A stretch of DNA of 64,000 bases, from assembly GCA_965232515.1 (NCBI GenBank), contig CBDDPY010000002.1, positions 3,712,001-3,776,000 on the forward strand. Reading direction: 5' to 3'. Every line of letters begins with the position of its first letter. The first letter of the stretch is position 1. The notes under the pieces are model-generated. The model was given only the letters and a program-made list of their open reading frames with translations. It searched no databases and was not told the origin of the DNA. The position numbers and the translations under genes were made by a program. The stretch comes from Alphaproteobacteria bacterium. Lineage in GTDB: Bacteria > Pseudomonadota > Alphaproteobacteria > GCA-2731375. Shown here in pieces: positions 1-64,000 of this stretch.

Positions 1-1
1 C

Positions 2-835
2 CGCCGGCACCAGCACGCGCAGGCGCACGGGCAGGCCCGCGTCCATGACCATCTCGGCGAGGCCCAGCACGGTCGCCGAGCCGCCCATGTCCTTCTTCAT
101 CTTCAGCATGCCGGCCGAGGTCTTGAGGTCGAGCCCGCCGGTGTCGAAGCAGACGCCCTTGCCCACCAACGTGAGTTTCGGCGCCGCGGCATCGCCCCAG
201 GTGATGTCGATCAGCCGCGGCGGATCGTCGCTCGCCCGACCGACCGCGTGGATCGCCGGATAGTTCTCGGCCAGCAGCGCTTCGCCGACGACGGCACGGA
301 ACGCCGCGCCGTGGCGGCCGGCCAGTTCCTCGGCCGCGCCCGACAGCTCGGACGGCCCCATATGATCGGCCGGCGTGTTGATCAGGTCGCGGGCCAGGAA
401 TGTTCCCGCCACCGTCCGCGCCGCCAGGCCGGCATCGGCGTTGGCCGGCAGGCCCAGCGTGGCGAATTCGTTCTCGGACTTGCGGTAGCGCGTGAACCGG
501 TAGCTGCCGAGCGCCCAGGCTATCGCGGCGCCGGTCGCGGCATCGGTATCGAGCTCGGTCGCGATCCGGTAGTCGCCCGGCGGCAGGCAGGCGGCGAGCC
601 CGCCATAGGCCCAGAGGTCGGGGTTCTCGCCCAGGCCGAGCACGACGCCGGCGAGCGCGCCGTCCGCGGCGGGCAGCAGGCAGGTGGCGCCGGCTTTGGG
701 CTTGAAGTTCGACTGCTTGAGCCAGGTCCGGACCTCGGGCGCCTGCGTCTCCGACCAGGCCGCGAAGTCGGGCTTGGCGACCGGCCAGATCGGTGTCGCG
801 TCCGACGCGGTTTCATCACTCACATGGGGGATCAC
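2..835 (-). CDS. Leucyl aminopeptidase family (M17) protein, 5' part; runs off the window edge
   Basis: Hand translation of the minus strand gives MIPHVSDETASDATPIWPV... and LTLVGKGVCFDTGGLDLKTSAGMLKMKKDMGGSA, the M17 metal-binding motif. GTG start at 835 with GAGGT upstream. Confidence 0.9.
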   Translation of the reverse strand, partial: MIPHVSDETASDATPIWPVAKPDFAAWSETQAPEVRTWLKQSNFKPKAGATCLLPAADGALAGVVLGLGENPDLWAYGGLAACLPPGDYRIATELDTDAATGAAIAWALGSYRFTRYRKSENEFATLGLPANADAGLAARTVAGTFLARDLINTPADHMGPSELSGAAEELAGRHGAAFRAVVGEALLAENYPAIHAVGRASDDPPRLIDITWGDAAAPKLTLVGKGVCFDTGGLDLKTSAGMLKMKKDMGGSATVLGLAEMVMDAGLPVRLRVLVPA

Positions 836-926
836 GTTCGACCTCGGGTGTGGCATGTTGGGAATGCGCCGGCAGCCTAGCATGCCGCCGGCCGATCGCA
901 GAACGGGCAACACGGGCGGCGGAAAG

Positions 927-1574
927 ATGGCGGATTTCGAGCTGGTGATCGGCAACAAGAACTACTCGTCCTGGTCGCTGCGGCCCTGGCTAGCGATGAC
1001 TCATTTCGGCATCCCGTTCCGTGAGACCATGGTTCTGCTGGACACGCCGACCATGAAGGCCGAGATCCTGGCGCACTCGCCGGCCGGCCGGGTACCGGTC
1101 CTGAAACATGGCGAGCTCGCGGTCTGGGACTCGCTGGCGATCCTGGAATATCTGGCCGAACGGTTTCCAGAGCACGGCTTCTGGCCGACCGACCGCGCGG
1201 CCCGCGCCCGCGCACGCTCGCTCGCGGCCGAGATGCACTCGGGCTTCCCGGACCTCCGCAACGAGCTGCCGATGGACTGCCGCGCCCGCCGGCCGGACCA
1301 CCGCTGGTCGGATGCGGCCGCCGACGACATCGCGCGCGTCAGGGCGATCTGGACCGAGACGCGCCAAACGTTCGGGACCGGCGGCGATTTCCTCTGCGGC
1401 CCTTTTGGCGCGGTCGACGCCATGTTCGCGCCGGTGGTGTCGCGGTTCGTGACTTACGGCGTGGCGCTGGACGGCGTCGCCACCGACTATCGCGACGCCG
1501 TCTGGAACCTGCCGGCCATGCAGGCCTGGCTGTCGGCCGCCGCCATCGAGGAGGCCGTAATGTCGGTTATTTGA
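927..1574 (+). CDS. Glutathione S-transferase family protein
   Basis: GNKNYSSWSLRPW, SPAGRVPVL and WDSLAILEYLAE motifs. ATG at 927 inside ORF 684..1574. Confidence 0.92.
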   Translation: MADFELVIGNKNYSSWSLRPWLAMTHFGIPFRETMVLLDTPTMKAEILAHSPAGRVPVLKHGELAVWDSLAILEYLAERFPEHGFWPTDRAARARARSLAAEMHSGFPDLRNELPMDCRARRPDHRWSDAAADDIARVRAIWTETRQTFGTGGDFLCGPFGAVDAMFAPVVSRFVTYGVALDGVATDYRDAVWNLPAMQAWLSAAAIEEAVMSVI

Positions 1575-2583
1575 GCAGACCGACCTCGCGGTAATACCGC
1601 GCGGCACCGTCGTGCAGCGGAATGGCGATGCCGTCGAGCGCGGTGTCCAACCGGATCAGCCGACCGTCGGGATGGCCGCGATCCAGAAGCCGCCGCGTCG
1701 TCCGATGCCAGAGCGCCGCCGTAATGCCGTAGATCACCTCATCCTCGACATCGGCCGAGACCAGCCATTGCGCGCCGACCGTCAAGGTCAGCCGCGCCGG
1801 CACATCGGTATAGACCCCTTGCGGAATGGTGCTGGGCACAAAGAACGGATGATCGCTCAGCATCCGATCGGCCTCTGGCCCATCAACCGAGAGCAGATCG
1901 ATCGGCGTATCGTCCGCCAGTTGGGCCACGGCCGATATCGGATGGCCGCCAACCACGAAGAAGGCATCGATTTCGCCTTTCCGCATCAGATCGCTGGCCG
2001 GCCCCGTCTGCAGATAGCTCGCCGTGTATTCCCAGGCGCCGAGACCGTAAGCCTCCAGGACGATGCGCGCGTCGACCACGGTGCCGGACTCTTCAGGTCC
2101 CAGCGAGATGCGCTTGCCCTTGAGATCGTGAATGGTTTCGATGCCGCTGTCGCGCCGGACCACGACATGCACGCTCTCGGGATAGAGGTTGGCGATCGCG
2201 CGCAACCGGGTCGACGGTCCGCGATCCGTGTACAGGCCCTGACCGTTATAGGCCCAGTAGGCGACGTCGGCCTGGCTGAACCCGGACTCCACGGCGCCGC
2301 TCTGGATCAGCGCCACGTTCTCGACCGAGCCCTGTGTCGACTGCGCCACGGCCAGCAGGCCCGGCACGCCGCAACTGCCGCCGTCCTCGCAGGCGCGGCT
2401 GCCCGGCGGACTGCTGATGGCGCTGGCGATGAGCGTTGCGATCGGAAAGTAGGTGCCGCTGGTGCCGCCCGTGGCGATCCGGAAGAAACGGATTTCCTGG
2501 GCGCTCGCGATCTGCGCGCCAGCCAGCGACAGGGCAATTGCCAGACAGCTCATACGTAGCGCGAACGCGGATTTCCAGAACAT
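1567..2583 (-). CDS. TAXI-family TRAP transporter solute-binding protein
   Basis: Signal peptide followed by FRIATGGTSGTYFP, STQGSVEN and IPLHDGAARYY. Start trimmed from ORF 1567..3414. Confidence 0.9.
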   Translation of the reverse strand: MFWKSAFALRMSCLAIALSLAGAQIASAQEIRFFRIATGGTSGTYFPIATLIASAISSPPGSRACEDGGSCGVPGLLAVAQSTQGSVENVALIQSGAVESGFSQADVAYWAYNGQGLYTDRGPSTRLRAIANLYPESVHVVVRRDSGIETIHDLKGKRISLGPEESGTVVDARIVLEAYGLGAWEYTASYLQTGPASDLMRKGEIDAFFVVGGHPISAVAQLADDTPIDLLSVDGPEADRMLSDHPFFVPSTIPQGVYTDVPARLTLTVGAQWLVSADVEDEVIYGITAALWHRTTRRLLDRGHPDGRLIRLDTALDGIAIPLHDGAARYYREVGLLK

Positions 2584-2590
2584 GACATTG

Positions 2591-2667
2591 GTTATACGCC
2601 CCTCTGTCGGCTCGACCAAGAGCCGCGCGACCGCCGAGTTGACAGGGCGATAGCCCGAGACCATGTT
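2591..2667. promoter_or_regulatory. Back-to-back sigma70-like promoters for the TAXI gene (-) and the PaaI pair (+)
   Basis: Plus strand: TTGACA(2639)-N17-CATGTT, 9 nt before ATG 2677. Minus strand: TTGGTC(2619)-N17-TATAAC, 7 nt before ATG 2583. Confidence 0.5.
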
Positions 2668-2676
2668 CGCCCGACG

Positions 2677-3147
2677 ATGACGGACAATCCCGGCTTCGAT
2701 CTCGACAACATCCGCCAGCTCGTGCGGCAGGGCATCCCGCATGTGCGGGCGCTTGGTGTCGACGTCGTGTCGGTCGAGGTCGGCAAGATGACGGTCAGCC
2801 TGGATTATCAGGAGTGGCTGGTCGGCAATCCCGAGACGGGCGTGCTGCACGGCGGCGTGATCACGACACTCTTGGACACGGTCAGCGGCCTTGCCGTGCA
2901 CGCGGCGCTGCAGAAGTTCCTGCCGATCGCGACGCTCGACTTGCGCATCGACTATCTGCGTCCGGCGATGCCGGGCGAGACCCTGTTCGCCTTCGCCCAT
3001 TGCTACAAGGTGACCCGCAACGTCGCGTTTACCCGCGGCGTCGCCTATCACGACGATATCGACGATCCCATCGCCAACACCGCCGGTTCGTTCATGCTGT
3101 CGACGGCCGGCCCTTCGATGGGCGGCAAGCGGAAGGCCAGGGGCTGA
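2677..3147 (+). CDS. PaaI-family (hotdog fold) thioesterase
   Basis: GNPETGVLHGGVITTLLDT and ATLDLRIDYLRPA. Confidence 0.9.
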   Translation: MTDNPGFDLDNIRQLVRQGIPHVRALGVDVVSVEVGKMTVSLDYQEWLVGNPETGVLHGGVITTLLDTVSGLAVHAALQKFLPIATLDLRIDYLRPAMPGETLFAFAHCYKVTRNVAFTRGVAYHDDIDDPIANTAGSFMLSTAGPSMGGKRKARG

Positions 3148-3587
3148 TGGCGGCGTCGTTCCTCGACATGCTGAACAAGGCGCGCGCGGCGCAGGATCCG
3201 CGCCTGGTGCTCGACGCCATTCCTTACGCCAAGTTTCTGGGCATGGACGTTCAGGAGGCCGACGACGGCGGTTTTCTGTCCGTACTGCCGTTCGACGACA
3301 TGCTGATCGGCAATCCGATGCTGCCGGCGATTCATGGCGGCGTAACCGGCGCGTTTCTGGAGAACACGGCGATCGTGACGCTGTTGTGGGAGCGCGACAC
3401 CACGAAGATGCCAAAGACCATCAACATCACGGTTGAGTATCTGCGTTCCGGCCGGCCACAGGATACCTTCGCGGTAGGCATCCTGACGCGGCAGGGCCGC
3501 CGCGTCGCCACGGTCAGGACCGAGGCCTGGCAGGACGACCGGACGCAACCGATCGCCGTTGCCACCGCGCATTTCCTGCTGGCCTGA
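3147..3587 (+). CDS. PaaI-family thioesterase, second of a tandem pair
   Basis: IGNPMLPAIHGG and KTINITVEYLRSG. TGATG stop/start overlap at 3145-3149. Confidence 0.9.
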   Translation: MAASFLDMLNKARAAQDPRLVLDAIPYAKFLGMDVQEADDGGFLSVLPFDDMLIGNPMLPAIHGGVTGAFLENTAIVTLLWERDTTKMPKTINITVEYLRSGRPQDTFAVGILTRQGRRVATVRTEAWQDDRTQPIAVATAHFLLA

Positions 3588-3611
3588 CCGCCGGTCTATA
3601 CTGCCGGGGTC

Positions 3612-4514
3612 ATGGCAGCAAAAAACAAGATCTTCGCGCCGGCCGAACTGGGCGGCATCATTCCGCCGGCGACCACGCCCTTCACGGCGGGCGGCGCCGT
3701 CGACCTCAGGGCCTTCCGCAGCGAGTTGCGCTTTCTGCTGGACGCCGGCGTGCACGGCATCGCGGTCGGCGGCAGCACCGGCGAGGGCCACACGCTCAGC
3801 GCCGACGAATCGACCCAGTTGGTGACGACGGCGGTCGCGGCGACGGGCGGCAGGGTGCCCGTGATCGCCGGCATCATCGTCGATTCGACGCAACAGGCTA
3901 TCGACCGCGGCAAGACAGCCGCCAAGGCCGGCGCCAGCGCCCTGCAGATCACGCCGGTGCACTACCTGTTCCGGCCTGACGACGACCACATGCTGGCGCA
4001 CTTCCGCACGGTCGCCGAGGCCGTCAAACTGCCGATCATCATCTACAACGTGGTGCCCTGGAGCTATCTCTCGCCGGAACTGCTGATCCGCATCATGCGG
4101 CAGGTGCCGGGCGTCATCGGCGTCAAGCAGAGTGCCGGCGACCTGAAGCTGTTCGCCGACCTGATGCTGGGGGCGCCAAAGAGCGCCCGCATCTTCAGCG
4201 CCGTCGATGCATTGATGTATCCGTCCTTCAGCCTTGGCGCGCACGGCGCTGTCGCCGCCATCCTGACGGCGGCACCGAAAGCCTGCGTCGCGTTGTGGGA
4301 CGCGGTCGTGGCGGGCGACCACAAGTCAGCGCTCGATCTGCACAAGCGGTTGCTGGTGCTGTGGAACGCCATGATCGACGACAACCTGCCGGCCGTCGTC
4401 AAGTTCGCGCTGACCGTGCACGGCATCAACGGCGGCGCGCCGCGCGCGCCCATGCCGGCCGCGTCGGCAAAGCAACAGAAGGCGATTGTCGCTGCCCTGA
4501 AGCGTCTGCCCTAA
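3612..4514 (+). CDS. DHDPS/NAL-family class I aldolase or lyase
   Basis: GGSTGEG, IIIYNVVP and Schiff-base GVKQS motifs. Confidence 0.88.
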   Translation: MAAKNKIFAPAELGGIIPPATTPFTAGGAVDLRAFRSELRFLLDAGVHGIAVGGSTGEGHTLSADESTQLVTTAVAATGGRVPVIAGIIVDSTQQAIDRGKTAAKAGASALQITPVHYLFRPDDDHMLAHFRTVAEAVKLPIIIYNVVPWSYLSPELLIRIMRQVPGVIGVKQSAGDLKLFADLMLGAPKSARIFSAVDALMYPSFSLGAHGAVAAILTAAPKACVALWDAVVAGDHKSALDLHKRLLVLWNAMIDDNLPAVVKFALTVHGINGGAPRAPMPAASAKQQKAIVAALKRLP

Positions 4515-4555
4515 CCCACCGCAACGACCCGCATCGGGTTCAGAAAAAACGCGGT

Positions 4556-6841
4556 CTAGGCCTCCAGCGTGAACGGCAGGCGGCGCAGGCGCTGGCCGAT
4601 GGCGGCGAAGACGGCGTTGGCGACGGCCGGCGCGATCGGCGGCAGCGCGACCTCGCCGATGCCGCCGGGCCGGTCGCCGTTCGGCACCAGCACGGTTTCG
4701 ATCTTCGGCGCGGTGTCGAGCCGGATCATCTCGTAGTCCGGGAAGTTGCCCTGCTCGATCCGGCCATCGGCGACCGTGATCGCGCCATAGAGCGCGGCCG
4801 ACAGGCCGTAGATAACGCCGCTCTGCATCTGCGCGTCGATCGTGTCGGGATTGACCACGACGCCGCAATCGACCGCGCACCAGACGCGCTCGACCCGGAT
4901 CTCGCCGTCGACGACGGCGACTTCCGCGACCTGAGCGACGATGCTGCCGAAGGACTCGTGGAGCGCGATGCCGCGGCCGCGCCCGTCCGGCACCTCACCG
5001 CCCCAGTCCGCCGCCTTGGCGACGGCGTCCAGCACCGCCCGGTGCCGCGGTTTGTCGTTCAGCAGACCGCGCCGGAAGGCATACGGGTCCTTGCCGGCGG
5101 CGTGCGCCATCTCGTCGACGAAGCTCTCGAGGAAGAAAGCGTTCTGCGAATGGCCGACGCTGCGCCAGAAGCCGACGGGCACCGAATGGCGGCGCCAGCG
5201 ATGCCCGATCCGGCAATGCGGCATGGCGTAGGGCTGCTGGAAGGCGCCGGCGGCGTTCATGAAGGTCGACGAGCCGTCGCCGCCGCCCCAGGGCAACACG
5301 CGCTCGCCGAACTCGAACTCGACGGACTGGCTCGCCAGTTGGCCATCCCAGCCGACCAGCGCACCCTGCGCGTCGAGCGCGCCTTTGAAGCGGGCATGCG
5401 CCGCCGGCCGATAGGTATCGTTGCGGATGTCTTCTTCGCGGCTCCAGGTCAGCTTGACCGCGCGGCCCGGGAAGGCCTTGGCGACATGCGCCGCCTGCAG
5501 GACGAAGTCATTTTCGGCGCGCCGGCCGAAACCGCCGCCGAGATATGTCGTGTGCGACCGCACCGCGTCGCGTTCGACGCCAGTGCCGTCGGCCGTCGCC
5601 CAGACCGCCACCGTCGGCGATTGCGTCGGCGCCCAGACATCGGCCGTATTATCGGCGTTCAGGCGCACGGTGGCGTTCATCGGCTCCATGCAGGCATGCG
5701 CCAGATAGGGCACCGAATACTCCGCGTCGACAACCTTCGCCGCACCGTCAAAGCCGGCATCGACATCGCCCACCGCCTCGAAGACGTGGCTCGGCTCCTC
5801 GTCGAGGCTGGTTTGCAGATCTTGCGCAATGGCGATCGTCGAGACATCGCCGTTGCCGGCCGCATCGACCTCGATCGGCAGGGCCTCGGCCGCCTTGAAT
5901 GCGCGCCAGGTGTTATCCGCGACCACCGCCACGCCACCCGGCACCTCGACCACGCCCTCTACGCCGCGCATGTCGCGCACCGCGGCGGCGTCATAGCCGA
6001 CAATGCGGCCGCCCTTGACGGGACTGTGCCGCACGGCGGCATAGAGCATATTCGGTTCGGAAACATCGACGCCGAAGGTCGCGGCGCCGGTCGCCTTTTC
6101 GACCATGTCGACGCGCGGCTGCGGCGTACCGACCAGCCGGAACCGGCTCGCCGGCTTCAGCTCCGGATCGGACGGCGGCGTGAGGTCGGCCGCGGCGCGC
6201 GCGACAGCGGCATAGGCGAGCATGGTCTTACCGTCCGGATGCATGACCTTGCCGCCGGCGGCCTGGCAGTCCGCGGCATCGACGCCCCATTCCTTTGCCG
6301 CCGCCTCGATCAGAACCGTGCGCGCGGCCGCACCCGTCTGTCGCAACGGTGTCCAGGCGTCGATGACGCTGGTGCTGCCGCCGGTGCCGATATAGGGCAC
6401 GGAGGCCAGCACCTTGGCCATGACCCAGCGCAGCGGGTTGTTCTCGGCATGGAACAGGCCGGCGCCCTCCATCGGCAGTGCATAGTTGGTGTAGACGCCG
6501 TGCATATCCGGATGCTCGACCGTGACCCGGTCGAGATCGACCTCGAGCTCCTCGGCGATCAGCATGGCAAGGCCGGTATAGACGCCCTGCCCCATCTCGG
6601 CGCGCGGCACCGCCAGCGCGATGGTGCCGTCGGGCTCGATCCGGACCCAGGCGTTCAGCGCCACGGCGCCATCCGCGCCGGCCTTGGCGAAGTGTTCGGG
6701 AATGCCGGTGCCGGCCCGCGACAGCAGTCCGACACCCACGGCCAGACCACCGGCCGTGGTGACGCCGCCGATCAAAAAGGCGCGGCGGGTGATCTTCTTC
6801 CAACGGCCCTTCGGCTTGTCGGATTTCGCGGCCTCAGCCAT
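4556..6841 (-). CDS. Molybdopterin-binding subunit, isoquinoline 1-oxidoreductase beta / aldehyde oxidoreductase type
   Basis: Tat-like [33 protein letters not shown] and GGIGE motifs. Confidence 0.9.
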
Positions 6842-7310
6842 TGCGCGCGCCCTCCCCGATCGTCAGCGCCGCCTCGTGGATGGCGGCCCGGACCCGGTTG
6901 TAGGTGCCGCAGCGGCAGATGTTGGTCATCGCCGCGTCGATGTCGTCATCGCTCGGTCGCGCATTTTCGGCCAGCAATGCCGTCGCGGCCATGATCATGC
7001 CGGACTGGCAATAGCCGCATTGCGGCACCTGGTGCTTGACCCAGGCCGCCTGCACCGCGTGCAACGCATCGGGGGTGCCGATGCCTTCGATGGTCATCAC
7101 GTCGCTGTCGGCAACATCGCCGACCAACACCGAGCAGGACCGGCTCGCTTCGCCATCGATATGGACGGTGCAGGCCCCGCAGGCTGCGACCCCACAGCCG
7201 AACTTCGTGCCGGTCAGCCCGAGCTCGTCCCTGAGCGCCCAGAGCAGCGGCATATCGGGTTCGACATCGAGAGAGACCGCGCGACCGTTGACGCGGAAGG
7301 ATATGGCCAT
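6834..7310 (-). CDS. (2Fe-2S)-binding small subunit, IorA-like
   Basis: [24 protein letters not shown] and NICRCGTY. Confidence 0.93.
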
Positions 7311-7432
7311 GTTTCGCCTCCGTAGCGGCGCGGCGACGGAGGCAACCCGTCCGCACGCACCCGGTAACTCGGCCGATCCCGGGACATCCGGGCCGCCGAC
7401 CCCGATTTCAGACTCACGCGAACAGGAATAGC

Positions 7433-7464
7433 TGACAAACTGACGTTTTCAACATCTTTTGTCA
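7433..7464. promoter_or_regulatory. Inverted repeat, candidate TetR operator
   Basis: TGACAAA-N18-TTTGTCA in the AT-rich gap between the iorA-like gene and the divergent tetR. Confidence 0.5.
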
Positions 7465-7508
7465 ATTTATCATTCCGTCTGCTGTTTTCAACATGCTAGA
7501 TTGCTGCC

Positions 7509-8141
7509 ATGCTCAAATCGTCAACCGACAAGCGCTCTAAAGTCCTCGAAGCGGCGCAGACCGCGTTCAGCCGCTATGGCTTCAAGCGCACGTCGATGGA
7601 CGATATCGCCAAGCTGGCCGGCATGTCGCGACCGGCGCTGTATTTGTTGTTTCGCAACAAGCAGGACGTGTTCCGATCGCTGTCCGAGCACCTGCAGATC
7701 AACGCGTTGGAAGCCGCGGAAGCGGCGCTCACCACGGACAAACCGTTCGTCGAACGGCTGCACGACGCCATTCTGGTCAAGGAAGAGATGCTGTTTCGGG
7801 TGGTCTCGGAATCGCCCCATGGCGAGGAGCTGTTCGATGCCAACACCGAGATCGCCGGCGACGTCACCGAGCGCACGCTGACACGGTTTCAAAAGTCGCT
7901 CGCCGGCGCCATCCAACATGCGGCGGACAGCCTGGAGATCGATATCGACCGTGTCGGCATGCCGCCGGACCGGCTGGCGGCCCTGCTGCTGGCCGGCATC
8001 CACGGCCTGAAGACACCGCTGCCTGAAGGCCGCGAACTGCGCCGCAAGCTGACTGATCTAGTCAAGTTGTTCGTCGCGGCGCTGACGACATCTGAAGCGA
8101 ACGAACGCCGTATGGCGGCAAGGGAGCGGGTTACGATCTAA
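7509..8141 (+). CDS. TetR/AcrR-family transcriptional regulator
   Basis: N-terminal HTH FSRYGFKRTSMDDIAKLAGMSRPALYLLF. Confidence 0.92.
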   Translation: MLKSSTDKRSKVLEAAQTAFSRYGFKRTSMDDIAKLAGMSRPALYLLFRNKQDVFRSLSEHLQINALEAAEAALTTDKPFVERLHDAILVKEEMLFRVVSESPHGEELFDANTEIAGDVTERTLTRFQKSLAGAIQHAADSLEIDIDRVGMPPDRLAALLLAGIHGLKTPLPEGRELRRKLTDLVKLFVAALTTSEANERRMAARERVTI

Positions 8142-8191
8142 CCCGCTATTCTCGCCCTCGCGACAGTGTTTCAGGCTGCCGCGCGTCCAGG

Positions 8192-9124
8192 TCAGTCGGC
8201 ACGACGCGCTTGAATCGCGCCGCTGGCAGGCGGCAGTTGTTCGATGAAATCGATGGCCTGGCTTAACGGCGAGTCCGTGTCGCGGAAGGGGGCGGCGAAG
8301 TTCAGGAGGATGCGGATATGGCCAGTGTCGGGTAGCGGCGCGTAGCGGGCCGCGACGCCGCTTGACCGTAGCGCCAGCGCCAGGCTTTGCGAGTTGCTCG
8401 GCCGCACCACTGTGTCCGCCTGCCCATGCAACAGCAGCGCCGGCGGCGCGTCGGAGCGCACGAAGTTGATCGGGCGGGTGTCGAATGGATCGGCGGCACT
8501 GGCGAAGATCGGCCGGGTCGAACGGTAGCGGCGGGGATCGAAGGCGTAGGGACCAGCCAGGCCGATCAGACCTTTGATCGCCGACGCCGGCACCTCGACG
8601 TCGCGCAGATACCGGCGGTCGAGCGCCGGCAGCGCCGCGATATGGGCGCCGGCGGAATGGCCGGCCAGAACGATCCGGTCGGGATTGCCGCCATGCAGGG
8701 CGATCGTGCGATGCACCCAGGCTACGGCGTCGGCGCCATCTTCGACAAAGGCCGGAAACGTGACCTCCGGATAGAGCCGATAGTCGGGAACGACGGTGAC
8801 GTAGCCCTGAGAGGCGAAGGCCTCGCCCATGAAACGATAGTCCTCGCGGTCGCCCCGCTTCCAGCTGCCGCCATAGAAGAATATGACGACGGTCCCGTCG
8901 GTGCTCGGATCGGTCGGCAGATAGAGGTCCAGGCGCTGCCGCTCGGCGTCGCCGAAGGCGATGTCGGTTTCAGTCGCATAGCCGTCCGCCGGCACGCTGG
9001 CGTTCAGTACCGAAAGCGGGGAACAGGCCGCCAACAATGCGGCCACGACGCCCAAGACGGCAAACTGTCTGTATCGGATTAATCGCACCTTGAGCCATAT
9101 GGCGCGCGGCCGCCGGCGGATCAA
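8192..9124 (-). CDS. Alpha/beta hydrolase (esterase/lipase), probable lipoprotein
   Basis: Lipobox LLAAC, FYGGSW oxyanion motif, GHSAG nucleophile, LLHGQADTVV. Start uncertain: the TTG overlaps the hmuV stop. Confidence 0.82.
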   Translation of the reverse strand: MIRRRPRAIWLKVRLIRYRQFAVLGVVAALLAACSPLSVLNASVPADGYATETDIAFGDAERQRLDLYLPTDPSTDGTVVIFFYGGSWKRGDREDYRFMGEAFASQGYVTVVPDYRLYPEVTFPAFVEDGADAVAWVHRTIALHGGNPDRIVLAGHSAGAHIAALPALDRRYLRDVEVPASAIKGLIGLAGPYAFDPRRYRSTRPIFASAADPFDTRPINFVRSDAPPALLLHGQADTVVRPSNSQSLALALRSSGVAARYAPLPDTGHIRILLNFAAPFRDTDSPLSQAIDFIEQLPPASGAIQARRAD

Positions 9125-9918
9125 GCCGTCGGACGTCCGTCCGGCAAGAGCTGCAGCCAGCCGCGCGTCGGATGACGTGTCTGCGTCACGGACAGATCGA
9201 ACACCGATTTGACGACATCGGGGGTCAAGACCTGCTCGGGCGGTCCGTCATGCACCAAACAACCGGCCTCCAAGACACAGAGCCGGTCGGCATAGATCGC
9301 GGCCAGGTTCAGGTCGTGCAAGATAACGACGACCCCCATGCCGCGCGCGGCAAATCGCCGGGCGGTGGCCAGCGCCGAATGCTGATGCGCAATGTCGAGG
9401 CTGGATGTCGGTTCGTCGAGCAGCAGAAAGCGGTTGCTCTCACTGGCCCCGGCGGGCCAGATCTGCGCCAGAACGCGGGCCATCTGGACGCGCTGCTGCT
9501 CGCCGCCCGACAGCGATGGATAAACCCGGTCCGCCAGATGCGTGACCTCGGTCTCGCGCATGGCCTGGGTGGCAATCTCAAGATCGTCCGCGTGGCTGCT
9601 TGTTCCGGCGTGGGGACTGCGGCCCAGCAGGACCACCTGCAGGGCCCGAAACGGAAACGAGATCGCCGTGCTCTGCGGCAGGACGGCACGGTGCGCGGCC
9701 AGCGCGCGGCGTGGCCAGGCGCCCAGCGGCCGGTCGTCCTGCAATACCTGGCCTTGGCGCGGCGTCAGCTCGCCCGACATCACGCGCATCAGGGTCGATT
9801 TACCCGAACCATTCGGCCCCAGCACCGCGACGACCTCGCCCGGCGCGACGGTGAGTGACACGCCGTTCAGCGCGCGCGTGCGCCCCAGCCTGACCTCGAT
9901 ATTCTCGGCGCGAAGCAT
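9121..9918 (-). CDS. hmuV: Heme ABC transporter ATP-binding protein
   Basis: GPNGSGKST, LSGGEQQRVQMARVLAQ and LLLDEPTSSLD, in heme-locus context. Confidence 0.92.
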   Translation of the reverse strand: MLRAENIEVRLGRTRALNGVSLTVAPGEVVAVLGPNGSGKSTLMRVMSGELTPRQGQVLQDDRPLGAWPRRALAAHRAVLPQSTAISFPFRALQVVLLGRSPHAGTSSHADDLEIATQAMRETEVTHLADRVYPSLSGGEQQRVQMARVLAQIWPAGASESNRFLLLDEPTSSLDIAHQHSALATARRFAARGMGVVVILHDLNLAAIYADRLCVLEAGCLVHDGPPEQVLTPDVVKSVFDLSVTQTRHPTRGWLQLLPDGRPTA

Positions 9919-11009
9919 CACCAACCACCGATCCTGCGGCCGCGCAGCAGAAGCCAGAGGAAAAACGGGCCGCCGACAAACGCCGTCAACACACCGATCG
10001 GCAGTTCCGACGGCAGCACGACGGTTCGGGCGAACACATCTGCGATCAACATCAGCGCCGCGCCGAGCAGAACCGCGCCCGGCAGCAAGGTGCGGTGGTC
10101 CGGGCCGATCGACAGTCGAATCAGATGCGGCACCACCAGCCCGACAAAACCGATGACGCCGGTCAGGGACACCGACGCGCCGGCCGTCAGCGCGGCGAGA
10201 ACGACAATAATGCGTTTCGTCCGCTCGACATCGAATCCGAGATGAAAGGCCTGGCCCTCGCCCAGCAGCAATGCGTTTAGCCGCTGCCAAAGCAGCGGCA
10301 GGATCAGAACCGGCACGCCAATCAGCGGCAGCGCCGGCAGCAACGTCGACCAGGTCACGCCGCCAAGGCTGCCGAGGAGCCAGAAGTTCAGGTCGCGGAG
10401 CTGCTGATCCGTGCTGATGAACACCATCAAACCGATGCCAGCACTCGCGACCGCGTTCAACGCCACGCCGGCCAGCAGCATGGTCGCCACATCGACCTGA
10501 CCGTCACGGCTGGCAATGCGATAGACCAGCAGGGTCACGAGCAATCCGCCCGTGAAGGCGGCGACCGGCAGCAGATATGGCCGAAGTTCCAACGGCAAAA
10601 AGGCCGCCAACGTCCCACCGAGAACGATCGTCGCCACCGCGGCCAGTGCCGCGCCGCTGGAAACGCCGATCAACGCCGGATCGGCAAGCGGATTGCGAAA
10701 GAGTCCTTGCAGGACGGCGCCCGAAACGGCGAGCGCGGCGCCGGTCACCAGACCCAGAATCATCCGCGGCAGGCGGATCGACAGCAGAACGGTTTCTTCG
10801 CGCTGACCGAATTCCCAGGGCAACGCGATTCCCATCTCGTGCGCCAGGATCGCCAGTATCTGACCCGGCGAGACGGAAACGGCGCCGTGGGAAATCGAGA
10901 CCAGGACGACGAAGCCCAGCAACCCCGTCAAGGCGCAAAGAAACATCGCTCCACGCCGTTGGCGTCGGCGCGCGACAACGGCGATGTCGGGCGAGACAGC
11001 CGAATTCAT
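9918..11009 (-). CDS. hmuU: Heme ABC transporter permease (FecCD family)
   Basis: IRLPR, LFRNPLADP and IGFVGLVVPH motifs. Confidence 0.92.
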   Translation of the reverse strand: MNSAVSPDIAVVARRRQRRGAMFLCALTGLLGFVVLVSISHGAVSVSPGQILAILAHEMGIALPWEFGQREETVLLSIRLPRMILGLVTGAALAVSGAVLQGLFRNPLADPALIGVSSGAALAAVATIVLGGTLAAFLPLELRPYLLPVAAFTGGLLVTLLVYRIASRDGQVDVATMLLAGVALNAVASAGIGLMVFISTDQQLRDLNFWLLGSLGGVTWSTLLPALPLIGVPVLILPLLWQRLNALLLGEGQAFHLGFDVERTKRIIVVLAALTAGASVSLTGVIGFVGLVVPHLIRLSIGPDHRTLLPGAVLLGAALMLIADVFARTVVLPSELPIGVLTAFVGGPFFLWLLLRGRRIGGW

Positions 11010-11030
11010 CAGACTGAATCGATTACTCGC

Positions 11031-11957
11031 CTACTCTGACTTGACGGTCGGCAGCACGAGATTGGGATGCAGTTCGGCGGCCAACGTCCGCACCGCCTGG
11101 CCCGTACGAGGCCCGAAGCCCAACAGCAACAAACCATCGATCGCAACCACCCGACCTTGTTGCGCCGCGGGCGTGAGAGAGATCTCGGGCAGGCCAAGCA
11201 GTCCAGCCTTGCCGCCCAAGAGCTCTAGCGTTCGGTTGGTCACCAGCAAGACATCGGGCGCCGCCAATACAGCCGCTTCCGGCGACAGCGGCTTGAAACT
11301 TTCGAACGCGTCGACCGCATTGATGCCGCCAGCCAGGCGGATGATGCCGTCCGCCGATGTGTCTCGTCCGCCAGCCAGCGGCGCGCCACCCTGGCCGATC
11401 GACAGCAGGAACAGCACCTTCGGACGTTCGCCGACGCTGCCGACGGCATCGCTCAGCCGATTGAAGTCGGCGCGCAGTGTCGCCGTGACGGCACGGCCCC
11501 GTTCGGCGACGCCGAGGGCCGCGGCAATCAGCTCGATCTTCCTCAGGACGCCGTCATAGCTCGGATCGTCCGGCACCAGAACGACGGGCACGCCGGATTC
11601 GCGGAGTTGGTTCAACGCCGTCTCCGGTCCCGCATCCTCGACCGCCAACACGACCGACGGCGCCAGCCCCAGGATCGGCTCGGCCGAAAGCCGGCGCATA
11701 TAGCCGACATCCGGCTTCTCAGCGACGGCGCGGGGAAATTGGCTCGTCGAATCGACGGCGACCACGTTGTCGGCAAACCCCAGCGCGAAGACGACTTCCG
11801 TCACCGCGCCGCCGACGGACACGATCCGTCCGGTATCGCGCACCGTGACGCTGGCGCCGGTGGCGTCGACCACCGTGGTTTCGGCAACCGCGATGACCGC
11901 GCCCGCCGGCAACAGCAACGCGATCAATGCAATCCGACGCAACGATCTCCGAAGCAT
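11031..11957 (-). CDS. hmuT: Heme ABC transporter periplasmic binding protein
   Basis: RIVSVGGAVTE, VGYMRRLSAE (heme-ligating Tyr) and LLLGFGPR. Confidence 0.9.
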   Translation of the reverse strand: MLRRSLRRIALIALLLPAGAVIAVAETTVVDATGASVTVRDTGRIVSVGGAVTEVVFALGFADNVVAVDSTSQFPRAVAEKPDVGYMRRLSAEPILGLAPSVVLAVEDAGPETALNQLRESGVPVVLVPDDPSYDGVLRKIELIAAALGVAERGRAVTATLRADFNRLSDAVGSVGERPKVLFLLSIGQGGAPLAGGRDTSADGIIRLAGGINAVDAFESFKPLSPEAAVLAAPDVLLVTNRTLELLGGKAGLLGLPEISLTPAAQQGRVVAIDGLLLLGFGPRTGQAVRTLAAELHPNLVLPTVKSE

Positions 11958-11967
11958 TCTCGATCCC

Positions 11968-14109
11968 TCACCATTTGAATGCGTAAGTGACCAGCGCCTT
12001 GTAGTTGCGGCCGGCCTCGAACGCGTTGGTATTGACGCGCGCATATTTCTTGTCGAAGACGTTGTCGACGCCGACATCCAGCCGGAATCCTTCGAGCAGG
12101 CCGTCGCTTGGCGCCCAGGCGGCATAGATGTCGTTGGTGGCGTAGCCGTCGCGCGCCTCGTCCGGGTTGTTGACTTCCTCGAATTCCTTGGCGGCGATGA
12201 TGCGCCAGCCGACGATGGAATCGAACTCCGGCAGCTTCAGCGCGGCATTGACCGTCAGCTTGGTCGGCGTCAGGGTGCCGAGCTTGACGCCGGTCTCGTC
12301 GTTCTCGCCGTCCAGCTTCGTATAGCCAAGCGTGAACAGATAGCGGTTGCTTTCGTAGGACGCCTCGATCTCGGTGCCGAACAGCCGCGCTACCGGCACG
12401 TTGGACGTCGTCGTCGTCCCGTCGCAGTCCCCGGGAATTGCCACGGTGCATTCAAAAGGATTGAACGGGTTCGGCTGGGTGACGACCTGATCGATGAAAT
12501 CCTTGCCCTTGGTGCGGTAATAGGAACCCTTGATCTGGAACTGGTCGCCGGCACGGGCCACGCTATTGAAGGTCAGACCGGCGCCAACCTCGACCGTGCG
12601 CGTGCGCTGCGGATCGAGATCGGCATTGGGAACGAAACGGTTGACGACCGTGGGCAAGCCGGTGATCGGGATCTGGAAGTGCGTGCCGGTCAGAAACAGT
12701 TCGTCGAACGTCGGCGCCCGGAACGCCTCGGCGTAATTGGCGAACAGCAGCAGAAAATCCGTTGGCAGATAGCTGATGCCGAACCGCGGCGAGATTTCCT
12801 CCTCGTCGGTGTTTTCGGCAATGTCGCTGGTCAGCTCGTAATTGTCGTAGCGAATGCCGGGGATCAGCAACAGATCGCCCGGCAGAATGCCCAGGGGCTC
12901 GGCGATGGCGATCTCGGCCTGGGCGAACAGGCCATAGGTGTCGGCATCGGCATCCGGCACGCCGTCGCGCTCGCCCGCGCCGGCGGCGCCGTCCTGGTCG
13001 TCGAGGTAAAACTCGCCGCCATAGGTGAAGGTGGTGCCGATACTGTCGGTCAGCATGAACCGCGACCGGTTGTCGAGACGGAAACCGATCGTATCGACGT
13101 CGCGCTTCAGCAGTTCGCCGGTCGGGCCGACACCGCCCTCGTCGAGACGCAGCTCGTCGACCTGGAAATCCGTGTAATAGGCGACGAGGTCCAGATCGAT
13201 CAGGTTATTGTTTGGGTTCTTATAGCTGTAGGCCGCGCGGAAGGTATCGTTCTCGATGTCCTTTTCGACGGCGCCGCCACTGCCCAAACCCTGGCCGTTG
13301 TTCGGTTCCTCGGCGTCGTTGTCGAAGCGCAGGAACGAGCCCTCGACCCGGTGAAAGCCGCCGAACTCATAGCTGCCCTTCAACAGACCGCTGATGATAT
13401 CGTCGTCCGAGTTGGTCAGCTTGGTGTCGTTGCCCAGCTCGATGGAGCCGGAATCGCGTTTGGTCACGCTGCCGACCAGGTCCAGGCCATCGATCGTCGT
13501 GCCGTAGCCGGTCACTGTGCCGACGCGCTCGCGGTTGACCGTCTGATAGCCGCCCGACAGCGACAGGCCGGCTGTCTCGCCCGGCGCCAGGAAGTCCGAT
13601 GCGTCGATGGTGCGGAATTCGATCACGCCGCCGGTGCCGCCACTGCCATAGAGTGCCGATGCCGGCCCGCGCAGCACCTCGACCTGTTTCAGCAGGCTGG
13701 GATCGACAAAGAAGCGACCATCGTGGGCCGAGCCGAAGTTCTGCCGAGCGCCATCGAGCAGGATTACGACATCGGGGCCATCGAAGCCGCGGACGGTCGG
13801 CGTCTCGCCGGAGCGTCGCGGGCCGCCGCTGAACTCGACGCCGGGCACGAAGCGCAGAATGTCGTCGACCGACGACGGCTGCAGCGTGCGGATCGCCTCA
13901 CGCCCCGTCACCGTCACCATGCCCGGATATTCGAACGCCTTGATCGGGTTCCGGGTCGCCGTCACCGATATGGTGTCGAGGATCATCTGCTCGCCGGTGC
14001 CGGCGGCCGCGCCGGCATCGGCGTCCGTCGATGTCTGCGCCGACGCCGCCTTGGCGGCGGCAACGGCGGCCAGGATGCAGATCGGCATTCGCCAGGATTT
14101 GCCAGCCAT
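11968..14109 (-). CDS. hmuR: TonB-dependent heme/hemoglobin receptor
   Basis: TonB box DTISVTAT, plug His (SAHDGR), FRAP and PNADL motifs, C-terminal aromatic residue. Confidence 0.92.
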   Translation of the reverse strand: MAGKSWRMPICILAAVAAAKAASAQTSTDADAGAAAGTGEQMILDTISVTATRNPIKAFEYPGMVTVTGREAIRTLQPSSVDDILRFVPGVEFSGGPRRSGETPTVRGFDGPDVVILLDGARQNFGSAHDGRFFVDPSLLKQVEVLRGPASALYGSGGTGGVIEFRTIDASDFLAPGETAGLSLSGGYQTVNRERVGTVTGYGTTIDGLDLVGSVTKRDSGSIELGNDTKLTNSDDDIISGLLKGSYEFGGFHRVEGSFLRFDNDAEEPNNGQGLGSGGAVEKDIENDTFRAAYSYKNPNNNLIDLDLVAYYTDFQVDELRLDEGGVGPTGELLKRDVDTIGFRLDNRSRFMLTDSIGTTFTYGGEFYLDDQDGAAGAGERDGVPDADADTYGLFAQAEIAIAEPLGILPGDLLLIPGIRYDNYELTSDIAENTDEEEISPRFGISYLPTDFLLLFANYAEAFRAPTFDELFLTGTHFQIPITGLPTVVNRFVPNADLDPQRTRTVEVGAGLTFNSVARAGDQFQIKGSYYRTKGKDFIDQVVTQPNPFNPFECTVAIPGDCDGTTTTSNVPVARLFGTEIEASYESNRYLFTLGYTKLDGENDETGVKLGTLTPTKLTVNAALKLPEFDSIVGWRIIAAKEFEEVNNPDEARDGYATNDIYAAWAPSDGLLEGFRLDVGVDNVFDKKYARVNTNAFEAGRNYKALVTYAFKW

Positions 14110-14145
14110 TTTCTAAGACCTCTCCAGCTGTTGACGCGTGGTCCG

Positions 14146-14184
14146 GGCTGGCTGCGGCAGGCGCTGGGCCTGGATGGCTGGCTG
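14146..14184 (-). promoter_or_regulatory. Direct repeats CAGCCAGCC x2 in the hmuR leader, candidate HmuP-responsive elements
   Basis: GGCTGGCTG on the plus strand at 14146-14154 and 14176-14184, between hmuP and hmuR. Confidence 0.55.
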
Positions 14185-14228
14185 GGACTCATTTTCTTAT
14201 CGAATTCGGGTGCCCGTGGGCGGTGCGG

Positions 14229-14447
14229 CTATTTCGTCAGAATGAGCTTGCCGTTGCTGGTGCAACGCAGACGATAGGCTTCGCCGTTGTGGTCGATGAC
14301 CACTTCGTTCGCGCCCGCCAAAAGTTCGGCGCTGTTCAGAACCCGAAGATCGGCGGCATGCGTTTGTGCGCGCGACGCCTCGAGCACGGTGGCGGACCCC
14401 CGTTTGATAGGGCGGCCGCCCATTCGCACCCGTCCGTCCAATTTCAT
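14229..14447 (-). CDS. hmuP: Hemin uptake protein HemP/HmuP
   Basis: C-terminal signature EVVIDHNGEAYRLRCTSNGKLILTK. Exact start uncertain. Confidence 0.9.
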   Translation of the reverse strand: MKLDGRVRMGGRPIKRGSATVLEASRAQTHAADLRVLNSAELLAGANEVVIDHNGEAYRLRCTSNGKLILTK

Positions 14448-14487
14448 TCGTTACACCGTCACTCGCATTCGTTGGATTATTTGTAGC

Positions 14488-14531
14488 GCGAATGACTCGC
14501 ATTATCAACGCAGTTGAGACGCATTCGCATG
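14488..14531. promoter_or_regulatory. Tandem candidate iron-regulator boxes (alphaproteobacterial Fur-type)
   Basis: Near-palindromes GCGAATGACTCGCATT (14488-14503) and TTGAGACGCATTCGCAT (14514-14530) upstream of hmuP. Confidence 0.6.
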
Positions 14532-14803
14532 TCAGCTGGTTGCAAGTCGCGGTACTGCTCGATTGGAAGGCCGCAATCTCAGTCGAACGGTGCGGTTTGG
14601 AGCCAGGGATCGCCAGTCGTGAATTCAGTTTCCGTTGGTCAAGGCGGTGGCGCAGATTCAGCATTGCGATTGCGATGCAATTTCAATACTTAGATAGTCA
14701 GCAACCCGGCGCTCCTGGCAGGGGGTCGTCAGATGTTGAACCTGGGATTGGCGGCGGCACGTGCCGCCGTCGGCGTAACGCCATAACGAACGAGGTGTCG
14801 AAC

Positions 14804-15112
14804 ATGTTCATCGCCATGAACCGGTTTCGCGTGCAGCGCGGCCATGAAGAGGATTTCGAGCAGGTCTGGAAGCAGCGCGACACCCATCTGAACACGGTGC
14901 CCGGTTTCAAGGAGTTCCACCTCCTGAAGGGCCCGGAGGAAGATGATCACACGCTCTATGCCTCGCACACGGTCTGGGCCTCGAAAGCGCATTTCGAGGA
15001 CTGGACGAAGTCGGACGCGTTCCGCAAGGCCCACCAGGATGCCGGCACCCGCAAAAACCTCTATCTCGGCCACCCGAACTTCGAGGGCTTCGAGGTCGTG
15101 CAGGCGCTCTGA
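14804..15112 (+). CDS. IsdG/HmuQ-like heme-degrading monooxygenase (ABM fold)
   Basis: MFIAMNRF (catalytic Asn), VPGF, W..WTKSDAFRKAH (heme-ligand His). Divergent from the hmu operon. Confidence 0.85.
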   Translation: MFIAMNRFRVQRGHEEDFEQVWKQRDTHLNTVPGFKEFHLLKGPEEDDHTLYASHTVWASKAHFEDWTKSDAFRKAHQDAGTRKNLYLGHPNFEGFEVVQAL

Positions 15113-15129
15113 TCGCCGCCGGCGCGTAA

Positions 15130-16119
15130 TTATTCCGCCAGGTGGCAGGCGGCGCCCTGCGCCGCGGCGAGCGGCCGGAATTCGGGCACCTCCTGACGGC
15201 AGCGGTCGACGGCGAGCGGGCAGCGCGGGTGGAACCGGCAGCCCGGCGGCGGGTTCAGCGGCGAGGGGATCTCGCCGGTGATCGGCCGAAACTCGACCAG
15301 GGCCGAGTCCTCGAGCACCAGCCGGGGCACGCTGTCGAGCAGCGCCCGCGTATAGGGGTGCTTCGGCTGGCCGTAGACGGTTTCCGCATCGCCGAGCTCG
15401 ACCAGTTTGCCGAGATACATGATCGCGACCCGGTCGGAGACGTGCCGCACGACGCCGAGGTCGTGCGAGATGAACAGACAGGTGATCGACAGCTCGCGCC
15501 GCAGCTTAAGAAATAGATTGATGATCTGCGCCTGGATCGAGACGTCGAGCGAGGCCACGGGCTCGTCGCAGATCAGTACGTCGGGCTGCATGGCCAGCGC
15601 CCGGGCGATGGCGATGCGCTGGCGCTGTCCGCCCGAGAACTGGTGCGGATAGCGGTTGGCGAAACCCGGCTCCAGGCCGACGCGTTCGAGCCAGTCGGCG
15701 ACATACGCACGCGCGTCGGCGCGGTCGACCAGGCCATGCGCCACGGCGCCCTCGGCAACGGTGTCGCCCACGGGCATGCGCGGATCGAGCGAGGCGAAGG
15801 GGTCCTGGAATACGGTCTGGATGCGGGTCGTCGCCTTGCGGCCGTCGATCATGACGGGCGCGCCGTCGAGCGATACCCGGCCCGCGGTCGGCGGCAGGAT
15901 GCCAGCGGCGACGCGGCCGAGCGTCGACTTGCCGCAACCGGATTCACCGACCAGCCCCACCGTCTCGCCGCGCGCGATGTCGAGCGAGACGCTGTCCACG
16001 GCCTGCACGGCGCGGGTCTCGACACTGCCGCCAAGCTTGGCCGCGATCCGGTCGCCGAGCGACAGATGCGGCGCGAAGCGCTTGGAAACGTTGTCGATCG
16101 TCAGGAATCCATCGATCAC
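15130..16119 (-). CDS. Peptide/nickel-type ABC transporter ATPase (DppF-like)
   Basis: GESGCGKST, YPHQFSGGQRQR and a C-terminal GCRFHPRC domain. GTG start overlaps the upstream stop. Confidence 0.9.
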   Translation of the reverse strand: MIDGFLTIDNVSKRFAPHLSLGDRIAAKLGGSVETRAVQAVDSVSLDIARGETVGLVGESGCGKSTLGRVAAGILPPTAGRVSLDGAPVMIDGRKATTRIQTVFQDPFASLDPRMPVGDTVAEGAVAHGLVDRADARAYVADWLERVGLEPGFANRYPHQFSGGQRQRIAIARALAMQPDVLICDEPVASLDVSIQAQIINLFLKLRRELSITCLFISHDLGVVRHVSDRVAIMYLGKLVELGDAETVYGQPKHPYTRALLDSVPRLVLEDSALVEFRPITGEIPSPLNPPPGCRFHPRCPLAVDRCRQEVPEFRPLAAAQGAACHLAE

Positions 16120-17087
16120 GCGGCGGCTCCCTGAGGATGGTGACAGCGGAAGCCGCGATCGACCGTGTCGGTCCAGACGGGATCGCCGCGGCATTCATCG
16201 TCTGCGAATTGACAACGCGGCGCGAATGGACAGCCCGGCGGCAGGTCGAGCAGAGACGGCGTCGAGCCCGGCACCTGCGACAGCTCTTGTCCCGGCCGCG
16301 CGGTCGCCGGCATCGAATTGAGCAAGCCCTTGGTGTAAGGGTGGCGTGGATCGCGCAGCACCGTCGCCGTCGGGCCGGTCTCGACGACGCGGCCGGCATA
16401 CATCACCAGCAGGCGCTCGGCGAGGCTGGACACAGTGGCGAGGTCGTGGCTGATCCAGATCAGCGCCGTGCCGCTGTCACGCGCCAGCGCCTTGATCTCA
16501 TACAGAATCTGCGCCTGGATCGAGACGTCGAGCGCCGTCGTCGGCTCATCGGCGACGATCACCGCCGGCCGGTGCAGCAGCGCAATGGCGATGGCCACGC
16601 GCTGCCGCATACCGCCGGAGAACTGGTGCGGATAGGCGTCAAGCCGTGCGGCCGCATCCGGAATGCCGACCTGGGACAGGACTTCCGCCGCCCGCGCCCG
16701 CGCCGCCGACTTGGAGACGGCGTCGTGGGCGCGCACGGCCAGCGCCATCTGCAGCCCGATCGTCAGCACCGGGTTCAACGTCATCATCGGGTCCTGGAAG
16801 ACCATCGACATCTGCCGGCCGCGCACATCCCGCAGGTCGGCCGACGACATGCCGACCAGCTCCGCGCCGTCGAGGCGGATCGAGCCGCCGACGATGCGGC
16901 CCGGGGGTTCGACGAGGCCCAGCAACGAGAAACCGGTGACCGTCTTGCCCGACCCGGACTCGCCGACCAGGCCGATGATCTGGCCGCGCGACAATTCGAA
17001 CGAGACGCCGTCGACGGCCTTCACAACGCCGGCGCGGGTGAAAAAGTGCGTCTTCAGGTCCTGGACGGCCAGCAGCGGCGCGGTCAT
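16116..17087 (-). CDS. Peptide/nickel-type ABC transporter ATPase (DppD-like)
   Basis: GESGSGKT, FSGGMRQR and DEPTTALD. Confidence 0.92.
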   Translation of the reverse strand: MTAPLLAVQDLKTHFFTRAGVVKAVDGVSFELSRGQIIGLVGESGSGKTVTGFSLLGLVEPPGRIVGGSIRLDGAELVGMSSADLRDVRGRQMSMVFQDPMMTLNPVLTIGLQMALAVRAHDAVSKSAARARAAEVLSQVGIPDAAARLDAYPHQFSGGMRQRVAIAIALLHRPAVIVADEPTTALDVSIQAQILYEIKALARDSGTALIWISHDLATVSSLAERLLVMYAGRVVETGPTATVLRDPRHPYTKGLLNSMPATARPGQELSQVPGSTPSLLDLPPGCPFAPRCQFADDECRGDPVWTDTVDRGFRCHHPQGAAA

Positions 17088-17965
17088 CGCTTCAGTCTCG
17101 GGTTGAGCTGATCGCGCACCTGGTCGCCGACCAGGTTGATGGCGAAGATCAGGATGATCAGCGCGATGCCGGGATAGACCGAGATCCAGTAGCGGCCGCT
17201 CATCATGTATTTGAAGCCGTTCGAGATCAGCATGCCGAGCGACGGCTCGTTCACCGGCAGGCCGAGGCCGAGGAACGACAGGGTCGATTCCAGCGCGATG
17301 GCGTTGGCGATCTGCACCGTCGCCACCACGATCAGCGGCGGCAGGCAGTTCGGCAGCAGATGCCGGAAGACGATGCGCCTGCCGGACAGCGGCGTCGCCG
17401 CGGCGGCCTCGACATAGTCCTTGCGGCGCTCGCCCGAAGCGGCGCCATAAGCGGTGCGGGCGAAATAGGCGTACTGCGCCGCGACGAGCGCGGTCACGAG
17501 CTGCGCCTTGCCCTGGCCCAGCAGCGCCACCAGCACCAGCGCCAGCAGGATCGCCGGGAACGAAAGCTGAAGGTCGACGATGCGCATGATCAGGGCTTCG
17601 AGCCGGCCACCGGAATAGGCGGCGACGATGCCGAGCGTGGTGCCGATCACCAGAGAGACGAAGCCCGCCATCAGGCCCATCTGGATCGAGATGCGCAGGC
17701 CGTAGAGGATCGCCGAAACGAGATCGCGGCCCTGATCGTCGGTGCCGAGCAGGTGCACGTAGCCGCCGCTGCCGATATGACCCGGCGGCCGGCGGGCGTC
17801 CATCAGCGACAACGTCGCCAGGTCGTAGGGATCCTGCGGCGAAATGAGCGGCGCGAAGATGGCGATGAAGACGATGATCACCACGACGGCCAGCGCCGCC
17901 ACCGCGATCCAGTTCTCGCGGAACTCGGCCCAGAAGGCGGCCAGCGGCGAAACGGCGCCGTTCAT
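17084..17965 (-). CDS. ABC transporter permease (DppC-like)
   Basis: HLLGTDDQGRD, EAA loop and LSFLGLG. ATG at 17965. Confidence 0.9.
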   Translation of the reverse strand: MNGAVSPLAAFWAEFRENWIAVAALAVVVIIVFIAIFAPLISPQDPYDLATLSLMDARRPPGHIGSGGYVHLLGTDDQGRDLVSAILYGLRISIQMGLMAGFVSLVIGTTLGIVAAYSGGRLEALIMRIVDLQLSFPAILLALVLVALLGQGKAQLVTALVAAQYAYFARTAYGAASGERRKDYVEAAAATPLSGRRIVFRHLLPNCLPPLIVVATVQIANAIALESTLSFLGLGLPVNEPSLGMLISNGFKYMMSGRYWISVYPGIALIILIFAINLVGDQVRDQLNPRLKR

Positions 17966-18936
17966 TCCGCGCGGCCCCGACGCAACCTCGGATCGAGACC
18001 TGCGTAGATCACGTCGACCACGAGGTTGATGGTCACGAACAGGAAGGCGATCAGGATCAGATAGGCGACCATCACCGGCCGGTCGAGCGAGGTGATGGAA
18101 TCGATGATCAGCTTGCCGACGCCGGGCCAGGAAAAGATGGTTTCCGTGACGACGGCGAAGGCCAGCGTCGAGCCGAGCTCGAGCCCGAACACGGTGACGA
18201 TGGGGATCGAGATCAGCTTCAAGACGTGCCGCACCAGGATCGTCCACTCGGACAGGCCGGCGGCGCGGGCGAAGCGGACGACATCGGTCAGCATCGCCTC
18301 GCGCGTGCCGGCGCGGGCCAGCCGGATCATCATGGCGAACTTGAACAGCGCCAGATTGACCGCCGGCAGCAGCAGATGCGACAGGCCGTTCGGCGTCACG
18401 AAGCTCCAGGGAATGCCGAACAGAACGACCGTCTCGCCCCGCCCACCGGCCGGCAGCCAGCCGAGTGAGACGGCAAATGTCAGGATCAGGATCAGCCCGA
18501 CCCAGAATGTCGGCACCGAGAAGCCCAGGATCGACAACGCCATCAGCGAGCGCGCCGCGGCGCTGTGCGGCCGGTAGCCGGCGTAGATGCCGAGCGGAAT
18601 GCCGAGGATGGTGGCGCCGAGAACCGCCGCAAACGCCAGCTCCACCGAGGCCGGCAACCGGCTCAGGATCAGCTCCAGCACGGGCATGTTGTAGACGAAG
18701 GACCGGCCGAAATCGCCCTGCAGCGAGTTGCCGAGGAAGATGAAGTATTGCTCCCACAGGGGCTTGTCGAGGCCGAAGCGGGCAATGGTCTCGGCGCGGA
18801 TATCCTGCGGCGCCTCCGGCGGAATGAGCACCTCGATGGGATTGCCGATGGCATAGACGCCGACGAAGACGATGACCGACATGACGAACATGACGGCGAC
18901 CGCCTGCAGGCAACGCTGAATGACGAAGCCCAGCAT
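17962..18936 (-). CDS. ABC transporter permease (DppB-like)
   Basis: GLDKPLWEQY, GDFGRS and ETIFSWPGVG. Confidence 0.92.
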   Translation of the reverse strand: MLGFVIQRCLQAVAVMFVMSVIVFVGVYAIGNPIEVLIPPEAPQDIRAETIARFGLDKPLWEQYFIFLGNSLQGDFGRSFVYNMPVLELILSRLPASVELAFAAVLGATILGIPLGIYAGYRPHSAAARSLMALSILGFSVPTFWVGLILILTFAVSLGWLPAGGRGETVVLFGIPWSFVTPNGLSHLLLPAVNLALFKFAMMIRLARAGTREAMLTDVVRFARAAGLSEWTILVRHVLKLISIPIVTVFGLELGSTLAFAVVTETIFSWPGVGKLIIDSITSLDRPVMVAYLILIAFLFVTINLVVDVIYAGLDPRLRRGRAE

Positions 18937-18999
18937 CAGACCCTCACGTTCTCAGCGCGTCAAACGGCGCGACGCCGGGCCTTTCCTGCCCGGAAAGCG

Positions 19000-19037
19000 G
19001 CGGCGCATCGGCGGGCGTTCTGCCACCGATGCGCCGC
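19000..19037 (-). terminator. 12-bp stem-loop downstream of the binding-protein gene (mRNA stabiliser or partial terminator)
   Basis: GCGGCGCATCGG-N14-CCGATGCGCCGC. Confidence 0.55.
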
Positions 19038-19053
19038 TTGGACTTGCCGTTTG

Positions 19054-20661
19054 TCAGTTCGCCGGCTTGATGAAAAACGCCAGCGTATCCTCGTCGGTTC
19101 GGGGATCGAGCGCAATCTTGCCCTTGGTCGCGGCCCAGACCGTCTGCAGGACGACGATCGGGATATAGGCGCGGTCTGCCATGGTGATTTCCATCGCCTT
19201 CTCGAAATGCGCCCGCCGCTTGGCGTCGTCCAGCGTCTTCACGCCGGCCTGCAGGGCCTTGTCGACCTCGGCGTTGTAATACTCGATGCGGTTGAAGGCG
19301 CCGAGCTTGACGTCGGGATCGTTGGAATGCGCGAGCGAACCCAGCGTGTAGGACGCCTCGCCCGTCAGCGTGCCCCAGCCGTTCATGAACACCGAATACT
19401 CCTTGCGCGCCTGCGCCGGGAAGTAAACGGTGCGGCTGATCGCGTTCACGTTGGTGCGAATGCCGACCCGGCTGAACATCTGGCCCAGACCCTGGCAGAT
19501 CGCGCCGTCACCCGGCAGCCGGTCGCTGGTGCAGTAGAGGTCGATCTGGAAGCCGTCGGGGAATCCGGCGTCGGCCAGCAGTTGCTTGGCCCGCGCCGGG
19601 TCATGCTTGCGCGCCGGCACCTTGTCGCTGTAGCCGAAGAAACCTTCCGGCATGACCTGTCCGGCCGGCCGTCCGAGGCCTTCCAGCACCACGTCGACCA
19701 TGGCGTTGCGGTCGATCGCCAGATCGAAGGCCTCGCGCACCCGGGCGTCGCGCAGCGGGTTCTTGGCCAGGACGTTGCCGTCGAGGTCGTAGACCTTGGG
19801 CGTCGCGTCGCGCTGGTCGAGCTGCAGGTTCATGACGTAAACGCTGTCGCCCTGGAAGGTGTCGATCTTGGCGTCACGCTGCAACGCCAACCAATCGGCC
19901 GCCGACACATAGTTGATCAGGTCGACCTGCCCGGCCTTGAGCGCCGCCAGCCGCGACGAGTCGTTCGGCATTTCCTTGCGGACGACACGCTCCCAGGCGC
20001 CCTTGCCGCGCCAGTAGTCGTCGAAGCGCTCCAGGACCAGGTCGCCCTTCGGCTCCCAGGAAACATATTTGTAGGGACCGGTGCCGATCGCCGCCTTACC
20101 CGAATTGAAGCCCTCGGCCGAGGTCTCCTTGGTCGAATAATCCTTCGCCGCCTTCGACGAAACGATGAACAGCCGCACGAAATCATACGGCAGCGTCGCC
20201 GCCGGACCGTCGGTCTTGATATGGATGGTATGCGGATCGACGATCACCACCTCGGCGACGCGGCGCACGTAGATGGTCATCGTGGTCGGTCCGGTGACCA
20301 CGGGAATGCGCTCGATCGAGAACTTCACATCCTCGGCCGTGAAGTCCGATCCGTCATGGAACTTCACGCCCTTGCGCAGCTTGAATTCCCAGGTCGTGTC
20401 GTCGAGCGGCTTCCAGGCTTCCGCCAGCGACGGCTCGAGCTGCAGGTTCTCGTTCGACCAGACCAGCGTGTCATAGATGTGCTTGGCCGCCTCGGCATGC
20501 GGTCCGAGCGCGGAAAAGTGCGGGTCCATGGATTCCGGCCCGCCGCGCACGCCGATCGTCAGCGTCTCCGCCTGCACCTGTTGCGCCATCGATGTCAGGC
20601 CGACCGTCATGGCGACGGCCACGGCCAAACCGATGGTCTTTCCGGTTTTCAGCAACCTCAT
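19054..20661 (-). CDS. ABC transporter substrate-binding protein, family 5 (DppA-like)
   Basis: Signal peptide, LRKGVKFHDGSDFTAEDVKFS and IGTGPY. Confidence 0.92.
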   Translation of the reverse strand: MRLLKTGKTIGLAVAVAMTVGLTSMAQQVQAETLTIGVRGGPESMDPHFSALGPHAEAAKHIYDTLVWSNENLQLEPSLAEAWKPLDDTTWEFKLRKGVKFHDGSDFTAEDVKFSIERIPVVTGPTTMTIYVRRVAEVVIVDPHTIHIKTDGPAATLPYDFVRLFIVSSKAAKDYSTKETSAEGFNSGKAAIGTGPYKYVSWEPKGDLVLERFDDYWRGKGAWERVVRKEMPNDSSRLAALKAGQVDLINYVSAADWLALQRDAKIDTFQGDSVYVMNLQLDQRDATPKVYDLDGNVLAKNPLRDARVREAFDLAIDRNAMVDVVLEGLGRPAGQVMPEGFFGYSDKVPARKHDPARAKQLLADAGFPDGFQIDLYCTSDRLPGDGAICQGLGQMFSRVGIRTNVNAISRTVYFPAQARKEYSVFMNGWGTLTGEASYTLGSLAHSNDPDVKLGAFNRIEYYNAEVDKALQAGVKTLDDAKRRAHFEKAMEITMADRAYIPIVVLQTVWAATKGKIALDPRTDEDTLAFFIKPAN

Positions 20662-20806
20662 TCGAATTCTCCCAAGTCCGTCTCGACGCATTCTCGATGC
20701 GCCGGAGCCCGCGAAGATCATTGTCCGGCCGACGGCAAGACCCCCATGCCGCTCGGTCGCGTCGCCGCGCCGAAACCAGCTTGTCGACCCCCTCCAACAA
20801 CTCAAC

Positions 20807-20878
20807 AAGTTCCATTCGGAACTTGCTTTCCCAACATTGCTGGGCGATAAACGATACGTCAAGTTCAATTTGGAACTA
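20807..20878. promoter_or_regulatory. Two palindromic operators, candidate sites for the adjacent MarR
   Basis: AAGTTCCATTCGGAACTT (20807-20824) and AAGTTCAATTTGGAACTA (20861-20878) in the divergent intergenic region. Confidence 0.65.
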
Positions 20879-20890
20879 ACTGCGGCGCAA

Positions 20891-21466
20891 ATGGACAAAC
20901 CCGACAAGATTCCTGGCGCCGGCGCACCCGCCATCGAACCCGGCGCGACGGGCCTGCATCCGATGATCGAGGTCAAACTGTGGGGAAATCCCTGCTGGCT
21001 GGCCTATCGGCTGAACTACCTGGCGCTGCGTTACAACGTCCCGCTCTACGACTGGGCCGAGGAGCGTTACGGCCTGACCCGGCCGGAATTCGTCGTGCTC
21101 TATTCGCTCGGCCTGCAGGACGGTGCGCTCGCCCGCGACATCAGCGTGTCCTCGGGCTTTCCGAAGAATACGCTCAGCCGCGCCATCAACAAGCTTTGCT
21201 CTGCACACCTGCTCGAGCGCAGCGAGGATCCGTCGGACAAGCGTTCGCAGATCCTGCGGCTCAGCGCGGAAGGCCGGCGCATCTTCGACGAGGCCCTGCC
21301 GTATTTCGTCGATTTCGAAAAGCGCATGCTGGCGACGCTGTCGCCGGACGAGCGCGACACGCTGTCCCGCCTGCTCGCCAAGATCGTGCTCGACTCGGTC
21401 AATTGGCCGACCGAGCTCGACATGCCGAAAAACAACAAGGTTCCGGGCCAGGATGCCGCGGACTAA
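20891..21466 (+). CDS. MarR-family transcriptional regulator
   Basis: YGLTRPEFVVL, winged HTH TLSRAINKL and DKRSQILRLSAEG. Confidence 0.9.
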   Translation: MDKPDKIPGAGAPAIEPGATGLHPMIEVKLWGNPCWLAYRLNYLALRYNVPLYDWAEERYGLTRPEFVVLYSLGLQDGALARDISVSSGFPKNTLSRAINKLCSAHLLERSEDPSDKRSQILRLSAEGRRIFDEALPYFVDFEKRMLATLSPDERDTLSRLLAKIVLDSVNWPTELDMPKNNKVPGQDAAD

Positions 21467-21486
21467 ATCGAGGGAACGCTAGACCA

Positions 21487-22197
21487 ATGCTGATACGCGA
21501 CATGAACTGGATGCAGGTCGAGAGCTATCTCGCCGGCGACGATCGCTGCGTGCTGCCGATCGGCTCGGTCGAGCAGCACGCGCAACTGTCACTCTGCGTC
21601 GACGCGATCCTGTCGGAACGGGTCGCCGCCGAAGCCGCGGCGCCGCTGGGGGTGCCGGTCTATCCGGCCATGCCGTTCGGCCTGGCGCCATACTTCTCCG
21701 CCTTCCCCGGTTCGATCTCGCTCAAGGTGGAAACGCTTCTGGCCGTCGTGCGCGACCTCGTCGACTCGGTGCACCGCGCCGGCTTCCGGCGGATTCTGAT
21801 CGTCAACGGCCACGGCGGCAACGCGCCGGCCGGCGCGCTGGCGCAGGAACTGATGGCCGACCGGCCCGAGCTGACGATCCGCTTCCACAACTGGTGGAAC
21901 GCGCCCAAGACCTGGGCCAAGGTGCAGGAGATCGACCCCGACGGCTCGCACGCGAGCTGGATGGAGAACTTCCCCTGGACCCGGCTGGCGAATATCGCCG
22001 CGCCCGAGGGCAAGAAACCGATGGTCGACATCGCCGCCCTGAAGTCGGCTTCGCCCGAAGGCGTGCGCGAGCTGGTCGGCGACGGCAATTTCGGCGGCGA
22101 ATGGCAGAAACCCGACGACGTCATGAACGAGCTCTGGGCCGTCGGCGTCGAGGAAACCCGCGAGGCGTTGGAGGGGCCATGGCCGACCCGATCCTGA
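21487..22197 (+). CDS. Creatininase-family amidohydrolase
   Basis: LPIGSVEQH..L..D, VNGHGGN and HASWME metal-binding motifs. Confidence 0.9.
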   Translation: MLIRDMNWMQVESYLAGDDRCVLPIGSVEQHAQLSLCVDAILSERVAAEAAAPLGVPVYPAMPFGLAPYFSAFPGSISLKVETLLAVVRDLVDSVHRAGFRRILIVNGHGGNAPAGALAQELMADRPELTIRFHNWWNAPKTWAKVQEIDPDGSHASWMENFPWTRLANIAAPEGKKPMVDIAALKSASPEGVRELVGDGNFGGEWQKPDDVMNELWAVGVEETREALEGPWPTRS

Positions 22198-23192
22198 TCT
22201 GGGGCGCCGGCGCCATCGGCGGCACGCTCGGCGCCTATTGGGCCCGGGCCGGCATCGACGTGTTGCTGGTCGACCGCGAGGCCGCGCATGTCGCCGCCTG
22301 CCGCGACGACGGACTGAGCATCGAGGGGCCGGTCGACACATTCACGCAGACGATCGCGGCAGCGACGCCGGATCAGGTCACGGGGACCTTCAGCCGGATC
22401 GTGCTGGCGGTGAAGGCGCACCATACGGATGCGGCGCTGGACGCGTTGACGCCGCACCTCGCCGACGACGGCTATGTGCTGTCGGCGCAGAACGGGCTCA
22501 ACGAGCTGACCATCGCGAGGCGGGTCGGCGATCGGCGCACCATGGGCGCCTTCGTCAATTTCGGCGCTGACTGGCAGGGCCCGGGTCAGATCCTCTACGG
22601 CAACCGCGGCGCCGTCGTGGTCGGCGAGATCGACGGCGAGATCCGCCCGCGCACGCGCGAGATGCACGAGCTGCTGCGGATCTTCGAGCCCGACGCGGTG
22701 CTGACCCACGACATCTGGAGCTACCTCTGGGGCAAGCTCGCCTATGGCGCCATGTTGTTCGCCACCGCGCTCAATAACGACTCCATGGCCGACAACTTCG
22801 CCGATCCCGACCGCTTTCCGATCTGGCTGGCGCTCGGCCGCGAGGTCATGGCCGTGGCGACGGCGCGCGGCGTGAAACCGCACGGCTTCAACGGCTTTGC
22901 GCCCGAGGCCTTCTCGGCGAGCGCCGGCGAACAGGCGGCCCGCGACAGCATCGCGGCGCTGGCCGAGTTCAACCGGCACACGGCGAAGACCCATTCCGGC
23001 GTCTGGCGCGACCTCGCCGTGCGCAAGCGCAAGACCGAGGTCGACTCTCAGATCGCCGTGATCGGCGAGCTGGCGCGCGAGCACGGTATCGACACGCCTG
23101 CGCTCGACCGGCTGGTGGCGCTGGTTCACGACGTCGAGGACGGCCGGCGGCCGCAGTCGGCCGAAACGCTGTTCGCCGTGCTGGCCCCATGA
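22179..23192 (+). CDS. Ketopantoate reductase-family oxidoreductase
   Basis: WGAGAIGG, LAVKA, SAQNG, LWGKL and KTEVD. Confidence 0.85.
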   Translation: MADPILIWGAGAIGGTLGAYWARAGIDVLLVDREAAHVAACRDDGLSIEGPVDTFTQTIAAATPDQVTGTFSRIVLAVKAHHTDAALDALTPHLADDGYVLSAQNGLNELTIARRVGDRRTMGAFVNFGADWQGPGQILYGNRGAVVVGEIDGEIRPRTREMHELLRIFEPDAVLTHDIWSYLWGKLAYGAMLFATALNNDSMADNFADPDRFPIWLALGREVMAVATARGVKPHGFNGFAPEAFSASAGEQAARDSIAALAEFNRHTAKTHSGVWRDLAVRKRKTEVDSQIAVIGELAREHGIDTPALDRLVALVHDVEDGRRPQSAETLFAVLAP

Positions 23193-23944
23193 CGGCGGCG
23201 TTCGACGGCCGGGTGGTTCTGGTCACGGGCGCCGCGCAGGGCATCGGCCGCGCCATCGCCGGCGCGTTCCATGCCGCCGGCGCCAATGTTGTTATCGCCG
23301 ATATCGACGAAGCCGGCGTCGCGGCAACGGCATCCGAGCTCGGCGTCACGGCCGAGGTTGCCGATCTCGGCGACCGCGCGGCGGCGCATGACCTGGTCGG
23401 ACGGATCGTCGACCGCGCGCAACGGCTCGATATTCTCGTTAATGCCGCCGGCGGCGTGCGCGGGCAGGTCGGCCGGCCGATCGAAGAGATTCCCGAGACC
23501 GACTGGCATGTGATCTTTCAGGCCAATGTGGACGGCGCCTTCTGGCTGTCCCAGGCCGCCGCGCCAGCGATGAAACAGGCCGGCGCCGGCCGCATCGTCA
23601 ACATCGCCTCGGGCGCCGGCTTGCGGGCGAGCCTGACCGGTATCCAGGCCTACGCGGCCGCGAAGCACGCACTGGTCGGCCTGACGAAGCAGCTGGCCGT
23701 CGAGCTCGGCCCATTCGGCATCACCGTCAACGCGGTCGCACCGGGTTTCGTGCTGTCGAACCCGACAACGCAGAAGCAGTGGGAGAGCTATGGCGCCGAG
23801 GGCCAGAAACGCCTGGTCGAGCAGATCCACATGCGCCGGCTCGGCACCGCCGATGACATCGCCGCCGCGGTCCTGTTCTTCGCCACCGATGCCGCCGGCT
23901 GGATTACCGGCCAGACGCTGTCGGTCGACGGCGGCCGGGCATGA
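23189..23944 (+). CDS. SDR-family oxidoreductase
   Basis: TGAAQGIG, YAAAK and ITGQTLSVDGG. Confidence 0.92.
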   Translation: MTAAFDGRVVLVTGAAQGIGRAIAGAFHAAGANVVIADIDEAGVAATASELGVTAEVADLGDRAAAHDLVGRIVDRAQRLDILVNAAGGVRGQVGRPIEEIPETDWHVIFQANVDGAFWLSQAAAPAMKQAGAGRIVNIASGAGLRASLTGIQAYAAAKHALVGLTKQLAVELGPFGITVNAVAPGFVLSNPTTQKQWESYGAEGQKRLVEQIHMRRLGTADDIAAAVLFFATDAAGWITGQTLSVDGGRA

Positions 23945-25356
23945 CCGATCCGGTGCTACGCCGCCTGCGGGACGGGCGCGACGATTTCCTCGAGCGGCTG
24001 TTCGCGCTGCTGCGCCTGCCGTCGGTCAGCACCGATCCGGCCTATGCCAACGGCATGGCAGCGGCGCGACGCTTCCACGAAGAACGTTTGACGGCGCTCG
24101 GCTTCGCCAATGTGCAGCAGATCGACGGCGGCGGCCATCCGGCCGTCTACGCCGAGTGGCTCGACGCCGGCGCCGACGCGCCGACCTTCCTGGTCTATGG
24201 CCACTACGACGTGCAGCCGCCCGATCCCGTCGAGAAGTGGCAAAGCCCGCCGTTCGAGCCGACGATCCGCGACGGCCGGGTCTACGCCCGCGGCGTCTCC
24301 GACGACAAGGCGCCGAGCCTGATCGCCGTCGAGTCGCTGGGCGCGTTCCTGGCCGTCGAGGGCGGCCTGCCGGTGAACGTCAAGGTCCTGCTCGAGGGCG
24401 AGGAGGAGATCGGCAGCGCTAGCCTGCCGGAACTGCTGCGCCGGCACCGCACGCAGCTCTCGGCCGACGCGGTGATCTCGGCCGACGGGGCGCGCTGGCG
24501 CGAAGACCTGACCACGATCAATGTCGGCTCGCGCGGCAACGCCGGCTTCGAGTTCAGCGTGACCACGGCGACGAAAGACCTGCATTCCGGCCGCTACGGC
24601 GGCGCCGTGCCGAACGCGCTGCATGTCATGGCGGCGCTGATCGCCGGCCTGCGCGACGCCGAGGGCCGGATCGCCGTCGCCGGCTTCTATGACGGCATTC
24701 CGCCGCTGGACCAGGCTGACCGCGACGCCCTGACGGACATCCCCTTCGACGACGACGCCTTCTACGGCGATCTGGCGACGACGCCGACGGGCGAGCCGGG
24801 CCATACGACGCTGGAACGTCTCTGGCTGCGGCCGACGCTCGATGTCAACGGCCTATGGGGCGGCTATGCCGGCCCCGGCGCCAAGACCGTGATCCCGAAC
24901 GAGGCGCACGCCAAGCTGACCATGCGCCTGGTGCGGGGCCAAGACGCCGACGATGTCCGCCGCAAGGTAATGGATCACCTGAAAGCGCATTGCCCGGACG
25001 GCGCGCGCCTCAGCTTCGATGACAACCATGCTGGCGTCGCACCCTATGCCGTGCCGCCGGCACATCCCCTGCTGCTGGCCGCAGAGCAGGCGCTGGAACG
25101 GAGCCTCGGCGTGCGGCCGGTCCGGGTGCGCATCGGCGCGACGTTGCCGATCAGCGACTTCATCGCGGCCGAGCTCGGCATCGACACGGTGATGTTCTCG
25201 TTCTCGATCGCGGACGAGGACTTCCACGCGCCGAACGAGTTCTTCCGCCTCGCCTCCATCGACCAGGGCATGGCGGCCTGGGTGGAACTGCTCCGCGCGC
25301 TCGGCCTGCAACAGGCGACCGACTACACGCCCTTCCGGCGCGCCGCCGCGAACTGA
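23941..25356 (+). CDS. M20-family dipeptidase/amidohydrolase
   Basis: YGHYDVQP, RGVSDDK, EGEEEIGS, DLHSG and HAPNE. Confidence 0.92.
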   Translation: MTDPVLRRLRDGRDDFLERLFALLRLPSVSTDPAYANGMAAARRFHEERLTALGFANVQQIDGGGHPAVYAEWLDAGADAPTFLVYGHYDVQPPDPVEKWQSPPFEPTIRDGRVYARGVSDDKAPSLIAVESLGAFLAVEGGLPVNVKVLLEGEEEIGSASLPELLRRHRTQLSADAVISADGARWREDLTTINVGSRGNAGFEFSVTTATKDLHSGRYGGAVPNALHVMAALIAGLRDAEGRIAVAGFYDGIPPLDQADRDALTDIPFDDDAFYGDLATTPTGEPGHTTLERLWLRPTLDVNGLWGGYAGPGAKTVIPNEAHAKLTMRLVRGQDADDVRRKVMDHLKAHCPDGARLSFDDNHAGVAPYAVPPAHPLLLAAEQALERSLGVRPVRVRIGATLPISDFIAAELGIDTVMFSFSIADEDFHAPNEFFRLASIDQGMAAWVELLRALGLQQATDYTPFRRAAAN

Positions 25357-25357
25357 C

Positions 25358-26254
25358 TCAGAGCCCGGCCTCGGCCTTCACGTAAGCGGCGATCTCGGCA
25401 TGCGTCGCGAACCAGACGTCGCCGGTCTGTTTCATGTGCGCGATCAGATCCTCAAGAATAAAGATCCGCGAGCGGTAGCCGATGACGTGCGGGTGCATGG
25501 TGAGCAGGAACAGGCCACCCTCGGCATGCGCGCGGTCGAACTCGCGCCGAAAGATGTCGAACACGGCCGGCGGCGGCGTGTAGGGCCGCAGCGCGTGGAA
25601 GCGGTGCATGTTGAAGTAGACGGCGTCGTCGCGGATCCACTCCACCGGCAGCTCGACGATGCCGGTCGGCTCGCCGGCCTCGTCCAGCTCATACGGTTCT
25701 TCATCCGCCATCAGCGATGAATCGTAGAGCAGTTCCAGCTCGCGCTCGATGCGCAGCGTGTGCGGGCTGAAGTCCCAGGACGGCGTGCGCAGGCCGACGG
25801 GCCGGATGCCGGTGATCTCCTCCAATGTCTCGGCCGAACGGAACATCAGGTCGCGCTCGGCGTCGTAGTCCAGCGCCGAGTTGAGCTCGTGAATCCAGCC
25901 GTGCAGACCGATCTCATGACCCTCGGCAACGACACGGCGCTGTTCGTCGGGGTGCAAAAGCGCGGCGACCGCCGGCACGAAGAACGTCGCCTTCACCTCC
26001 GCATCCGCCAGAACCTGCAGGATGCGCGGCACGCCGCGCCGCGCACCGTATTCGCCCCAGGACAGCCGGCCGATGGACTGGCCGCCGTCGCGCAGCTCGT
26101 TGGTCTCGTGATCGGAATCGAACGACAGCGCGACGGCGCAGCGCGCGCCCCCGGGCCAGGCCGCCGGCGCCAGCGAACGCCCGGCCCGTACGCGTTCCAC
26201 CAATTGCCGCCAGTGCGGCTCGTCCCATTGCCAGGGCGCCTGTTCGCTCGACAT
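25358..26254 (-). CDS. Polysaccharide deacetylase family (CE4, PuuE-like) hydrolase
   Basis: ALSFDSD, GHEIGLHGWIHE, RTPSW and LTMHPHVIG. Confidence 0.88.
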   Translation of the reverse strand: MSSEQAPWQWDEPHWRQLVERVRAGRSLAPAAWPGGARCAVALSFDSDHETNELRDGGQSIGRLSWGEYGARRGVPRILQVLADAEVKATFFVPAVAALLHPDEQRRVVAEGHEIGLHGWIHELNSALDYDAERDLMFRSAETLEEITGIRPVGLRTPSWDFSPHTLRIERELELLYDSSLMADEEPYELDEAGEPTGIVELPVEWIRDDAVYFNMHRFHALRPYTPPPAVFDIFRREFDRAHAEGGLFLLTMHPHVIGYRSRIFILEDLIAHMKQTGDVWFATHAEIAAYVKAEAGL

Positions 26255-26349
26255 GCCTGTCCGTTCTCCAGCGATGTGCGGTCGGTCGCGCCCGGACGGG
26301 CGCGACCCAAGCATGCAGGCAGCCGCGAGCGACGTCTAGTGCAGGCGGC

Positions 26350-28638
26350 TCACCTGAAAACGAAGATTGGGCTGCTCCAGGCCTGGAAGCCGTCCTCAGT
26401 GGTCACGCAGACCCAGAGCGGATTATCGCCGGTCTCGTGCAGATCGACCGTCACGCGTTCGGTCAGCTCACGAACCGGGTTGACCTCCGGCAAGCGGAAC
26501 ACGCGCAGCCGGCGCGCCAGCCCGCCGGCTTCCAGCACAGTGTCCTCGAGGCCGATCTCGGCCAGCGGCTTTTTCAGGTGGCCGTGATTGCAGGAGAGGT
26601 CCAGGTCGCCGTCCGCCGGCCCGTCGAGCCAGACGTCGAAGCCGCCAAAATTGCCGGTCGTCATGGCGTTCCATTCGACCGTGTCGCTGGCCGCCTGCCG
26701 CAACAGGCGCTCGTGGTTCCAGGCGTTGATCTTGGCGAAGCGCGCGATCTCGGCGCCGCCGAAGGTGGCGCGGCCGGTCCAGGTCGACTGCCGGCCGCGG
26801 CCGCGATACTCGGCGCCGCTCCAGATCACCCGGACGCGGTTGCCCAGATCCTCGGCGCCATAGGGACGGAGCGTGGCGATTGTCTCGGTGCCGTTGCGCA
26901 CCTCGATGCGCTCCACCGGCGCGGCGGCCGCGACCTCGATGCCGAGTTCGACTTGCCCGTCCGACGTCTGGACGATGTCACCCATCATCACTTCCGACAC
27001 GTCGTGCGAATTTGTCTCGGGATAGGCGTTCGGGTCCTGATCGAACAGACGCGCGCCGCCGGCGAAGCTGGCGCGCACGTCGAGATGCATGCGGCAGCCT
27101 GTGGTGCCGTAGTGATGCCGCCGCCGCAGGCAATCGAAGATGCCGTCGCGGGTCAGGTCGTCGGTCAGAAAACAGGTCAGGCCGCCGTAGCTGCCGAAGG
27201 TGGCGGCGCCGGGATAGCTGGCGCCCGGCCGGCCCTTGTGGCCGTCGCTGTTGCAGACGACGCCCGAGCGGTGGCCCAGCGGGAAGCCGTCGGTCAGCAG
27301 CCATTCGAAGGTACCCCAGGCGGAATGAATCTCCATCGCCGTCTCGATCTTCGGATCGTGCGCAAAAGCGATGTCGGCATAGCGGCCGCCGACATGGGCG
27401 TAGGCGAGACAGTCCTCGTCGGCGAGCGCCTCGAACAGCACGGCCGCGTTGGGCGCGTCGGTGTCGATGTCGGAGCGGTCCGGCAACAGCGCGTGCGACG
27501 AACGCCGGATCTGCCGGCCCTCGGTACGGAAATAAATGTTGCGGTCGCCGCCGACCGCCGTGTTGCCCGACCATTCGTAACCCGGGAAAGTCACGAAGCG
27601 ACGGTCCTGGTGATACTCGGCCGTCAGCTCGTTCAGAAACGCCCAGAAGGCGTTGTTGACCTGGAAGTCGTTGGCCTGGTGGCTAGTGACGTCGAGGAAG
27701 GACTTGTTGCGGGCGAAATCGAAATATTCGCGCGCCGTGTTGATGCCGATGGACTCGCCGCTCTGGCCGTGCAGGTCGCCCCAGTAGCCGGAGACCGCGC
27801 CATCGCGGATGACGAGCGGTCCGGCCTCGGCAACCTCTGTGTTGCCGTCGAGCACGCGCACACGCAAGACGCCCGGATCATCGCATCGCAGGTCCTCGAA
27901 GGTCATGGCCTTGGTGCCGAGCGGATAGTCGACGCGCTCGGGCAGGCCCGCCACCAGCATCGACGGCTCGAGCCGGAAGCTGCCTTCGGCCCTGTCGCTG
28001 GGATTGCCCCAGATATCTTCCGCCTTGAGGCCGAGCTGGAAGCGCTCGCCGGGCCGGCGCAGCGACGGCAGCACCGCGCGCCAGACCGCGGGCTTGCCCG
28101 GCACGATCTCGATCGCCGGTGTCTCCGGCAGCGGTACGTAGTGGCCGACGGCGCAGACATCAGCCAGCACCTTGAACTCGAAGGCCGACTCGCAGAACGT
28201 CTGCAGCTTCATGCCGGGCGAGCCCTGCGAGGTATCGCCGAAGACGATGGTGACGGTATCGCCCTCACGCAGGTAGCCGCCGTGCAGCCGCGCCGTGAGC
28301 GAGCGAAAGTAAGGCCGCTGGTGGCCTGTGCTGCCGTAATCGAGGGCGATGCGTCCCGTCGTGCTGGTATGCGCCGTGACATAACCCGGCGCCTGCGGGT
28401 CCGTGGTCTGCAGGGCGCCCCAGTCGCCGACAAAGCGGAACACCACCCGGATGCTGCCGGTATCGTCCAGGCCGTAACGGCCGACCGTGTAGACCAGCCG
28501 GAAGGTCTGCGGGCTGCGCACCTCGAAGGCGCCCTTCGGCTGCAGATCGACATGGCCGTAGAGCACGGGGTCGGCGCCGGGCTGGGTCTCGGGCCAGACG
28601 GCGGCGACCTGTTGCGGATTGACGATCTCTGGGCACAT
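26350..28638 (-). CDS. DUF3604 / PHP-like metallohydrolase
   Basis: YWGDLHGQS, TSHQAND, GYEWS, YAHVGG and NSDGHKGRPG. No obvious signal peptide. AGGGAG precedes ATG 28638. Confidence 0.78.
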   Translation of the reverse strand: MCPEIVNPQQVAAVWPETQPGADPVLYGHVDLQPKGAFEVRSPQTFRLVYTVGRYGLDDTGSIRVVFRFVGDWGALQTTDPQAPGYVTAHTSTTGRIALDYGSTGHQRPYFRSLTARLHGGYLREGDTVTIVFGDTSQGSPGMKLQTFCESAFEFKVLADVCAVGHYVPLPETPAIEIVPGKPAVWRAVLPSLRRPGERFQLGLKAEDIWGNPSDRAEGSFRLEPSMLVAGLPERVDYPLGTKAMTFEDLRCDDPGVLRVRVLDGNTEVAEAGPLVIRDGAVSGYWGDLHGQSGESIGINTAREYFDFARNKSFLDVTSHQANDFQVNNAFWAFLNELTAEYHQDRRFVTFPGYEWSGNTAVGGDRNIYFRTEGRQIRRSSHALLPDRSDIDTDAPNAAVLFEALADEDCLAYAHVGGRYADIAFAHDPKIETAMEIHSAWGTFEWLLTDGFPLGHRSGVVCNSDGHKGRPGASYPGAATFGSYGGLTCFLTDDLTRDGIFDCLRRRHHYGTTGCRMHLDVRASFAGGARLFDQDPNAYPETNSHDVSEVMMGDIVQTSDGQVELGIEVAAAAPVERIEVRNGTETIATLRPYGAEDLGNRVRVIWSGAEYRGRGRQSTWTGRATFGGAEIARFAKINAWNHERLLRQAASDTVEWNAMTTGNFGGFDVWLDGPADGDLDLSCNHGHLKKPLAEIGLEDTVLEAGGLARRLRVFRLPEVNPVRELTERVTVDLHETGDNPLWVCVTTEDGFQAWSSPIFVFR

Positions 28639-28710
28639 CGGGCAGCGCTCCCTGGTTCCGCCGGGCCGGTCGACGATGGTCGCCGAGGCCGGGCCTATCG
28701 ACAATGATCT

Positions 28711-28728
28711 TAAAACTATGTAGTTTTA
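28711..28728. promoter_or_regulatory. Palindromic operator, candidate site for the downstream GntR/UTRA regulator
   Basis: TAAAACTA-TG-TAGTTTTA in the AT-rich gap between the divergent DUF3604 and tctC genes. Confidence 0.65.
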
Positions 28729-28786
28729 GATATCGGGTCAACAATCGCGCGGCCGACCATGGCAATGGCCGCCAAGCAGGGAGATC

Positions 28787-29749
28787 ATGATGTTTCAATC
28801 AATCACGCGCCGTGGCCTGCTGGCCGGCCTTGCCCTGACCGTCGCCGCCGCCGGCGGCCTGACCGTTTCCACCGCCACATCAGCGGGAGCCTATCCCGAG
28901 AAACCGGTAACGCTGGTCGTGCCCTACCGGGCCGGCGGCAGCACCGAGACCATGGCCCGCGTCTTCGCCAAGGCGCTCGGCGCCGAGCTCGGCCAGCCGA
29001 TCGTCGTCAAGACCCGGCCCGGCGCCGGCGGCGCGGTCGGCGCCACGGAAGTCGCGGCCGCGGCGCCCGACGGACACACGATCCTTTTCGCCGCCACCGC
29101 GTCGCTGCTCTGGCCGCCGCTGACGCAGAAGGTCGAATACGACCTGACGAGCTTCAAATACGTGGCTCAGATCACCGAGTATCAGCAGGCCATCGTCGCC
29201 AAGGCCGACGCGCCCTACAACACGCTGGCCGAGCTGATCGCGCACTCGAAGCAGGGCGGCGGCCTGAACTACGCCGATCAGAGCGCCATGTCGCGCGCCT
29301 ATATCGACTTCATCGCGGCGCAGGAAGGCGTCGAATGGACCGGCATCCCGACCAAGGGCGGCGGCGAGATGGTGCCGTTCCTGCTGGGCGGCAAGGTCGA
29401 CTTCGCCTGGAGCGGCGGCATCCACAACCGCTATGCCGAGAAGATGAAGGTGTTGGCCTCGATGAACAGCGGCCGGCTGATCGCCTCGCCCGACACACCG
29501 TCGATCGGCGAGACCTACGGCATCGCCATGCCCAGCCAGGCCGTCATCGTCGCGCCCAAAGACACGCCACAGGACGTGGTCGACACGCTGCAGGCCGCCA
29601 TCGAGACGGCGACCAAGGACGCCGACTTCGCCGATCTGGTCGAGAACAAACTGAAGTTCCCGGTGAAGTTCGTCGGCGCATCGGCGTTGCAGACCGATAT
29701 CGACCAGACCGTCACGGGCCTGAAGAAGGTAGTCGAGCAGACCCAATGA
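28787..29749 (+). CDS. tctC: Tripartite tricarboxylate transporter substrate-binding protein (TctC/Bug)
   Basis: Tat-like TRRGLL, YPEKPVTLVVPYRAGGSTE, PGAGGAVG and APDGHT. Confidence 0.88.
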   Translation: MMFQSITRRGLLAGLALTVAAAGGLTVSTATSAGAYPEKPVTLVVPYRAGGSTETMARVFAKALGAELGQPIVVKTRPGAGGAVGATEVAAAAPDGHTILFAATASLLWPPLTQKVEYDLTSFKYVAQITEYQQAIVAKADAPYNTLAELIAHSKQGGGLNYADQSAMSRAYIDFIAAQEGVEWTGIPTKGGGEMVPFLLGGKVDFAWSGGIHNRYAEKMKVLASMNSGRLIASPDTPSIGETYGIAMPSQAVIVAPKDTPQDVVDTLQAAIETATKDADFADLVENKLKFPVKFVGASALQTDIDQTVTGLKKVVEQTQ

Positions 29750-30237
29750 CCTCCGCCGAGGCGGGCGAGGACACCGCCGCGGACGGCACGAGACCGGCGA
29801 CCGACATCATCGCCGGCGCCGTCCTGGTGGTTCTCGCGCTCGCTGCGCTGTTCTGGATCGTACCCGCCTATACCGAGACCGATGTCGGCGACTACGACGT
29901 GTCGCCCGCCTTCTTTCCGCGGCTCGGCGCCGGCGTGGTCCTGGTCCTGGCTCTGGCCCTGATCGCCGTCGGCGCACGGCGCCATATGGCTGGCGGCAAA
30001 GACGGCAGACCCGGCCGCCGCGTGCTGCTGGAAATGCTGATCTGGGCCGCCGCCGCCACGGCCACGGTCGTCGGTCTGCAGACCATCGGTTTCATTGCCA
30101 CGTCGGCGATCGTCGTCGTTGGGTGGATGTTGCTGGCCGGCCAGCGCCAGTGGCTGCTTGTCGGCGCGGCGGCGGTGCTGTTTCCGCTCGCCGTCGATAC
30201 GGCGGCCTGGGTCTTTTTCACCGTCGATCTGCCGTAG
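29746..30237 (+). CDS. tctB: Tripartite tricarboxylate transporter small membrane subunit
   Basis: About 4-5 TM segments, SPAFFP and C-terminal VDLP, between tctC and tctA. Confidence 0.8.
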   Translation: MTSAEAGEDTAADGTRPATDIIAGAVLVVLALAALFWIVPAYTETDVGDYDVSPAFFPRLGAGVVLVLALALIAVGARRHMAGGKDGRPGRRVLLEMLIWAAAATATVVGLQTIGFIATSAIVVVGWMLLAGQRQWLLVGAAAVLFPLAVDTAAWVFFTVDLP

Positions 30238-30256
30238 CCGCCGGGCGAGGCGCGAC

Positions 30257-31738
30257 ATGCTGGAACAGCTGCTTACCGGTTTCGACGCGGCGCTCACCCT
30301 CGGCAATCTCGCCTTCATTGCCGCGGGCGTCGCGCTTGGTATCGTCATCGGCGTGATCCCCGGGCTCGGCAGCGTCACCGCGCTGGCGGTGCTGATCCCC
30401 ATCACCTTCTACATGCAGCCGCTGGCGGCCATCGCCTTCCTGGTCGGTGTCAACAAGGGGGGCACGTCGGGCGGCGCCGTGCCGGCGATCCTGCTGAACG
30501 CGCCCGGCACGCCGGAGGCGGCGGCGACCGCGCTCGACGGCCATCCGCTCGCCCGCAAGGGCCAGGCCGAAAAGGCCATGAAGTTCGCGCTGTTTTCGTC
30601 GGTCACCGGCGACACGTTTTCGGACATCGTACTGATCCTGGTCGCCGCGCCCTTCGCGGTCATTGCGCTCCAGTTCGGTCCGCTGGAATTCACCGCCGTC
30701 CTGCTGTTCGCGTTCGCCCTGCTGTCGGGCCTCGCCGGCTCGTCGCCGCTCAAGGGCCTGACGGCGATCTTCCTCGGCGTGTTCCTCAGCACCATCGGCC
30801 TCGATCCCATCGACAGCACGGCGCGCATGACCTTCGGTCAGGTCCAGCTGTTCGACGGCCTGCCGCTCGCCGCGATCGCCATCGGCGCGCTGGCGCTGGC
30901 GTCGGTGATCGAACAGCTCTTCGGGCTCTGGCGCGAGGGCGAGACATCAACGGATCGGGCCGCCGCACGGGGCGACAGGGCCGCGAACCGGCTGCCGTTC
31001 CGCACCTTCTTCGGCTACCGCAAGACGCTGCTGCGGTCGGCCTTCATCGGCTCTGTCGTCGGCATGCTGCCCGGCCTCGGCGTCTCGCTGGCCGCCTTCC
31101 TGAGCTATGGCGCGGCGCGGCGTGCGTCGGCCGACGCCGACAGCTTCGGCCGCGGCAATCCGGAAGGCATCGTCGCCACCGAGGCCGCTAACAGCGCCGT
31201 CGTCGGCGCCAACCTGGTGCCGACCATCGCGCTCGGCATTCCGGGCAACATCGCCGCGGCGCTGCTGATCGGCGCCTTTATGATCCACGGCGTGGTGCCG
31301 GGACCGTTCATGATGACCATGCACGGCGAGCTGATCTATGCGCTGTTCGCGTCAATGCTGATCGCCAATGTCGTGCATCTCGCGATCGGCACGGTCGGCA
31401 TCCGGCTTTGGGCGCATGTCGCCCGCGTGCCGCGCGGCGTGATCCTGCCGATGGTCATCGTGCTCTGCATCGCCGGGGTCTACCTGCCGACTCAGTCCAT
31501 GTTCGATATCGGCGTCATGCTGGCCTTCGCCGGCGTCGGCCTGGTCATGCGCCGCACGGGATTCTCCGTCGTCTGTCTGGTGATTGGCTTCCTGCTGGGC
31601 GGCATGTTCGAAACCTCCCTGCGGCAGGCACTTCTGTTGTACAAGTCCGACATGACCGCCGTTCTGCAAAGCCCGATCGCGCTGATCTTCCTGGCGCTGA
31701 CGGTCTTCATCCTCGTGCGTGCATTTCGCCGCGGCTGA
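30257..31738 (+). CDS. tctA: Tripartite tricarboxylate transporter large permease
   Basis: GVIPGLG, ILLNAPGTP, TALDGHP, EAANSA and LGIPG. Confidence 0.9.
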   Translation: MLEQLLTGFDAALTLGNLAFIAAGVALGIVIGVIPGLGSVTALAVLIPITFYMQPLAAIAFLVGVNKGGTSGGAVPAILLNAPGTPEAAATALDGHPLARKGQAEKAMKFALFSSVTGDTFSDIVLILVAAPFAVIALQFGPLEFTAVLLFAFALLSGLAGSSPLKGLTAIFLGVFLSTIGLDPIDSTARMTFGQVQLFDGLPLAAIAIGALALASVIEQLFGLWREGETSTDRAAARGDRAANRLPFRTFFGYRKTLLRSAFIGSVVGMLPGLGVSLAAFLSYGAARRASADADSFGRGNPEGIVATEAANSAVVGANLVPTIALGIPGNIAAALLIGAFMIHGVVPGPFMMTMHGELIYALFASMLIANVVHLAIGTVGIRLWAHVARVPRGVILPMVIVLCIAGVYLPTQSMFDIGVMLAFAGVGLVMRRTGFSVVCLVIGFLLGGMFETSLRQALLLYKSDMTAVLQSPIALIFLALTVFILVRAFRRG

Positions 31739-31743
31739 CCGCG

Positions 31744-32556
31744 ATGGGACGCAGCGCCAGCAGCCGCAAGGCCATCGCCCCCGACGATCTGGAGACCTTT
31801 CTGCATGGCCAGATGCGGGACGCCATGGCGCAGCCGAAGCGCACCAAGCGCACGGCCGTACGGCTGGCGCTGACCGCGGCGATCCGCGAGGCCGTGCTGG
31901 GGCCGGGTGATCGGCTGCCGCCGGAAACCGAGCTCGCCGACATGCTCGGCGTCAGCCTGGGCACGGTGCAGGCTGCCTTGCGCCAGCTGCAGCAGGTCGG
32001 CGTCATCACCCGCCGCCGCGGCGACGGCAGCAAGGTCGCGTCCGCCGTGGCCGAAGACTCGCCGATCTGGCACTTTCGCTTCGCGCGCCGGCACGACGGC
32101 GCGTCCGTCCGGCTGATCGATCATACCGTGCTGCGGATCGACACAACGACCGAGCAGGGCGTTTGGACCCGCTTTCTCGGACCCCGCTCCAGCTATATCC
32201 GGATCAAGCGTCGCTTTGCCGAACCGGACTGCCAGCCGATCGGGGCCGAGATGTTTCTCGACCCCGCGCTGGCGCCGGGCCTGTCGCAACTGACGGCGAG
32301 CGATCTGGAGATGATCAATATTCGCGCGCACCTCTTCGAGCAGTTCGGCATCGAGACGATCGGCGCCGAGCATCGCGTGCAGACGGCGACCGCGGACGCC
32401 GCGACGGCGAGGACCTTCGGCATTGCGCCCGGCGAAGCGGTCTTCGAGATCCACGCCGAGGCGTTCTCGCACGACCACAGGCCGACATACTTTCAGCGCA
32501 TCTATGTGCCGACGGCCGACTACGTGCTGCTGTTTCGCAACCTGATCGCGCGCTAA
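31744..32556 (+). CDS. GntR-family regulator with a UTRA-like C-terminal domain
   Basis: GDRLPPETELADMLGVSLGTVQAAL and RRRGDGS. Confidence 0.85.
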   Translation: MGRSASSRKAIAPDDLETFLHGQMRDAMAQPKRTKRTAVRLALTAAIREAVLGPGDRLPPETELADMLGVSLGTVQAALRQLQQVGVITRRRGDGSKVASAVAEDSPIWHFRFARRHDGASVRLIDHTVLRIDTTTEQGVWTRFLGPRSSYIRIKRRFAEPDCQPIGAEMFLDPALAPGLSQLTASDLEMINIRAHLFEQFGIETIGAEHRVQTATADAATARTFGIAPGEAVFEIHAEAFSHDHRPTYFQRIYVPTADYVLLFRNLIAR

Positions 32557-32569
32557 CGGCAGAACGCCG

Positions 32570-32797
32570 TCATCCGACGAAGAGGATGATGAAAGCGATG
32601 ATCAAGGCAAACAGCGCGATCGCCTCGGTCAGCGCGAAGCCGAGCAGGCCGACGGGCTGCACGACCTCGCCGGCGCCAGGGTTGCGGGCGATAGACGAAA
32701 TCCAGTCGGCGAAGATCTTGCCGAGCGCGAGGGCGACGCCGAGCAGTGGAAGCACGGCGAACGAAGCCGCCAGCAGTCGGATGCCATCATCGGTCAT
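32570..32797 (-). CDS. atpE: F0F1 ATP synthase subunit c paralog (stand-alone)
   Basis: 75 aa, two hydrophobic helices, ARNP loop and essential carboxylate in GFALTEAIALF. AAGGAG ribosome-binding site. Confidence 0.92.
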   Translation of the reverse strand: MTDDGIRLLAASFAVLPLLGVALALGKIFADWISSIARNPGAGEVVQPVGLLGFALTEAIALFALIIAFIILFVG

Positions 32798-32851
32798 ATC
32801 TTGGTCTCCTTTTCATTGACGTAAGCGATGGAGCCGGGGGGCTGGCTTTGG

Positions 32852-33616
32852 CTAATGCGCATGCAGCGCGTCCCGGATGTAGAGCGATGTGATCAGGATG
32901 AAGATGTAGGCCTGGACCAGGAAGATCAGGCACTCGAAGCCGTAGAGCACGATCATCATGATGACCGGCAGGATCGAGACGCCCAATCCGGTCACGCCGA
33001 GCGCTTCCGTCAACATGACGCAGAAGTCCGCGAACAGCTTGATCATGATGTGGCCGGCAAGAATGTTGGCGAAGATCCGAACGCCGAGCGTGATCGGCCG
33101 GAACAGGTACGAGATCACCTCGATAACGACGAGCACGGGCGCGAGATAGAGCGGCGTGCCGGCCGGCAGGAAAAAGCGGAAGAAGCCCGCCCCTTGCGTG
33201 CGTACGGCGAGGATGTTGACGTAGGCGAAGACGGTCAGCGACAGGGCGAGCGTCACCACCAGGTGGCTCGTGAACGTAAACTTGATCGGCGTCAGGCCGA
33301 TCAGGCTGCCGAACAGGATGAAGACGAACAGCGAGAACACGAACGGAATCGCCGAACGGGCTTCCTGCCCGGCGGTCTTGACCACCGTGTTGGCGACGAA
33401 GGAATAGACCGCCTCGACACTTGCCTGCATGCGGCCGGGCACCAGCGCCCGCTCCCGGATACCGTACATCAGGTAGGCGCTGACCAGGATGACCGTGGTG
33501 ATCATCGCCTGCGCCGATGTCGTGAATGACACGTTCGCGCCGAACAGCTCGAGCGGCACCAGCACGTCGATCTCAAACTGCCTTATGGCGTAAGGGGCTT
33601 CCGGTTCGTAAGCCAC
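32852..33616 (-). CDS. atpB: F0F1 ATP synthase subunit a paralog (stand-alone)
   Basis: LVPGRMQ, FTFTSH, IEVISYLFRPITLGVRIFANILAGH (essential Arg) and E..IFLVQAYIF. GTG at 33616 is 8 nt from AGGAGAGG; TTG at 33622 is an alternative start. Confidence 0.92.
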   Translation of the reverse strand: MAYEPEAPYAIRQFEIDVLVPLELFGANVSFTTSAQAMITTVILVSAYLMYGIRERALVPGRMQASVEAVYSFVANTVVKTAGQEARSAIPFVFSLFVFILFGSLIGLTPIKFTFTSHLVVTLALSLTVFAYVNILAVRTQGAGFFRFFLPAGTPLYLAPVLVVIEVISYLFRPITLGVRIFANILAGHIMIKLFADFCVMLTEALGVTGLGVSILPVIMMIVLYGFECLIFLVQAYIFILITSLYIRDALHAH

Positions 33617-33683
33617 AAACAAAACCTCTCCTGCGCGGCGGGCGTCATGCCCGCCGGCCGACGCGCAGGAGATGTTGGCTTAC
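33608..33683 (-). promoter_or_regulatory. Extended leader hairpin covering the atpB Shine-Dalgarno and start codon
   Basis: Nested inverted repeats 33608-33615/33676-33683 (8 bp), 33627-33637/33662-33672 (11 bp) and 33638-33643/33649-33654 (6 bp). Confidence 0.6.
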
Positions 33684-33685
33684 CG

Positions 33686-33723
33686 ATAGAATTAAAACGG
33701 CTGAGTTGATCGGCTTTTCCGAT
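33686..33723. promoter_or_regulatory. Candidate LysR/OxyR-type binding site upstream of atpB
   Basis: ATCG-N7-CGAT at 33709-33723 plus an ATAG half-site at 33686. Confidence 0.5.
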
Positions 33724-33748
33724 CATGGCGCGGCGGGCCCGCCGCCGG

Positions 33749-34669
33749 TCACTGCATGACCGTGACTTCCGGCACCCCGCTCCTCAAGATCCCGCGAACC
33801 AGCGCGGCCAAGGCGGAGAACTCTTCCGTGCGTGCGGAGTGACGCCGCCAGATCATGCCGATCGAGCGGAACGGCGCCCGCGTGCGCAGCGGCAAGGCGA
33901 CGACCTGTTCATCGTTCAACACCTCGGAGCGGACGTAGAGCGCGGGCAGGAATGACAGTCCCATGCCCATGCCCACCATCTGCCGGAGGGTGTCCAGGCT
34001 GGTGCCCTCATAGTCGAGCGAGAGCCTGGCGCCGAACTGATTACAGAGATCGCGGACCTGATCGTGCAAGCGATGACCCTGTTCCAGCGACAGCACGGTC
34101 TCGCCTTCCAGGTCGGAGCGGTCGACATGCTTACGCTTGGCCAGGCGGTGATCGCGGGGCACCACCACCCACAGCGGCTCGCGGAACAGCGGCACGCTTT
34201 CGAGGTCGGCGCCCTTCACCGGCGCCGGAAACAGCAGCAGATCGAGATTCCCCTCGTCGAGGCCGGTGAGCAGCATGCGCGGCATGGCCTCGCGCACGTA
34301 GAGCCTGAGGTTGGGATAGGTTTGCCGCAGTTCCGGCAGGATATGCGGCAGCAGATACGGCCCCAACGAATGCAGGATACCAAGCCGTATCGTCCCGCCC
34401 AGCAAGGTCTGATCGTGCTTGGCCAGCGCCACAATGTCCTGCACGTCCCGCAGGATGACCCGCGCGCGCGTCGCGATCTCACCGCCGATGGGGGTCAGGA
34501 TAACCCGCGCCCGGCTGCGCTCGACCAGCTGCACGCCGAGCTTCTTCTCGAGCTCGCTGAGCTGCCCGCTCAGAGTCGGCTGGGTGACGTGGCTGATCTC
34601 CGCGGCGCGGCGGAAATGCAATGTGTCGGCAATGGCAACCAGATAACGCAGTTGCTGCAACGTCGGCAT
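33749..34669 (-). CDS. LysR-family regulator, OxyR-like but lacking the peroxidatic Cys
   Basis: MPTLQQLRYLVAIADTLHFRRAAE..VTQPTLS, LGPYLLP, LEQGHRLHDQV and TSLDTLRQMV. Confidence 0.9.
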   Translation of the reverse strand: MPTLQQLRYLVAIADTLHFRRAAEISHVTQPTLSGQLSELEKKLGVQLVERSRARVILTPIGGEIATRARVILRDVQDIVALAKHDQTLLGGTIRLGILHSLGPYLLPHILPELRQTYPNLRLYVREAMPRMLLTGLDEGNLDLLLFPAPVKGADLESVPLFREPLWVVVPRDHRLAKRKHVDRSDLEGETVLSLEQGHRLHDQVRDLCNQFGARLSLDYEGTSLDTLRQMVGMGMGLSFLPALYVRSEVLNDEQVVALPLRTRAPFRSIGMIWRRHSARTEEFSALAALVRGILRSGVPEVTVMQ

Positions 34670-34851
34670 GTTCAGACCCCACTCCTTGTCAAAACGCTTT
34701 CGAAAGGCGAAGCCTATCGAAACTTGTCTTAACTTCGATTGGTTCGATGAGATTTTCAAGCGCATATCTGCGGAGCATTGGCCAGGACGCCGATGCGGTC
34801 CGGCTCGGCTGGGCCGGATTACCCTCTGGCGACGCGGAGCAGACGGACGGT

Positions 34852-35820
34852 ATGAAGCGTTTCAAGAACATTCTCATGGTCTGCGACGACCAGGGCCTGC
34901 ACGACGCGATGATCGGCCGCGCCATCTGGCTGGCCAAGGCCAACGACGCCCGGATCACACTGGTCGATATCGTCGACGCTGCGCCCGGCGACCTGACGCG
35001 AAAGTTCGCCGCCCTGCCGGGCTCAAGGTCATATGATTTCGAATACGAGGTGCTGGAGCTGCACCGCGCGCGGTTGAGCGAGATCGGCGGCGCCTTTCGA
35101 GCGGAAAAGATCGATACGACGGAGCTGGTGCTGCAAGGCACGCCGTTCATCGAGATCATCAAGCAGGTCCTGCGCGCGGAGCACGACCTTGTTTTCAAAG
35201 GCGTGGATCAGCCGTCCGACACGAACAGCTTTTTCTTCTCCAGCACCCACTTGCATCTGCTGCGCAAGTGCCCCTGCCCGGTCTGGGTCATCAAGAAGAG
35301 CCGTCGCCGTCAATACGCCCGGGTGCTGGCCGCCGTCGATCCGGATCCGGCGGACCCCGGCCGCAACGCGCTCAACCGGCTGATCATGGACCTGTCGACC
35401 TCGCTCTCGGCGCTGGACGGCAGCGAACTGCATGTGCTGAACGCCTGGGGCTTCGGCGAAGAGACGACGCTGCGTCACAGCGCATTCCTCAAGATTCCCG
35501 AGGAGGATCTCGACATCCTCATCGAGGAGGAGCGGAAGCGAAGCGCCGAGAGGTTGGATCAGCTGTTGCTGAACTATCCTGGCGACAAATCCGGGTCTGG
35601 CCCGGACCGCCAGATTCACCTGATCAAGGGCAACGCGCCGGAGGTGATACCTGAATTCGCGCGGAAGCGGCGGGTGGAGCTGATCGTCATGGGCACGGTC
35701 GCCCGCACCGGCATCAGCGGGCTGTTCATCGGCAACACGGCGGAGTCCATCCTCAGCCAGATCGAATGCTCGATCCTCGCCGTCAAGCCGCCGGGCTTCG
35801 AAACACCGGTGAAGTTGTAG
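34852..35820 (+). CDS. Universal stress protein with tandem USP domains (UspE-like)
   Basis: FKNILMV, LLRKCPCPVWV and LIVMGTVARTGISGLFIGNTAE. Confidence 0.9.
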   Translation: MKRFKNILMVCDDQGLHDAMIGRAIWLAKANDARITLVDIVDAAPGDLTRKFAALPGSRSYDFEYEVLELHRARLSEIGGAFRAEKIDTTELVLQGTPFIEIIKQVLRAEHDLVFKGVDQPSDTNSFFFSSTHLHLLRKCPCPVWVIKKSRRRQYARVLAAVDPDPADPGRNALNRLIMDLSTSLSALDGSELHVLNAWGFGEETTLRHSAFLKIPEEDLDILIEEERKRSAERLDQLLLNYPGDKSGSGPDRQIHLIKGNAPEVIPEFARKRRVELIVMGTVARTGISGLFIGNTAESILSQIECSILAVKPPGFETPVKL

Positions 35821-35847
35821 GCGCGCGTTCGCGACGCGCTGCGGGGT

Positions 35848-36033
35848 TCACTCGGCGCGTTGCAGCACGCGCTCGCGACGCCAGAAGACCTGCGCCACAT
35901 AGGCTTCGGCCGAGTCGTGTCCGAACCGCGCCAGGCAATCATGGTAAACGGCTTCGGCCCGACCAACGGCACACATTTCCATGTCCGACTTGCCCTGCGC
36001 GTCGCGCACCCGTCCCAACTTGGTTTCCGACAT
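35848..36033 (-). CDS. Hypothetical small protein (61 aa)
   Basis: GGAGGG 7 nt upstream of the ATG; fills the gap after the usp gene; no family recognised. Confidence 0.5.
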   Translation of the reverse strand: MSETKLGRVRDAQGKSDMEMCAVGRAEAVYHDCLARFGHDSAEAYVAQVFWRRERVLQRAE

Positions 36034-36144
36034 CGGCCGTCCCTCCAGCTATCAGTGCGGCCTTGCAGCCGCGACGCCTTCCCCTTAGCAATCAATTTGG
36101 CGGCACCGGCCGGCCGCGGCCAATCGATCCGCAGGCGTAAGTTC

Positions 36145-36251
36145 ATCGAATCCCGCAATCAACCGCCGCGCCCATCAAATCGATTGACCATGACGATCCC
36201 ATATCAACTTTTTGATAGAAACAAACAATCAATACTTTGAAGAAAATCGAC
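36145..36251. promoter_or_regulatory. Cluster of candidate LysR boxes between the two divergent small genes
   Basis: ATCG-N7-CAAT (36145), ATTG-N7-CGAT (36183) and ATAG-N7-CAAT-N7-TTGA-N7-CGAC (36215-36251) in an AT-rich tract. Confidence 0.5.
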
Positions 36252-36343
36252 TAGGACAATCGGCCGCGAGCAGCCACATCCAAGCCAGTCAGCCAATCGG
36301 AATTCGGCAGACGTATCGGGACCGAGCAGGAGGAAATGGGCCA

Positions 36344-36562
36344 ATGGACATCGAAAACCGCTACGACGCGCTGATCGAGCGGCACTGCAGACTGGAAACC
36401 AAAATCGCTGCCGAACAAAAAAGGCCCCTGCCCGACGCGCTCCTGTTGCAACGGTTGAAGCGCGAGAAGCTGCTGCTGAAAGACGAGATCGAGTCGTGGG
36501 AACGGTTGTTGGCGGCGATTAAGGTCCGGCCGGTCTTCCGGGCCGGCGCGCCGCACGCCTGA
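36344..36562 (+). CDS. YdcH/DUF465-family small coiled-coil protein
   Basis: L.ERH..LE.KI..E.KRP.PD...LQRLKREKLLLKDEI pattern. AGGAGG ribosome-binding site. Confidence 0.85.
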   Translation: MDIENRYDALIERHCRLETKIAAEQKRPLPDALLLQRLKREKLLLKDEIESWERLLAAIKVRPVFRAGAPHA

Positions 36563-36664
36563 TCCGTAGGAGACGGTGTTCAGGGGGCGGTACGGAATTC
36601 AATTGCATCGGATGGTGGGAAAGGGGACTTGATCCGACGTCACTGATAAACATGTCTACGCATG

Positions 36665-36698
36665 GCGGCCCCAGCCTCGCGGTGGGGCCGTTTTTCTT
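36665..36698 (+). terminator. Rho-independent terminator between the DUF465 gene and mrpA
   Basis: CGGCCCCA-N9-TGGGGCCG followed by TTTTTCTT. Confidence 0.75.
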
Positions 36699-36822
36699 CG
36701 GCTGGTCCGCCTCTGCGATAGACCGCGTGTCCGGCCAGCGTTATCAGATCCGCCCGTCGATCGAATTCAGCCCGTGGTCGACGAACCACCAACAATCAAC
36801 CGAATAAGGAACCGGAAGCGGA

Positions 36823-39120
36823 ATGAACAGGTCGGCGTCGCGGGGGGATCAGCAAGCGGACGGCACTTACGGCGAGAGCGGCAAAAGCAGAGCCGGTTTC
36901 GGCTGGCTGCCGGCGTTGCTGCCTGCCGCGTTCGCAGTGCTTTTCGCAACCGCCCTGCCGACCATCGCCGATGGCGACCCTATTCGGCTCGCTTACAACT
37001 GGGTGCCAAGTCTCGGCATCAATTTCTCCCTGCTACTCGATGGCCTGAGCCTGGCCTTCGCGCTGCTGATCAGCGGCATCGGTTTCTTCGTCACGCTCTA
37101 TGCGCGAACCTATCTCGCCGGCCATCCGCATCTCGGCCGGTTCACGCTCTACCTGCTCGCGTTCATGGTCGCGATGCTCGGCCTGGTGCTGGCCGACAAC
37201 CTGATTACGCTGTTCGTGTTCTGGGAGCTCACCACCCTCACCTCCTACTTCCTGATCGGCTTCAATCATGCCTCGGCCGACTCCCGCCGGTCGGCGCTGC
37301 AGGCGCTGTTGCTGACCGGCGCAGGCGGGCTGGCATTGCTGGCCGGTCTCATCCTGTTGGGCAACGTCGCCGGCAGCTTCGAGCTCTCCGAGATCCTCGC
37401 CCAGGGCGACCTGATCCGCGGCCACGACCTCTACCTGCCGATCCTGATCCTGGTGCTGCTGGGCGCGTTCACCAAATCGGCGCAGGTGCCGTTCCATTTC
37501 TGGCTGCCCAACGCCATGGCCGCCCCGACACCGGTCAGCGCCTATCTGCACTCGGCAACCATGGTGAAGGCCGGCATTTACCTGCTCGCCCGCATGCACC
37601 CGGCGCTCAGCGGCACGGAGGTCTGGATCTGGTCGCTCACCATCTTCGGCGCGGTGACGGCGCTGGCAGCCTCCGTGATCGCGCTACGACAGACGGACCT
37701 GAAACTGGCGCTCGCTTATACGACCGTCATGGCGCTCGGCACGCTGACCATGTTTCTGGGCGCCGAGGCGACGGTGGCGATCGCCGCCGCGATGACCTTC
37801 CTGGTCGTGCATTCGCTCTACAAGGCGTCTCTGTTCCTGATCGTCGGCATCCTCGACCACCAGGCCGGCAGCCGGGACGCCGAACGCTTGCGTGGCCTCG
37901 CCCGCGCCATGCCGATCACCGCAGCCGCGGCCGCCGCGGCCGCGCTGTCCATGGCCGGCTTTCCGCCGTTCCTGGGCTTCATCGGCAAGGAGCTGAAATA
38001 CGAAGGGGCGCTGGCCATCGCATCGGAACCGGCATTCGTCGCCACGGCGGCGGTGCTGGCCAATGCCCTGATGGTGGCGGTCGCCGGCATCGTCGCGCTG
38101 CGGCCGTTCTACGGCAGGCGGATTACGGCGGCCAAGACACCGCACGAGGCGCCCGTCGCGCTGTGGATCGGTCCCGTCGTACTGGCGAGTCTCGGCCTGA
38201 TCTTCGGCCTCGCGCCCTCGCTGATCGCCGACAGCCTGATCCAGCCCGCCGTGACCGCGATCCTCGGCCGGCCGGAGACCGTCAAGCTGGCGCTCTGGCA
38301 CGGCATCAACCTGCCGCTCGCCCTCAGTCTGCTCACCTTCTCCATCGGCCTGACGGTCTATGTCGTCCACGAGCGTCTTCGCCGCCTGCTGATCCGCGTC
38401 GAGGCAGGACTGCCGGCCACGGCCGATCAGGTCTGGGACCGGTTGCTCGACGGCCTGAAGGCGGTGGCCGCGGTACAGACGCGCGTCCTGCAGGGCGGCC
38501 TGTTGCGGCGCTATATGTTCATCGTCTTCGCCAGCGTCGCCGTCGCCGTCGGCGTCACGCTCGCCGCGACCGAGGCGGTGCGCCTGCCGGCCGAATGGCC
38601 CGAGCTGCTGTTCAAGCACTGGGCCTCGGTCGCGCTGATCGCGTCTGGCGCCATCATGACGGCGCTCTCCAAGACACGGCTTGCCGCGATTTGCGCGCTG
38701 GGCGTCGTCGGTGTCGGTGTGGCCTTGCTGTTCGTGATGTTCGGCGCGCCGGACCTCGCCATCACCCAGTTGCTGGTCGAGACCCTTGTGGTGGTGCTGG
38801 TCGGCGTGGTGATGCTCAGATTGCCCGGCCTCGATCAAGGCGCCCGCCCGGGGCGCGGCGCCGATGCGCTGCTGTCGGTCGCCGTCGGCGCGGTGGTCGC
38901 GCTGACGCTGCTGGCGGTCGTCGCCAGCCCCATCGACCGCTCGATCACCGACTATTTCGAAACGGCGAGCGTCGCCGAGGCGTTCGGGCGGAACATCGTC
39001 AACGTTATCCTGGTTGACTTCCGCGCCCTCGACACGTTCGGCGAGGTGGCCGTCGTCGCGGTCGCCGCAATCGGCGCCTACGCCCTGATCCGCGGCACGC
39101 GGCGGCGGGAACAGCCATGA
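36823..39120 (+). CDS. mrpA: Mrp/Mnh monovalent cation/H+ antiporter subunit A
   Basis: [43 protein letters not shown] and [18 protein letters not shown]. Confidence 0.95.
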
Positions 39121-39536
39121 ACTCGCTGATCCTGAGCACGGCGACCCGGCTTCTGGTGGCGCTGATGCTGCTGTTTTCGGTCTATATGCTGCTGCGCGGC
39201 CACAACGATCCGGGCGGCGGTTTCATCGGCGGACTGCTCGCCGGCATCGGCTTCGCGCTTTACGCCATCGCGCACGGCACCGCCGCAGCGCGCCGCGCCC
39301 TGCGCTTCGAGCCGCAGGCCATCGCCATGGTCGGCCTCGGCATCGCCTTGCTGGCGGGACTGTGGGCCGCCGTATTCGGCGACCCGCTGTTCACCGGGCA
39401 GTGGTGGTTCGTCGGCGCCAGCGACGACGACAAGGGGCTGCCGATCAGCTCGGTCCTGGTGTTCGACATCGGCGTCTATCTGGTCGTCGTCGGCGCCGTG
39501 CTGACGCTAGTCCTGGGTCTGGAAGAGGAGGTCTGA
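39117..39536 (+). CDS. mrpB: Mrp antiporter subunit B
   Basis: [16 protein letters not shown] and FDIGVYLVV. Confidence 0.93.
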
Positions 39537-39538
39537 TC

Positions 39539-39910
39539 GTGGAGGCCGTGCTCGCGCTCCTGATCGGCGTCCTGGTGGCCGCCAGCGTCTACCTGATGTT
39601 GGCGCGCAACGTGATGCGCTTCCTGTTCGGCCTGGTGCTGCTCGGCAATGCGGCCAACCTGACCATCTTTGTGGCCGGACGCCTGACGCCGGAAGCCCCG
39701 CCCCTGGTGCCGGACGGCCTGACCGTGCCGCCCGAGCAGGTGGCGAACGCCCTGCCGCAGGCCCTGGTGCTGACCGCCATCGTGATCGGCTTCGGCCTGC
39801 TCGCCTTTACGCTGGTGCTGGTCTATCGCGGCTATCAGACGCTCGGCACGCTCGACAGCGACGCCATGCGCGTCGCCGAGCCGGTCGAAACCGACGGCGG
39901 CAAGCCATGA
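39539..39910 (+). CDS. mrpC: Mrp antiporter subunit C
   Basis: [18 protein letters not shown] start after GAGGAGG. Confidence 0.93.
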
Positions 39911-41409
39911 ACTGGCTGCTCGCCCTGCCGATCGTGCTGCCGTTCGTGACGGCGGTGCCGGCGTTTCTGTTGCGGGACAGGGGCGCTGCCGGACGCTGGA
40001 TCAGCCTCGGCGGCTGCGTTCTGCTGCTGCTCGCATCGGCGGCACTGATGGCCGCGGTCTGGCGCGAGGGCGTCATCGCCGCGCAGATGGGGGACTGGCC
40101 GGCGCCGTTCGGAATCACCCTGGTCGCCGATCTGTTGAGCGCCGTCATGGTGGTGATCACCGCGATCACCGGCCTCGCCGTCGCCGCCTATGCGCTCGCC
40201 GACATCGATTCGCGTCGGGAGTCGCTGGGCTATCATGCCCTATTCCAGATCCTGCTGGCCGGCGTCTGCGGCGCGTTCCTCACCGGCGACATCTTCAATC
40301 TCTATGTCTGGTTCGAGGTGATGCTGATCGCCTCGTTCGGCCTGCTGGTGCTGGGCGGCGACAAGGCGCAGCTCGACGGCGGCATCAAATACGTCACCCT
40401 GAACCTGGTCTCGACGGCGCTATTCCTCGCCGGCATCGGCCTGCTCTACGGCATGACCGGCACGCTGAACATGGCCGACCTGCACCTCGCCGTGCGCGAG
40501 GTCGAGAATACCGGCCTGCTGACTGTTGTGGCCGTCCTGTTCATCGTCGCCTTCGGCGTCAAGGCCGCAGTGTTTCCGCTGTTCTTCTGGCTGCCGGCTT
40601 CCTATCACACGCCACCGGTCGCGGTGTCGGCCGTCTTCGCCGGTCTGCTGACCAAGGTCGGCGTCTATGCGCTGATCCGCACCTTCACACTGATCTTCAC
40701 GCACGACACCGGCTATACGCACGGCCTGCTGCTGATCATTGCCGGTCTGACCATGGTCACCGGCGTGCTCGGCGCCGCGGCGCAGAACGAATTCCGCAAG
40801 ATCCTGTCGTTCCACATCGTCAGCCAGATCGGCTACATGGTGCTGGGCTTGGCGCTCTACACGCCGCTGGCGCTGGTCGGCGCGGTGTTCTATCTGGTCC
40901 ACCACATCATCGTGAAAGCGAACCTGTTCCTGGTGTCGGGCATCTCCAAACGGCTGACAGGATCGTTCGAGCTGTCGCAGATCGGCGGGCTCTACAAGTC
41001 GAGCCCCGTGCTCGCGATCCTGTTCCTGGTGCCGGCCTTCTCGCTGGCCGGCTTCCCGCCATTGTCCGGTTTCTGGGCCAAGTTCCTGCTGGTCAAGGCG
41101 AGCCTCGATATCGAGGCCTATCTGATCGCGGCGACGGCTTTGGTCGTCGGTATCCTGACCGTGTTCTCCATGACCAAGATCTGGGCCGAGGCGTTCTGGA
41201 AACCGCATCCCGCTGGCACCGCGCCGGTGCTTGCCGCCGTCGCCCCAGCCGAGCGCTACGCCCTGCTGGCGCCCGTCGTGGCGCTCGCCGGCCTCACCGT
41301 CGTGATCGGCCTCTACCCGGAACCGTTCGTGGGCTTCGCGGAGCGCTCGGCCGCTCAGTTGCTGGATCCCGCGCGCTACGTCGCGGCCGTGCTGGGCAGG
41401 ACGCCATGA
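39907..41409 (+). CDS. mrpD: Mrp antiporter subunit D
   Basis: [30 protein letters not shown] and LLTKVGVY. Confidence 0.95.
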
Positions 41410-41879
41410 ACATCTTCGTTCTGAACGCCTTTCTGGCCGTCAGCTGGGCGGCGCTGATCGGCAGCTTTTCGGCGACCAACCTGCTGCTCGGCTACGGCAT
41501 CGGCTATCTCGCGCTCTGGATCGCGCGCCCGTTGTTCGGCGAGAGCAGCTATTTCGAGCGAGTCTGGCGCGTCCTGCGTCTTGCCGCCCTCTTCATCTAT
41601 GAACTGATCGTCTCCAGCCTGCGCGTGGTCTGGGACGTGCTGACGCCGACGCATCTGAGCCGCCCCGGCATCATCGCTCTACCGCTGGACGTAACCCGCG
41701 ACGACGAGATCCTGCTGGTCGCCAACCTGATCTCGTTGACGCCGGGCTCGTTGAGCCTCGACCTGTCCGCCGACCGGAAAACGCTCTACGTGCACGCCAT
41801 GTTCGTCGACGACCCAGAAAAAATCCGGCGCGAGCTGAAGATGGGCATGGAGCGCCGGGTGCTGGAGGCGCTGGAATGA
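41406..41879 (+). CDS. mrpE: Mrp antiporter subunit E
   Basis: [11 protein letters not shown] and LYVHAM. Confidence 0.93.
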
Positions 41880-42199
41880 TGTTCGACAACGGCCGGATTC
41901 TCGACCTGGCGATCGAGGCATCGTTTGGGATGATCATGATCGCCCTGGTGCTTGCCTTCATCCGCCTCGCGCGCGGGCCGAGCCTGCCGGACCGGGTCGT
42001 GGCGCTGGACCTCATCACCATTCTGGCCGTCGCCTTCTGCGCGCTGTTCGCGATCTCGTCGGACCAGCAGGCCTTTCTCGATGTCGCCATCGCGCTGGCG
42101 CTGGTGGCGTTCCTGGCGACGGTCGCGCTCGCCCGGTTCGCCGAACGGCGCAAGGCGCGTTCCGAACGGCGGCCGGACGACGCGGAGGCCGGACCGTGA
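41876..42199 (+). CDS. mrpF: Mrp antiporter subunit F
   Basis: RGPSLPDRVVALD and FLATVALARF. Confidence 0.93.
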   Translation: MMFDNGRILDLAIEASFGMIMIALVLAFIRLARGPSLPDRVVALDLITILAVAFCALFAISSDQQAFLDVAIALALVAFLATVALARFAERRKARSERRPDDAEAGP

Positions 42200-42561
42200 G
42201 CGAGATCCTGACCGCCTTTTTCGTCGTCGCCGGCGGCTTCTTCGCGCTGGCCGCGGCGCTTGGCGTGCTGCGTCTGCCCGATGTGCTGATCCGCATGCAC
42301 GCGTCCACCAAGGCCGGCACGCTCGGCTGCGGCCTCACGCTGGTGGCCGTTGCCGTGCATTTCGGCGAGATCGGCATCACCGCGCGCGCCATCGCCGCCA
42401 TCGTCTTCCTGCTGCTGACGGCGCCCGTCGCCGCCCACATGATCGGCCGCGCCGCCTATCGCACCGGCGTGCCGCTGTGGCACGGTATGACCATCGACGA
42501 GGCCGCGAAACCGCCGGCCGAGAGCGCCGAACGGCGCGAGCAGAGCGCGCCGTCCGATTGA
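42196..42561 (+). CDS. mrpG: Mrp antiporter subunit G
   Basis: RLPDVLIRMHASTKAGTLG and LTAPVAAHMIGRAAY. Confidence 0.93.
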   Translation: MSEILTAFFVVAGGFFALAAALGVLRLPDVLIRMHASTKAGTLGCGLTLVAVAVHFGEIGITARAIAAIVFLLLTAPVAAHMIGRAAYRTGVPLWHGMTIDEAAKPPAESAERREQSAPSD

Positions 42562-42585
42562 CAGATTATATATAATCTCCATAAT
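42558..42585 (+). promoter_or_regulatory. Sigma70 promoter with an embedded palindromic operator
   Basis: TTGACA-N16-CATAAT enclosing the perfect palindrome AGATTATATATAATCT (42563-42578). Confidence 0.7.
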
Positions 42586-42722
42586 TTTCGATGAAATCTA
42601 CAAGCCGTCGCGGGGTCGCGAATGCCCGTCGCCGGAAGGCGACGACGGGCCGGCCGGCCGTTGACGTCGAATGATGGACCGGCGGCCAGACACGAACAAC
42701 GGTCCGGGAGGGAGTGACCGAG

Positions 42723-43904
42723 ATGAGCGCAGACATGGAGATCGCGGCGGTCGAATGCCTGCATGCCGGCGCCGGCACGCGCAACTTCGATTTCGTCAAG
42801 ATCACGACGCGCGGCGGCCTGGTCGGCTGGAGCGAATATAACGAAGCTTTCGGCGGCCGGGGCCTAACCTCGGTCATCGAGCATATCGCGCCGCTGCTGA
42901 TCGGCCGGGATGCCCGCGCCACGGAAGCGATCGTCGCTTATGTGCACGCCATTCGCCGGCAGGCGCTGGGCGGCATCGTTCAGCAGGCGATCGGCGCCAT
43001 CGAGAACGCCCTGCTCGATGTCAAGGCGCGCGGCCTCGGCATTCCGGTCTACGAGCTGTTCGGCGGCCCGATCCGTCGCGAGATCGAGCTCTACTGGTCG
43101 CACTGCGGCACCTATCGCGCGGTCAACCACGAACAGCTCCAGATCCCGCGCGTCGACAGCCTCGACGACATCCGCGCGCTCGGCCGCGAGGTCGTCGAGG
43201 CCGGCTATCGCGGCCTGAAGACCAACCTGCTGCTGTTCGACGGCGAGACGCGCAGCCATGTACCGGGCTACGCGCGCGGGGACAACTTTCCGGAGCTGAC
43301 GGCCGAGCAGCCCTACGTCAAGGCGATCGCCGAACAGCTCGCCGCCTTTCGCGACGGCGCGGGTCCGGACACGCAGATCCATGTCGACCTGAATTTCAAC
43401 TACAAGACGGAGGGCTTCGTGCGCATGGCGAAGGCCATGGCGCCCTACAATCTGTCCTGGGTCGAGATCGACAGCCGCGACCCCGACGCCCTGCGCTACA
43501 TCCGCGACCAGGTCGAGATGCCGGTGGCGTCCGGTGAATGCCTGTTCGGGCGCCGGGAGTACAAGCCGTTCTTCGAGCGCCAGTCGTTCGACGTCGCCAT
43601 CATCGATGTGCCGTGGAACGGCCTGGGCGAGTCGGTCAAGATCGCGGCCATGGCGGAAGCGACCGAGATGAACGTCGCGCCGCACAATTTCTACGGGCCG
43701 CTGTCATCGATGATGAGCGCGCATTTCTCGGCGATCGTGCCCAATCTCCGGGTCATGGAAATCGATCCCGACCGGGTGCCCTGGTACGAGGACCTGGTGA
43801 CCGTGCCGCCGGAGGTCCGCAACGGCAAGATGATCCTGCCCGACGGACCGGGCTGGGGCACCGAGATCAACGAAGACGCCCTGGCGCAGCATCCGCCCGC
43901 ATAA
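42723..43904 (+). CDS. Mandelate racemase/enolase-superfamily dehydratase
   Basis: IENALLDVKAR.LGIPVYELFGG, VDLN, ASGE and APHN. Alternative GTG start at 42714. Confidence 0.88.
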   Translation: MSADMEIAAVECLHAGAGTRNFDFVKITTRGGLVGWSEYNEAFGGRGLTSVIEHIAPLLIGRDARATEAIVAYVHAIRRQALGGIVQQAIGAIENALLDVKARGLGIPVYELFGGPIRREIELYWSHCGTYRAVNHEQLQIPRVDSLDDIRALGREVVEAGYRGLKTNLLLFDGETRSHVPGYARGDNFPELTAEQPYVKAIAEQLAAFRDGAGPDTQIHVDLNFNYKTEGFVRMAKAMAPYNLSWVEIDSRDPDALRYIRDQVEMPVASGECLFGRREYKPFFERQSFDVAIIDVPWNGLGESVKIAAMAEATEMNVAPHNFYGPLSSMMSAHFSAIVPNLRVMEIDPDRVPWYEDLVTVPPEVRNGKMILPDGPGWGTEINEDALAQHPPA

Positions 43905-43932
43905 CAGAACGAATACAGGGGAGATCGAACGC

Positions 43933-44715
43933 ATGTTCCGACCGAACAGGCTGAAGCAGACCATCGCCACCGGCGGCCGCGCCTATGGTTTCTGGCTGAT
44001 GGGCGCCATGCCGACGTTGGCCGAAATCGCCGCCAATGCCGGTTTCGATTTCGTGGTCATCGACAACGAGCATGGCCCCGGCGACCTGTTCACCACGATC
44101 GCCATGATGCGCGCGGCGCAGGGTTCGGACGCCACCTGCATGGTCCGGGCACCCAGCCACGACCCGGCCCTGCTCTCGCGCCTGGTCGATTCCGGCGTCG
44201 ATACGCTGCTGATCCCGATGGTGAATTCGGCCGCGGAAGCCAAGGCCGTGGTCGATGCCTGCCTCTACCCGCCGGCCGGCCGCAAGGGCTTCGCCGCCGG
44301 CGCGGTGCGCGCCTCAGGCTACGGTCTCGCCGCCGACTATGTCGAGAAGGCGAACGACAATCTGTTCATCGCGGTGCAGATCGAGTCCGTCGACGCGGTG
44401 GCCCAGACCGCCGAGATCGCCGCCGTGCCCGGCGTCGATATGATCTTCATCGGTCCGAACGATCTCGCCGGCTCGCTTGGCCGGCCCGGCCAGTCGGACG
44501 ATCCGGAATGCGCAGCCCTGGTGGCGCAGGCCTGCGAGGCGGCCCGAAGCGTCGGCAAGCCGCTCGGCAGCATCCCGCGTAAGGGCATGACCTATCGCGA
44601 CGCGTTCGCGGAGGGCTTCCAGCTGGTGATCGACGGCGCCGACGTCGCGCTCTACCGCGAGGGTGTGCGCCAGGCCGTCGCCGGCTATCGCGAGTGGGCC
44701 GGCGCCTCAACGTAG
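43933..44715 (+). CDS. HpcH/HpaI-family class II aldolase
   Basis: FDFVVIDNEHG, YPPAGRKG, VQIES and FIGPNDL. Confidence 0.9.
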   Translation: MFRPNRLKQTIATGGRAYGFWLMGAMPTLAEIAANAGFDFVVIDNEHGPGDLFTTIAMMRAAQGSDATCMVRAPSHDPALLSRLVDSGVDTLLIPMVNSAAEAKAVVDACLYPPAGRKGFAAGAVRASGYGLAADYVEKANDNLFIAVQIESVDAVAQTAEIAAVPGVDMIFIGPNDLAGSLGRPGQSDDPECAALVAQACEAARSVGKPLGSIPRKGMTYRDAFAEGFQLVIDGADVALYREGVRQAVAGYREWAGAST

Positions 44716-45468
44716 GCCGGCGTCGACCTGCAGCACCTGCTTGGTGATCATCTCGGCTTCGTCGGAGGCCAGGAACAACGCCGCGCGGGCCACGGCCCGG
44801 CCATCGAGTTCCCGTTTCAGGCATTGCCGCTCGAGCACACCCCTGATCTTCTCTGCATCGAACCAGAGCCGGCGCTGCTTCTCGGTCAGCACCGCGCCCG
44901 GCGCGATGGCGTTGACGCGGATATTGTCCGGCCCCAGGTCCTTCGCCAGCGCATTTGTCATGCCCACGACGGCTGCCTTCGCCGCGCAGTAGGCCGGCAT
45001 GTCATGGCCGCCGCCCATCCAGGCGATCGAGCTGAAATTGACGATGGCGCCCCGGCCCAGCGCGCGCATGTCGGGAACCACGGCCTGAGCGGCGAAGAAC
45101 TGGTGGCGGAGATTCACGGCCTGCGTCCAGTCCCAGTAGTCGGCCGTGACCTCGCCGAGCTTGTGGCGCTCGTCGTTGGCCGCGTTGTTGATCAGGATGC
45201 CGATGGGGCCAAGCCGTTCCCGGATATCGCCGATGGCGCGCTCCAGCGCGGCGATATCGGTCAGGTCGCAAAGGCTGAAGTCCGGCACATGCCGGCTATC
45301 CGATAGTTCGTCGACGAGCGCCCGCGACGCCGCGTCCTGGATGTCGAGGAACGCGACGGCCGCGCCCTGGCCGGCGAATGCCCGCACCAGATCGGCACCA
45401 ATGCCCGAGCCGCCGCCGGTAATCAGCACCACGCGGTCGCGCAGATCGGGATATAAGGCAATCGTCAC
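44707..45468 (-). CDS. SDR aldose 1-dehydrogenase (Caulobacter XylB-like)
   Basis: YPDLRDRVVLITGGGSGIG, NNAANDERH, VNLRHQFF and YCAAK. Confidence 0.8.
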   Translation of the reverse strand: MTIALYPDLRDRVVLITGGGSGIGADLVRAFAGQGAAVAFLDIQDAASRALVDELSDSRHVPDFSLCDLTDIAALERAIGDIRERLGPIGILINNAANDERHKLGEVTADYWDWTQAVNLRHQFFAAQAVVPDMRALGRGAIVNFSSIAWMGGGHDMPAYCAAKAAVVGMTNALAKDLGPDNIRVNAIAPGAVLTEKQRRLWFDAEKIRGVLERQCLKRELDGRAVARAALFLASDEAEMITKQVLQVDAGLR

Positions 45469-45484
45469 GAGACCGGATCGCGGT

Positions 45485-46603
45485 TCAAGCGCCGATCCGG
45501 CGCTCGGTCTTCGGATCGAACAGACAGGCTTTCCGCATATCCACCGTCAGGCGGATGTTGTCGCCGGGCCGCGGCGCCCGATCCGGCTCGACTCGCGCCA
45601 CCATCTCCTCGTTGCCGAAGCGGAACACGACCATGGTTTCGGCCCCGGTCGGCTCCGTCACCTCGACATTGCAGTCGATCACGCCCATATGCGGCGGCAC
45701 CTCGCCATTTAGTTCCTCGCGCTCGCCGAAATTCTCCGAGCGGATGCCGAGGATCACCTCGCTGTCGACAAAGGCCGCGAGCCCGCCATGCGGATTGGGA
45801 ATCGGCAGATCGAAGCTCGATCCGTTGTCGTCGCTGACGGTGATCCGATGCGCGCCGTCGTTCGTCAGCGTGCCCCGGACCAGGTTCATCGGCAGCGCGC
45901 CCATGAAGCCGGCAACGAAAGTGTTGGCCGGCTTCTCGTAGGTCGTCTGCGGGTCGGCATACTGCTGGATCTGGCCGCCATGCATGACGGCGATGCGGCT
46001 CGCGAGCGTCATCGCCTCGATCTGGTCGTGGGTCACGTAGACGACCGTGGTCTGCAGGGCCTGGTGCAGCTTCTTTATCTCGGTCCGCATCTCGACCCGC
46101 AGCTTGGCGTCGAGATTGGAGAGCGGCTCGTCGAACAGGAACAACACGGGATTCCGCACCAACGCGCGGCCCATGGCGACGCGCTGCCGCTGGCCGCCCG
46201 ACAACTGACTCGGCCGCCGGTCTAGAAGCTGGTCGATCTTCAGGAACTCCGAGACCCGCTTGACGGCCGCATCCTGCTCGTCCTTGCCGACCCGGCGCAC
46301 CTGCAAGCCGAAGGTCAGGTTCTCGCGCACGGTCATGGTCGGATAGAGCGCGTAGCTCTGAAACACCATGGCGATGTCGCGGTCCTTGGGATGCACATCG
46401 TTGACGATCCGGTTGCCGATGATGACGTCGCCGCCGCTCGCATGCTCGAGTCCGGCGATGATCGACAGCAGCGTCGATTTTCCACAGCCGGACGGACCGA
46501 CCAGCACGATGAACTCACCGGCCTCGGCCTCCAGGTCGATGCCCTTCAGAACCTCGACCGTGCCGAAGTTCTTGTACAGGTTGGAAACGGTCAATGACGC
46601 CAT
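45485..46603 (-). CDS. Sugar ABC transporter ATPase (MalK/UgpC type)
   Basis: GPSGCGKST, DIAMVFQSYALYP and LSGGQRQRVAMGR. Confidence 0.93.
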   Translation of the reverse strand: MASLTVSNLYKNFGTVEVLKGIDLEAEAGEFIVLVGPSGCGKSTLLSIIAGLEHASGGDVIIGNRIVNDVHPKDRDIAMVFQSYALYPTMTVRENLTFGLQVRRVGKDEQDAAVKRVSEFLKIDQLLDRRPSQLSGGQRQRVAMGRALVRNPVLFLFDEPLSNLDAKLRVEMRTEIKKLHQALQTTVVYVTHDQIEAMTLASRIAVMHGGQIQQYADPQTTYEKPANTFVAGFMGALPMNLVRGTLTNDGAHRITVSDDNGSSFDLPIPNPHGGLAAFVDSEVILGIRSENFGEREELNGEVPPHMGVIDCNVEVTEPTGAETMVVFRFGNEEMVARVEPDRAPRPGDNIRLTVDMRKACLFDPKTERRIGA

Positions 46604-46606
46604 CGA

Positions 46607-47500
46607 TCAGCCCTTGAGTGACCCGGCCGTGAGCCCGCGCATGAAGTAGCGCCCAGCAAAGAAGTAGATCAGTAGCGTCGGCAGCGCCGCGATGATCACC
46701 GCTGCGCTCTCGACGTTGTATTCCTTGAGGTCCGTCTGCGGCGCCGTCATGGCCAGCAACGCCGGCGTGATCGGCTTGTTGTAGCCGGACGTGAACGTGG
46801 TCGCGAACAGGAACTCGTTCCAGATATGCGTGAACTGCCAGATCACGACGACGACCAGGATCGGCGGCGACAGCGGCAGCACGATGCGGCGAAAGATGGT
46901 CCAGAACCCGGCGCCGTCGATGCGCGCCGCCTTGATCAACTCGTCGGGAATATTCATGTAGTAGTTGCGGCAGAACAGCGTCACGAAGCCGAGGCCGAGC
47001 ACGACGTGGACCATGACCAGGCCGGCCGTGGTGTTGGCGAGGCCGAGCTTGCCCAGCACCCAGGCCCAGGGCAGCAGCATGAGCTGACCCGGCACGAAAA
47101 CGCCGAACAGAATGAAGGCGAACACGAATTCGGAGCCACGGAAACGCCACTTGGTCAGCGCGTAGCCGTTGATCGCGCCGATCGCGGTCGAGATGATCGT
47201 CGCCGGAATCACCAGCTGCACCGAATTGATGAAGTAGGGGCTGATGCCCTGGCAATTGCCGCCGACGCAGCCGGTGCTCCAGACCTTGCCCCAGGCGCTG
47301 AGATCGAACGATTTCGGGAAGGCGATCAGCGAGCCGCCGTAGATATCCTCGATCGAGCGGAAGCTGGTCAGGAAAACGACGATCAGCGGCAGCAGATAGA
47401 TCGCCGCGAAGGCCAGCAGAATGCCGTAGATAACCATGCGCGAGATGAGCTGTTGGCGTCGCGTGCCGAGCCGTGTGTGGTCGAAGGTTTCGTCGGACAT
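46607..47500 (-). CDS. Carbohydrate ABC transporter permease
   Basis: IPDELIKAARIDGAG EAA loop and WNEFLF. Confidence 0.92.
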   Translation of the reverse strand: MSDETFDHTRLGTRRQQLISRMVIYGILLAFAAIYLLPLIVVFLTSFRSIEDIYGGSLIAFPKSFDLSAWGKVWSTGCVGGNCQGISPYFINSVQLVIPATIISTAIGAINGYALTKWRFRGSEFVFAFILFGVFVPGQLMLLPWAWVLGKLGLANTTAGLVMVHVVLGLGFVTLFCRNYYMNIPDELIKAARIDGAGFWTIFRRIVLPLSPPILVVVVIWQFTHIWNEFLFATTFTSGYNKPITPALLAMTAPQTDLKEYNVESAAVIIAALPTLLIYFFAGRYFMRGLTAGSLKG

Positions 47501-48462
47501 CAGCCGCCGCCCCGCGCCCGGCGGACGCGCAGATAAATGAAGTAGGGCACGAGAAACACCAGCAGCATCGCCAGCATCATGATCGCGCCGGCCGCGCCCT
47601 GACCGAGCTGTCCGCGCGCATACATGACGTCAAAAACGAAAATCGCCGGCACGGTGGTCGCGATCCCTGGCCCGCCGCTGGTCAGCGCCTGCACCAGTTC
47701 GAATGTCTTCAGCGCCGTCTGCACGAGAATGATCAGCACGGCGATGACGATGGGCTGGATCGACGGAATGATGATCCGCCAGTAGATCATCCACAGCGGC
47801 GCGCCGTCGATCTGCGCCGCCTTGACCAGGTTGGCGTCCACCGACCGCAAGCCCGCCAGGAACAGCACCATCACAAAGCCGGAGGCCTGCCAGACGCCGG
47901 CGAAGACCACGGTGTAGATCGCCATGTCCTTCTGGACGATCCAGTCGAACTGGAAGCTGAGCCAGCCGAGATCCTGGATGAGCCGCTCGACGCCGGTCTG
48001 CGGGTTCAAAAGCCAGCGCCAGACGACGCCGGTCACGACGAAGGAGATCGCCATCGGATAGAGCAGGATCGAGCGGAAGAAGGACTCGGCCCGGATGCGC
48101 TGGTCCATGAAGATGGCCAGCGCCAAGCCGACGATGGTGGTGATGATGACGTAGAAGAAGCCGAAGACGAAGAAGTTGGTGTAGGCGATCTGCCAGCGGA
48201 TGTTGGCCCAGAGCTTGGCGTGCGACTTCAGCCCGGTCAGCTCGTAGTTCGGGAACAGTGTCGAGTCGGTGAAGCTGAGATAGAGCGTCCAGAGAACGAA
48301 GCCGTAGGTGAAGATCAACGCCGCCAGCACCGATGGCGCCATGACGATCTGTGGCATGTAGGATTGAATGCGGTCCGACAGCGTCGGCTTGGGCCGGATC
48401 GCAGCCATATCGGGCTCGGACGCATCGGACCTGTCGATCCCGGTCCTGTCGATCGAAGCCAT
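47500..48462 (-). CDS. Carbohydrate ABC transporter permease
   Basis: LYPMAISFVVTG.VW.W and AAQIDGA. Confidence 0.92.
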   Translation of the reverse strand: MASIDRTGIDRSDASEPDMAAIRPKPTLSDRIQSYMPQIVMAPSVLAALIFTYGFVLWTLYLSFTDSTLFPNYELTGLKSHAKLWANIRWQIAYTNFFVFGFFYVIITTIVGLALAIFMDQRIRAESFFRSILLYPMAISFVVTGVVWRWLLNPQTGVERLIQDLGWLSFQFDWIVQKDMAIYTVVFAGVWQASGFVMVLFLAGLRSVDANLVKAAQIDGAPLWMIYWRIIIPSIQPIVIAVLIILVQTALKTFELVQALTSGGPGIATTVPAIFVFDVMYARGQLGQGAAGAIMMLAMLLVFLVPYFIYLRVRRARGGG

Positions 48463-48536
48463 CAACCGCCCCCGCCTGACTGTCCCCGTCCGATCCGGCG
48501 CATCGCGCCGGTGGCGCGTATTCTATCCCGAAACGC

Positions 48537-48582
48537 CGGCCGGCGATGCGGCATCGAAACGCCGATGCCGCATCGCCGGCCG
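48537..48582 (-). terminator. Perfect 20-bp stem-loop downstream of the sugar-binding protein gene
   Basis: CGGCCGGCGATGCGGCATCG-AAACGC-CGATGCCGCATCGCCGGCCG. Confidence 0.65.
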
Positions 48583-48602
48583 TTAAACGATACCGGCGCC
48601 AA

Positions 48603-49871
48603 CTACATGTTGGCCTGAACGGCGTCCGCCACTTGTTCGGCAGCGTCCTTCGAGCTCATGTCGGTATTCATGAAGTTGCTGACGATCTCCATGACGGACG
48701 AGCGAATTCGCTGCGGCTGGGCCATGGAATGCGCCAGCGTCGGCACCAGACCGCCGGTTTCGATCGCCTGTTCCAGATGCTTCTGCGAAAGCTGCTGACA
48801 GTGCGGGAACTCGGACAGGCTGATGTCGCGGCGGGCCGGGATCGAGCCCTTGGCGAGATTGAAGAAGATCTGCACGTCGGGCGACATCACCAGCTCGGCG
48901 AACAGTGCCTGCCCCTGTTTGCGATCGTCATCATCCTGCACGAAGAAGGCGAAGGAATCGGAGTTAAGCGTAAAGGCCAGCTTGCCGTCGTTGGCCGGCT
49001 GGGTGTCACAGAGAAAATCGACGCCGTGCTTGTAGCCGAGCTGGGTCATGTTGCCCTGGAACCAGTCGCCCATGAACTGGAAACCAGCCTCGCCCTTGGC
49101 CACCATCACGGCCGCTTCACTCCACGGTCGGCCGGGCATGGCGTCGTCCATCCAGTTCACCATCTTGCGCAGCTGGTCGAACGTCGCGACCATCTGCGGC
49201 CCGCGCAGCGTGGCGTCGTCCAAATCCATGAACGCCTTCTTGTAGAAGTCGAGGCCCATCCCGACCGCGACCGCTTCGTAAAGCGTGATGTCCTGCCAGT
49301 CCTGGCCGCCGTGGGCGACCGGAACGATACCGGCCGCCGCCATCTTTTCGGCGATCGCGTTGAACTCGTCCCAGGTCTTGGGCAGCTCTTTCTCACCGAC
49401 CGCGTCCATCGCCTTCTTGGATGCGTACATCCAGTTGACGCGGTGGATGTTCACCGGCACGGCGACGAACTTGCCGTCGTACGACATGATGTCGATCAGC
49501 GTCGGCGCCATGACGTCACGCCACTTGCCCTCGTCGGCGATGGCGTTGAGGTCAGCGAGGCCGACGGCTTCGGCCCATTCATGGATGTTGGGCCCTTTGA
49601 GCTGCACCGCCGTCGGCGCGTCGCCGGCGATGACCCGTGCACGGAGCGCCGCGTACTGGCTGGCGGTGTGGCCGGCGATGGCGTTGTCGGTCCAGTCGCC
49701 GCCCTGCTCCCGGAACTTGTCCGCCAGCTTGGCCAGCGCTTCTGCGCTGGAGCCGCCGGTCCACATATGCATGAGCTCGACCTTCGGTTCGGCAAACGCC
49801 GTGACTGCGCCGAGAGAAAGCGAGCCAACGACGGCAACCGCCGCGGTTCTGGCAATCGTTTGAAGCTTCAT
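48603..49871 (-). CDS. Sugar ABC transporter substrate-binding protein (GtsA-like)
   Basis: Signal peptide, VPVNIHRVNW, AHGGQDWQD, FMGDW and KGSIPAR. Confidence 0.9.
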   Translation of the reverse strand: MKLQTIARTAAVAVVGSLSLGAVTAFAEPKVELMHMWTGGSSAEALAKLADKFREQGGDWTDNAIAGHTASQYAALRARVIAGDAPTAVQLKGPNIHEWAEAVGLADLNAIADEGKWRDVMAPTLIDIMSYDGKFVAVPVNIHRVNWMYASKKAMDAVGEKELPKTWDEFNAIAEKMAAAGIVPVAHGGQDWQDITLYEAVAVGMGLDFYKKAFMDLDDATLRGPQMVATFDQLRKMVNWMDDAMPGRPWSEAAVMVAKGEAGFQFMGDWFQGNMTQLGYKHGVDFLCDTQPANDGKLAFTLNSDSFAFFVQDDDDRKQGQALFAELVMSPDVQIFFNLAKGSIPARRDISLSEFPHCQQLSQKHLEQAIETGGLVPTLAHSMAQPQRIRSSVMEIVSNFMNTDMSSKDAAEQVADAVQANM

Positions 49872-49930
49872 TGGTTCCTCCCCGATTGGGTTTCGTGAAA
49901 TTGACCTTCGTTGTTGCCGTTATCTTCTGG

Positions 49931-51649
49931 TCACTTGTAGGGCGGTTCGGCGCCACGGGAACCGACAAGAACGTCGAGATCGGCGCCCTTGTCGGCCTGC
50001 AGCACGTGATCGGCGTAGATCCGCTGCCAACCGCTGGCCATGGCGCTGTCGTGGGTGCCGCGTTCCGCCAGCCGCCGGGCGATCTCGGCCTCGTCGACCT
50101 CGAGCGTCAGGCGGCGGTTCGGCACGTCCAGTTCGATCATGTCGCCGTTCTCGACGGCAGCCAGCGGACCGCCGACCGCGCTCTCCGGCGCCGAGTGCAG
50201 CACGACCGTGCCGAAGGCGGTGCCGCTCATGCGGGCGTCCGAGATCCGCACCATGTCGCGCACACCCTTTTCGAGCAGCTTCTTCGGCAGGCCCATGTTG
50301 CCGGTTTCCGGCATGCCCGGAAAACCCTTCGGCCCGCAGCTCTTCAACACCAGGATGCAGCTCTCGTCGACATCCAGATCGGGATCGTCGATCCGGGCGC
50401 GGAAATCCCTGATGTCTTCGAACACCACGGCGCGGCCGCGGTGGGTCATCAGTTCGGGCGTCGCCGCCGACGGCTTCAGCACGGCGCCGTCGGGGCAGAG
50501 ATTGCCGCGCAGCACGGCGATGCCGCCCTGCGGCTTGAACGGTTGATCGAAGCTGTGAATGACGTCGCGGTTGCCTGACGCCGCGCCTTCGAGGTTTTCG
50601 CCGACCGTCTTGCCGGTGACCGTCATTGCGCCGAGATGCAGCTTGTGGCCGATCTCGCTCATCACGGCCGGCAGACCCCCGGCGTAGAAAAAATCTTCCA
50701 TCAGATATTCGCCGGACGGCATCAGGTTGACGAGGCAAGGCATGTCGCGGCCCAGCCGGTCCCAGTCGTCGAGCGTCAGGTCAATGCCCATGCGGCCGGC
50801 GATGGCCAGCAGATGGATGACCGCGTTCGTCGAGCCGCCGATGGCCCCGATGGTCATGATGACGTTCTCGAAGTTCGCCTTGGTCAGGATCTTCGACATG
50901 GTCAGGTCTTCCTCGACCAGGCCCACGGCGCGGCGGCCGACCATGCGGGCGAGCGCGTTGCGGCGCGCATCGGCGGCCGGAATGGCGGCGTTCTGCGGCA
51001 ACGCCAGGCCCAGCGACTCGACCACCGAGGCCATCGAGGACGCGGTGCCCATGGTGTTGCAGTGGCCGATGGACCGGGCCGTCGAGGCCTCCAGTTCCTC
51101 ACCCAGACTTGGGTCGAAGGCACCGGCGCGGATCTCCTCGCGCAGCTTGATGAAGGTGGTGCCGTTGCCCATGCGCTGGCCGCGCCACCAGCCGTTCAGC
51201 ATCGGCCCGCCGGAAATGACGATCGAGGGTATGTCGCAAGACGCCGCCCCCATCACCAGCGCCGGCGTGGTCTTGTCGCAACCGCACATCAGCACCACGC
51301 CGTCGAGCGGATTGGCGCGGATCGACTCCTCGACGTCCATGGCCGCGAGGTTGCGGTAGAGCATGGTCGTCGGCCGCATCAGCGTTTCGCCGAGTGACGT
51401 GACCGGAAATTCGAGCGGAAAGCCGCCCGCCTCCAGCACGCCGTCATGCACATGCTTCGCCATTTGCCGCATATGCTGGTTACAAGGCGTCAGCTCCGAC
51501 CAGGTATTGCAGATGCCGATCACCGGCCGCCCGTCGAACAGGTCGTGCGGATAGCCCTGGTTCTTCATCCAGCCGCGCGAGCCCGACTGGCCAAACGGCG
51601 CGCCGAACCAGACCTGCGAGCGACGTTTCTTCCGGGTTTCTTCGTCCAT
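49931..51649 (-). CDS. IlvD/Edd-family sugar-acid dehydratase (L-arabinonate/D-xylonate dehydratase-like)
   Basis: ICNTWSELTPCN, GCDKTTP, HCNTMGTASSM and ISDARMSGT. Confidence 0.9.
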   Translation of the reverse strand: MDEETRKKRRSQVWFGAPFGQSGSRGWMKNQGYPHDLFDGRPVIGICNTWSELTPCNQHMRQMAKHVHDGVLEAGGFPLEFPVTSLGETLMRPTTMLYRNLAAMDVEESIRANPLDGVVLMCGCDKTTPALVMGAASCDIPSIVISGGPMLNGWWRGQRMGNGTTFIKLREEIRAGAFDPSLGEELEASTARSIGHCNTMGTASSMASVVESLGLALPQNAAIPAADARRNALARMVGRRAVGLVEEDLTMSKILTKANFENVIMTIGAIGGSTNAVIHLLAIAGRMGIDLTLDDWDRLGRDMPCLVNLMPSGEYLMEDFFYAGGLPAVMSEIGHKLHLGAMTVTGKTVGENLEGAASGNRDVIHSFDQPFKPQGGIAVLRGNLCPDGAVLKPSAATPELMTHRGRAVVFEDIRDFRARIDDPDLDVDESCILVLKSCGPKGFPGMPETGNMGLPKKLLEKGVRDMVRISDARMSGTAFGTVVLHSAPESAVGGPLAAVENGDMIELDVPNRRLTLEVDEAEIARRLAERGTHDSAMASGWQRIYADHVLQADKGADLDVLVGSRGAEPPYK

Positions 51650-51706
51650 GGTTCCGTTGCCTGTCGTTATTCCATCACCGCCTTGACGGTCGGCCGGTGT
51701 CCGGCG

Positions 51707-52870
51707 CTAGTCAACCTCGACCCGCTCGAACCGGTTCAGGAACTCGTCGTTCAGCGACACGCCGAGCCCCGGCAGATCGCGCACCTTGATGACGCCGTTC
51801 TCGATTCCCGTCTCGTAGGCGTCCATCACGATGTCGTAGCGGCCATCGTCGAAGAACGGAAACACCTCCTGTATGGCAAAGTTGGTCAGGCCGGCGTCGA
51901 GCTGCACGCAGGCCGCCGTCGAGACCGGGCCGCCGCAATTGTGCGGCTGGACATGCAGATTGTAGGTCTCGCCGTGCGCGGCGATTTTCTTCGCTTCCGT
52001 CAGGCCGCCGCACAGGCCCATGTCCGGCTGCAGGATGTCGAGCGCCTGTTGCTCGATGAACGGCCGGAACTGGTAGCGGGTGTAGAGACGTTCGCCGCCG
52101 GCAATGGGCACATCAACGGATTCGGCGATCTTCCGCATCGACTCCACGTTCATGGGATCGACCGGTTCTTCCATGAAATAGGGATCGAGATCGGCGATCC
52201 GCCGGCCGAACTTGATCGCGTCCATGGTGCCGAGATTGCCGTGGATCTCGACCAGGATATCGATGCCGTCGCCGACCGCCTCGCGCACGGCGGCCAGGCG
52301 CTCGTAGGCGAGATCGTGCCGGGCCCGGCTGGTATGGCGGCGCGGATAGATCAGCTTGCCGTTCTCATCGAGCTTGAAGGGGTCGAGCTTCATGGCCGTA
52401 TAGCCCTTCTCGACTACCCGAAGCGCCGCTTCCGCATACTCGGCCGGTTCCACCTTCTTGCGGTACCAGCCGTTGGCGTAGAGACGCAGCTCGTCGTTCA
52501 CCCGTCCGCCCATCATCTCGTGCACCGACAGGCCGGCCGCCTTGCCCTTGATGTCCCAGAGGGCCTGGTCGATGGCGCTCAGCGCGCCGTAGAGCACGGG
52601 CCCGCCGCCCTGCCCCCAGAAGGTCTGGCGGAAGACCTGATCCCAGACCCATTCGACGCGGCCGGGATCGGCGCCGATCAGGAACTGCCTGGCGAGATCG
52701 GCCAGCATGGCGATCGCGGCGTGCGCGCCGGTGCCGTAGGCGAGCCCGACTTCGCCGCAGCCATAGATGTCTGAATCCGTGTCGATCCGCAGGATGACCG
52801 GGTTCTGCCGGGTCCCGTCCGCGTCCGAGTTCAGCGGCAGGTCGTAGATGGTCGCCTTGCGAATACGCAC
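51707..52870 (-). CDS. Mandelate racemase-family (galactonate dehydratase-like) enzyme
   Basis: SAIDQALWDIKGK, LYANGW, KLDP, MEEP, GGERL and PHNC. Confidence 0.88.
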   Translation of the reverse strand: MRIRKATIYDLPLNSDADGTRQNPVILRIDTDSDIYGCGEVGLAYGTGAHAAIAMLADLARQFLIGADPGRVEWVWDQVFRQTFWGQGGGPVLYGALSAIDQALWDIKGKAAGLSVHEMMGGRVNDELRLYANGWYRKKVEPAEYAEAALRVVEKGYTAMKLDPFKLDENGKLIYPRRHTSRARHDLAYERLAAVREAVGDGIDILVEIHGNLGTMDAIKFGRRIADLDPYFMEEPVDPMNVESMRKIAESVDVPIAGGERLYTRYQFRPFIEQQALDILQPDMGLCGGLTEAKKIAAHGETYNLHVQPHNCGGPVSTAACVQLDAGLTNFAIQEVFPFFDDGRYDIVMDAYETGIENGVIKVRDLPGLGVSLNDEFLNRFERVEVD

Positions 52871-52909
52871 GTGTCCTCCCCGGACGGCTTCGATTATGTT
52901 GGTTTTTCA

Positions 52910-52939
52910 AAATAATATATAATCTGTAGAGATCGTCAA
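52910..52939 (-). promoter_or_regulatory. Promoter with a second copy of the GntR-type operator
   Basis: Minus strand TTGACG-N16-TATTAT containing ACAGATTATATAT, which is identical to 42561-42573. Confidence 0.65.
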
Positions 52940-53077
52940 TTATCTAACAGGCTACGTCGAAGGAAACGGCGGACACGGGGCGACAATGTGCTACCAAGAC
53001 AAACGGCCCACCGATGCGTGCGGGCCAATGGGGGTCGCTGGCGGTCGCGGTTGCGACGCAGAGTTGGGGTGGTCCTG

Positions 53078-53854
53078 ATGGCAGACGACACGTCGAGCGG
53101 GGGCGAGGCGTTCGAATTCAGCGCGACCAATTATGCGCGGGTGCGTGACGTCCTGCGCGCCGACATCATCAACGCCGTGTTCCAGCCGGGCGACCGGCTG
53201 AAGATCGCCGAGTTGTCGAAACGCTACGAGATTTCCGCCAACCCGATTCGCGAGGCATTGCAGCAGCTGCAGGGCGAAGGCCTGGTCGAGATGCTGCCCA
53301 ACAAAGGCGCCCGCGTCCGGGTTCTGGATCTGGACGTGCTCAGCGACTGGATCGAGGTGCGCGAGGCCATGGAAGTGTTCTTCGCCCGACGGTTCGTCGA
53401 GCTGGCGAACAAGCGCGACATTACCGAGCTCGAACGGATCGAGGCCGAGCTCGAAGCCGCCGCCGCGGCGCCGGACATGGAAGCGGTGCAGGCGAAGAAT
53501 TCGGAGTTCCACACCCTGATCCATCGGGTCTCCGGAAACCGCGAGGCCACCGCCATCATCAACAAGAACACCGATCTCATCCGCGCCCTGCGTCATCGCG
53601 TCGGCTTCGCCGACAAACGGCTGCCGGGAATCATCCGGCAGCACCGCGCCCTGATCCGGGCGTTCAAGGCACGCAACGCCGAGCAGGCCGGCACGCTGAT
53701 GCGCGAGCATGTGGTCGACGCCGGCAAGGACCTGCGCGATCAGTACGAAGCCTCGATGCGCGACACCTTCGCGAAGTCGGTCGACAGCTACCTGTCGCGC
53801 AAGAAGGTGCCGAAGGGCTGGCGTCCGACCTATCCGGCCGACGCGAAAGGCTGA
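53078..53854 (+). CDS. GntR-family (FadR/FCD) regulator
   Basis: FQPGDRL..AEL...YEISANPIREALQQL.GEGLV and FCD motifs NSEFH, QH and EH. Confidence 0.9.
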   Translation: MADDTSSGGEAFEFSATNYARVRDVLRADIINAVFQPGDRLKIAELSKRYEISANPIREALQQLQGEGLVEMLPNKGARVRVLDLDVLSDWIEVREAMEVFFARRFVELANKRDITELERIEAELEAAAAAPDMEAVQAKNSEFHTLIHRVSGNREATAIINKNTDLIRALRHRVGFADKRLPGIIRQHRALIRAFKARNAEQAGTLMREHVVDAGKDLRDQYEASMRDTFAKSVDSYLSRKKVPKGWRPTYPADAKG

Positions 53855-53976
53855 CCGGCGACAAAAGTTTCGTCCGGGTCGTGCCGACGCACTTCGTGAT
53901 GGTCGTGTTGCCGGCTATTTTGCTGGAGAATATCCCCTTCCCACAGGCGGTGTAGGAATAGCGGCCATGACGCATC

Positions 53977-55701
53977 ATGACTGACGCGGCGAATTCAAAC
54001 GCGCCCCTGTCCGAGGACGCATACCTGCAACGGCTCCGCGACTTGCAGGCGCAACACTGGCCGCCCGATGTGCCACGGGAGCCGCACTACCCGTTCGGCG
54101 AGATCGCGATCACCGACTATCTGCGCCGCTGGGCCGAGCAGGCGCCGGACAGGCCGCTCTACATCTTCTATGGCCGCGAGGTGACCTATGCCGACGTGGA
54201 CCGCCTGAGCGACCGGTTCGCGGCCGTCCTGCAGGCCGACGGCATCAAGCCGGGCGACGCGGTCGCCGTCTTCCTCGGCAACTGCCCGCAATTCACCATC
54301 GCGTTCTTCGGCATCCTCAAGGCGGGCGCCGTGCATGTGCCGGTCAACCCGATGTTCAAGGAGCATGAGCTGCTCTACGAGCTGAACGACAGTCAGGCGC
54401 AGGTGGTCGTCGCCGACCACGCGCTGATGCCCCTCGTCGCCAAGGTGAAGGACCAGACCCGCGTACGGCGTTTGTTCGGCACCGGGCTTGGCGAGATGGT
54501 GCCCGACGCTCCGACCTTCCACGTCCCCAACAGCGTGACCGCCGGGCCGCGCACATCGGACGGCGTCGAGGACTTCCTGACCGCGCTCGATGCGGCGGGC
54601 GAACCGCGTCCCTACGCCGCCGACCTCGATGCCGTCGCCGCCCTGAACTATACCGGCGGCACGACCGGCATGCCGAAAGGTTGCGTCCATACCCAGCGCG
54701 ACATGATCTATACGGCGGCCACGGCCTGCCGCACCAACGCCCCGCTCCACGCCGGCGACGTCAGCGTCAACTTCCATCCGCTGTTCTGGATCGCGGGCGA
54801 AGATCTCGGCCTGATCTTTCCCGTGTTCACCGGCTCGACCTGCATCCTTCTCGCCCGCTGGGATCCGCTGAGCTACATGGGCGCCGTCGACCGGCATCGG
54901 GCCAATCGGGCGGTGCTGCTGGTCGACAACGCCGTGGAACTCATGGACCACGACAGCGTCGGCGATTTCGATCTGACCTCGATTGAAACGACGGGCGTCT
55001 CCTCGTTCGTGAAGAAGCTCAACCGCGACTACCGCCAGCGCTGGCGGGCGCTCACCGGCTCGACCATGGTCGAGCTGTCCTACGGCATGACCGAGACCCA
55101 TACCTGCGACAGTTTCACCACGGGTTTTCAGAACGACGACTTCGACCTCGGCCTGGAGCCCATCGTCGTCGGCCTGCCGGTGCCGGGCACCGAATTCAAG
55201 ATCAGCGACTTCGAGACCGGCGCGTTGCTGCCGCTCGGCGCCGAAGGCGAGATCTGCGTGCGCTCGCCGTCGAACCTGAAGGCCTACTGGAACAAGCCCG
55301 ACGCCACGGCCGACGCGCTCCGCGACGGCTGGCTGCATACCGGCGATATCGGCATGATCGACGAGATGGGCCTCCTGCATTTCCTCGGTCGGCGCAAGGA
55401 GATGCTGAAGGTCAAGGGCATGTCCGTGTTCCCCGCCGAGCTGGAGGCGCTGCTGGGCCGGCATCCGGCGGTGATCGGATCGGGCGTCATCGGCCGCCCG
55501 GACGAGGAACGCGGTCAGGTGCCGGTCGCCTTCATCCGACTCGACCCGGAACGCGGCGCCGGCCTGACGGCCGATGACATCGCGGCCTGGTGCAGGGACG
55601 CGATGGCGACCTACAAACGGCCTGAGATCCGTATCGTCGACGCGCTGCCGATGACGGCGACGGGCAAGGTCAAAAAGGGCGAGCTGGAAAAGCTGCTTTG
55701 A
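53977..55701 (+). CDS. AMP-binding acyl-CoA synthetase
   Basis: YTGGTTGMPKG, YGMTET, GWLHTGD and TATGK. Confidence 0.92.
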   Translation: MTDAANSNAPLSEDAYLQRLRDLQAQHWPPDVPREPHYPFGEIAITDYLRRWAEQAPDRPLYIFYGREVTYADVDRLSDRFAAVLQADGIKPGDAVAVFLGNCPQFTIAFFGILKAGAVHVPVNPMFKEHELLYELNDSQAQVVVADHALMPLVAKVKDQTRVRRLFGTGLGEMVPDAPTFHVPNSVTAGPRTSDGVEDFLTALDAAGEPRPYAADLDAVAALNYTGGTTGMPKGCVHTQRDMIYTAATACRTNAPLHAGDVSVNFHPLFWIAGEDLGLIFPVFTGSTCILLARWDPLSYMGAVDRHRANRAVLLVDNAVELMDHDSVGDFDLTSIETTGVSSFVKKLNRDYRQRWRALTGSTMVELSYGMTETHTCDSFTTGFQNDDFDLGLEPIVVGLPVPGTEFKISDFETGALLPLGAEGEICVRSPSNLKAYWNKPDATADALRDGWLHTGDIGMIDEMGLLHFLGRRKEMLKVKGMSVFPAELEALLGRHPAVIGSGVIGRPDEERGQVPVAFIRLDPERGAGLTADDIAAWCRDAMATYKRPEIRIVDALPMTATGKVKKGELEKLL

Positions 55702-55736
55702 GCGGACGGGGACACGGTGGCAAAGAGAGGACAGGC

Positions 55737-56759
55737 ATGGCCGACAAGCGCATTTTGATTGCTCAGATGGCGGAGCGTGACGATTGGCTCGCCCAGGTCG
55801 AGGAACCGGCCATCGATCCGGCGCGCGAGATCGTCGACCCGCACCATCACCTCTGGGACCGCAACGGCTCACGCTACCTGCTGGAGCGGCTCTGGGCTGA
55901 CACCGGGTCCGGGCACAACGTGGTCCAGACGGTCTTTGTCGAATGCCGATCCGGCTATCTCCAGGATGGGCCGGAACATCTGCGCCCCGTCGGCGAGACC
56001 CGGTACGTGGCGGACATCGCCAAGGCTTCGGCGGAGAACCCGAACGGCGCCACCGTAGCCGCCATCGTCTCGCATGCCGATCTCAGACATCCCGATCTGG
56101 ACGCGGTGCTCGACGCGCACGTGGACGCAGGCGAAGGATTGTTCCGCGGCATCCGGCATGCCGGCGCACATGAGCCGGAACCGGCGGCATTGATGATTGC
56201 CGGCCGCGCGCCGGCCGGGCTCTACGCCGATCCGGATTTCCGCCGCGGCGTCGCCACCCTGGGCGAACGCGGGCTGACCTACGACACCTGGCACTACCAC
56301 CATCAGAACCGGGACTTCCACGACCTGGCCTTGGCCGTGCCCGGCACCACGCTGGTGCTCGATCATTTCGGCACGCCGCTCGGCGTCGGCCAGTATGCCG
56401 GGCGACGCGACGAGATCTTCGCCGCCTGGAAGGACGATATCGCCGCCATCGCCGAGTGCCCGAACGTCGTCGCCAAGCTCGGCGGGCTCGCCATGCCCGA
56501 CAACGGCTTCGGCTGGCACGAACGCGCGGCGCCGCCGACCTCGGACGAGTTCGTCGAGGTCCAGGCGCCCTATTACCATCACGCCATCGCTTGCTTCGGC
56601 CCGGAACGCTGCATGTTCGAAAGCAACTTCCCGGTCGACCGCGTCTCGATCAGCTACGCCGTCCTGTGGAACGGCCTGAAGAAGATCGCCGCCGATTACG
56701 ACGAAGCCGCGCAGGCGGCGCTGTTCAGCGGCACCGCCCGCCGCGTCTATCGGCTCTGA
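55737..56759 (+). CDS. Amidohydrolase_2-family metal-dependent hydrolase
   Basis: VDPHHHLW, RGIRH, LDHFG and MFESNFP. Confidence 0.88.
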   Translation: MADKRILIAQMAERDDWLAQVEEPAIDPAREIVDPHHHLWDRNGSRYLLERLWADTGSGHNVVQTVFVECRSGYLQDGPEHLRPVGETRYVADIAKASAENPNGATVAAIVSHADLRHPDLDAVLDAHVDAGEGLFRGIRHAGAHEPEPAALMIAGRAPAGLYADPDFRRGVATLGERGLTYDTWHYHHQNRDFHDLALAVPGTTLVLDHFGTPLGVGQYAGRRDEIFAAWKDDIAAIAECPNVVAKLGGLAMPDNGFGWHERAAPPTSDEFVEVQAPYYHHAIACFGPERCMFESNFPVDRVSISYAVLWNGLKKIAADYDEAAQAALFSGTARRVYRL

Positions 56760-56770
56760 TCGCGCCGGCC

Positions 56771-58057
56771 TCAGCCGTGCTGGCCGCCGACGTTGCCGCG
56801 GAAGTTCGACTCCGCGAAGGCCCGGACCTCGGCGCGAGCGACGACGTGGTGGTGCACCTCGTCCGGCCCGTCGGCCAGGCGCAGGACACGCTGCCGGGTG
56901 TACATGTTCGACAACGGCGACCATTGCGAGACGCCGGTGGCGCCGTGCACCTGCATGGCCTGGTCGATGATCTGACCGGCCTTCTCGGGCACCATGGCCT
57001 TGACCATGCTGACCCAGATGCGGGCCTCCTTGTTGCCCAGCACGTCCATGGCCTTGGCCGCCTTCAGCACCATCAGGCGCATGGCCTCGATCTCGATTCG
57101 AGCGCGTGAGACCAGCTCCATGTTCTTGCCGAGATCGATGATCTTCTTGCCGAACGCCTCGCGCGTGGTCGCGCGCTGCAGCAGCAGGTCGAGCGCTTTC
57201 TCGGCCTGACCGATCGAGCGCATGCAGTGATGGATCCGGCCGGGGCCGAGGCGCACCTGGCTGATCTCGAAACCGCGGCCCTCGCCCCAGAGGATGTTCT
57301 CCTTCGGCACCCGCACGTTTTCGAGCTTGATGTGCATATGGCCGTGCGGGGCGTCGTCGTGGCCGAACACGCACATCGGCCCGACGATATTGACGCCGGG
57401 CGTGTCCAACGGCACTAGGATCTGCGACTGCTGCCGGAACTTCTCGGCCTCCGGGCTGGTCTTGACCATGCAGATCATGATCTTGCAGCGCGGGTCGCCG
57501 GCCCCGGAGATGTAGTATTTCTCGCCGTTGATGACCCACTCGTCGCCTTCCAGCACCGCGGTGGTCGCGATGTTCTTGGCGTCGGACGAGGCCACGTCCG
57601 GCTCCGTCATGCCGAAACAGGAGCGGATCTCGCCGGCCAGCAGCGGCTTCAGCCACTGCTCCTTTTGCTCGGGCGTGCCGACGCGCTCCAGCACCTCCAT
57701 GTTGCCGGTATCGGGCGCCGAGCAGTTCAGCGTCTCGGACGCCAGCGGGTTCTTGCCGAGCTCGGCCGCGATATAGGCATAGTCGAGGTTGGGCAGGCCC
57801 TCGCCGGTCTCAGCGTTGGGCAGGAAGAAGTTCCAGAGGCCGGCTTCGCGGGCCTTCTTCTTCGCGCCCTCCAGCAGCTCCAATTGGCCGGGCGCGTAGC
57901 TCCAACGGTCCGTGCGGTCTTCGCCCAGCTTGTAGTATTCCTCGGTGATCGGATCGACGTCCTCGACGATATGCCGGATCACCGCATCCAGCAGCGGCTT
58001 GGTCTTCTCCGACATCCGGAGATCGTTGAGTTCGCTGTCGACGGCTTCCTGCCGCAT
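56771..58057 (-). CDS. Acyl-CoA dehydrogenase (ACAD10/11-like)
   Basis: NCSAPDTGNME, MTEPDVASSDA, RLGPGRIHHCMR and RLADGPDEVH. Confidence 0.93.
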   Translation of the reverse strand: MRQEAVDSELNDLRMSEKTKPLLDAVIRHIVEDVDPITEEYYKLGEDRTDRWSYAPGQLELLEGAKKKAREAGLWNFFLPNAETGEGLPNLDYAYIAAELGKNPLASETLNCSAPDTGNMEVLERVGTPEQKEQWLKPLLAGEIRSCFGMTEPDVASSDAKNIATTAVLEGDEWVINGEKYYISGAGDPRCKIMICMVKTSPEAEKFRQQSQILVPLDTPGVNIVGPMCVFGHDDAPHGHMHIKLENVRVPKENILWGEGRGFEISQVRLGPGRIHHCMRSIGQAEKALDLLLQRATTREAFGKKIIDLGKNMELVSRARIEIEAMRLMVLKAAKAMDVLGNKEARIWVSMVKAMVPEKAGQIIDQAMQVHGATGVSQWSPLSNMYTRQRVLRLADGPDEVHHHVVARAEVRAFAESNFRGNVGGQHG

Positions 58058-58078
58058 GGGTGGTACCTCCTCGGTTCG

Positions 58079-58852
58079 TTAGGTCGCGATGATGAAGCGG
58101 GTGCCGCAGACGGTGATCTGCCCATCGGCGGTCCGGCAATGATGTGTCTCGGCCTGGGCCAGCAGCCGGTCGGGATCGGTCGCGCGGACCACGAGGCCGC
58201 CAAGGCCTGGCCCGCGTCCGTCGGTCGCTTCGACAAACGTCAGGTCCGCGTTCGCCAGGCGGACCGTCGGCATGCCGTTGCGCAGTTCGGCCGGACTGTC
58301 GGCAACCCGGCCCCAGTGTTCGGCGAGCGCGACCGGGTCCGGCCCCTGCAACTCGACGCCGGTGATGGCGTCGACCACGTCGGTCGCCACAGCTTCAGTC
58401 CAGCCGGATCCGCCGGCCGGCTCCCAATGTCCCGTCAGCTCGGCCTGATCGTCCCAGTCGACCTCGAAGAAGGCCGCGCCCATGTCGCGGGGATGGAGTT
58501 GCATCAGGCGATAGCTGCCGCGATCCGCCTCCCAGGCAACGCGCACGCCAATGTCGGCGGCGCGTTGCCGGCAGGCGTCTTGCTCGGCCGGCGTCGGCAC
58601 CTGGCAGATCACCATATAGCCGCCGTCGCCGCCGCGCCGCGCCAGATAACGGCCGGCCGCCGTATCGTCTTGGATCGGCGCGACGACCTCGAGGAACTGC
58701 GTGCCGACCGGCAGCAGCACGTTCTCCAGCCCGAACTTGGCCACACCGTCGTCGACGAAGCAGGGATTGATCGAAAAGACGTCCATCAACTGCTGGCGCA
58801 CTGGGGAGAGCTCGGCCGCGACCAGGCAGATCTGCCTCAAGTAGATCGCCAT
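58079..58852 (-). CDS. VOC/glyoxalase-like protein
   Basis: LRQICLVA, FGLEN, FLEVVAP and QLHPRD pattern. Confidence 0.7.
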   Translation of the reverse strand: MAIYLRQICLVAAELSPVRQQLMDVFSINPCFVDDGVAKFGLENVLLPVGTQFLEVVAPIQDDTAAGRYLARRGGDGGYMVICQVPTPAEQDACRQRAADIGVRVAWEADRGSYRLMQLHPRDMGAAFFEVDWDDQAELTGHWEPAGGSGWTEAVATDVVDAITGVELQGPDPVALAEHWGRVADSPAELRNGMPTVRLANADLTFVEATDGRGPGLGGLVVRATDPDRLLAQAETHHCRTADGQITVCGTRFIIAT

Positions 58853-58863
58853 ATCAGACCGCC

Positions 58864-59643
58864 CTAGCGGTTCTTCCACTGCGGCGGGCGCTTCTCGACG
58901 AAGGCGTTGACGCCTTCCGAGAAGTCCTCGGTCTTGCGCAGGTCCGCCAGCACCGGGCCGCTGATGGCGAGACCGTCCGCCACGTGCTCGAGCTCGTCGA
59001 GCTTGGCCAGCACCCGCATCGTCGCCTTGACGGACGACGGCGAGTTGCCGGCGATCTCGCGCGCCTTCGCCATGGCGGTCTCCATCAGCTCGGCCGCCGG
59101 CACCACCTGGTTGGCGATGCCCAGTTCCTTTGCCTCGCTCGCGCCGACATGCCGGCCGGACAGCATCAGCTCGATCGCGGCCTTGCGGCCGATCTGCCGG
59201 CTCAGGCGCTGCACGCCGCCGGCGCCGGCGAAGAAGCCGACCTTGACCTCCGGCAGCGCGAAGGTGGCCGTGTCGGCGGCGATGATGATGTCACAGGCGA
59301 GCGCCGTCTCCATGCCGCCGCCCATGGCGAAGCCGTTGACCGCGGCAATGATCGGCTTCTCCCGGTCGAGCCGGTTGGCGAGCCCGGCAAAACCGCTCGC
59401 CGGCGGCTGCATGGTGCCGCCCGAGGCTGTGTATTTCAGGTCGTTGCCGGCCGAGAACGCCTTGTCGCCGGCGCCGGTCAGCACCGCCACCCACAGGTCC
59501 TGGTCGGCGGCGAAATCGTTCCAGATCTGGTCCAGCTCGTGATGCATCGGCGGATGCATGGCGTTGTAGACCTTGGGCCGGTTCAGCGTGACCTTGAGAA
59601 TATTGCCTTCGCGCTCGGTCTCGACGAATTCGTAACTCGACAT
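58864..59643 (-). CDS. Enoyl-CoA hydratase/crotonase family (CaiD-like)
   Basis: LNRP..YNA, AFSAGNDL, GGGME and LPEVKVG. Confidence 0.92.
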   Translation of the reverse strand: MSSYEFVETEREGNILKVTLNRPKVYNAMHPPMHHELDQIWNDFAADQDLWVAVLTGAGDKAFSAGNDLKYTASGGTMQPPASGFAGLANRLDREKPIIAAVNGFAMGGGMETALACDIIIAADTATFALPEVKVGFFAGAGGVQRLSRQIGRKAAIELMLSGRHVGASEAKELGIANQVVPAAELMETAMAKAREIAGNSPSSVKATMRVLAKLDELEHVADGLAISGPVLADLRKTEDFSEGVNAFVEKRPPQWKNR

Positions 59644-59676
59644 CGTGTCTCTCCCACTCCTTGAAATCTTGTCTGC

Positions 59677-60984
59677 CTAGGCCGTGCCGGTCCGGAGGCC
59701 GCCCTTGTCGATATCGACGAAGCGGCCGCCGCTCGCGGCCAGCTCCTTCAGCGTCTCGGCCGGTGTGACGCGGTCGTCCTCGGCGGCAAGCGCATTGATC
59801 TTGGCCAGCACCGCCGGCGGGCCGACCATATCGCCATAGAACATCGGGCCGCCTTTGTCCGCCGGCCAGCCATAGCCGTTCAGCCAAACGACGTCGACGT
59901 CGGACGGCCGCTGCGCTTTGCCTTCCTCCAGGATCTTCACGCTCTCGTTGATCATCGGGTAGATGCAGGCCTCGATGATCTCCTGCTCGGATACCTTCGC
60001 GCCATCCGCGACGCCGGTAATCTCGCGGATGATGCCGGCGGTCACCTCCGACGGGCTCGGCTTGCGGTTCTCGTCGTAATCGTAGTAGCCGGCGCCGGTC
60101 TTCTGGCCGCGACGGTCGATCTCGCACAACGCGTCGCGGATCGGATTCTGGGTCGTTGCCCCCTTGGACCAGCCGATGTCCAGGCCCGCCAGGTCCGACA
60201 TCTGGAACGGGCCCATCCGAAACCCGAAGGCGTTGATGGCGGCGTCGATATCCCACGGCATCACGCCCTGATAGACCAGCCGCAGGGCCTGCATCTGCCG
60301 CTGATAAAGAATGCGGTTGCCGACAAAGCCGGGGCAGACGCCGACCAGCACGGCGATCTTGTTGATGGTCTTGGCCATGTCCATGCACGTCGCCACCACG
60401 TCGTCGGCCGTGTGGTCGGCGCGCACGATCTCCAGCAGCTTCATGACGTTGGCGGGCGAGAAGAAATGCAGGCCGATCACGTCCTGCGGCCGCTTGGTCG
60501 ACGCCGCGATCTCGTCGATGTTCAGACCTGAGGTATTGGTGGCGAGGATCGCGCCGGGCTTGGCGATGCCGTCCAGCTCGGCGAAGACCTTCTTCTTCAG
60601 GTCCATGTTTTCGAACACCGCCTCGATGATCAGGTCGCAATCGGCCAGCGCCGACATCGAGAGCTCGCCCGTCACCCGGCCCATGCGCAGATCGACCTCC
60701 TCGACCGGGAACCGGCCCCTGTCGGCGCTGCGTTGATAGTTGCCGCGCATGACCTTGAGCCCGCGGTCCAGCGCTTCCTGCGCCGTCTCGACGATGGTCA
60801 CCGGGATTCCGGCGGTCAGGAAGTTCATCGAAATTCCGCCGCCCATGGTACCTGCGCCGATCACGCCGACGGTGGCGACCGGACGGCGCGGCGTGTTCTC
60901 GGGCAGCCCCGGGATCACCCAAGCCTGTCGGCCGGCCTCGGCAATATAATCCGCAGTTTCCTGTTGCGTCGGCGTGGCGGTCAT
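59677..60984 (-). CDS. 3-hydroxyacyl-CoA dehydrogenase, resembling the C-terminal part of a multifunctional beta-oxidation enzyme
   Basis: GAGTMGGGI, IIEAVFE, ATNTS, GLHFFSPA and GFVGNR, with two C-terminal HADH domains. Confidence 0.9.
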   Translation of the reverse strand: MTATPTQQETADYIAEAGRQAWVIPGLPENTPRRPVATVGVIGAGTMGGGISMNFLTAGIPVTIVETAQEALDRGLKVMRGNYQRSADRGRFPVEEVDLRMGRVTGELSMSALADCDLIIEAVFENMDLKKKVFAELDGIAKPGAILATNTSGLNIDEIAASTKRPQDVIGLHFFSPANVMKLLEIVRADHTADDVVATCMDMAKTINKIAVLVGVCPGFVGNRILYQRQMQALRLVYQGVMPWDIDAAINAFGFRMGPFQMSDLAGLDIGWSKGATTQNPIRDALCEIDRRGQKTGAGYYDYDENRKPSPSEVTAGIIREITGVADGAKVSEQEIIEACIYPMINESVKILEEGKAQRPSDVDVVWLNGYGWPADKGGPMFYGDMVGPPAVLAKINALAAEDDRVTPAETLKELAASGGRFVDIDKGGLRTGTA

Positions 60985-60997
60985 GTCTCGGGCTCCT

Positions 60998-62710
<1,713 letters not shown>

Positions 62711-62868
62711 GCCACTCGCCCCGACGAACCCCAACGCGTCAATCCAACCGCGCCGTCAGGCCATTATGGCATGACAACCGCGGTCGGAGTCCGGCTGCCG
62801 ACGTCGATCTCAGCAATGTCACCGGTCCGCCGGGCCCAAGGAGCGGCACGCGCATCGATACCTGGTTG

Positions 62869-63636
62869 TTATGTGAAATTGATCTCGACGGCGCCGAAGG
62901 CGCCGAACTCCGCGCGGGCGTTGTCGCCCAGTCTGACCGGGTCAAGACCGGTGCAGGTTCCGGTCGAGACGCACATGCCCCGCGTCAGGCCGCGGCCGCG
63001 TTTCGACTGCTGGTTGGCGAGCCAGACCATCACGTTGATCGGGTCGCCGAGCGCGCGGGCGCCGTCGCCTTCGCCCGCCGGCCCGCCATTGATCGCCATC
63101 GCGACCCGATGCGCCGTCAGGTCCATGCCTTGCGGACATGCCGACCACGCGCCGACCACGAGGGCTATATTAGCGCCGCTGTCGGCCGTGACGAGATAGC
63201 GCCCCTTGCCGGTGAGGCCGCCGGCGATGCGCGTGCCCACGACCTCGATCGCGCCGGCGACGGCGTCGATCGCCTCGACGACCTCGGCGCGGCCATAGGC
63301 CGCCTCGCGCGCCGGCAGGTCGCGGCCCAGCCGGAACGCGAACTCACCCTCGACCGCCGGCGTCTGGGCCAGCGCGATGGCAATGCGGGCGGGACTTTCG
63401 TACAGGTACGGCGCTGGTACCGGGCAGGAGCCGGGTTCCGAGGTGCCGAGCACGCGCTGTGCCTCCTTGCTGGTGGAGCCGACCTTGAAGGCGCGGATCG
63501 GATGCCCCAGCAGGCGGACGACTTCGTCCTGGATGGCATAGGCGTCCGGCATGGTCGTCGGCGCGACGACATCCTCGTTGGCAACCACGTCGCCGTTCTC
63601 GCGCGCCGTCGAGAGACGTCTCGCCAGGTCACTCAA
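62869..63636 (-). CDS. 2-keto-4-pentenoate hydratase-like (FAH superfamily) protein
   Basis: AYAIQ, FKVGSTS, VEGEFAF, AIEVV, ALGDP..WLAN and STGTC. TTG start inferred. Confidence 0.82.
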   Translation of the reverse strand: MSDLARRLSTARENGDVVANEDVVAPTTMPDAYAIQDEVVRLLGHPIRAFKVGSTSKEAQRVLGTSEPGSCPVPAPYLYESPARIAIALAQTPAVEGEFAFRLGRDLPAREAAYGRAEVVEAIDAVAGAIEVVGTRIAGGLTGKGRYLVTADSGANIALVVGAWSACPQGMDLTAHRVAMAINGGPAGEGDGARALGDPINVMVWLANQQSKRGRGLTRGMCVSTGTCTGLDPVRLGDNARAEFGAFGAVEINFT

Positions 63637-63673
63637 TGTCCGACCGCCCTTCGCGGTGGCGTCAATACACTGC

Positions 63674-64000
63674 TCAAACGGCCAATGGCGGGCTCGTCGG
63701 CCAGTCGGCGTCCTGTTGATAGACCATGCCGGCCTGGAACAGCCGCGCCTCGCCCAGATGTCGTCCGACGAGTTGGAAGCCAACGGGGGCACCCGACGCA
63801 TCGAGGCCACCCGGCAGAATAAGCGCCGGACTGCCGGTCAGATCCTGCGGGCTGGTGTAGGTCACAAGACGGGTGAGGCCGTCCGGCTCTTCGCACAGCG
63901 CCAGGAAGTCTGCGGTGCTGGGGACCGGCGACCACATGATCGGCGCAACGAAGACATCGACCGGCTCGAGCATGGCGGCGAAGGCGCCGGCGAACTCGCG
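63674..64000 (-). CDS. Amidase signature family protein, C-terminal part; truncated by the window edge
   Basis: YTSPQDLTGSPALILPGG...PVGFQLVGRHLGEARL is typical of amidase C-termini. Confidence 0.8.
   Translation of the reverse strand, partial: REFAGAFAAMLEPVDVFVAPIMWSPVPSTADFLALCEEPDGLTRLVTYTSPQDLTGSPALILPGGLDASGAPVGFQLVGRHLGEARLFQAGMVYQQDADWPTSPPLAV

Follow-up and report, generated by a model that had tools for sequence, protein, structure and literature searches.

Among the described systems closest to the locus reported here are the N-ATPases, the exchangeable subunits of other ion-driven motors, and the Ala-rich rotor ring of an alkaliphilic Bacillus. N-ATPases are alternate F1Fo enzymes encoded with F1, b, AtpQ and AtpR genes of their own. 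Ion-path subunits that are chosen by condition and exchanged on one motor core are known from the flagellar MotAB/MotPS or PomAB stators and from V-ATPase subunit a isoforms, which belong to other protein families; for bacterial F-type Fo, we know of no description of such a swap. The size of the c ring is described as set by the Gly/Ala repeat of the c-subunit helix (PMC7594442). In Bacillus pseudofirmus, for which Ala-to-Gly changes are reported to shift the ring from c13 to c12, the Ala repeat is associated with a larger ring and with growth at low proton-motive force (PMF), where larger rings are considered advantageous (PMC4453477).

The 64-kb window, by which we mean the whole stretch of DNA analysed, contains a stand-alone atpB-atpE pair, here a2 and c2, both on the minus strand. 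c2 (atpE2; 32570..32797) is a 75-aa Fo subunit c paralogue (Pfam PF00137 ATP-synt_C, 38.8 bits; NCBIfam NF005733, 61.2 bits, under the cut-off of 85), and a2 (atpB2; 32852..33616) is a 254-aa Fo subunit a paralogue (PF00119 ATP-synt_A, 181.9 bits; NF004482, 280.5 bits, over the cut-off of 225). The longest a2 reading frame, 32852-33622(-), opens at TTG 33622, and comparison with orthologues places the start probably at GTG 33616. The c2 stop at 32570 is convergent with that of a GntR/UTRA gene at 32556(+), leaving a gap of 13 nt. Beside the pair lie an OxyR-like LysR-family regulator (33749..34669, minus strand; 306 aa; Pfam HTH_1 and LysR_substrate), a tandem, UspE-like universal stress protein (USP; 34852..35820, plus strand; 322 aa; two stretches of Pfam Usp; NF008380 UspE at 164 bits, under the cut-off of 227), a small conserved 61-aa gene of no assigned family (35848..36033, minus strand), a 72-aa DUF465 protein (36346..36562, plus strand; PF04325, 45.5 bits) and mrpABCDEFG. 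The same orthologue comparison suggests that the regulator, USP and DUF465 frames, called as 33749-34765(-), 34621-35820(+) and 36212-36562(+), probably start at 34669, 34852 and ATG 36346, respectively. The mrp genes span 36823 to 42561 on the plus strand, each matching its own Mrp/Mnh family in Pfam: mrpA (36823..39120; 765 aa, with MbhD/MbhE C-terminal domains), mrpB (39117..39536; MnhB, 120.8 bits), mrpC (39512..39910; Oxidored_q2, 77.9 bits; start uncertain, with the frame opening at 39362), mrpD (39907..41409; Proton_antipo_M), mrpE (41406..41879; MNHE, 143.9 bits), mrpF (41876..42199; MrpF_PhaF) and mrpG (42196..42561; PhaG_MnhG_YufB). A first-pass annotation had read this region as an atpB-atpE unit with intact essential residues, directly beside which are lysR, a tandem usp, two small ORFs and mrpABCDEFG. 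Pfam confirms that arrangement, the small ORFs being DUF465 and the 61-aa gene, and the Arg in GVRIFAN of a2 and the Glu in LTEAI of c2 are indeed in place. For the 126-aa frame at 35860-36240(+), neither a Pfam match nor a relative in the 19 genome loci was found. The GC content falls to 0.63 over 32-38 kb of the window.

When compared to the housekeeping atpI-B-E-F'-F operon, the pair belongs to the same families, PF00119 and PF00137, encodes proteins of comparable length in the same a-then-c order (c2 follows a2 in 45/45 loci) and keeps the RNP loop as well as the essential Arg and Glu. Unlike that operon, a2-c2 has its own LysR-type operator and is accompanied by atpI, b or b' in 0/50 loci, and its products are only 46% (a2 versus housekeeping a, a1) and 47% (c2 versus housekeeping c, c1) identical to their counterparts. 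The phylogeny proposed as a check by the first-pass annotation recovers a distinct paralogue clade, separating 19 a2 sequences from 24 of housekeeping a at an SH-aLRT of 100, and the clade persists after the addition of 33 library representatives. Its a2 proteins carry 8 inserted residues as well as K, G, D and Y residues specific to the clade. In c2, the helix-1 packing motif GxGxGxG of housekeeping c subunits is replaced by G/AxAxAxG (GVALALG in the window); among 44 orthologues, Ala occurs at position 22 in 44, at position 24 in 41 and at position 20 in 10, while Arg, Glu and the RNP loop are retained in 44/44, and the window copy keeps the carboxylate site LTEAIALFAL. dN/dS values of 0.08-0.14 for a2 and 0.02-0.09 for c2 indicate that both are under purifying selection.

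The pair also resembles N-ATPase operons (atpDCQRBEFAG) in supplying second a and c genes where an F-type enzyme is already encoded and in its apparent lateral spread, but it consists of a and c alone. An N-ATPase origin was considered and rejected on profile scores (TIGR03306, 46.4 against a cut-off of 302.1; TIGR03322, 25.1 against 130.85). The replacement of Gly by Ala in the helix-1 repeat recalls the AxAxAxA c subunit of B. pseudofirmus OF4; there, however, the c gene is the sole one, whereas c2 is a paralogue predicted to be regulated, and c2 lacks the Bacillus PxxExxP motif, reading ALTEAIA instead. An alkaliphile-type Lys was not found adjoining the Arg helix of the a subunit. The closest solved c subunits to c2 are mitochondrial ones, which form c8-c10 rings and likewise depart from a pure Gly repeat.

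a2 and c2 are true paralogues existing alongside a complete housekeeping set rather than the genome's sole atpB and atpE, as the search suggested in the first-pass annotation located a full atpI-B-E-F'-F operon at C2:3022623-3025116. There is a single atpHAGDC operon (C2:5116794-5121731), and the only two b-type genes form one b/b' pair. Within the window, tblastn queries taken from this genome (atpI, b, b', delta, alpha, gamma, beta and epsilon) returned no match, and all PF00006 and PF00430 matches fall outside it. The window holds no further ATP-synthase gene, in agreement with the earlier claim that atpI, atpF/F', delta and F1 genes are absent from it. Across five a2-bearing genomes tested, housekeeping a is always present, and gamma is single in four and was not found in the fifth, a 2.6-Mb MAG; b and b' adjoin only housekeeping a. 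Complex prediction pairing a2 with the first 60 residues of b' and b scores 0.61 versus 0.01 for the best of three controls, a mark reached by 58/80 solved complexes and 2/110 mismatched pairs, with at least 97% contact agreement between runs and partner pLDDT of at least 76. a2 is thus predicted to retain the b/b' interface, although this pass may reflect mere likeness because a-b complexes have already been solved.

The a2/c2 clade occurs in several alphaproteobacterial orders. Clustering at 50% leaves a single full-length representative at 59% identity, after which identity falls to 48%. Among 40 relatives, a2 is present only in a same-genus genome, and the window pair is 84% (a2) and 92% (c2) identical to Minwuiaceae copies, compared with 64% and 73% for the housekeeping pair. 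We see the region as an accessory stress module, probably of lateral origin. That a2/c2 are more alike between lineages may, however, be due to tighter constraint and not to transfer. Contigs from three RNA libraries of one study, 95-99% alike, cover parts of a2, a weak hint of transcription from a kind of contig that cannot prove it. Linkage of atpB-atpE to LysR, usp and mrp, for which a neighbourhood survey had been proposed, does recur, but its Mrp/USP part is confined to one subclade (11/18 loci with at least 6 kb upstream; USP orthologues adjoin a2 in 18/28 loci with at least 2.5 kb upstream). Since the loci are mutually related, counts across them overstate independence. The remaining subclades have lysR-dps or unrelated neighbours; in other lineages, the pair is linked to Dps and DUF533, not Mrp/USP, and the three distant members L041, L042 and L081 adjoin unrelated genes and lack a box of the type described below. 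Because of this restriction, LysR rather than Mrp is the core partner, and alkaline or saline conditions are just one candidate trigger.

The best NCBIfam match of the regulator is OxyR (NF008361, 250 bits, under the cut-off of 329), and its candidate operator is of the ATAG-N7-CTAT / T-N11-A type seen in the OxyR regulon; in one subclade, dps lies directly downstream of the module regulator. Unlike OxyR, the window protein has Arg at the position of the GHC cysteine of canonical OxyR-like paralogues, with the second Cys retained, and R, A or Q stands in place of the GHC-aligned Cys in 16/16 module-linked regulators (the window and 15 other loci), in keeping with the earlier description of a non-redox OxyR-like LysR. 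A separate OxyR-like gene with GHCL is kept in the genome (C2:3149276-3150157).

Palindromic LysR/OxyR-type boxes precede a2, usp, DUF465-mrp, dps and lysR. The a2 box (33707..33724, minus strand; GATCGG-N5-CCGATCA, T-N11-A), about 100 nt upstream of the gene, is conserved at the equivalent position in other loci, and six such a2-upstream boxes were used to train a PWM. A second box ahead of DUF465 and mrp (36214..36231, plus strand; GATAG-N7-CAATCA) scores 19.2 bits, and no other non-training site in the window reaches 14 bits; the 7.39-Mb genome holds 10 sites of at least 19.2 bits, including both of these. A degenerate site in the divergent lysR-usp intergenic region (34702..34719, plus strand; GAAAGG-N6-CCTATCG) was found by eye and falls below the 12-bit listing threshold in the window, with similar sites at the same position in L036, L031, L027, L035 and L028; L035 is the module locus of the cultured Pelagibius litoralis. 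In the loci taken together, module spans (248 kb) contain 49 non-training sites that score at least 18 bits, 48 of which are intergenic, compared with 2 in the 242 kb outside; the sites face usp, a2, lysR, the 61-aa gene, mrpA, dps and DUF465. The common operator predicts co-regulation of a2-c2 with usp and DUF465-mrp, which agrees with the co-regulation with Mrp proposed in the first-pass annotation, and adjacency and motif type suggest that the module LysR acts on the boxes.

With moderate confidence, we favour a regulator-controlled alternative Fo a/c stress module, of probable lateral origin, that works with the housekeeping F1 and stalk. Its core would be the two-gene a2-c2 operon under a LysR/OxyR-type operator, packaged in this lineage with the OxyR-derived LysR, the tandem USP, two small proteins and a second Mrp antiporter. 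Some signal, possibly alkaline or saline stress, would activate the LysR protein, itself without the peroxide-sensing cysteine, which would then bind GAT(A/C)G-N7-C(N)ATCA boxes and induce a2-c2, usp and DUF465-mrp in concert. a2 and c2 would assemble with the cell's only F1 (atpHAGDC) and only b/b' stalk into a variant F1Fo with an exchanged proton path and rotor ring. Because of the change from GxGxGxG to G/AxAxAxG, the stoichiometry of the c2 ring probably differs; it would most likely be larger, giving a higher H+/ATP ratio suited to low PMF, although the Gly/Ala motif does not predict an absolute ring size. If so, one ATP synthase head could run on a different "gear".

Some of these observations would also fit a pair that functions apart from F1. 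a2 and c2, alone or with the housekeeping b/b', could provide regulated passive proton entry, either acidifying the cytoplasm together with Mrp or acting as a mild uncoupler that reduces ROS during oxidative or stationary-phase stress, as might be expected from the lack of dedicated F1 or stalk genes in all 50 loci and from the neighbours of the pair, an H+-importing antiporter in one subclade and Dps with an OxyR-like regulator in a second. We consider this doubtful, as a free channel would not need the RNP loop, which contacts gamma and epsilon and is invariant in c2, and a2 keeps its predicted b/b' interface, with the caveat given above. In E. coli, moreover, a, b and c are all required for conduction and free Fo is harmful. 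OxyR/SoxRS regulons exchange sensitive enzymes for resistant isozymes, and a2/c2 might similarly take the place of housekeeping subunits prone to damage when oxidative or other stress sets in, with H+/ATP unchanged. The OxyR-like regulator, the operator type and the neighbouring Dps point this way, as do a modest reduction in Met (3.4% versus 4.7% in a2, 1.3% versus 2.1% in c2) and two clade-specific changes of a conserved Met to Thr or Ile; we nevertheless judge it unlikely, since the Met difference is small, the regulator has lost the peroxide-sensing Cys, and the most consistent change, that of the ring-packing motif, is left unexplained.

The segment LTEAIALFAL is identical in c1 and c2, and PDB 4bem, the mixed ring of Acetobacterium woodii, contains F1Fo ATPase C1 and C2 subunits; c2 could accordingly be doped into c1 rings with a2 as the matched stator, tuning the housekeeping Fo rather than replacing it. 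Such mixing appears distinctly improbable here, as the helix-1 packing surfaces of c1 and c2 are unlike at most positions, which disfavours co-packing, and the constant co-occurrence of a2 and c2 suggests a matched pair. That other operon members are missing beside the pair might finally be read as the mark of a copy of the housekeeping Fo genes that is decaying or without function, or of an N-ATPase operon fragment; this reading is hardly credible, being already contradicted by the low dN/dS (0.02-0.14) and by conservation over several orders with key residues intact.

The window Mrp is an accessory second Mrp restricted to this genus: among 33 family genomes, high-scoring window-type MnhE is confined to the genome of the window (G000) and to G001 of the same genus, and genomes with it also carry a family-wide Mrp-like locus. 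This second, accessory status was overlooked in the earlier reading. DUF465 orthologues sit between usp and mrpA in several loci, and the 61-aa gene, which has GGAGGG upstream of its ATG, has same-position tblastn matches in L027, L028, L036, L056-58, L063 and L069.

The stand-alone atpB-atpE pair, denoted here a2 and c2, lies on the minus strand, and Pfam scans bear out every gene named in the first-pass annotation. c2 (32570-32797) carries an ATP-synt_C domain (PF00137, 38.8 bits against a cut-off of 24) and a2 (32852-33622) an ATP-synt_A domain (PF00119, 181.9 bits against 33.9), and the residues described as intact, the Arg of GVRIFAN in a2 and the Glu of LTEAI in c2, are both present. A convergent GntR/UTRA gene on the plus strand ends at 32556, leaving the reported gap of 13 nt to the c2 stop. 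Upstream of a2 are a minus-strand LysR-family regulator (33749-34765) with an N-terminal HTH_1 and a LysR substrate-binding domain, a plus-strand gene within 34621-35820 whose product contains two Usp stretches (NF008380, UspE: 164 bits, cut-off 227), a minus-strand gene for a 61-aa protein (35848-36033), a plus-strand gene for a DUF465 protein (within 36212-36562), and plus-strand mrpA-G (36823-42561), seven genes in order with their own family domain in each. Comparison with orthologues shifts the starts of a2 (GTG at 33616), lysR (34669), usp (34852) and the DUF465 gene (ATG at 36346). The 61-aa gene, the second small ORF, is conserved in other loci; a 126-aa plus-strand ORF overlapping it has no Pfam match and no relative among 19 genome loci. 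As originally claimed, the window holds no further ATP synthase genes: tblastn queries taken from the same genome (atpI, b, b', delta, alpha, gamma, beta and epsilon) give 0 matches there, and all PF00006 and PF00430 matches in the genome fall outside it.

The pair consists of spare copies. A complete atpI-B-E-F'-F operon is found at C2:3022623-3025116 and atpHAGDC at C2:5116794-5121731, both on the same chromosome as a2-c2, and thus a2 and c2 are not the sole atpB and atpE genes of the genome. The identity of a2 to the housekeeping subunit a (a1) is 46% (110/240 residues), and that of c2 to the housekeeping c (c1) is 47% (32/68). The genome has only two b-type genes, both within the housekeeping operon. 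All five a2-bearing genomes tested also have a housekeeping a, which scores better, and their b and b' genes above cut-off are found only beside it, while gamma is single in four of the five and was not found in the other, a 2.6-Mb MAG. Because a2-c2 stands alone and the only b/b' and F1 genes are the housekeeping ones, two options are left for a2 and c2: to rely on the housekeeping F1 and stalk, or to function independently of both. The chromosome also carries, outside the window, a V/A-type ATPase operon (C2:5691798-5698417) that encodes a 4-helix proteolipid with two ATP-synt_C repeats, a subunit-I-like membrane protein and A/B-type catalytic subunits, so the organism combines F-type and V/A-type enzymes with a spare Fo a/c pair.

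When 19 a2 sequences are placed in one tree with 24 housekeeping a, the two groups split with an SH-aLRT support of 100 and a summed branch of ~1.5, which places a2 in a distinct paralogue clade, the outcome that the first-pass annotation had sought from a phylogeny. With 33 library representatives included (76-row tree), the clade still holds together; because the backbone of this larger tree, and with it the placement of a sister group, is poorly supported, we claim no donor or origin. Clustering at 50% leaves the clade with one full-length representative (59% identity), below which identity falls to 48%. Its distribution is narrow among 40 relatives, where a second a gene occurs only in a genome of the same genus (G001, 96% identity) and the other 23 same-family genomes have at most one a (22 have one; the 71%-complete G012 has none). 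A collection of 5.8 billion proteins contains many a2-like proteins (59-96% identity), with source labels of Kiloniellales, Pelagibius litoralis, Hyphomicrobiales, Aestuariivirga and Rhodospirillales. Across the 50 loci compared (the window, 19 from genomes and 30 from metagenomes), c2 follows a2 in all 45 with enough sequence, and tblastn searches for atpI, b and b' find them in 0/50. The full module is present in a cultured strain, Pelagibius litoralis DSM 21314. The F-type Fo subunits are of an already known kind, and what is new here is the stand-alone, regulator-linked pair, of which we found no description in the open-access literature searched; a passage search of PMC5709465 yielded nothing relevant. 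An identity as N-ATPase was also considered and rejected: the scores are 46.4 against a cut-off of 302.1 for TIGR03306 and 25.1 against 130.85 for TIGR03322, and whereas N-ATPase operons have their own F1, b, AtpQ and AtpR genes, neither the window nor any of the 50 loci contains F1 or b genes.

At the protein level, a2 is recognized as a subunit a (NF004482, 280.5 bits against a cut-off of 225), retains GVRIFANILAGH and QAY, and has the essential Arg of the penultimate helix, invariant in 18/18 rows of alignment A1, along with the conserved N, H and Q/Y positions. Its Arg helix is followed by an insertion of 8 residues, and K112, G178, D197 and Y225 (numbered from the GTG start) are specific to the clade. 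K112 (window ~33281-33283, minus strand) is invariant in the a2 clade within TP-x-K-FTFTSH, at a position where housekeeping a has Ser, Gly or Thr. c2 falls short of the alphaproteobacterial c equivalog NF005733 (61.2 bits against a cut-off of 85), and among 44 full-length c2 sequences, the ion-binding ALTEA carboxylate site and the polar RNP loop of the hairpin are found in all 44. With regard to Na+ coupling, the carboxylate helix of c2 is the same as that of the H+-type housekeeping c, with Ala after Glu. The helix-1 repeat of housekeeping c is GxGxGxG; c2 has Ala at position 22 in 44/44 sequences, at position 24 in 41/44 and at position 20 in 10/44, along with a conserved Pro at position 17 (44/44). 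According to review passages, the Gly/Ala repeat determines ring size (PMC7594442), Ala-to-Gly substitutions bring the ring of Bacillus pseudofirmus down from c13 to c12, and a larger ring is beneficial at lower PMF (PMC4453477). By analogy, the c2 ring would differ in size and would probably be larger, with the motif giving no absolute numbers. A search of solved structures with c2 returns mitochondrial c subunits as the best matches and no alkaliphile ring at E up to 0.01.

The neighbourhoods of a2-c2 resolve into two architectures. One, with Kiloniellales, Pelagibius or Minwuiaceae labels, is mrpA-G, (DUF465), (61-aa gene), usp, (lysR), a2, c2; the other, with Aestuariivirga, Rhodobiaceae or Hyphomicrobiaceae labels, is DUF533, lysR, dps, a2, c2, where Dps scores 119.8 (cut-off 114) and DUF533 201 bits. 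The DUF533 gene encodes a TerB-like, membrane-associated protein directly upstream of lysR-dps-a2-c2 (L038:7381-8085, and in L043, L044, L071 and L080), in loci with Rhodobiaceae or Aestuariivirga labels and related metagenome loci. Where 2.5 kb or more of sequence precedes a2 (28 loci), an orthologue of the LysR is found within 6 kb in 18, USP in 18 and Dps in 7, with at least one of the three in 25, and Mrp is found in 11 of the 18 loci with at least 6 kb upstream. The proposed recurrence of atpB-atpE with LysR, usp and mrp is therefore upheld in part, with the regulator as the core partner and Mrp and USP as lineage-specific cargo. The three exceptions without LysR, USP or Dps are the most divergent members, with a PAS protein, a TerC protein and transposases as neighbours. 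The TerC-family protein precedes a2 in a Dongiaceae locus (L042), and the most divergent pair of all (53% identity; L081:6517-9580) adjoins transposase genes of the IS110 family and of Mu type, as would fit a mobile pair.

The module regulator was described at first as OxyR-like and non-redox, and its sequence is in keeping with both. The window LysR has OxyR (NF008361) as its best family match but scores below the cut-off of that family (250.3 vs 329 bits), and in all 16 module-linked LysR sequences (the window and 15 other loci), the Cys of GHC is replaced (GHR, GHA or GNQ) while the second Cys is kept, such that the OxyR cysteine pair lacks its first member. In E. coli OxyR numbering, the peroxide-sensing Cys is C199 and its resolving partner C208. 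GHC is kept in two canonical OxyR-like genes, the second LysR of one other locus (L029) and the genome's own (C2:3149276-3150157). The latter, with GHCL, is 37% identical to the window LysR and lies ~13 kb from a second tandem USP gene (C2:3162078-3163043) that is 36% identical to the window USP; these two may be ancestral or housekeeping counterparts of the module regulator and USP.

A palindrome, GATCGG-N5-CCGATCA (T-N11-A, half-sites of the ATAG/CTAT type), lies ~100 nt upstream of a2, and other loci have it at the equivalent position. Together with the HTH_1 and substrate-binding domains, this nearby candidate operator is as expected of a LysR-type regulator. A PWM trained on six a2-upstream sites picks out just one further strong site in the 64-kb window (36214-36231, 19.2 bits), which precedes DUF465-mrp, and only 10 sites of at least 19.2 bits occur in the whole 7.39-Mb genome. 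Over all loci, module spans (248 kb) contain 49 non-training sites scoring 18 bits or more, 48 of them intergenic, vs 2 in the 242 kb outside, counts that do not amount to a formal probability because the loci are related to each other. The nearest genes that the sites face are usp (14), a2 (8), lysR (6), small61, the 61-aa gene (4), mrpA (3), dps (3) and DUF465 (2), with none for 8. From its adjacency and the motif type, the module LysR is predicted to bind the box. Around the eight best other sites in the genome, most sites lie inside long ORFs of the high-GC DNA, and we claim no regulon member beyond the module. The compact set of a2-c2, USP, DUF465, the small protein and the second Mrp or Dps would be the regulon of this OxyR-derived regulator.

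The window Mrp is predicted from its gene set and order to be a group 1 cation/proton antiporter. A tblastn search had indicated that it was the only Mrp of the genome, and a family search refuted this by finding a second, divergent Mrp-like locus (L086, C2:985235-992741; gene order E-F-G-x-B-C-D-D-D). The lower-scoring MnhE type of that locus is present in all 33 family genomes, whereas the window type (143-144 bits) occurs additionally only in this genome and G001. The window mrpABCDEFG is thus a second Mrp, as narrowly distributed as a2/c2. Compared with their counterparts in a Minwuiaceae genome, the window a2 and c2 show 84% and 92% identity, and with those in Pelagibius litoralis 78% and 91%; for the housekeeping a and c, the same genome pairs give 64% and 65-73%. 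GC content is ~0.63 across 32-38 kb vs 0.68-0.69 in flanking 2-kb windows. Taken together, the narrow distribution, the identity figures and the GC dip suggest that the whole module was acquired by transfer, with stronger constraint on a2/c2 as an alternative explanation of the identity figures.

The arrangement seen in the window is real and more than chance. The best-supported reading, which we consider somewhat probable, is that a2 and c2 are swapped into the housekeeping enzyme, as the first-pass annotation proposed for high pH. In this reading, a2 and c2 would assemble with the single F1 and the b/b' stalk, exchanging the proton path and rotor ring. The signal could be alkaline or saline stress and could equally be stationary-phase, oxidative or energy stress. 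The alternative that a2/c2 form an F1-independent proton path is, in our judgement, unlikely. Complexes of a and b have already been solved, and the RNP loop of c contacts gamma and epsilon. A complex prediction of a2 (A1) with residues 1-60 of b' and b scores 0.61, vs 0.01 for the best of 3 controls, on a measure whose mark was reached by 58/80 solved complexes and 2/110 mismatched pairs; contacts agree by at least 97% among runs, with partner pLDDT of at least 76. As this is a textbook pair, the score may reflect its likeness to solved complexes and shows that a2 resembles a normal a subunit rather than that it binds; the RNP loop, invariant in c2, leads to the same reading.

Somewhat less likely again is that a2 and c2 are stress-tolerant isoforms with unchanged gearing: their Met content is modestly lower, and the altered helix-1 motif of c2 is the feature on the other side. 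A mixed rotor of c1 and c2, which share a carboxylate helix and differ in helix 1, we consider improbable. That the pair is a functionless duplicate is very improbable, as the low dN/dS against four orthologues (0.08-0.14 for a2 and 0.02-0.09 for c2) indicates working genes. Returning to the swap-in, its most extended form is a laterally mobile, regulator-linked 'gear-shift' cassette. Under a defined stress, the single F1 head and stalk would be re-fitted with a2 and a c-ring of another stoichiometry, the H+/ATP ratio of the ATP synthase would thereby change conditionally, and the OxyR-derived regulator without the redox cysteine would coordinate the switch with the second Mrp antiporter; this we put forward tentatively, as rather doubtful. 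Review passages (PMC7594442) describe c-ring stoichiometry, and hence the H+/ATP ratio, as genetically fixed per species and unresponsive to growth conditions. If true, the gear-shift would go against this textbook view, with a conserved, separately regulated second a/c pair of altered packing motif as a natural way round the rule, and would account for continued ATP production in some marine and soil alphaproteobacteria as PMF drops. A conditional change of gearing is directly testable in the cultured P. litoralis strain.

Contigs from three RNA-seq libraries of one study are 95-99% identical to the module. Library X1 has depth in three 401-base bins (32604-33806) spanning a2, record 11 of library X2 covers 32829-33080, and record 17 of library X3 covers 33396-33615. 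Since DNA can occur in RNA libraries, these contigs only weakly suggest transcription of a2 in a close relative; nothing follows from uncovered stretches (e.g., 31401-32202 and 39822-40222), and contig depth is no basis for ranking genes or for expression levels. A scan of 32300-36900 gives 0 promoter-like and 3 terminator-like sites, no excess over a shuffle mean of 4.1. A terminator-like hairpin with a T-run lies at 36674-36700 on the plus strand, between DUF465 and mrpA, which may make DUF465 a short transcript of its own or an attenuated leader.
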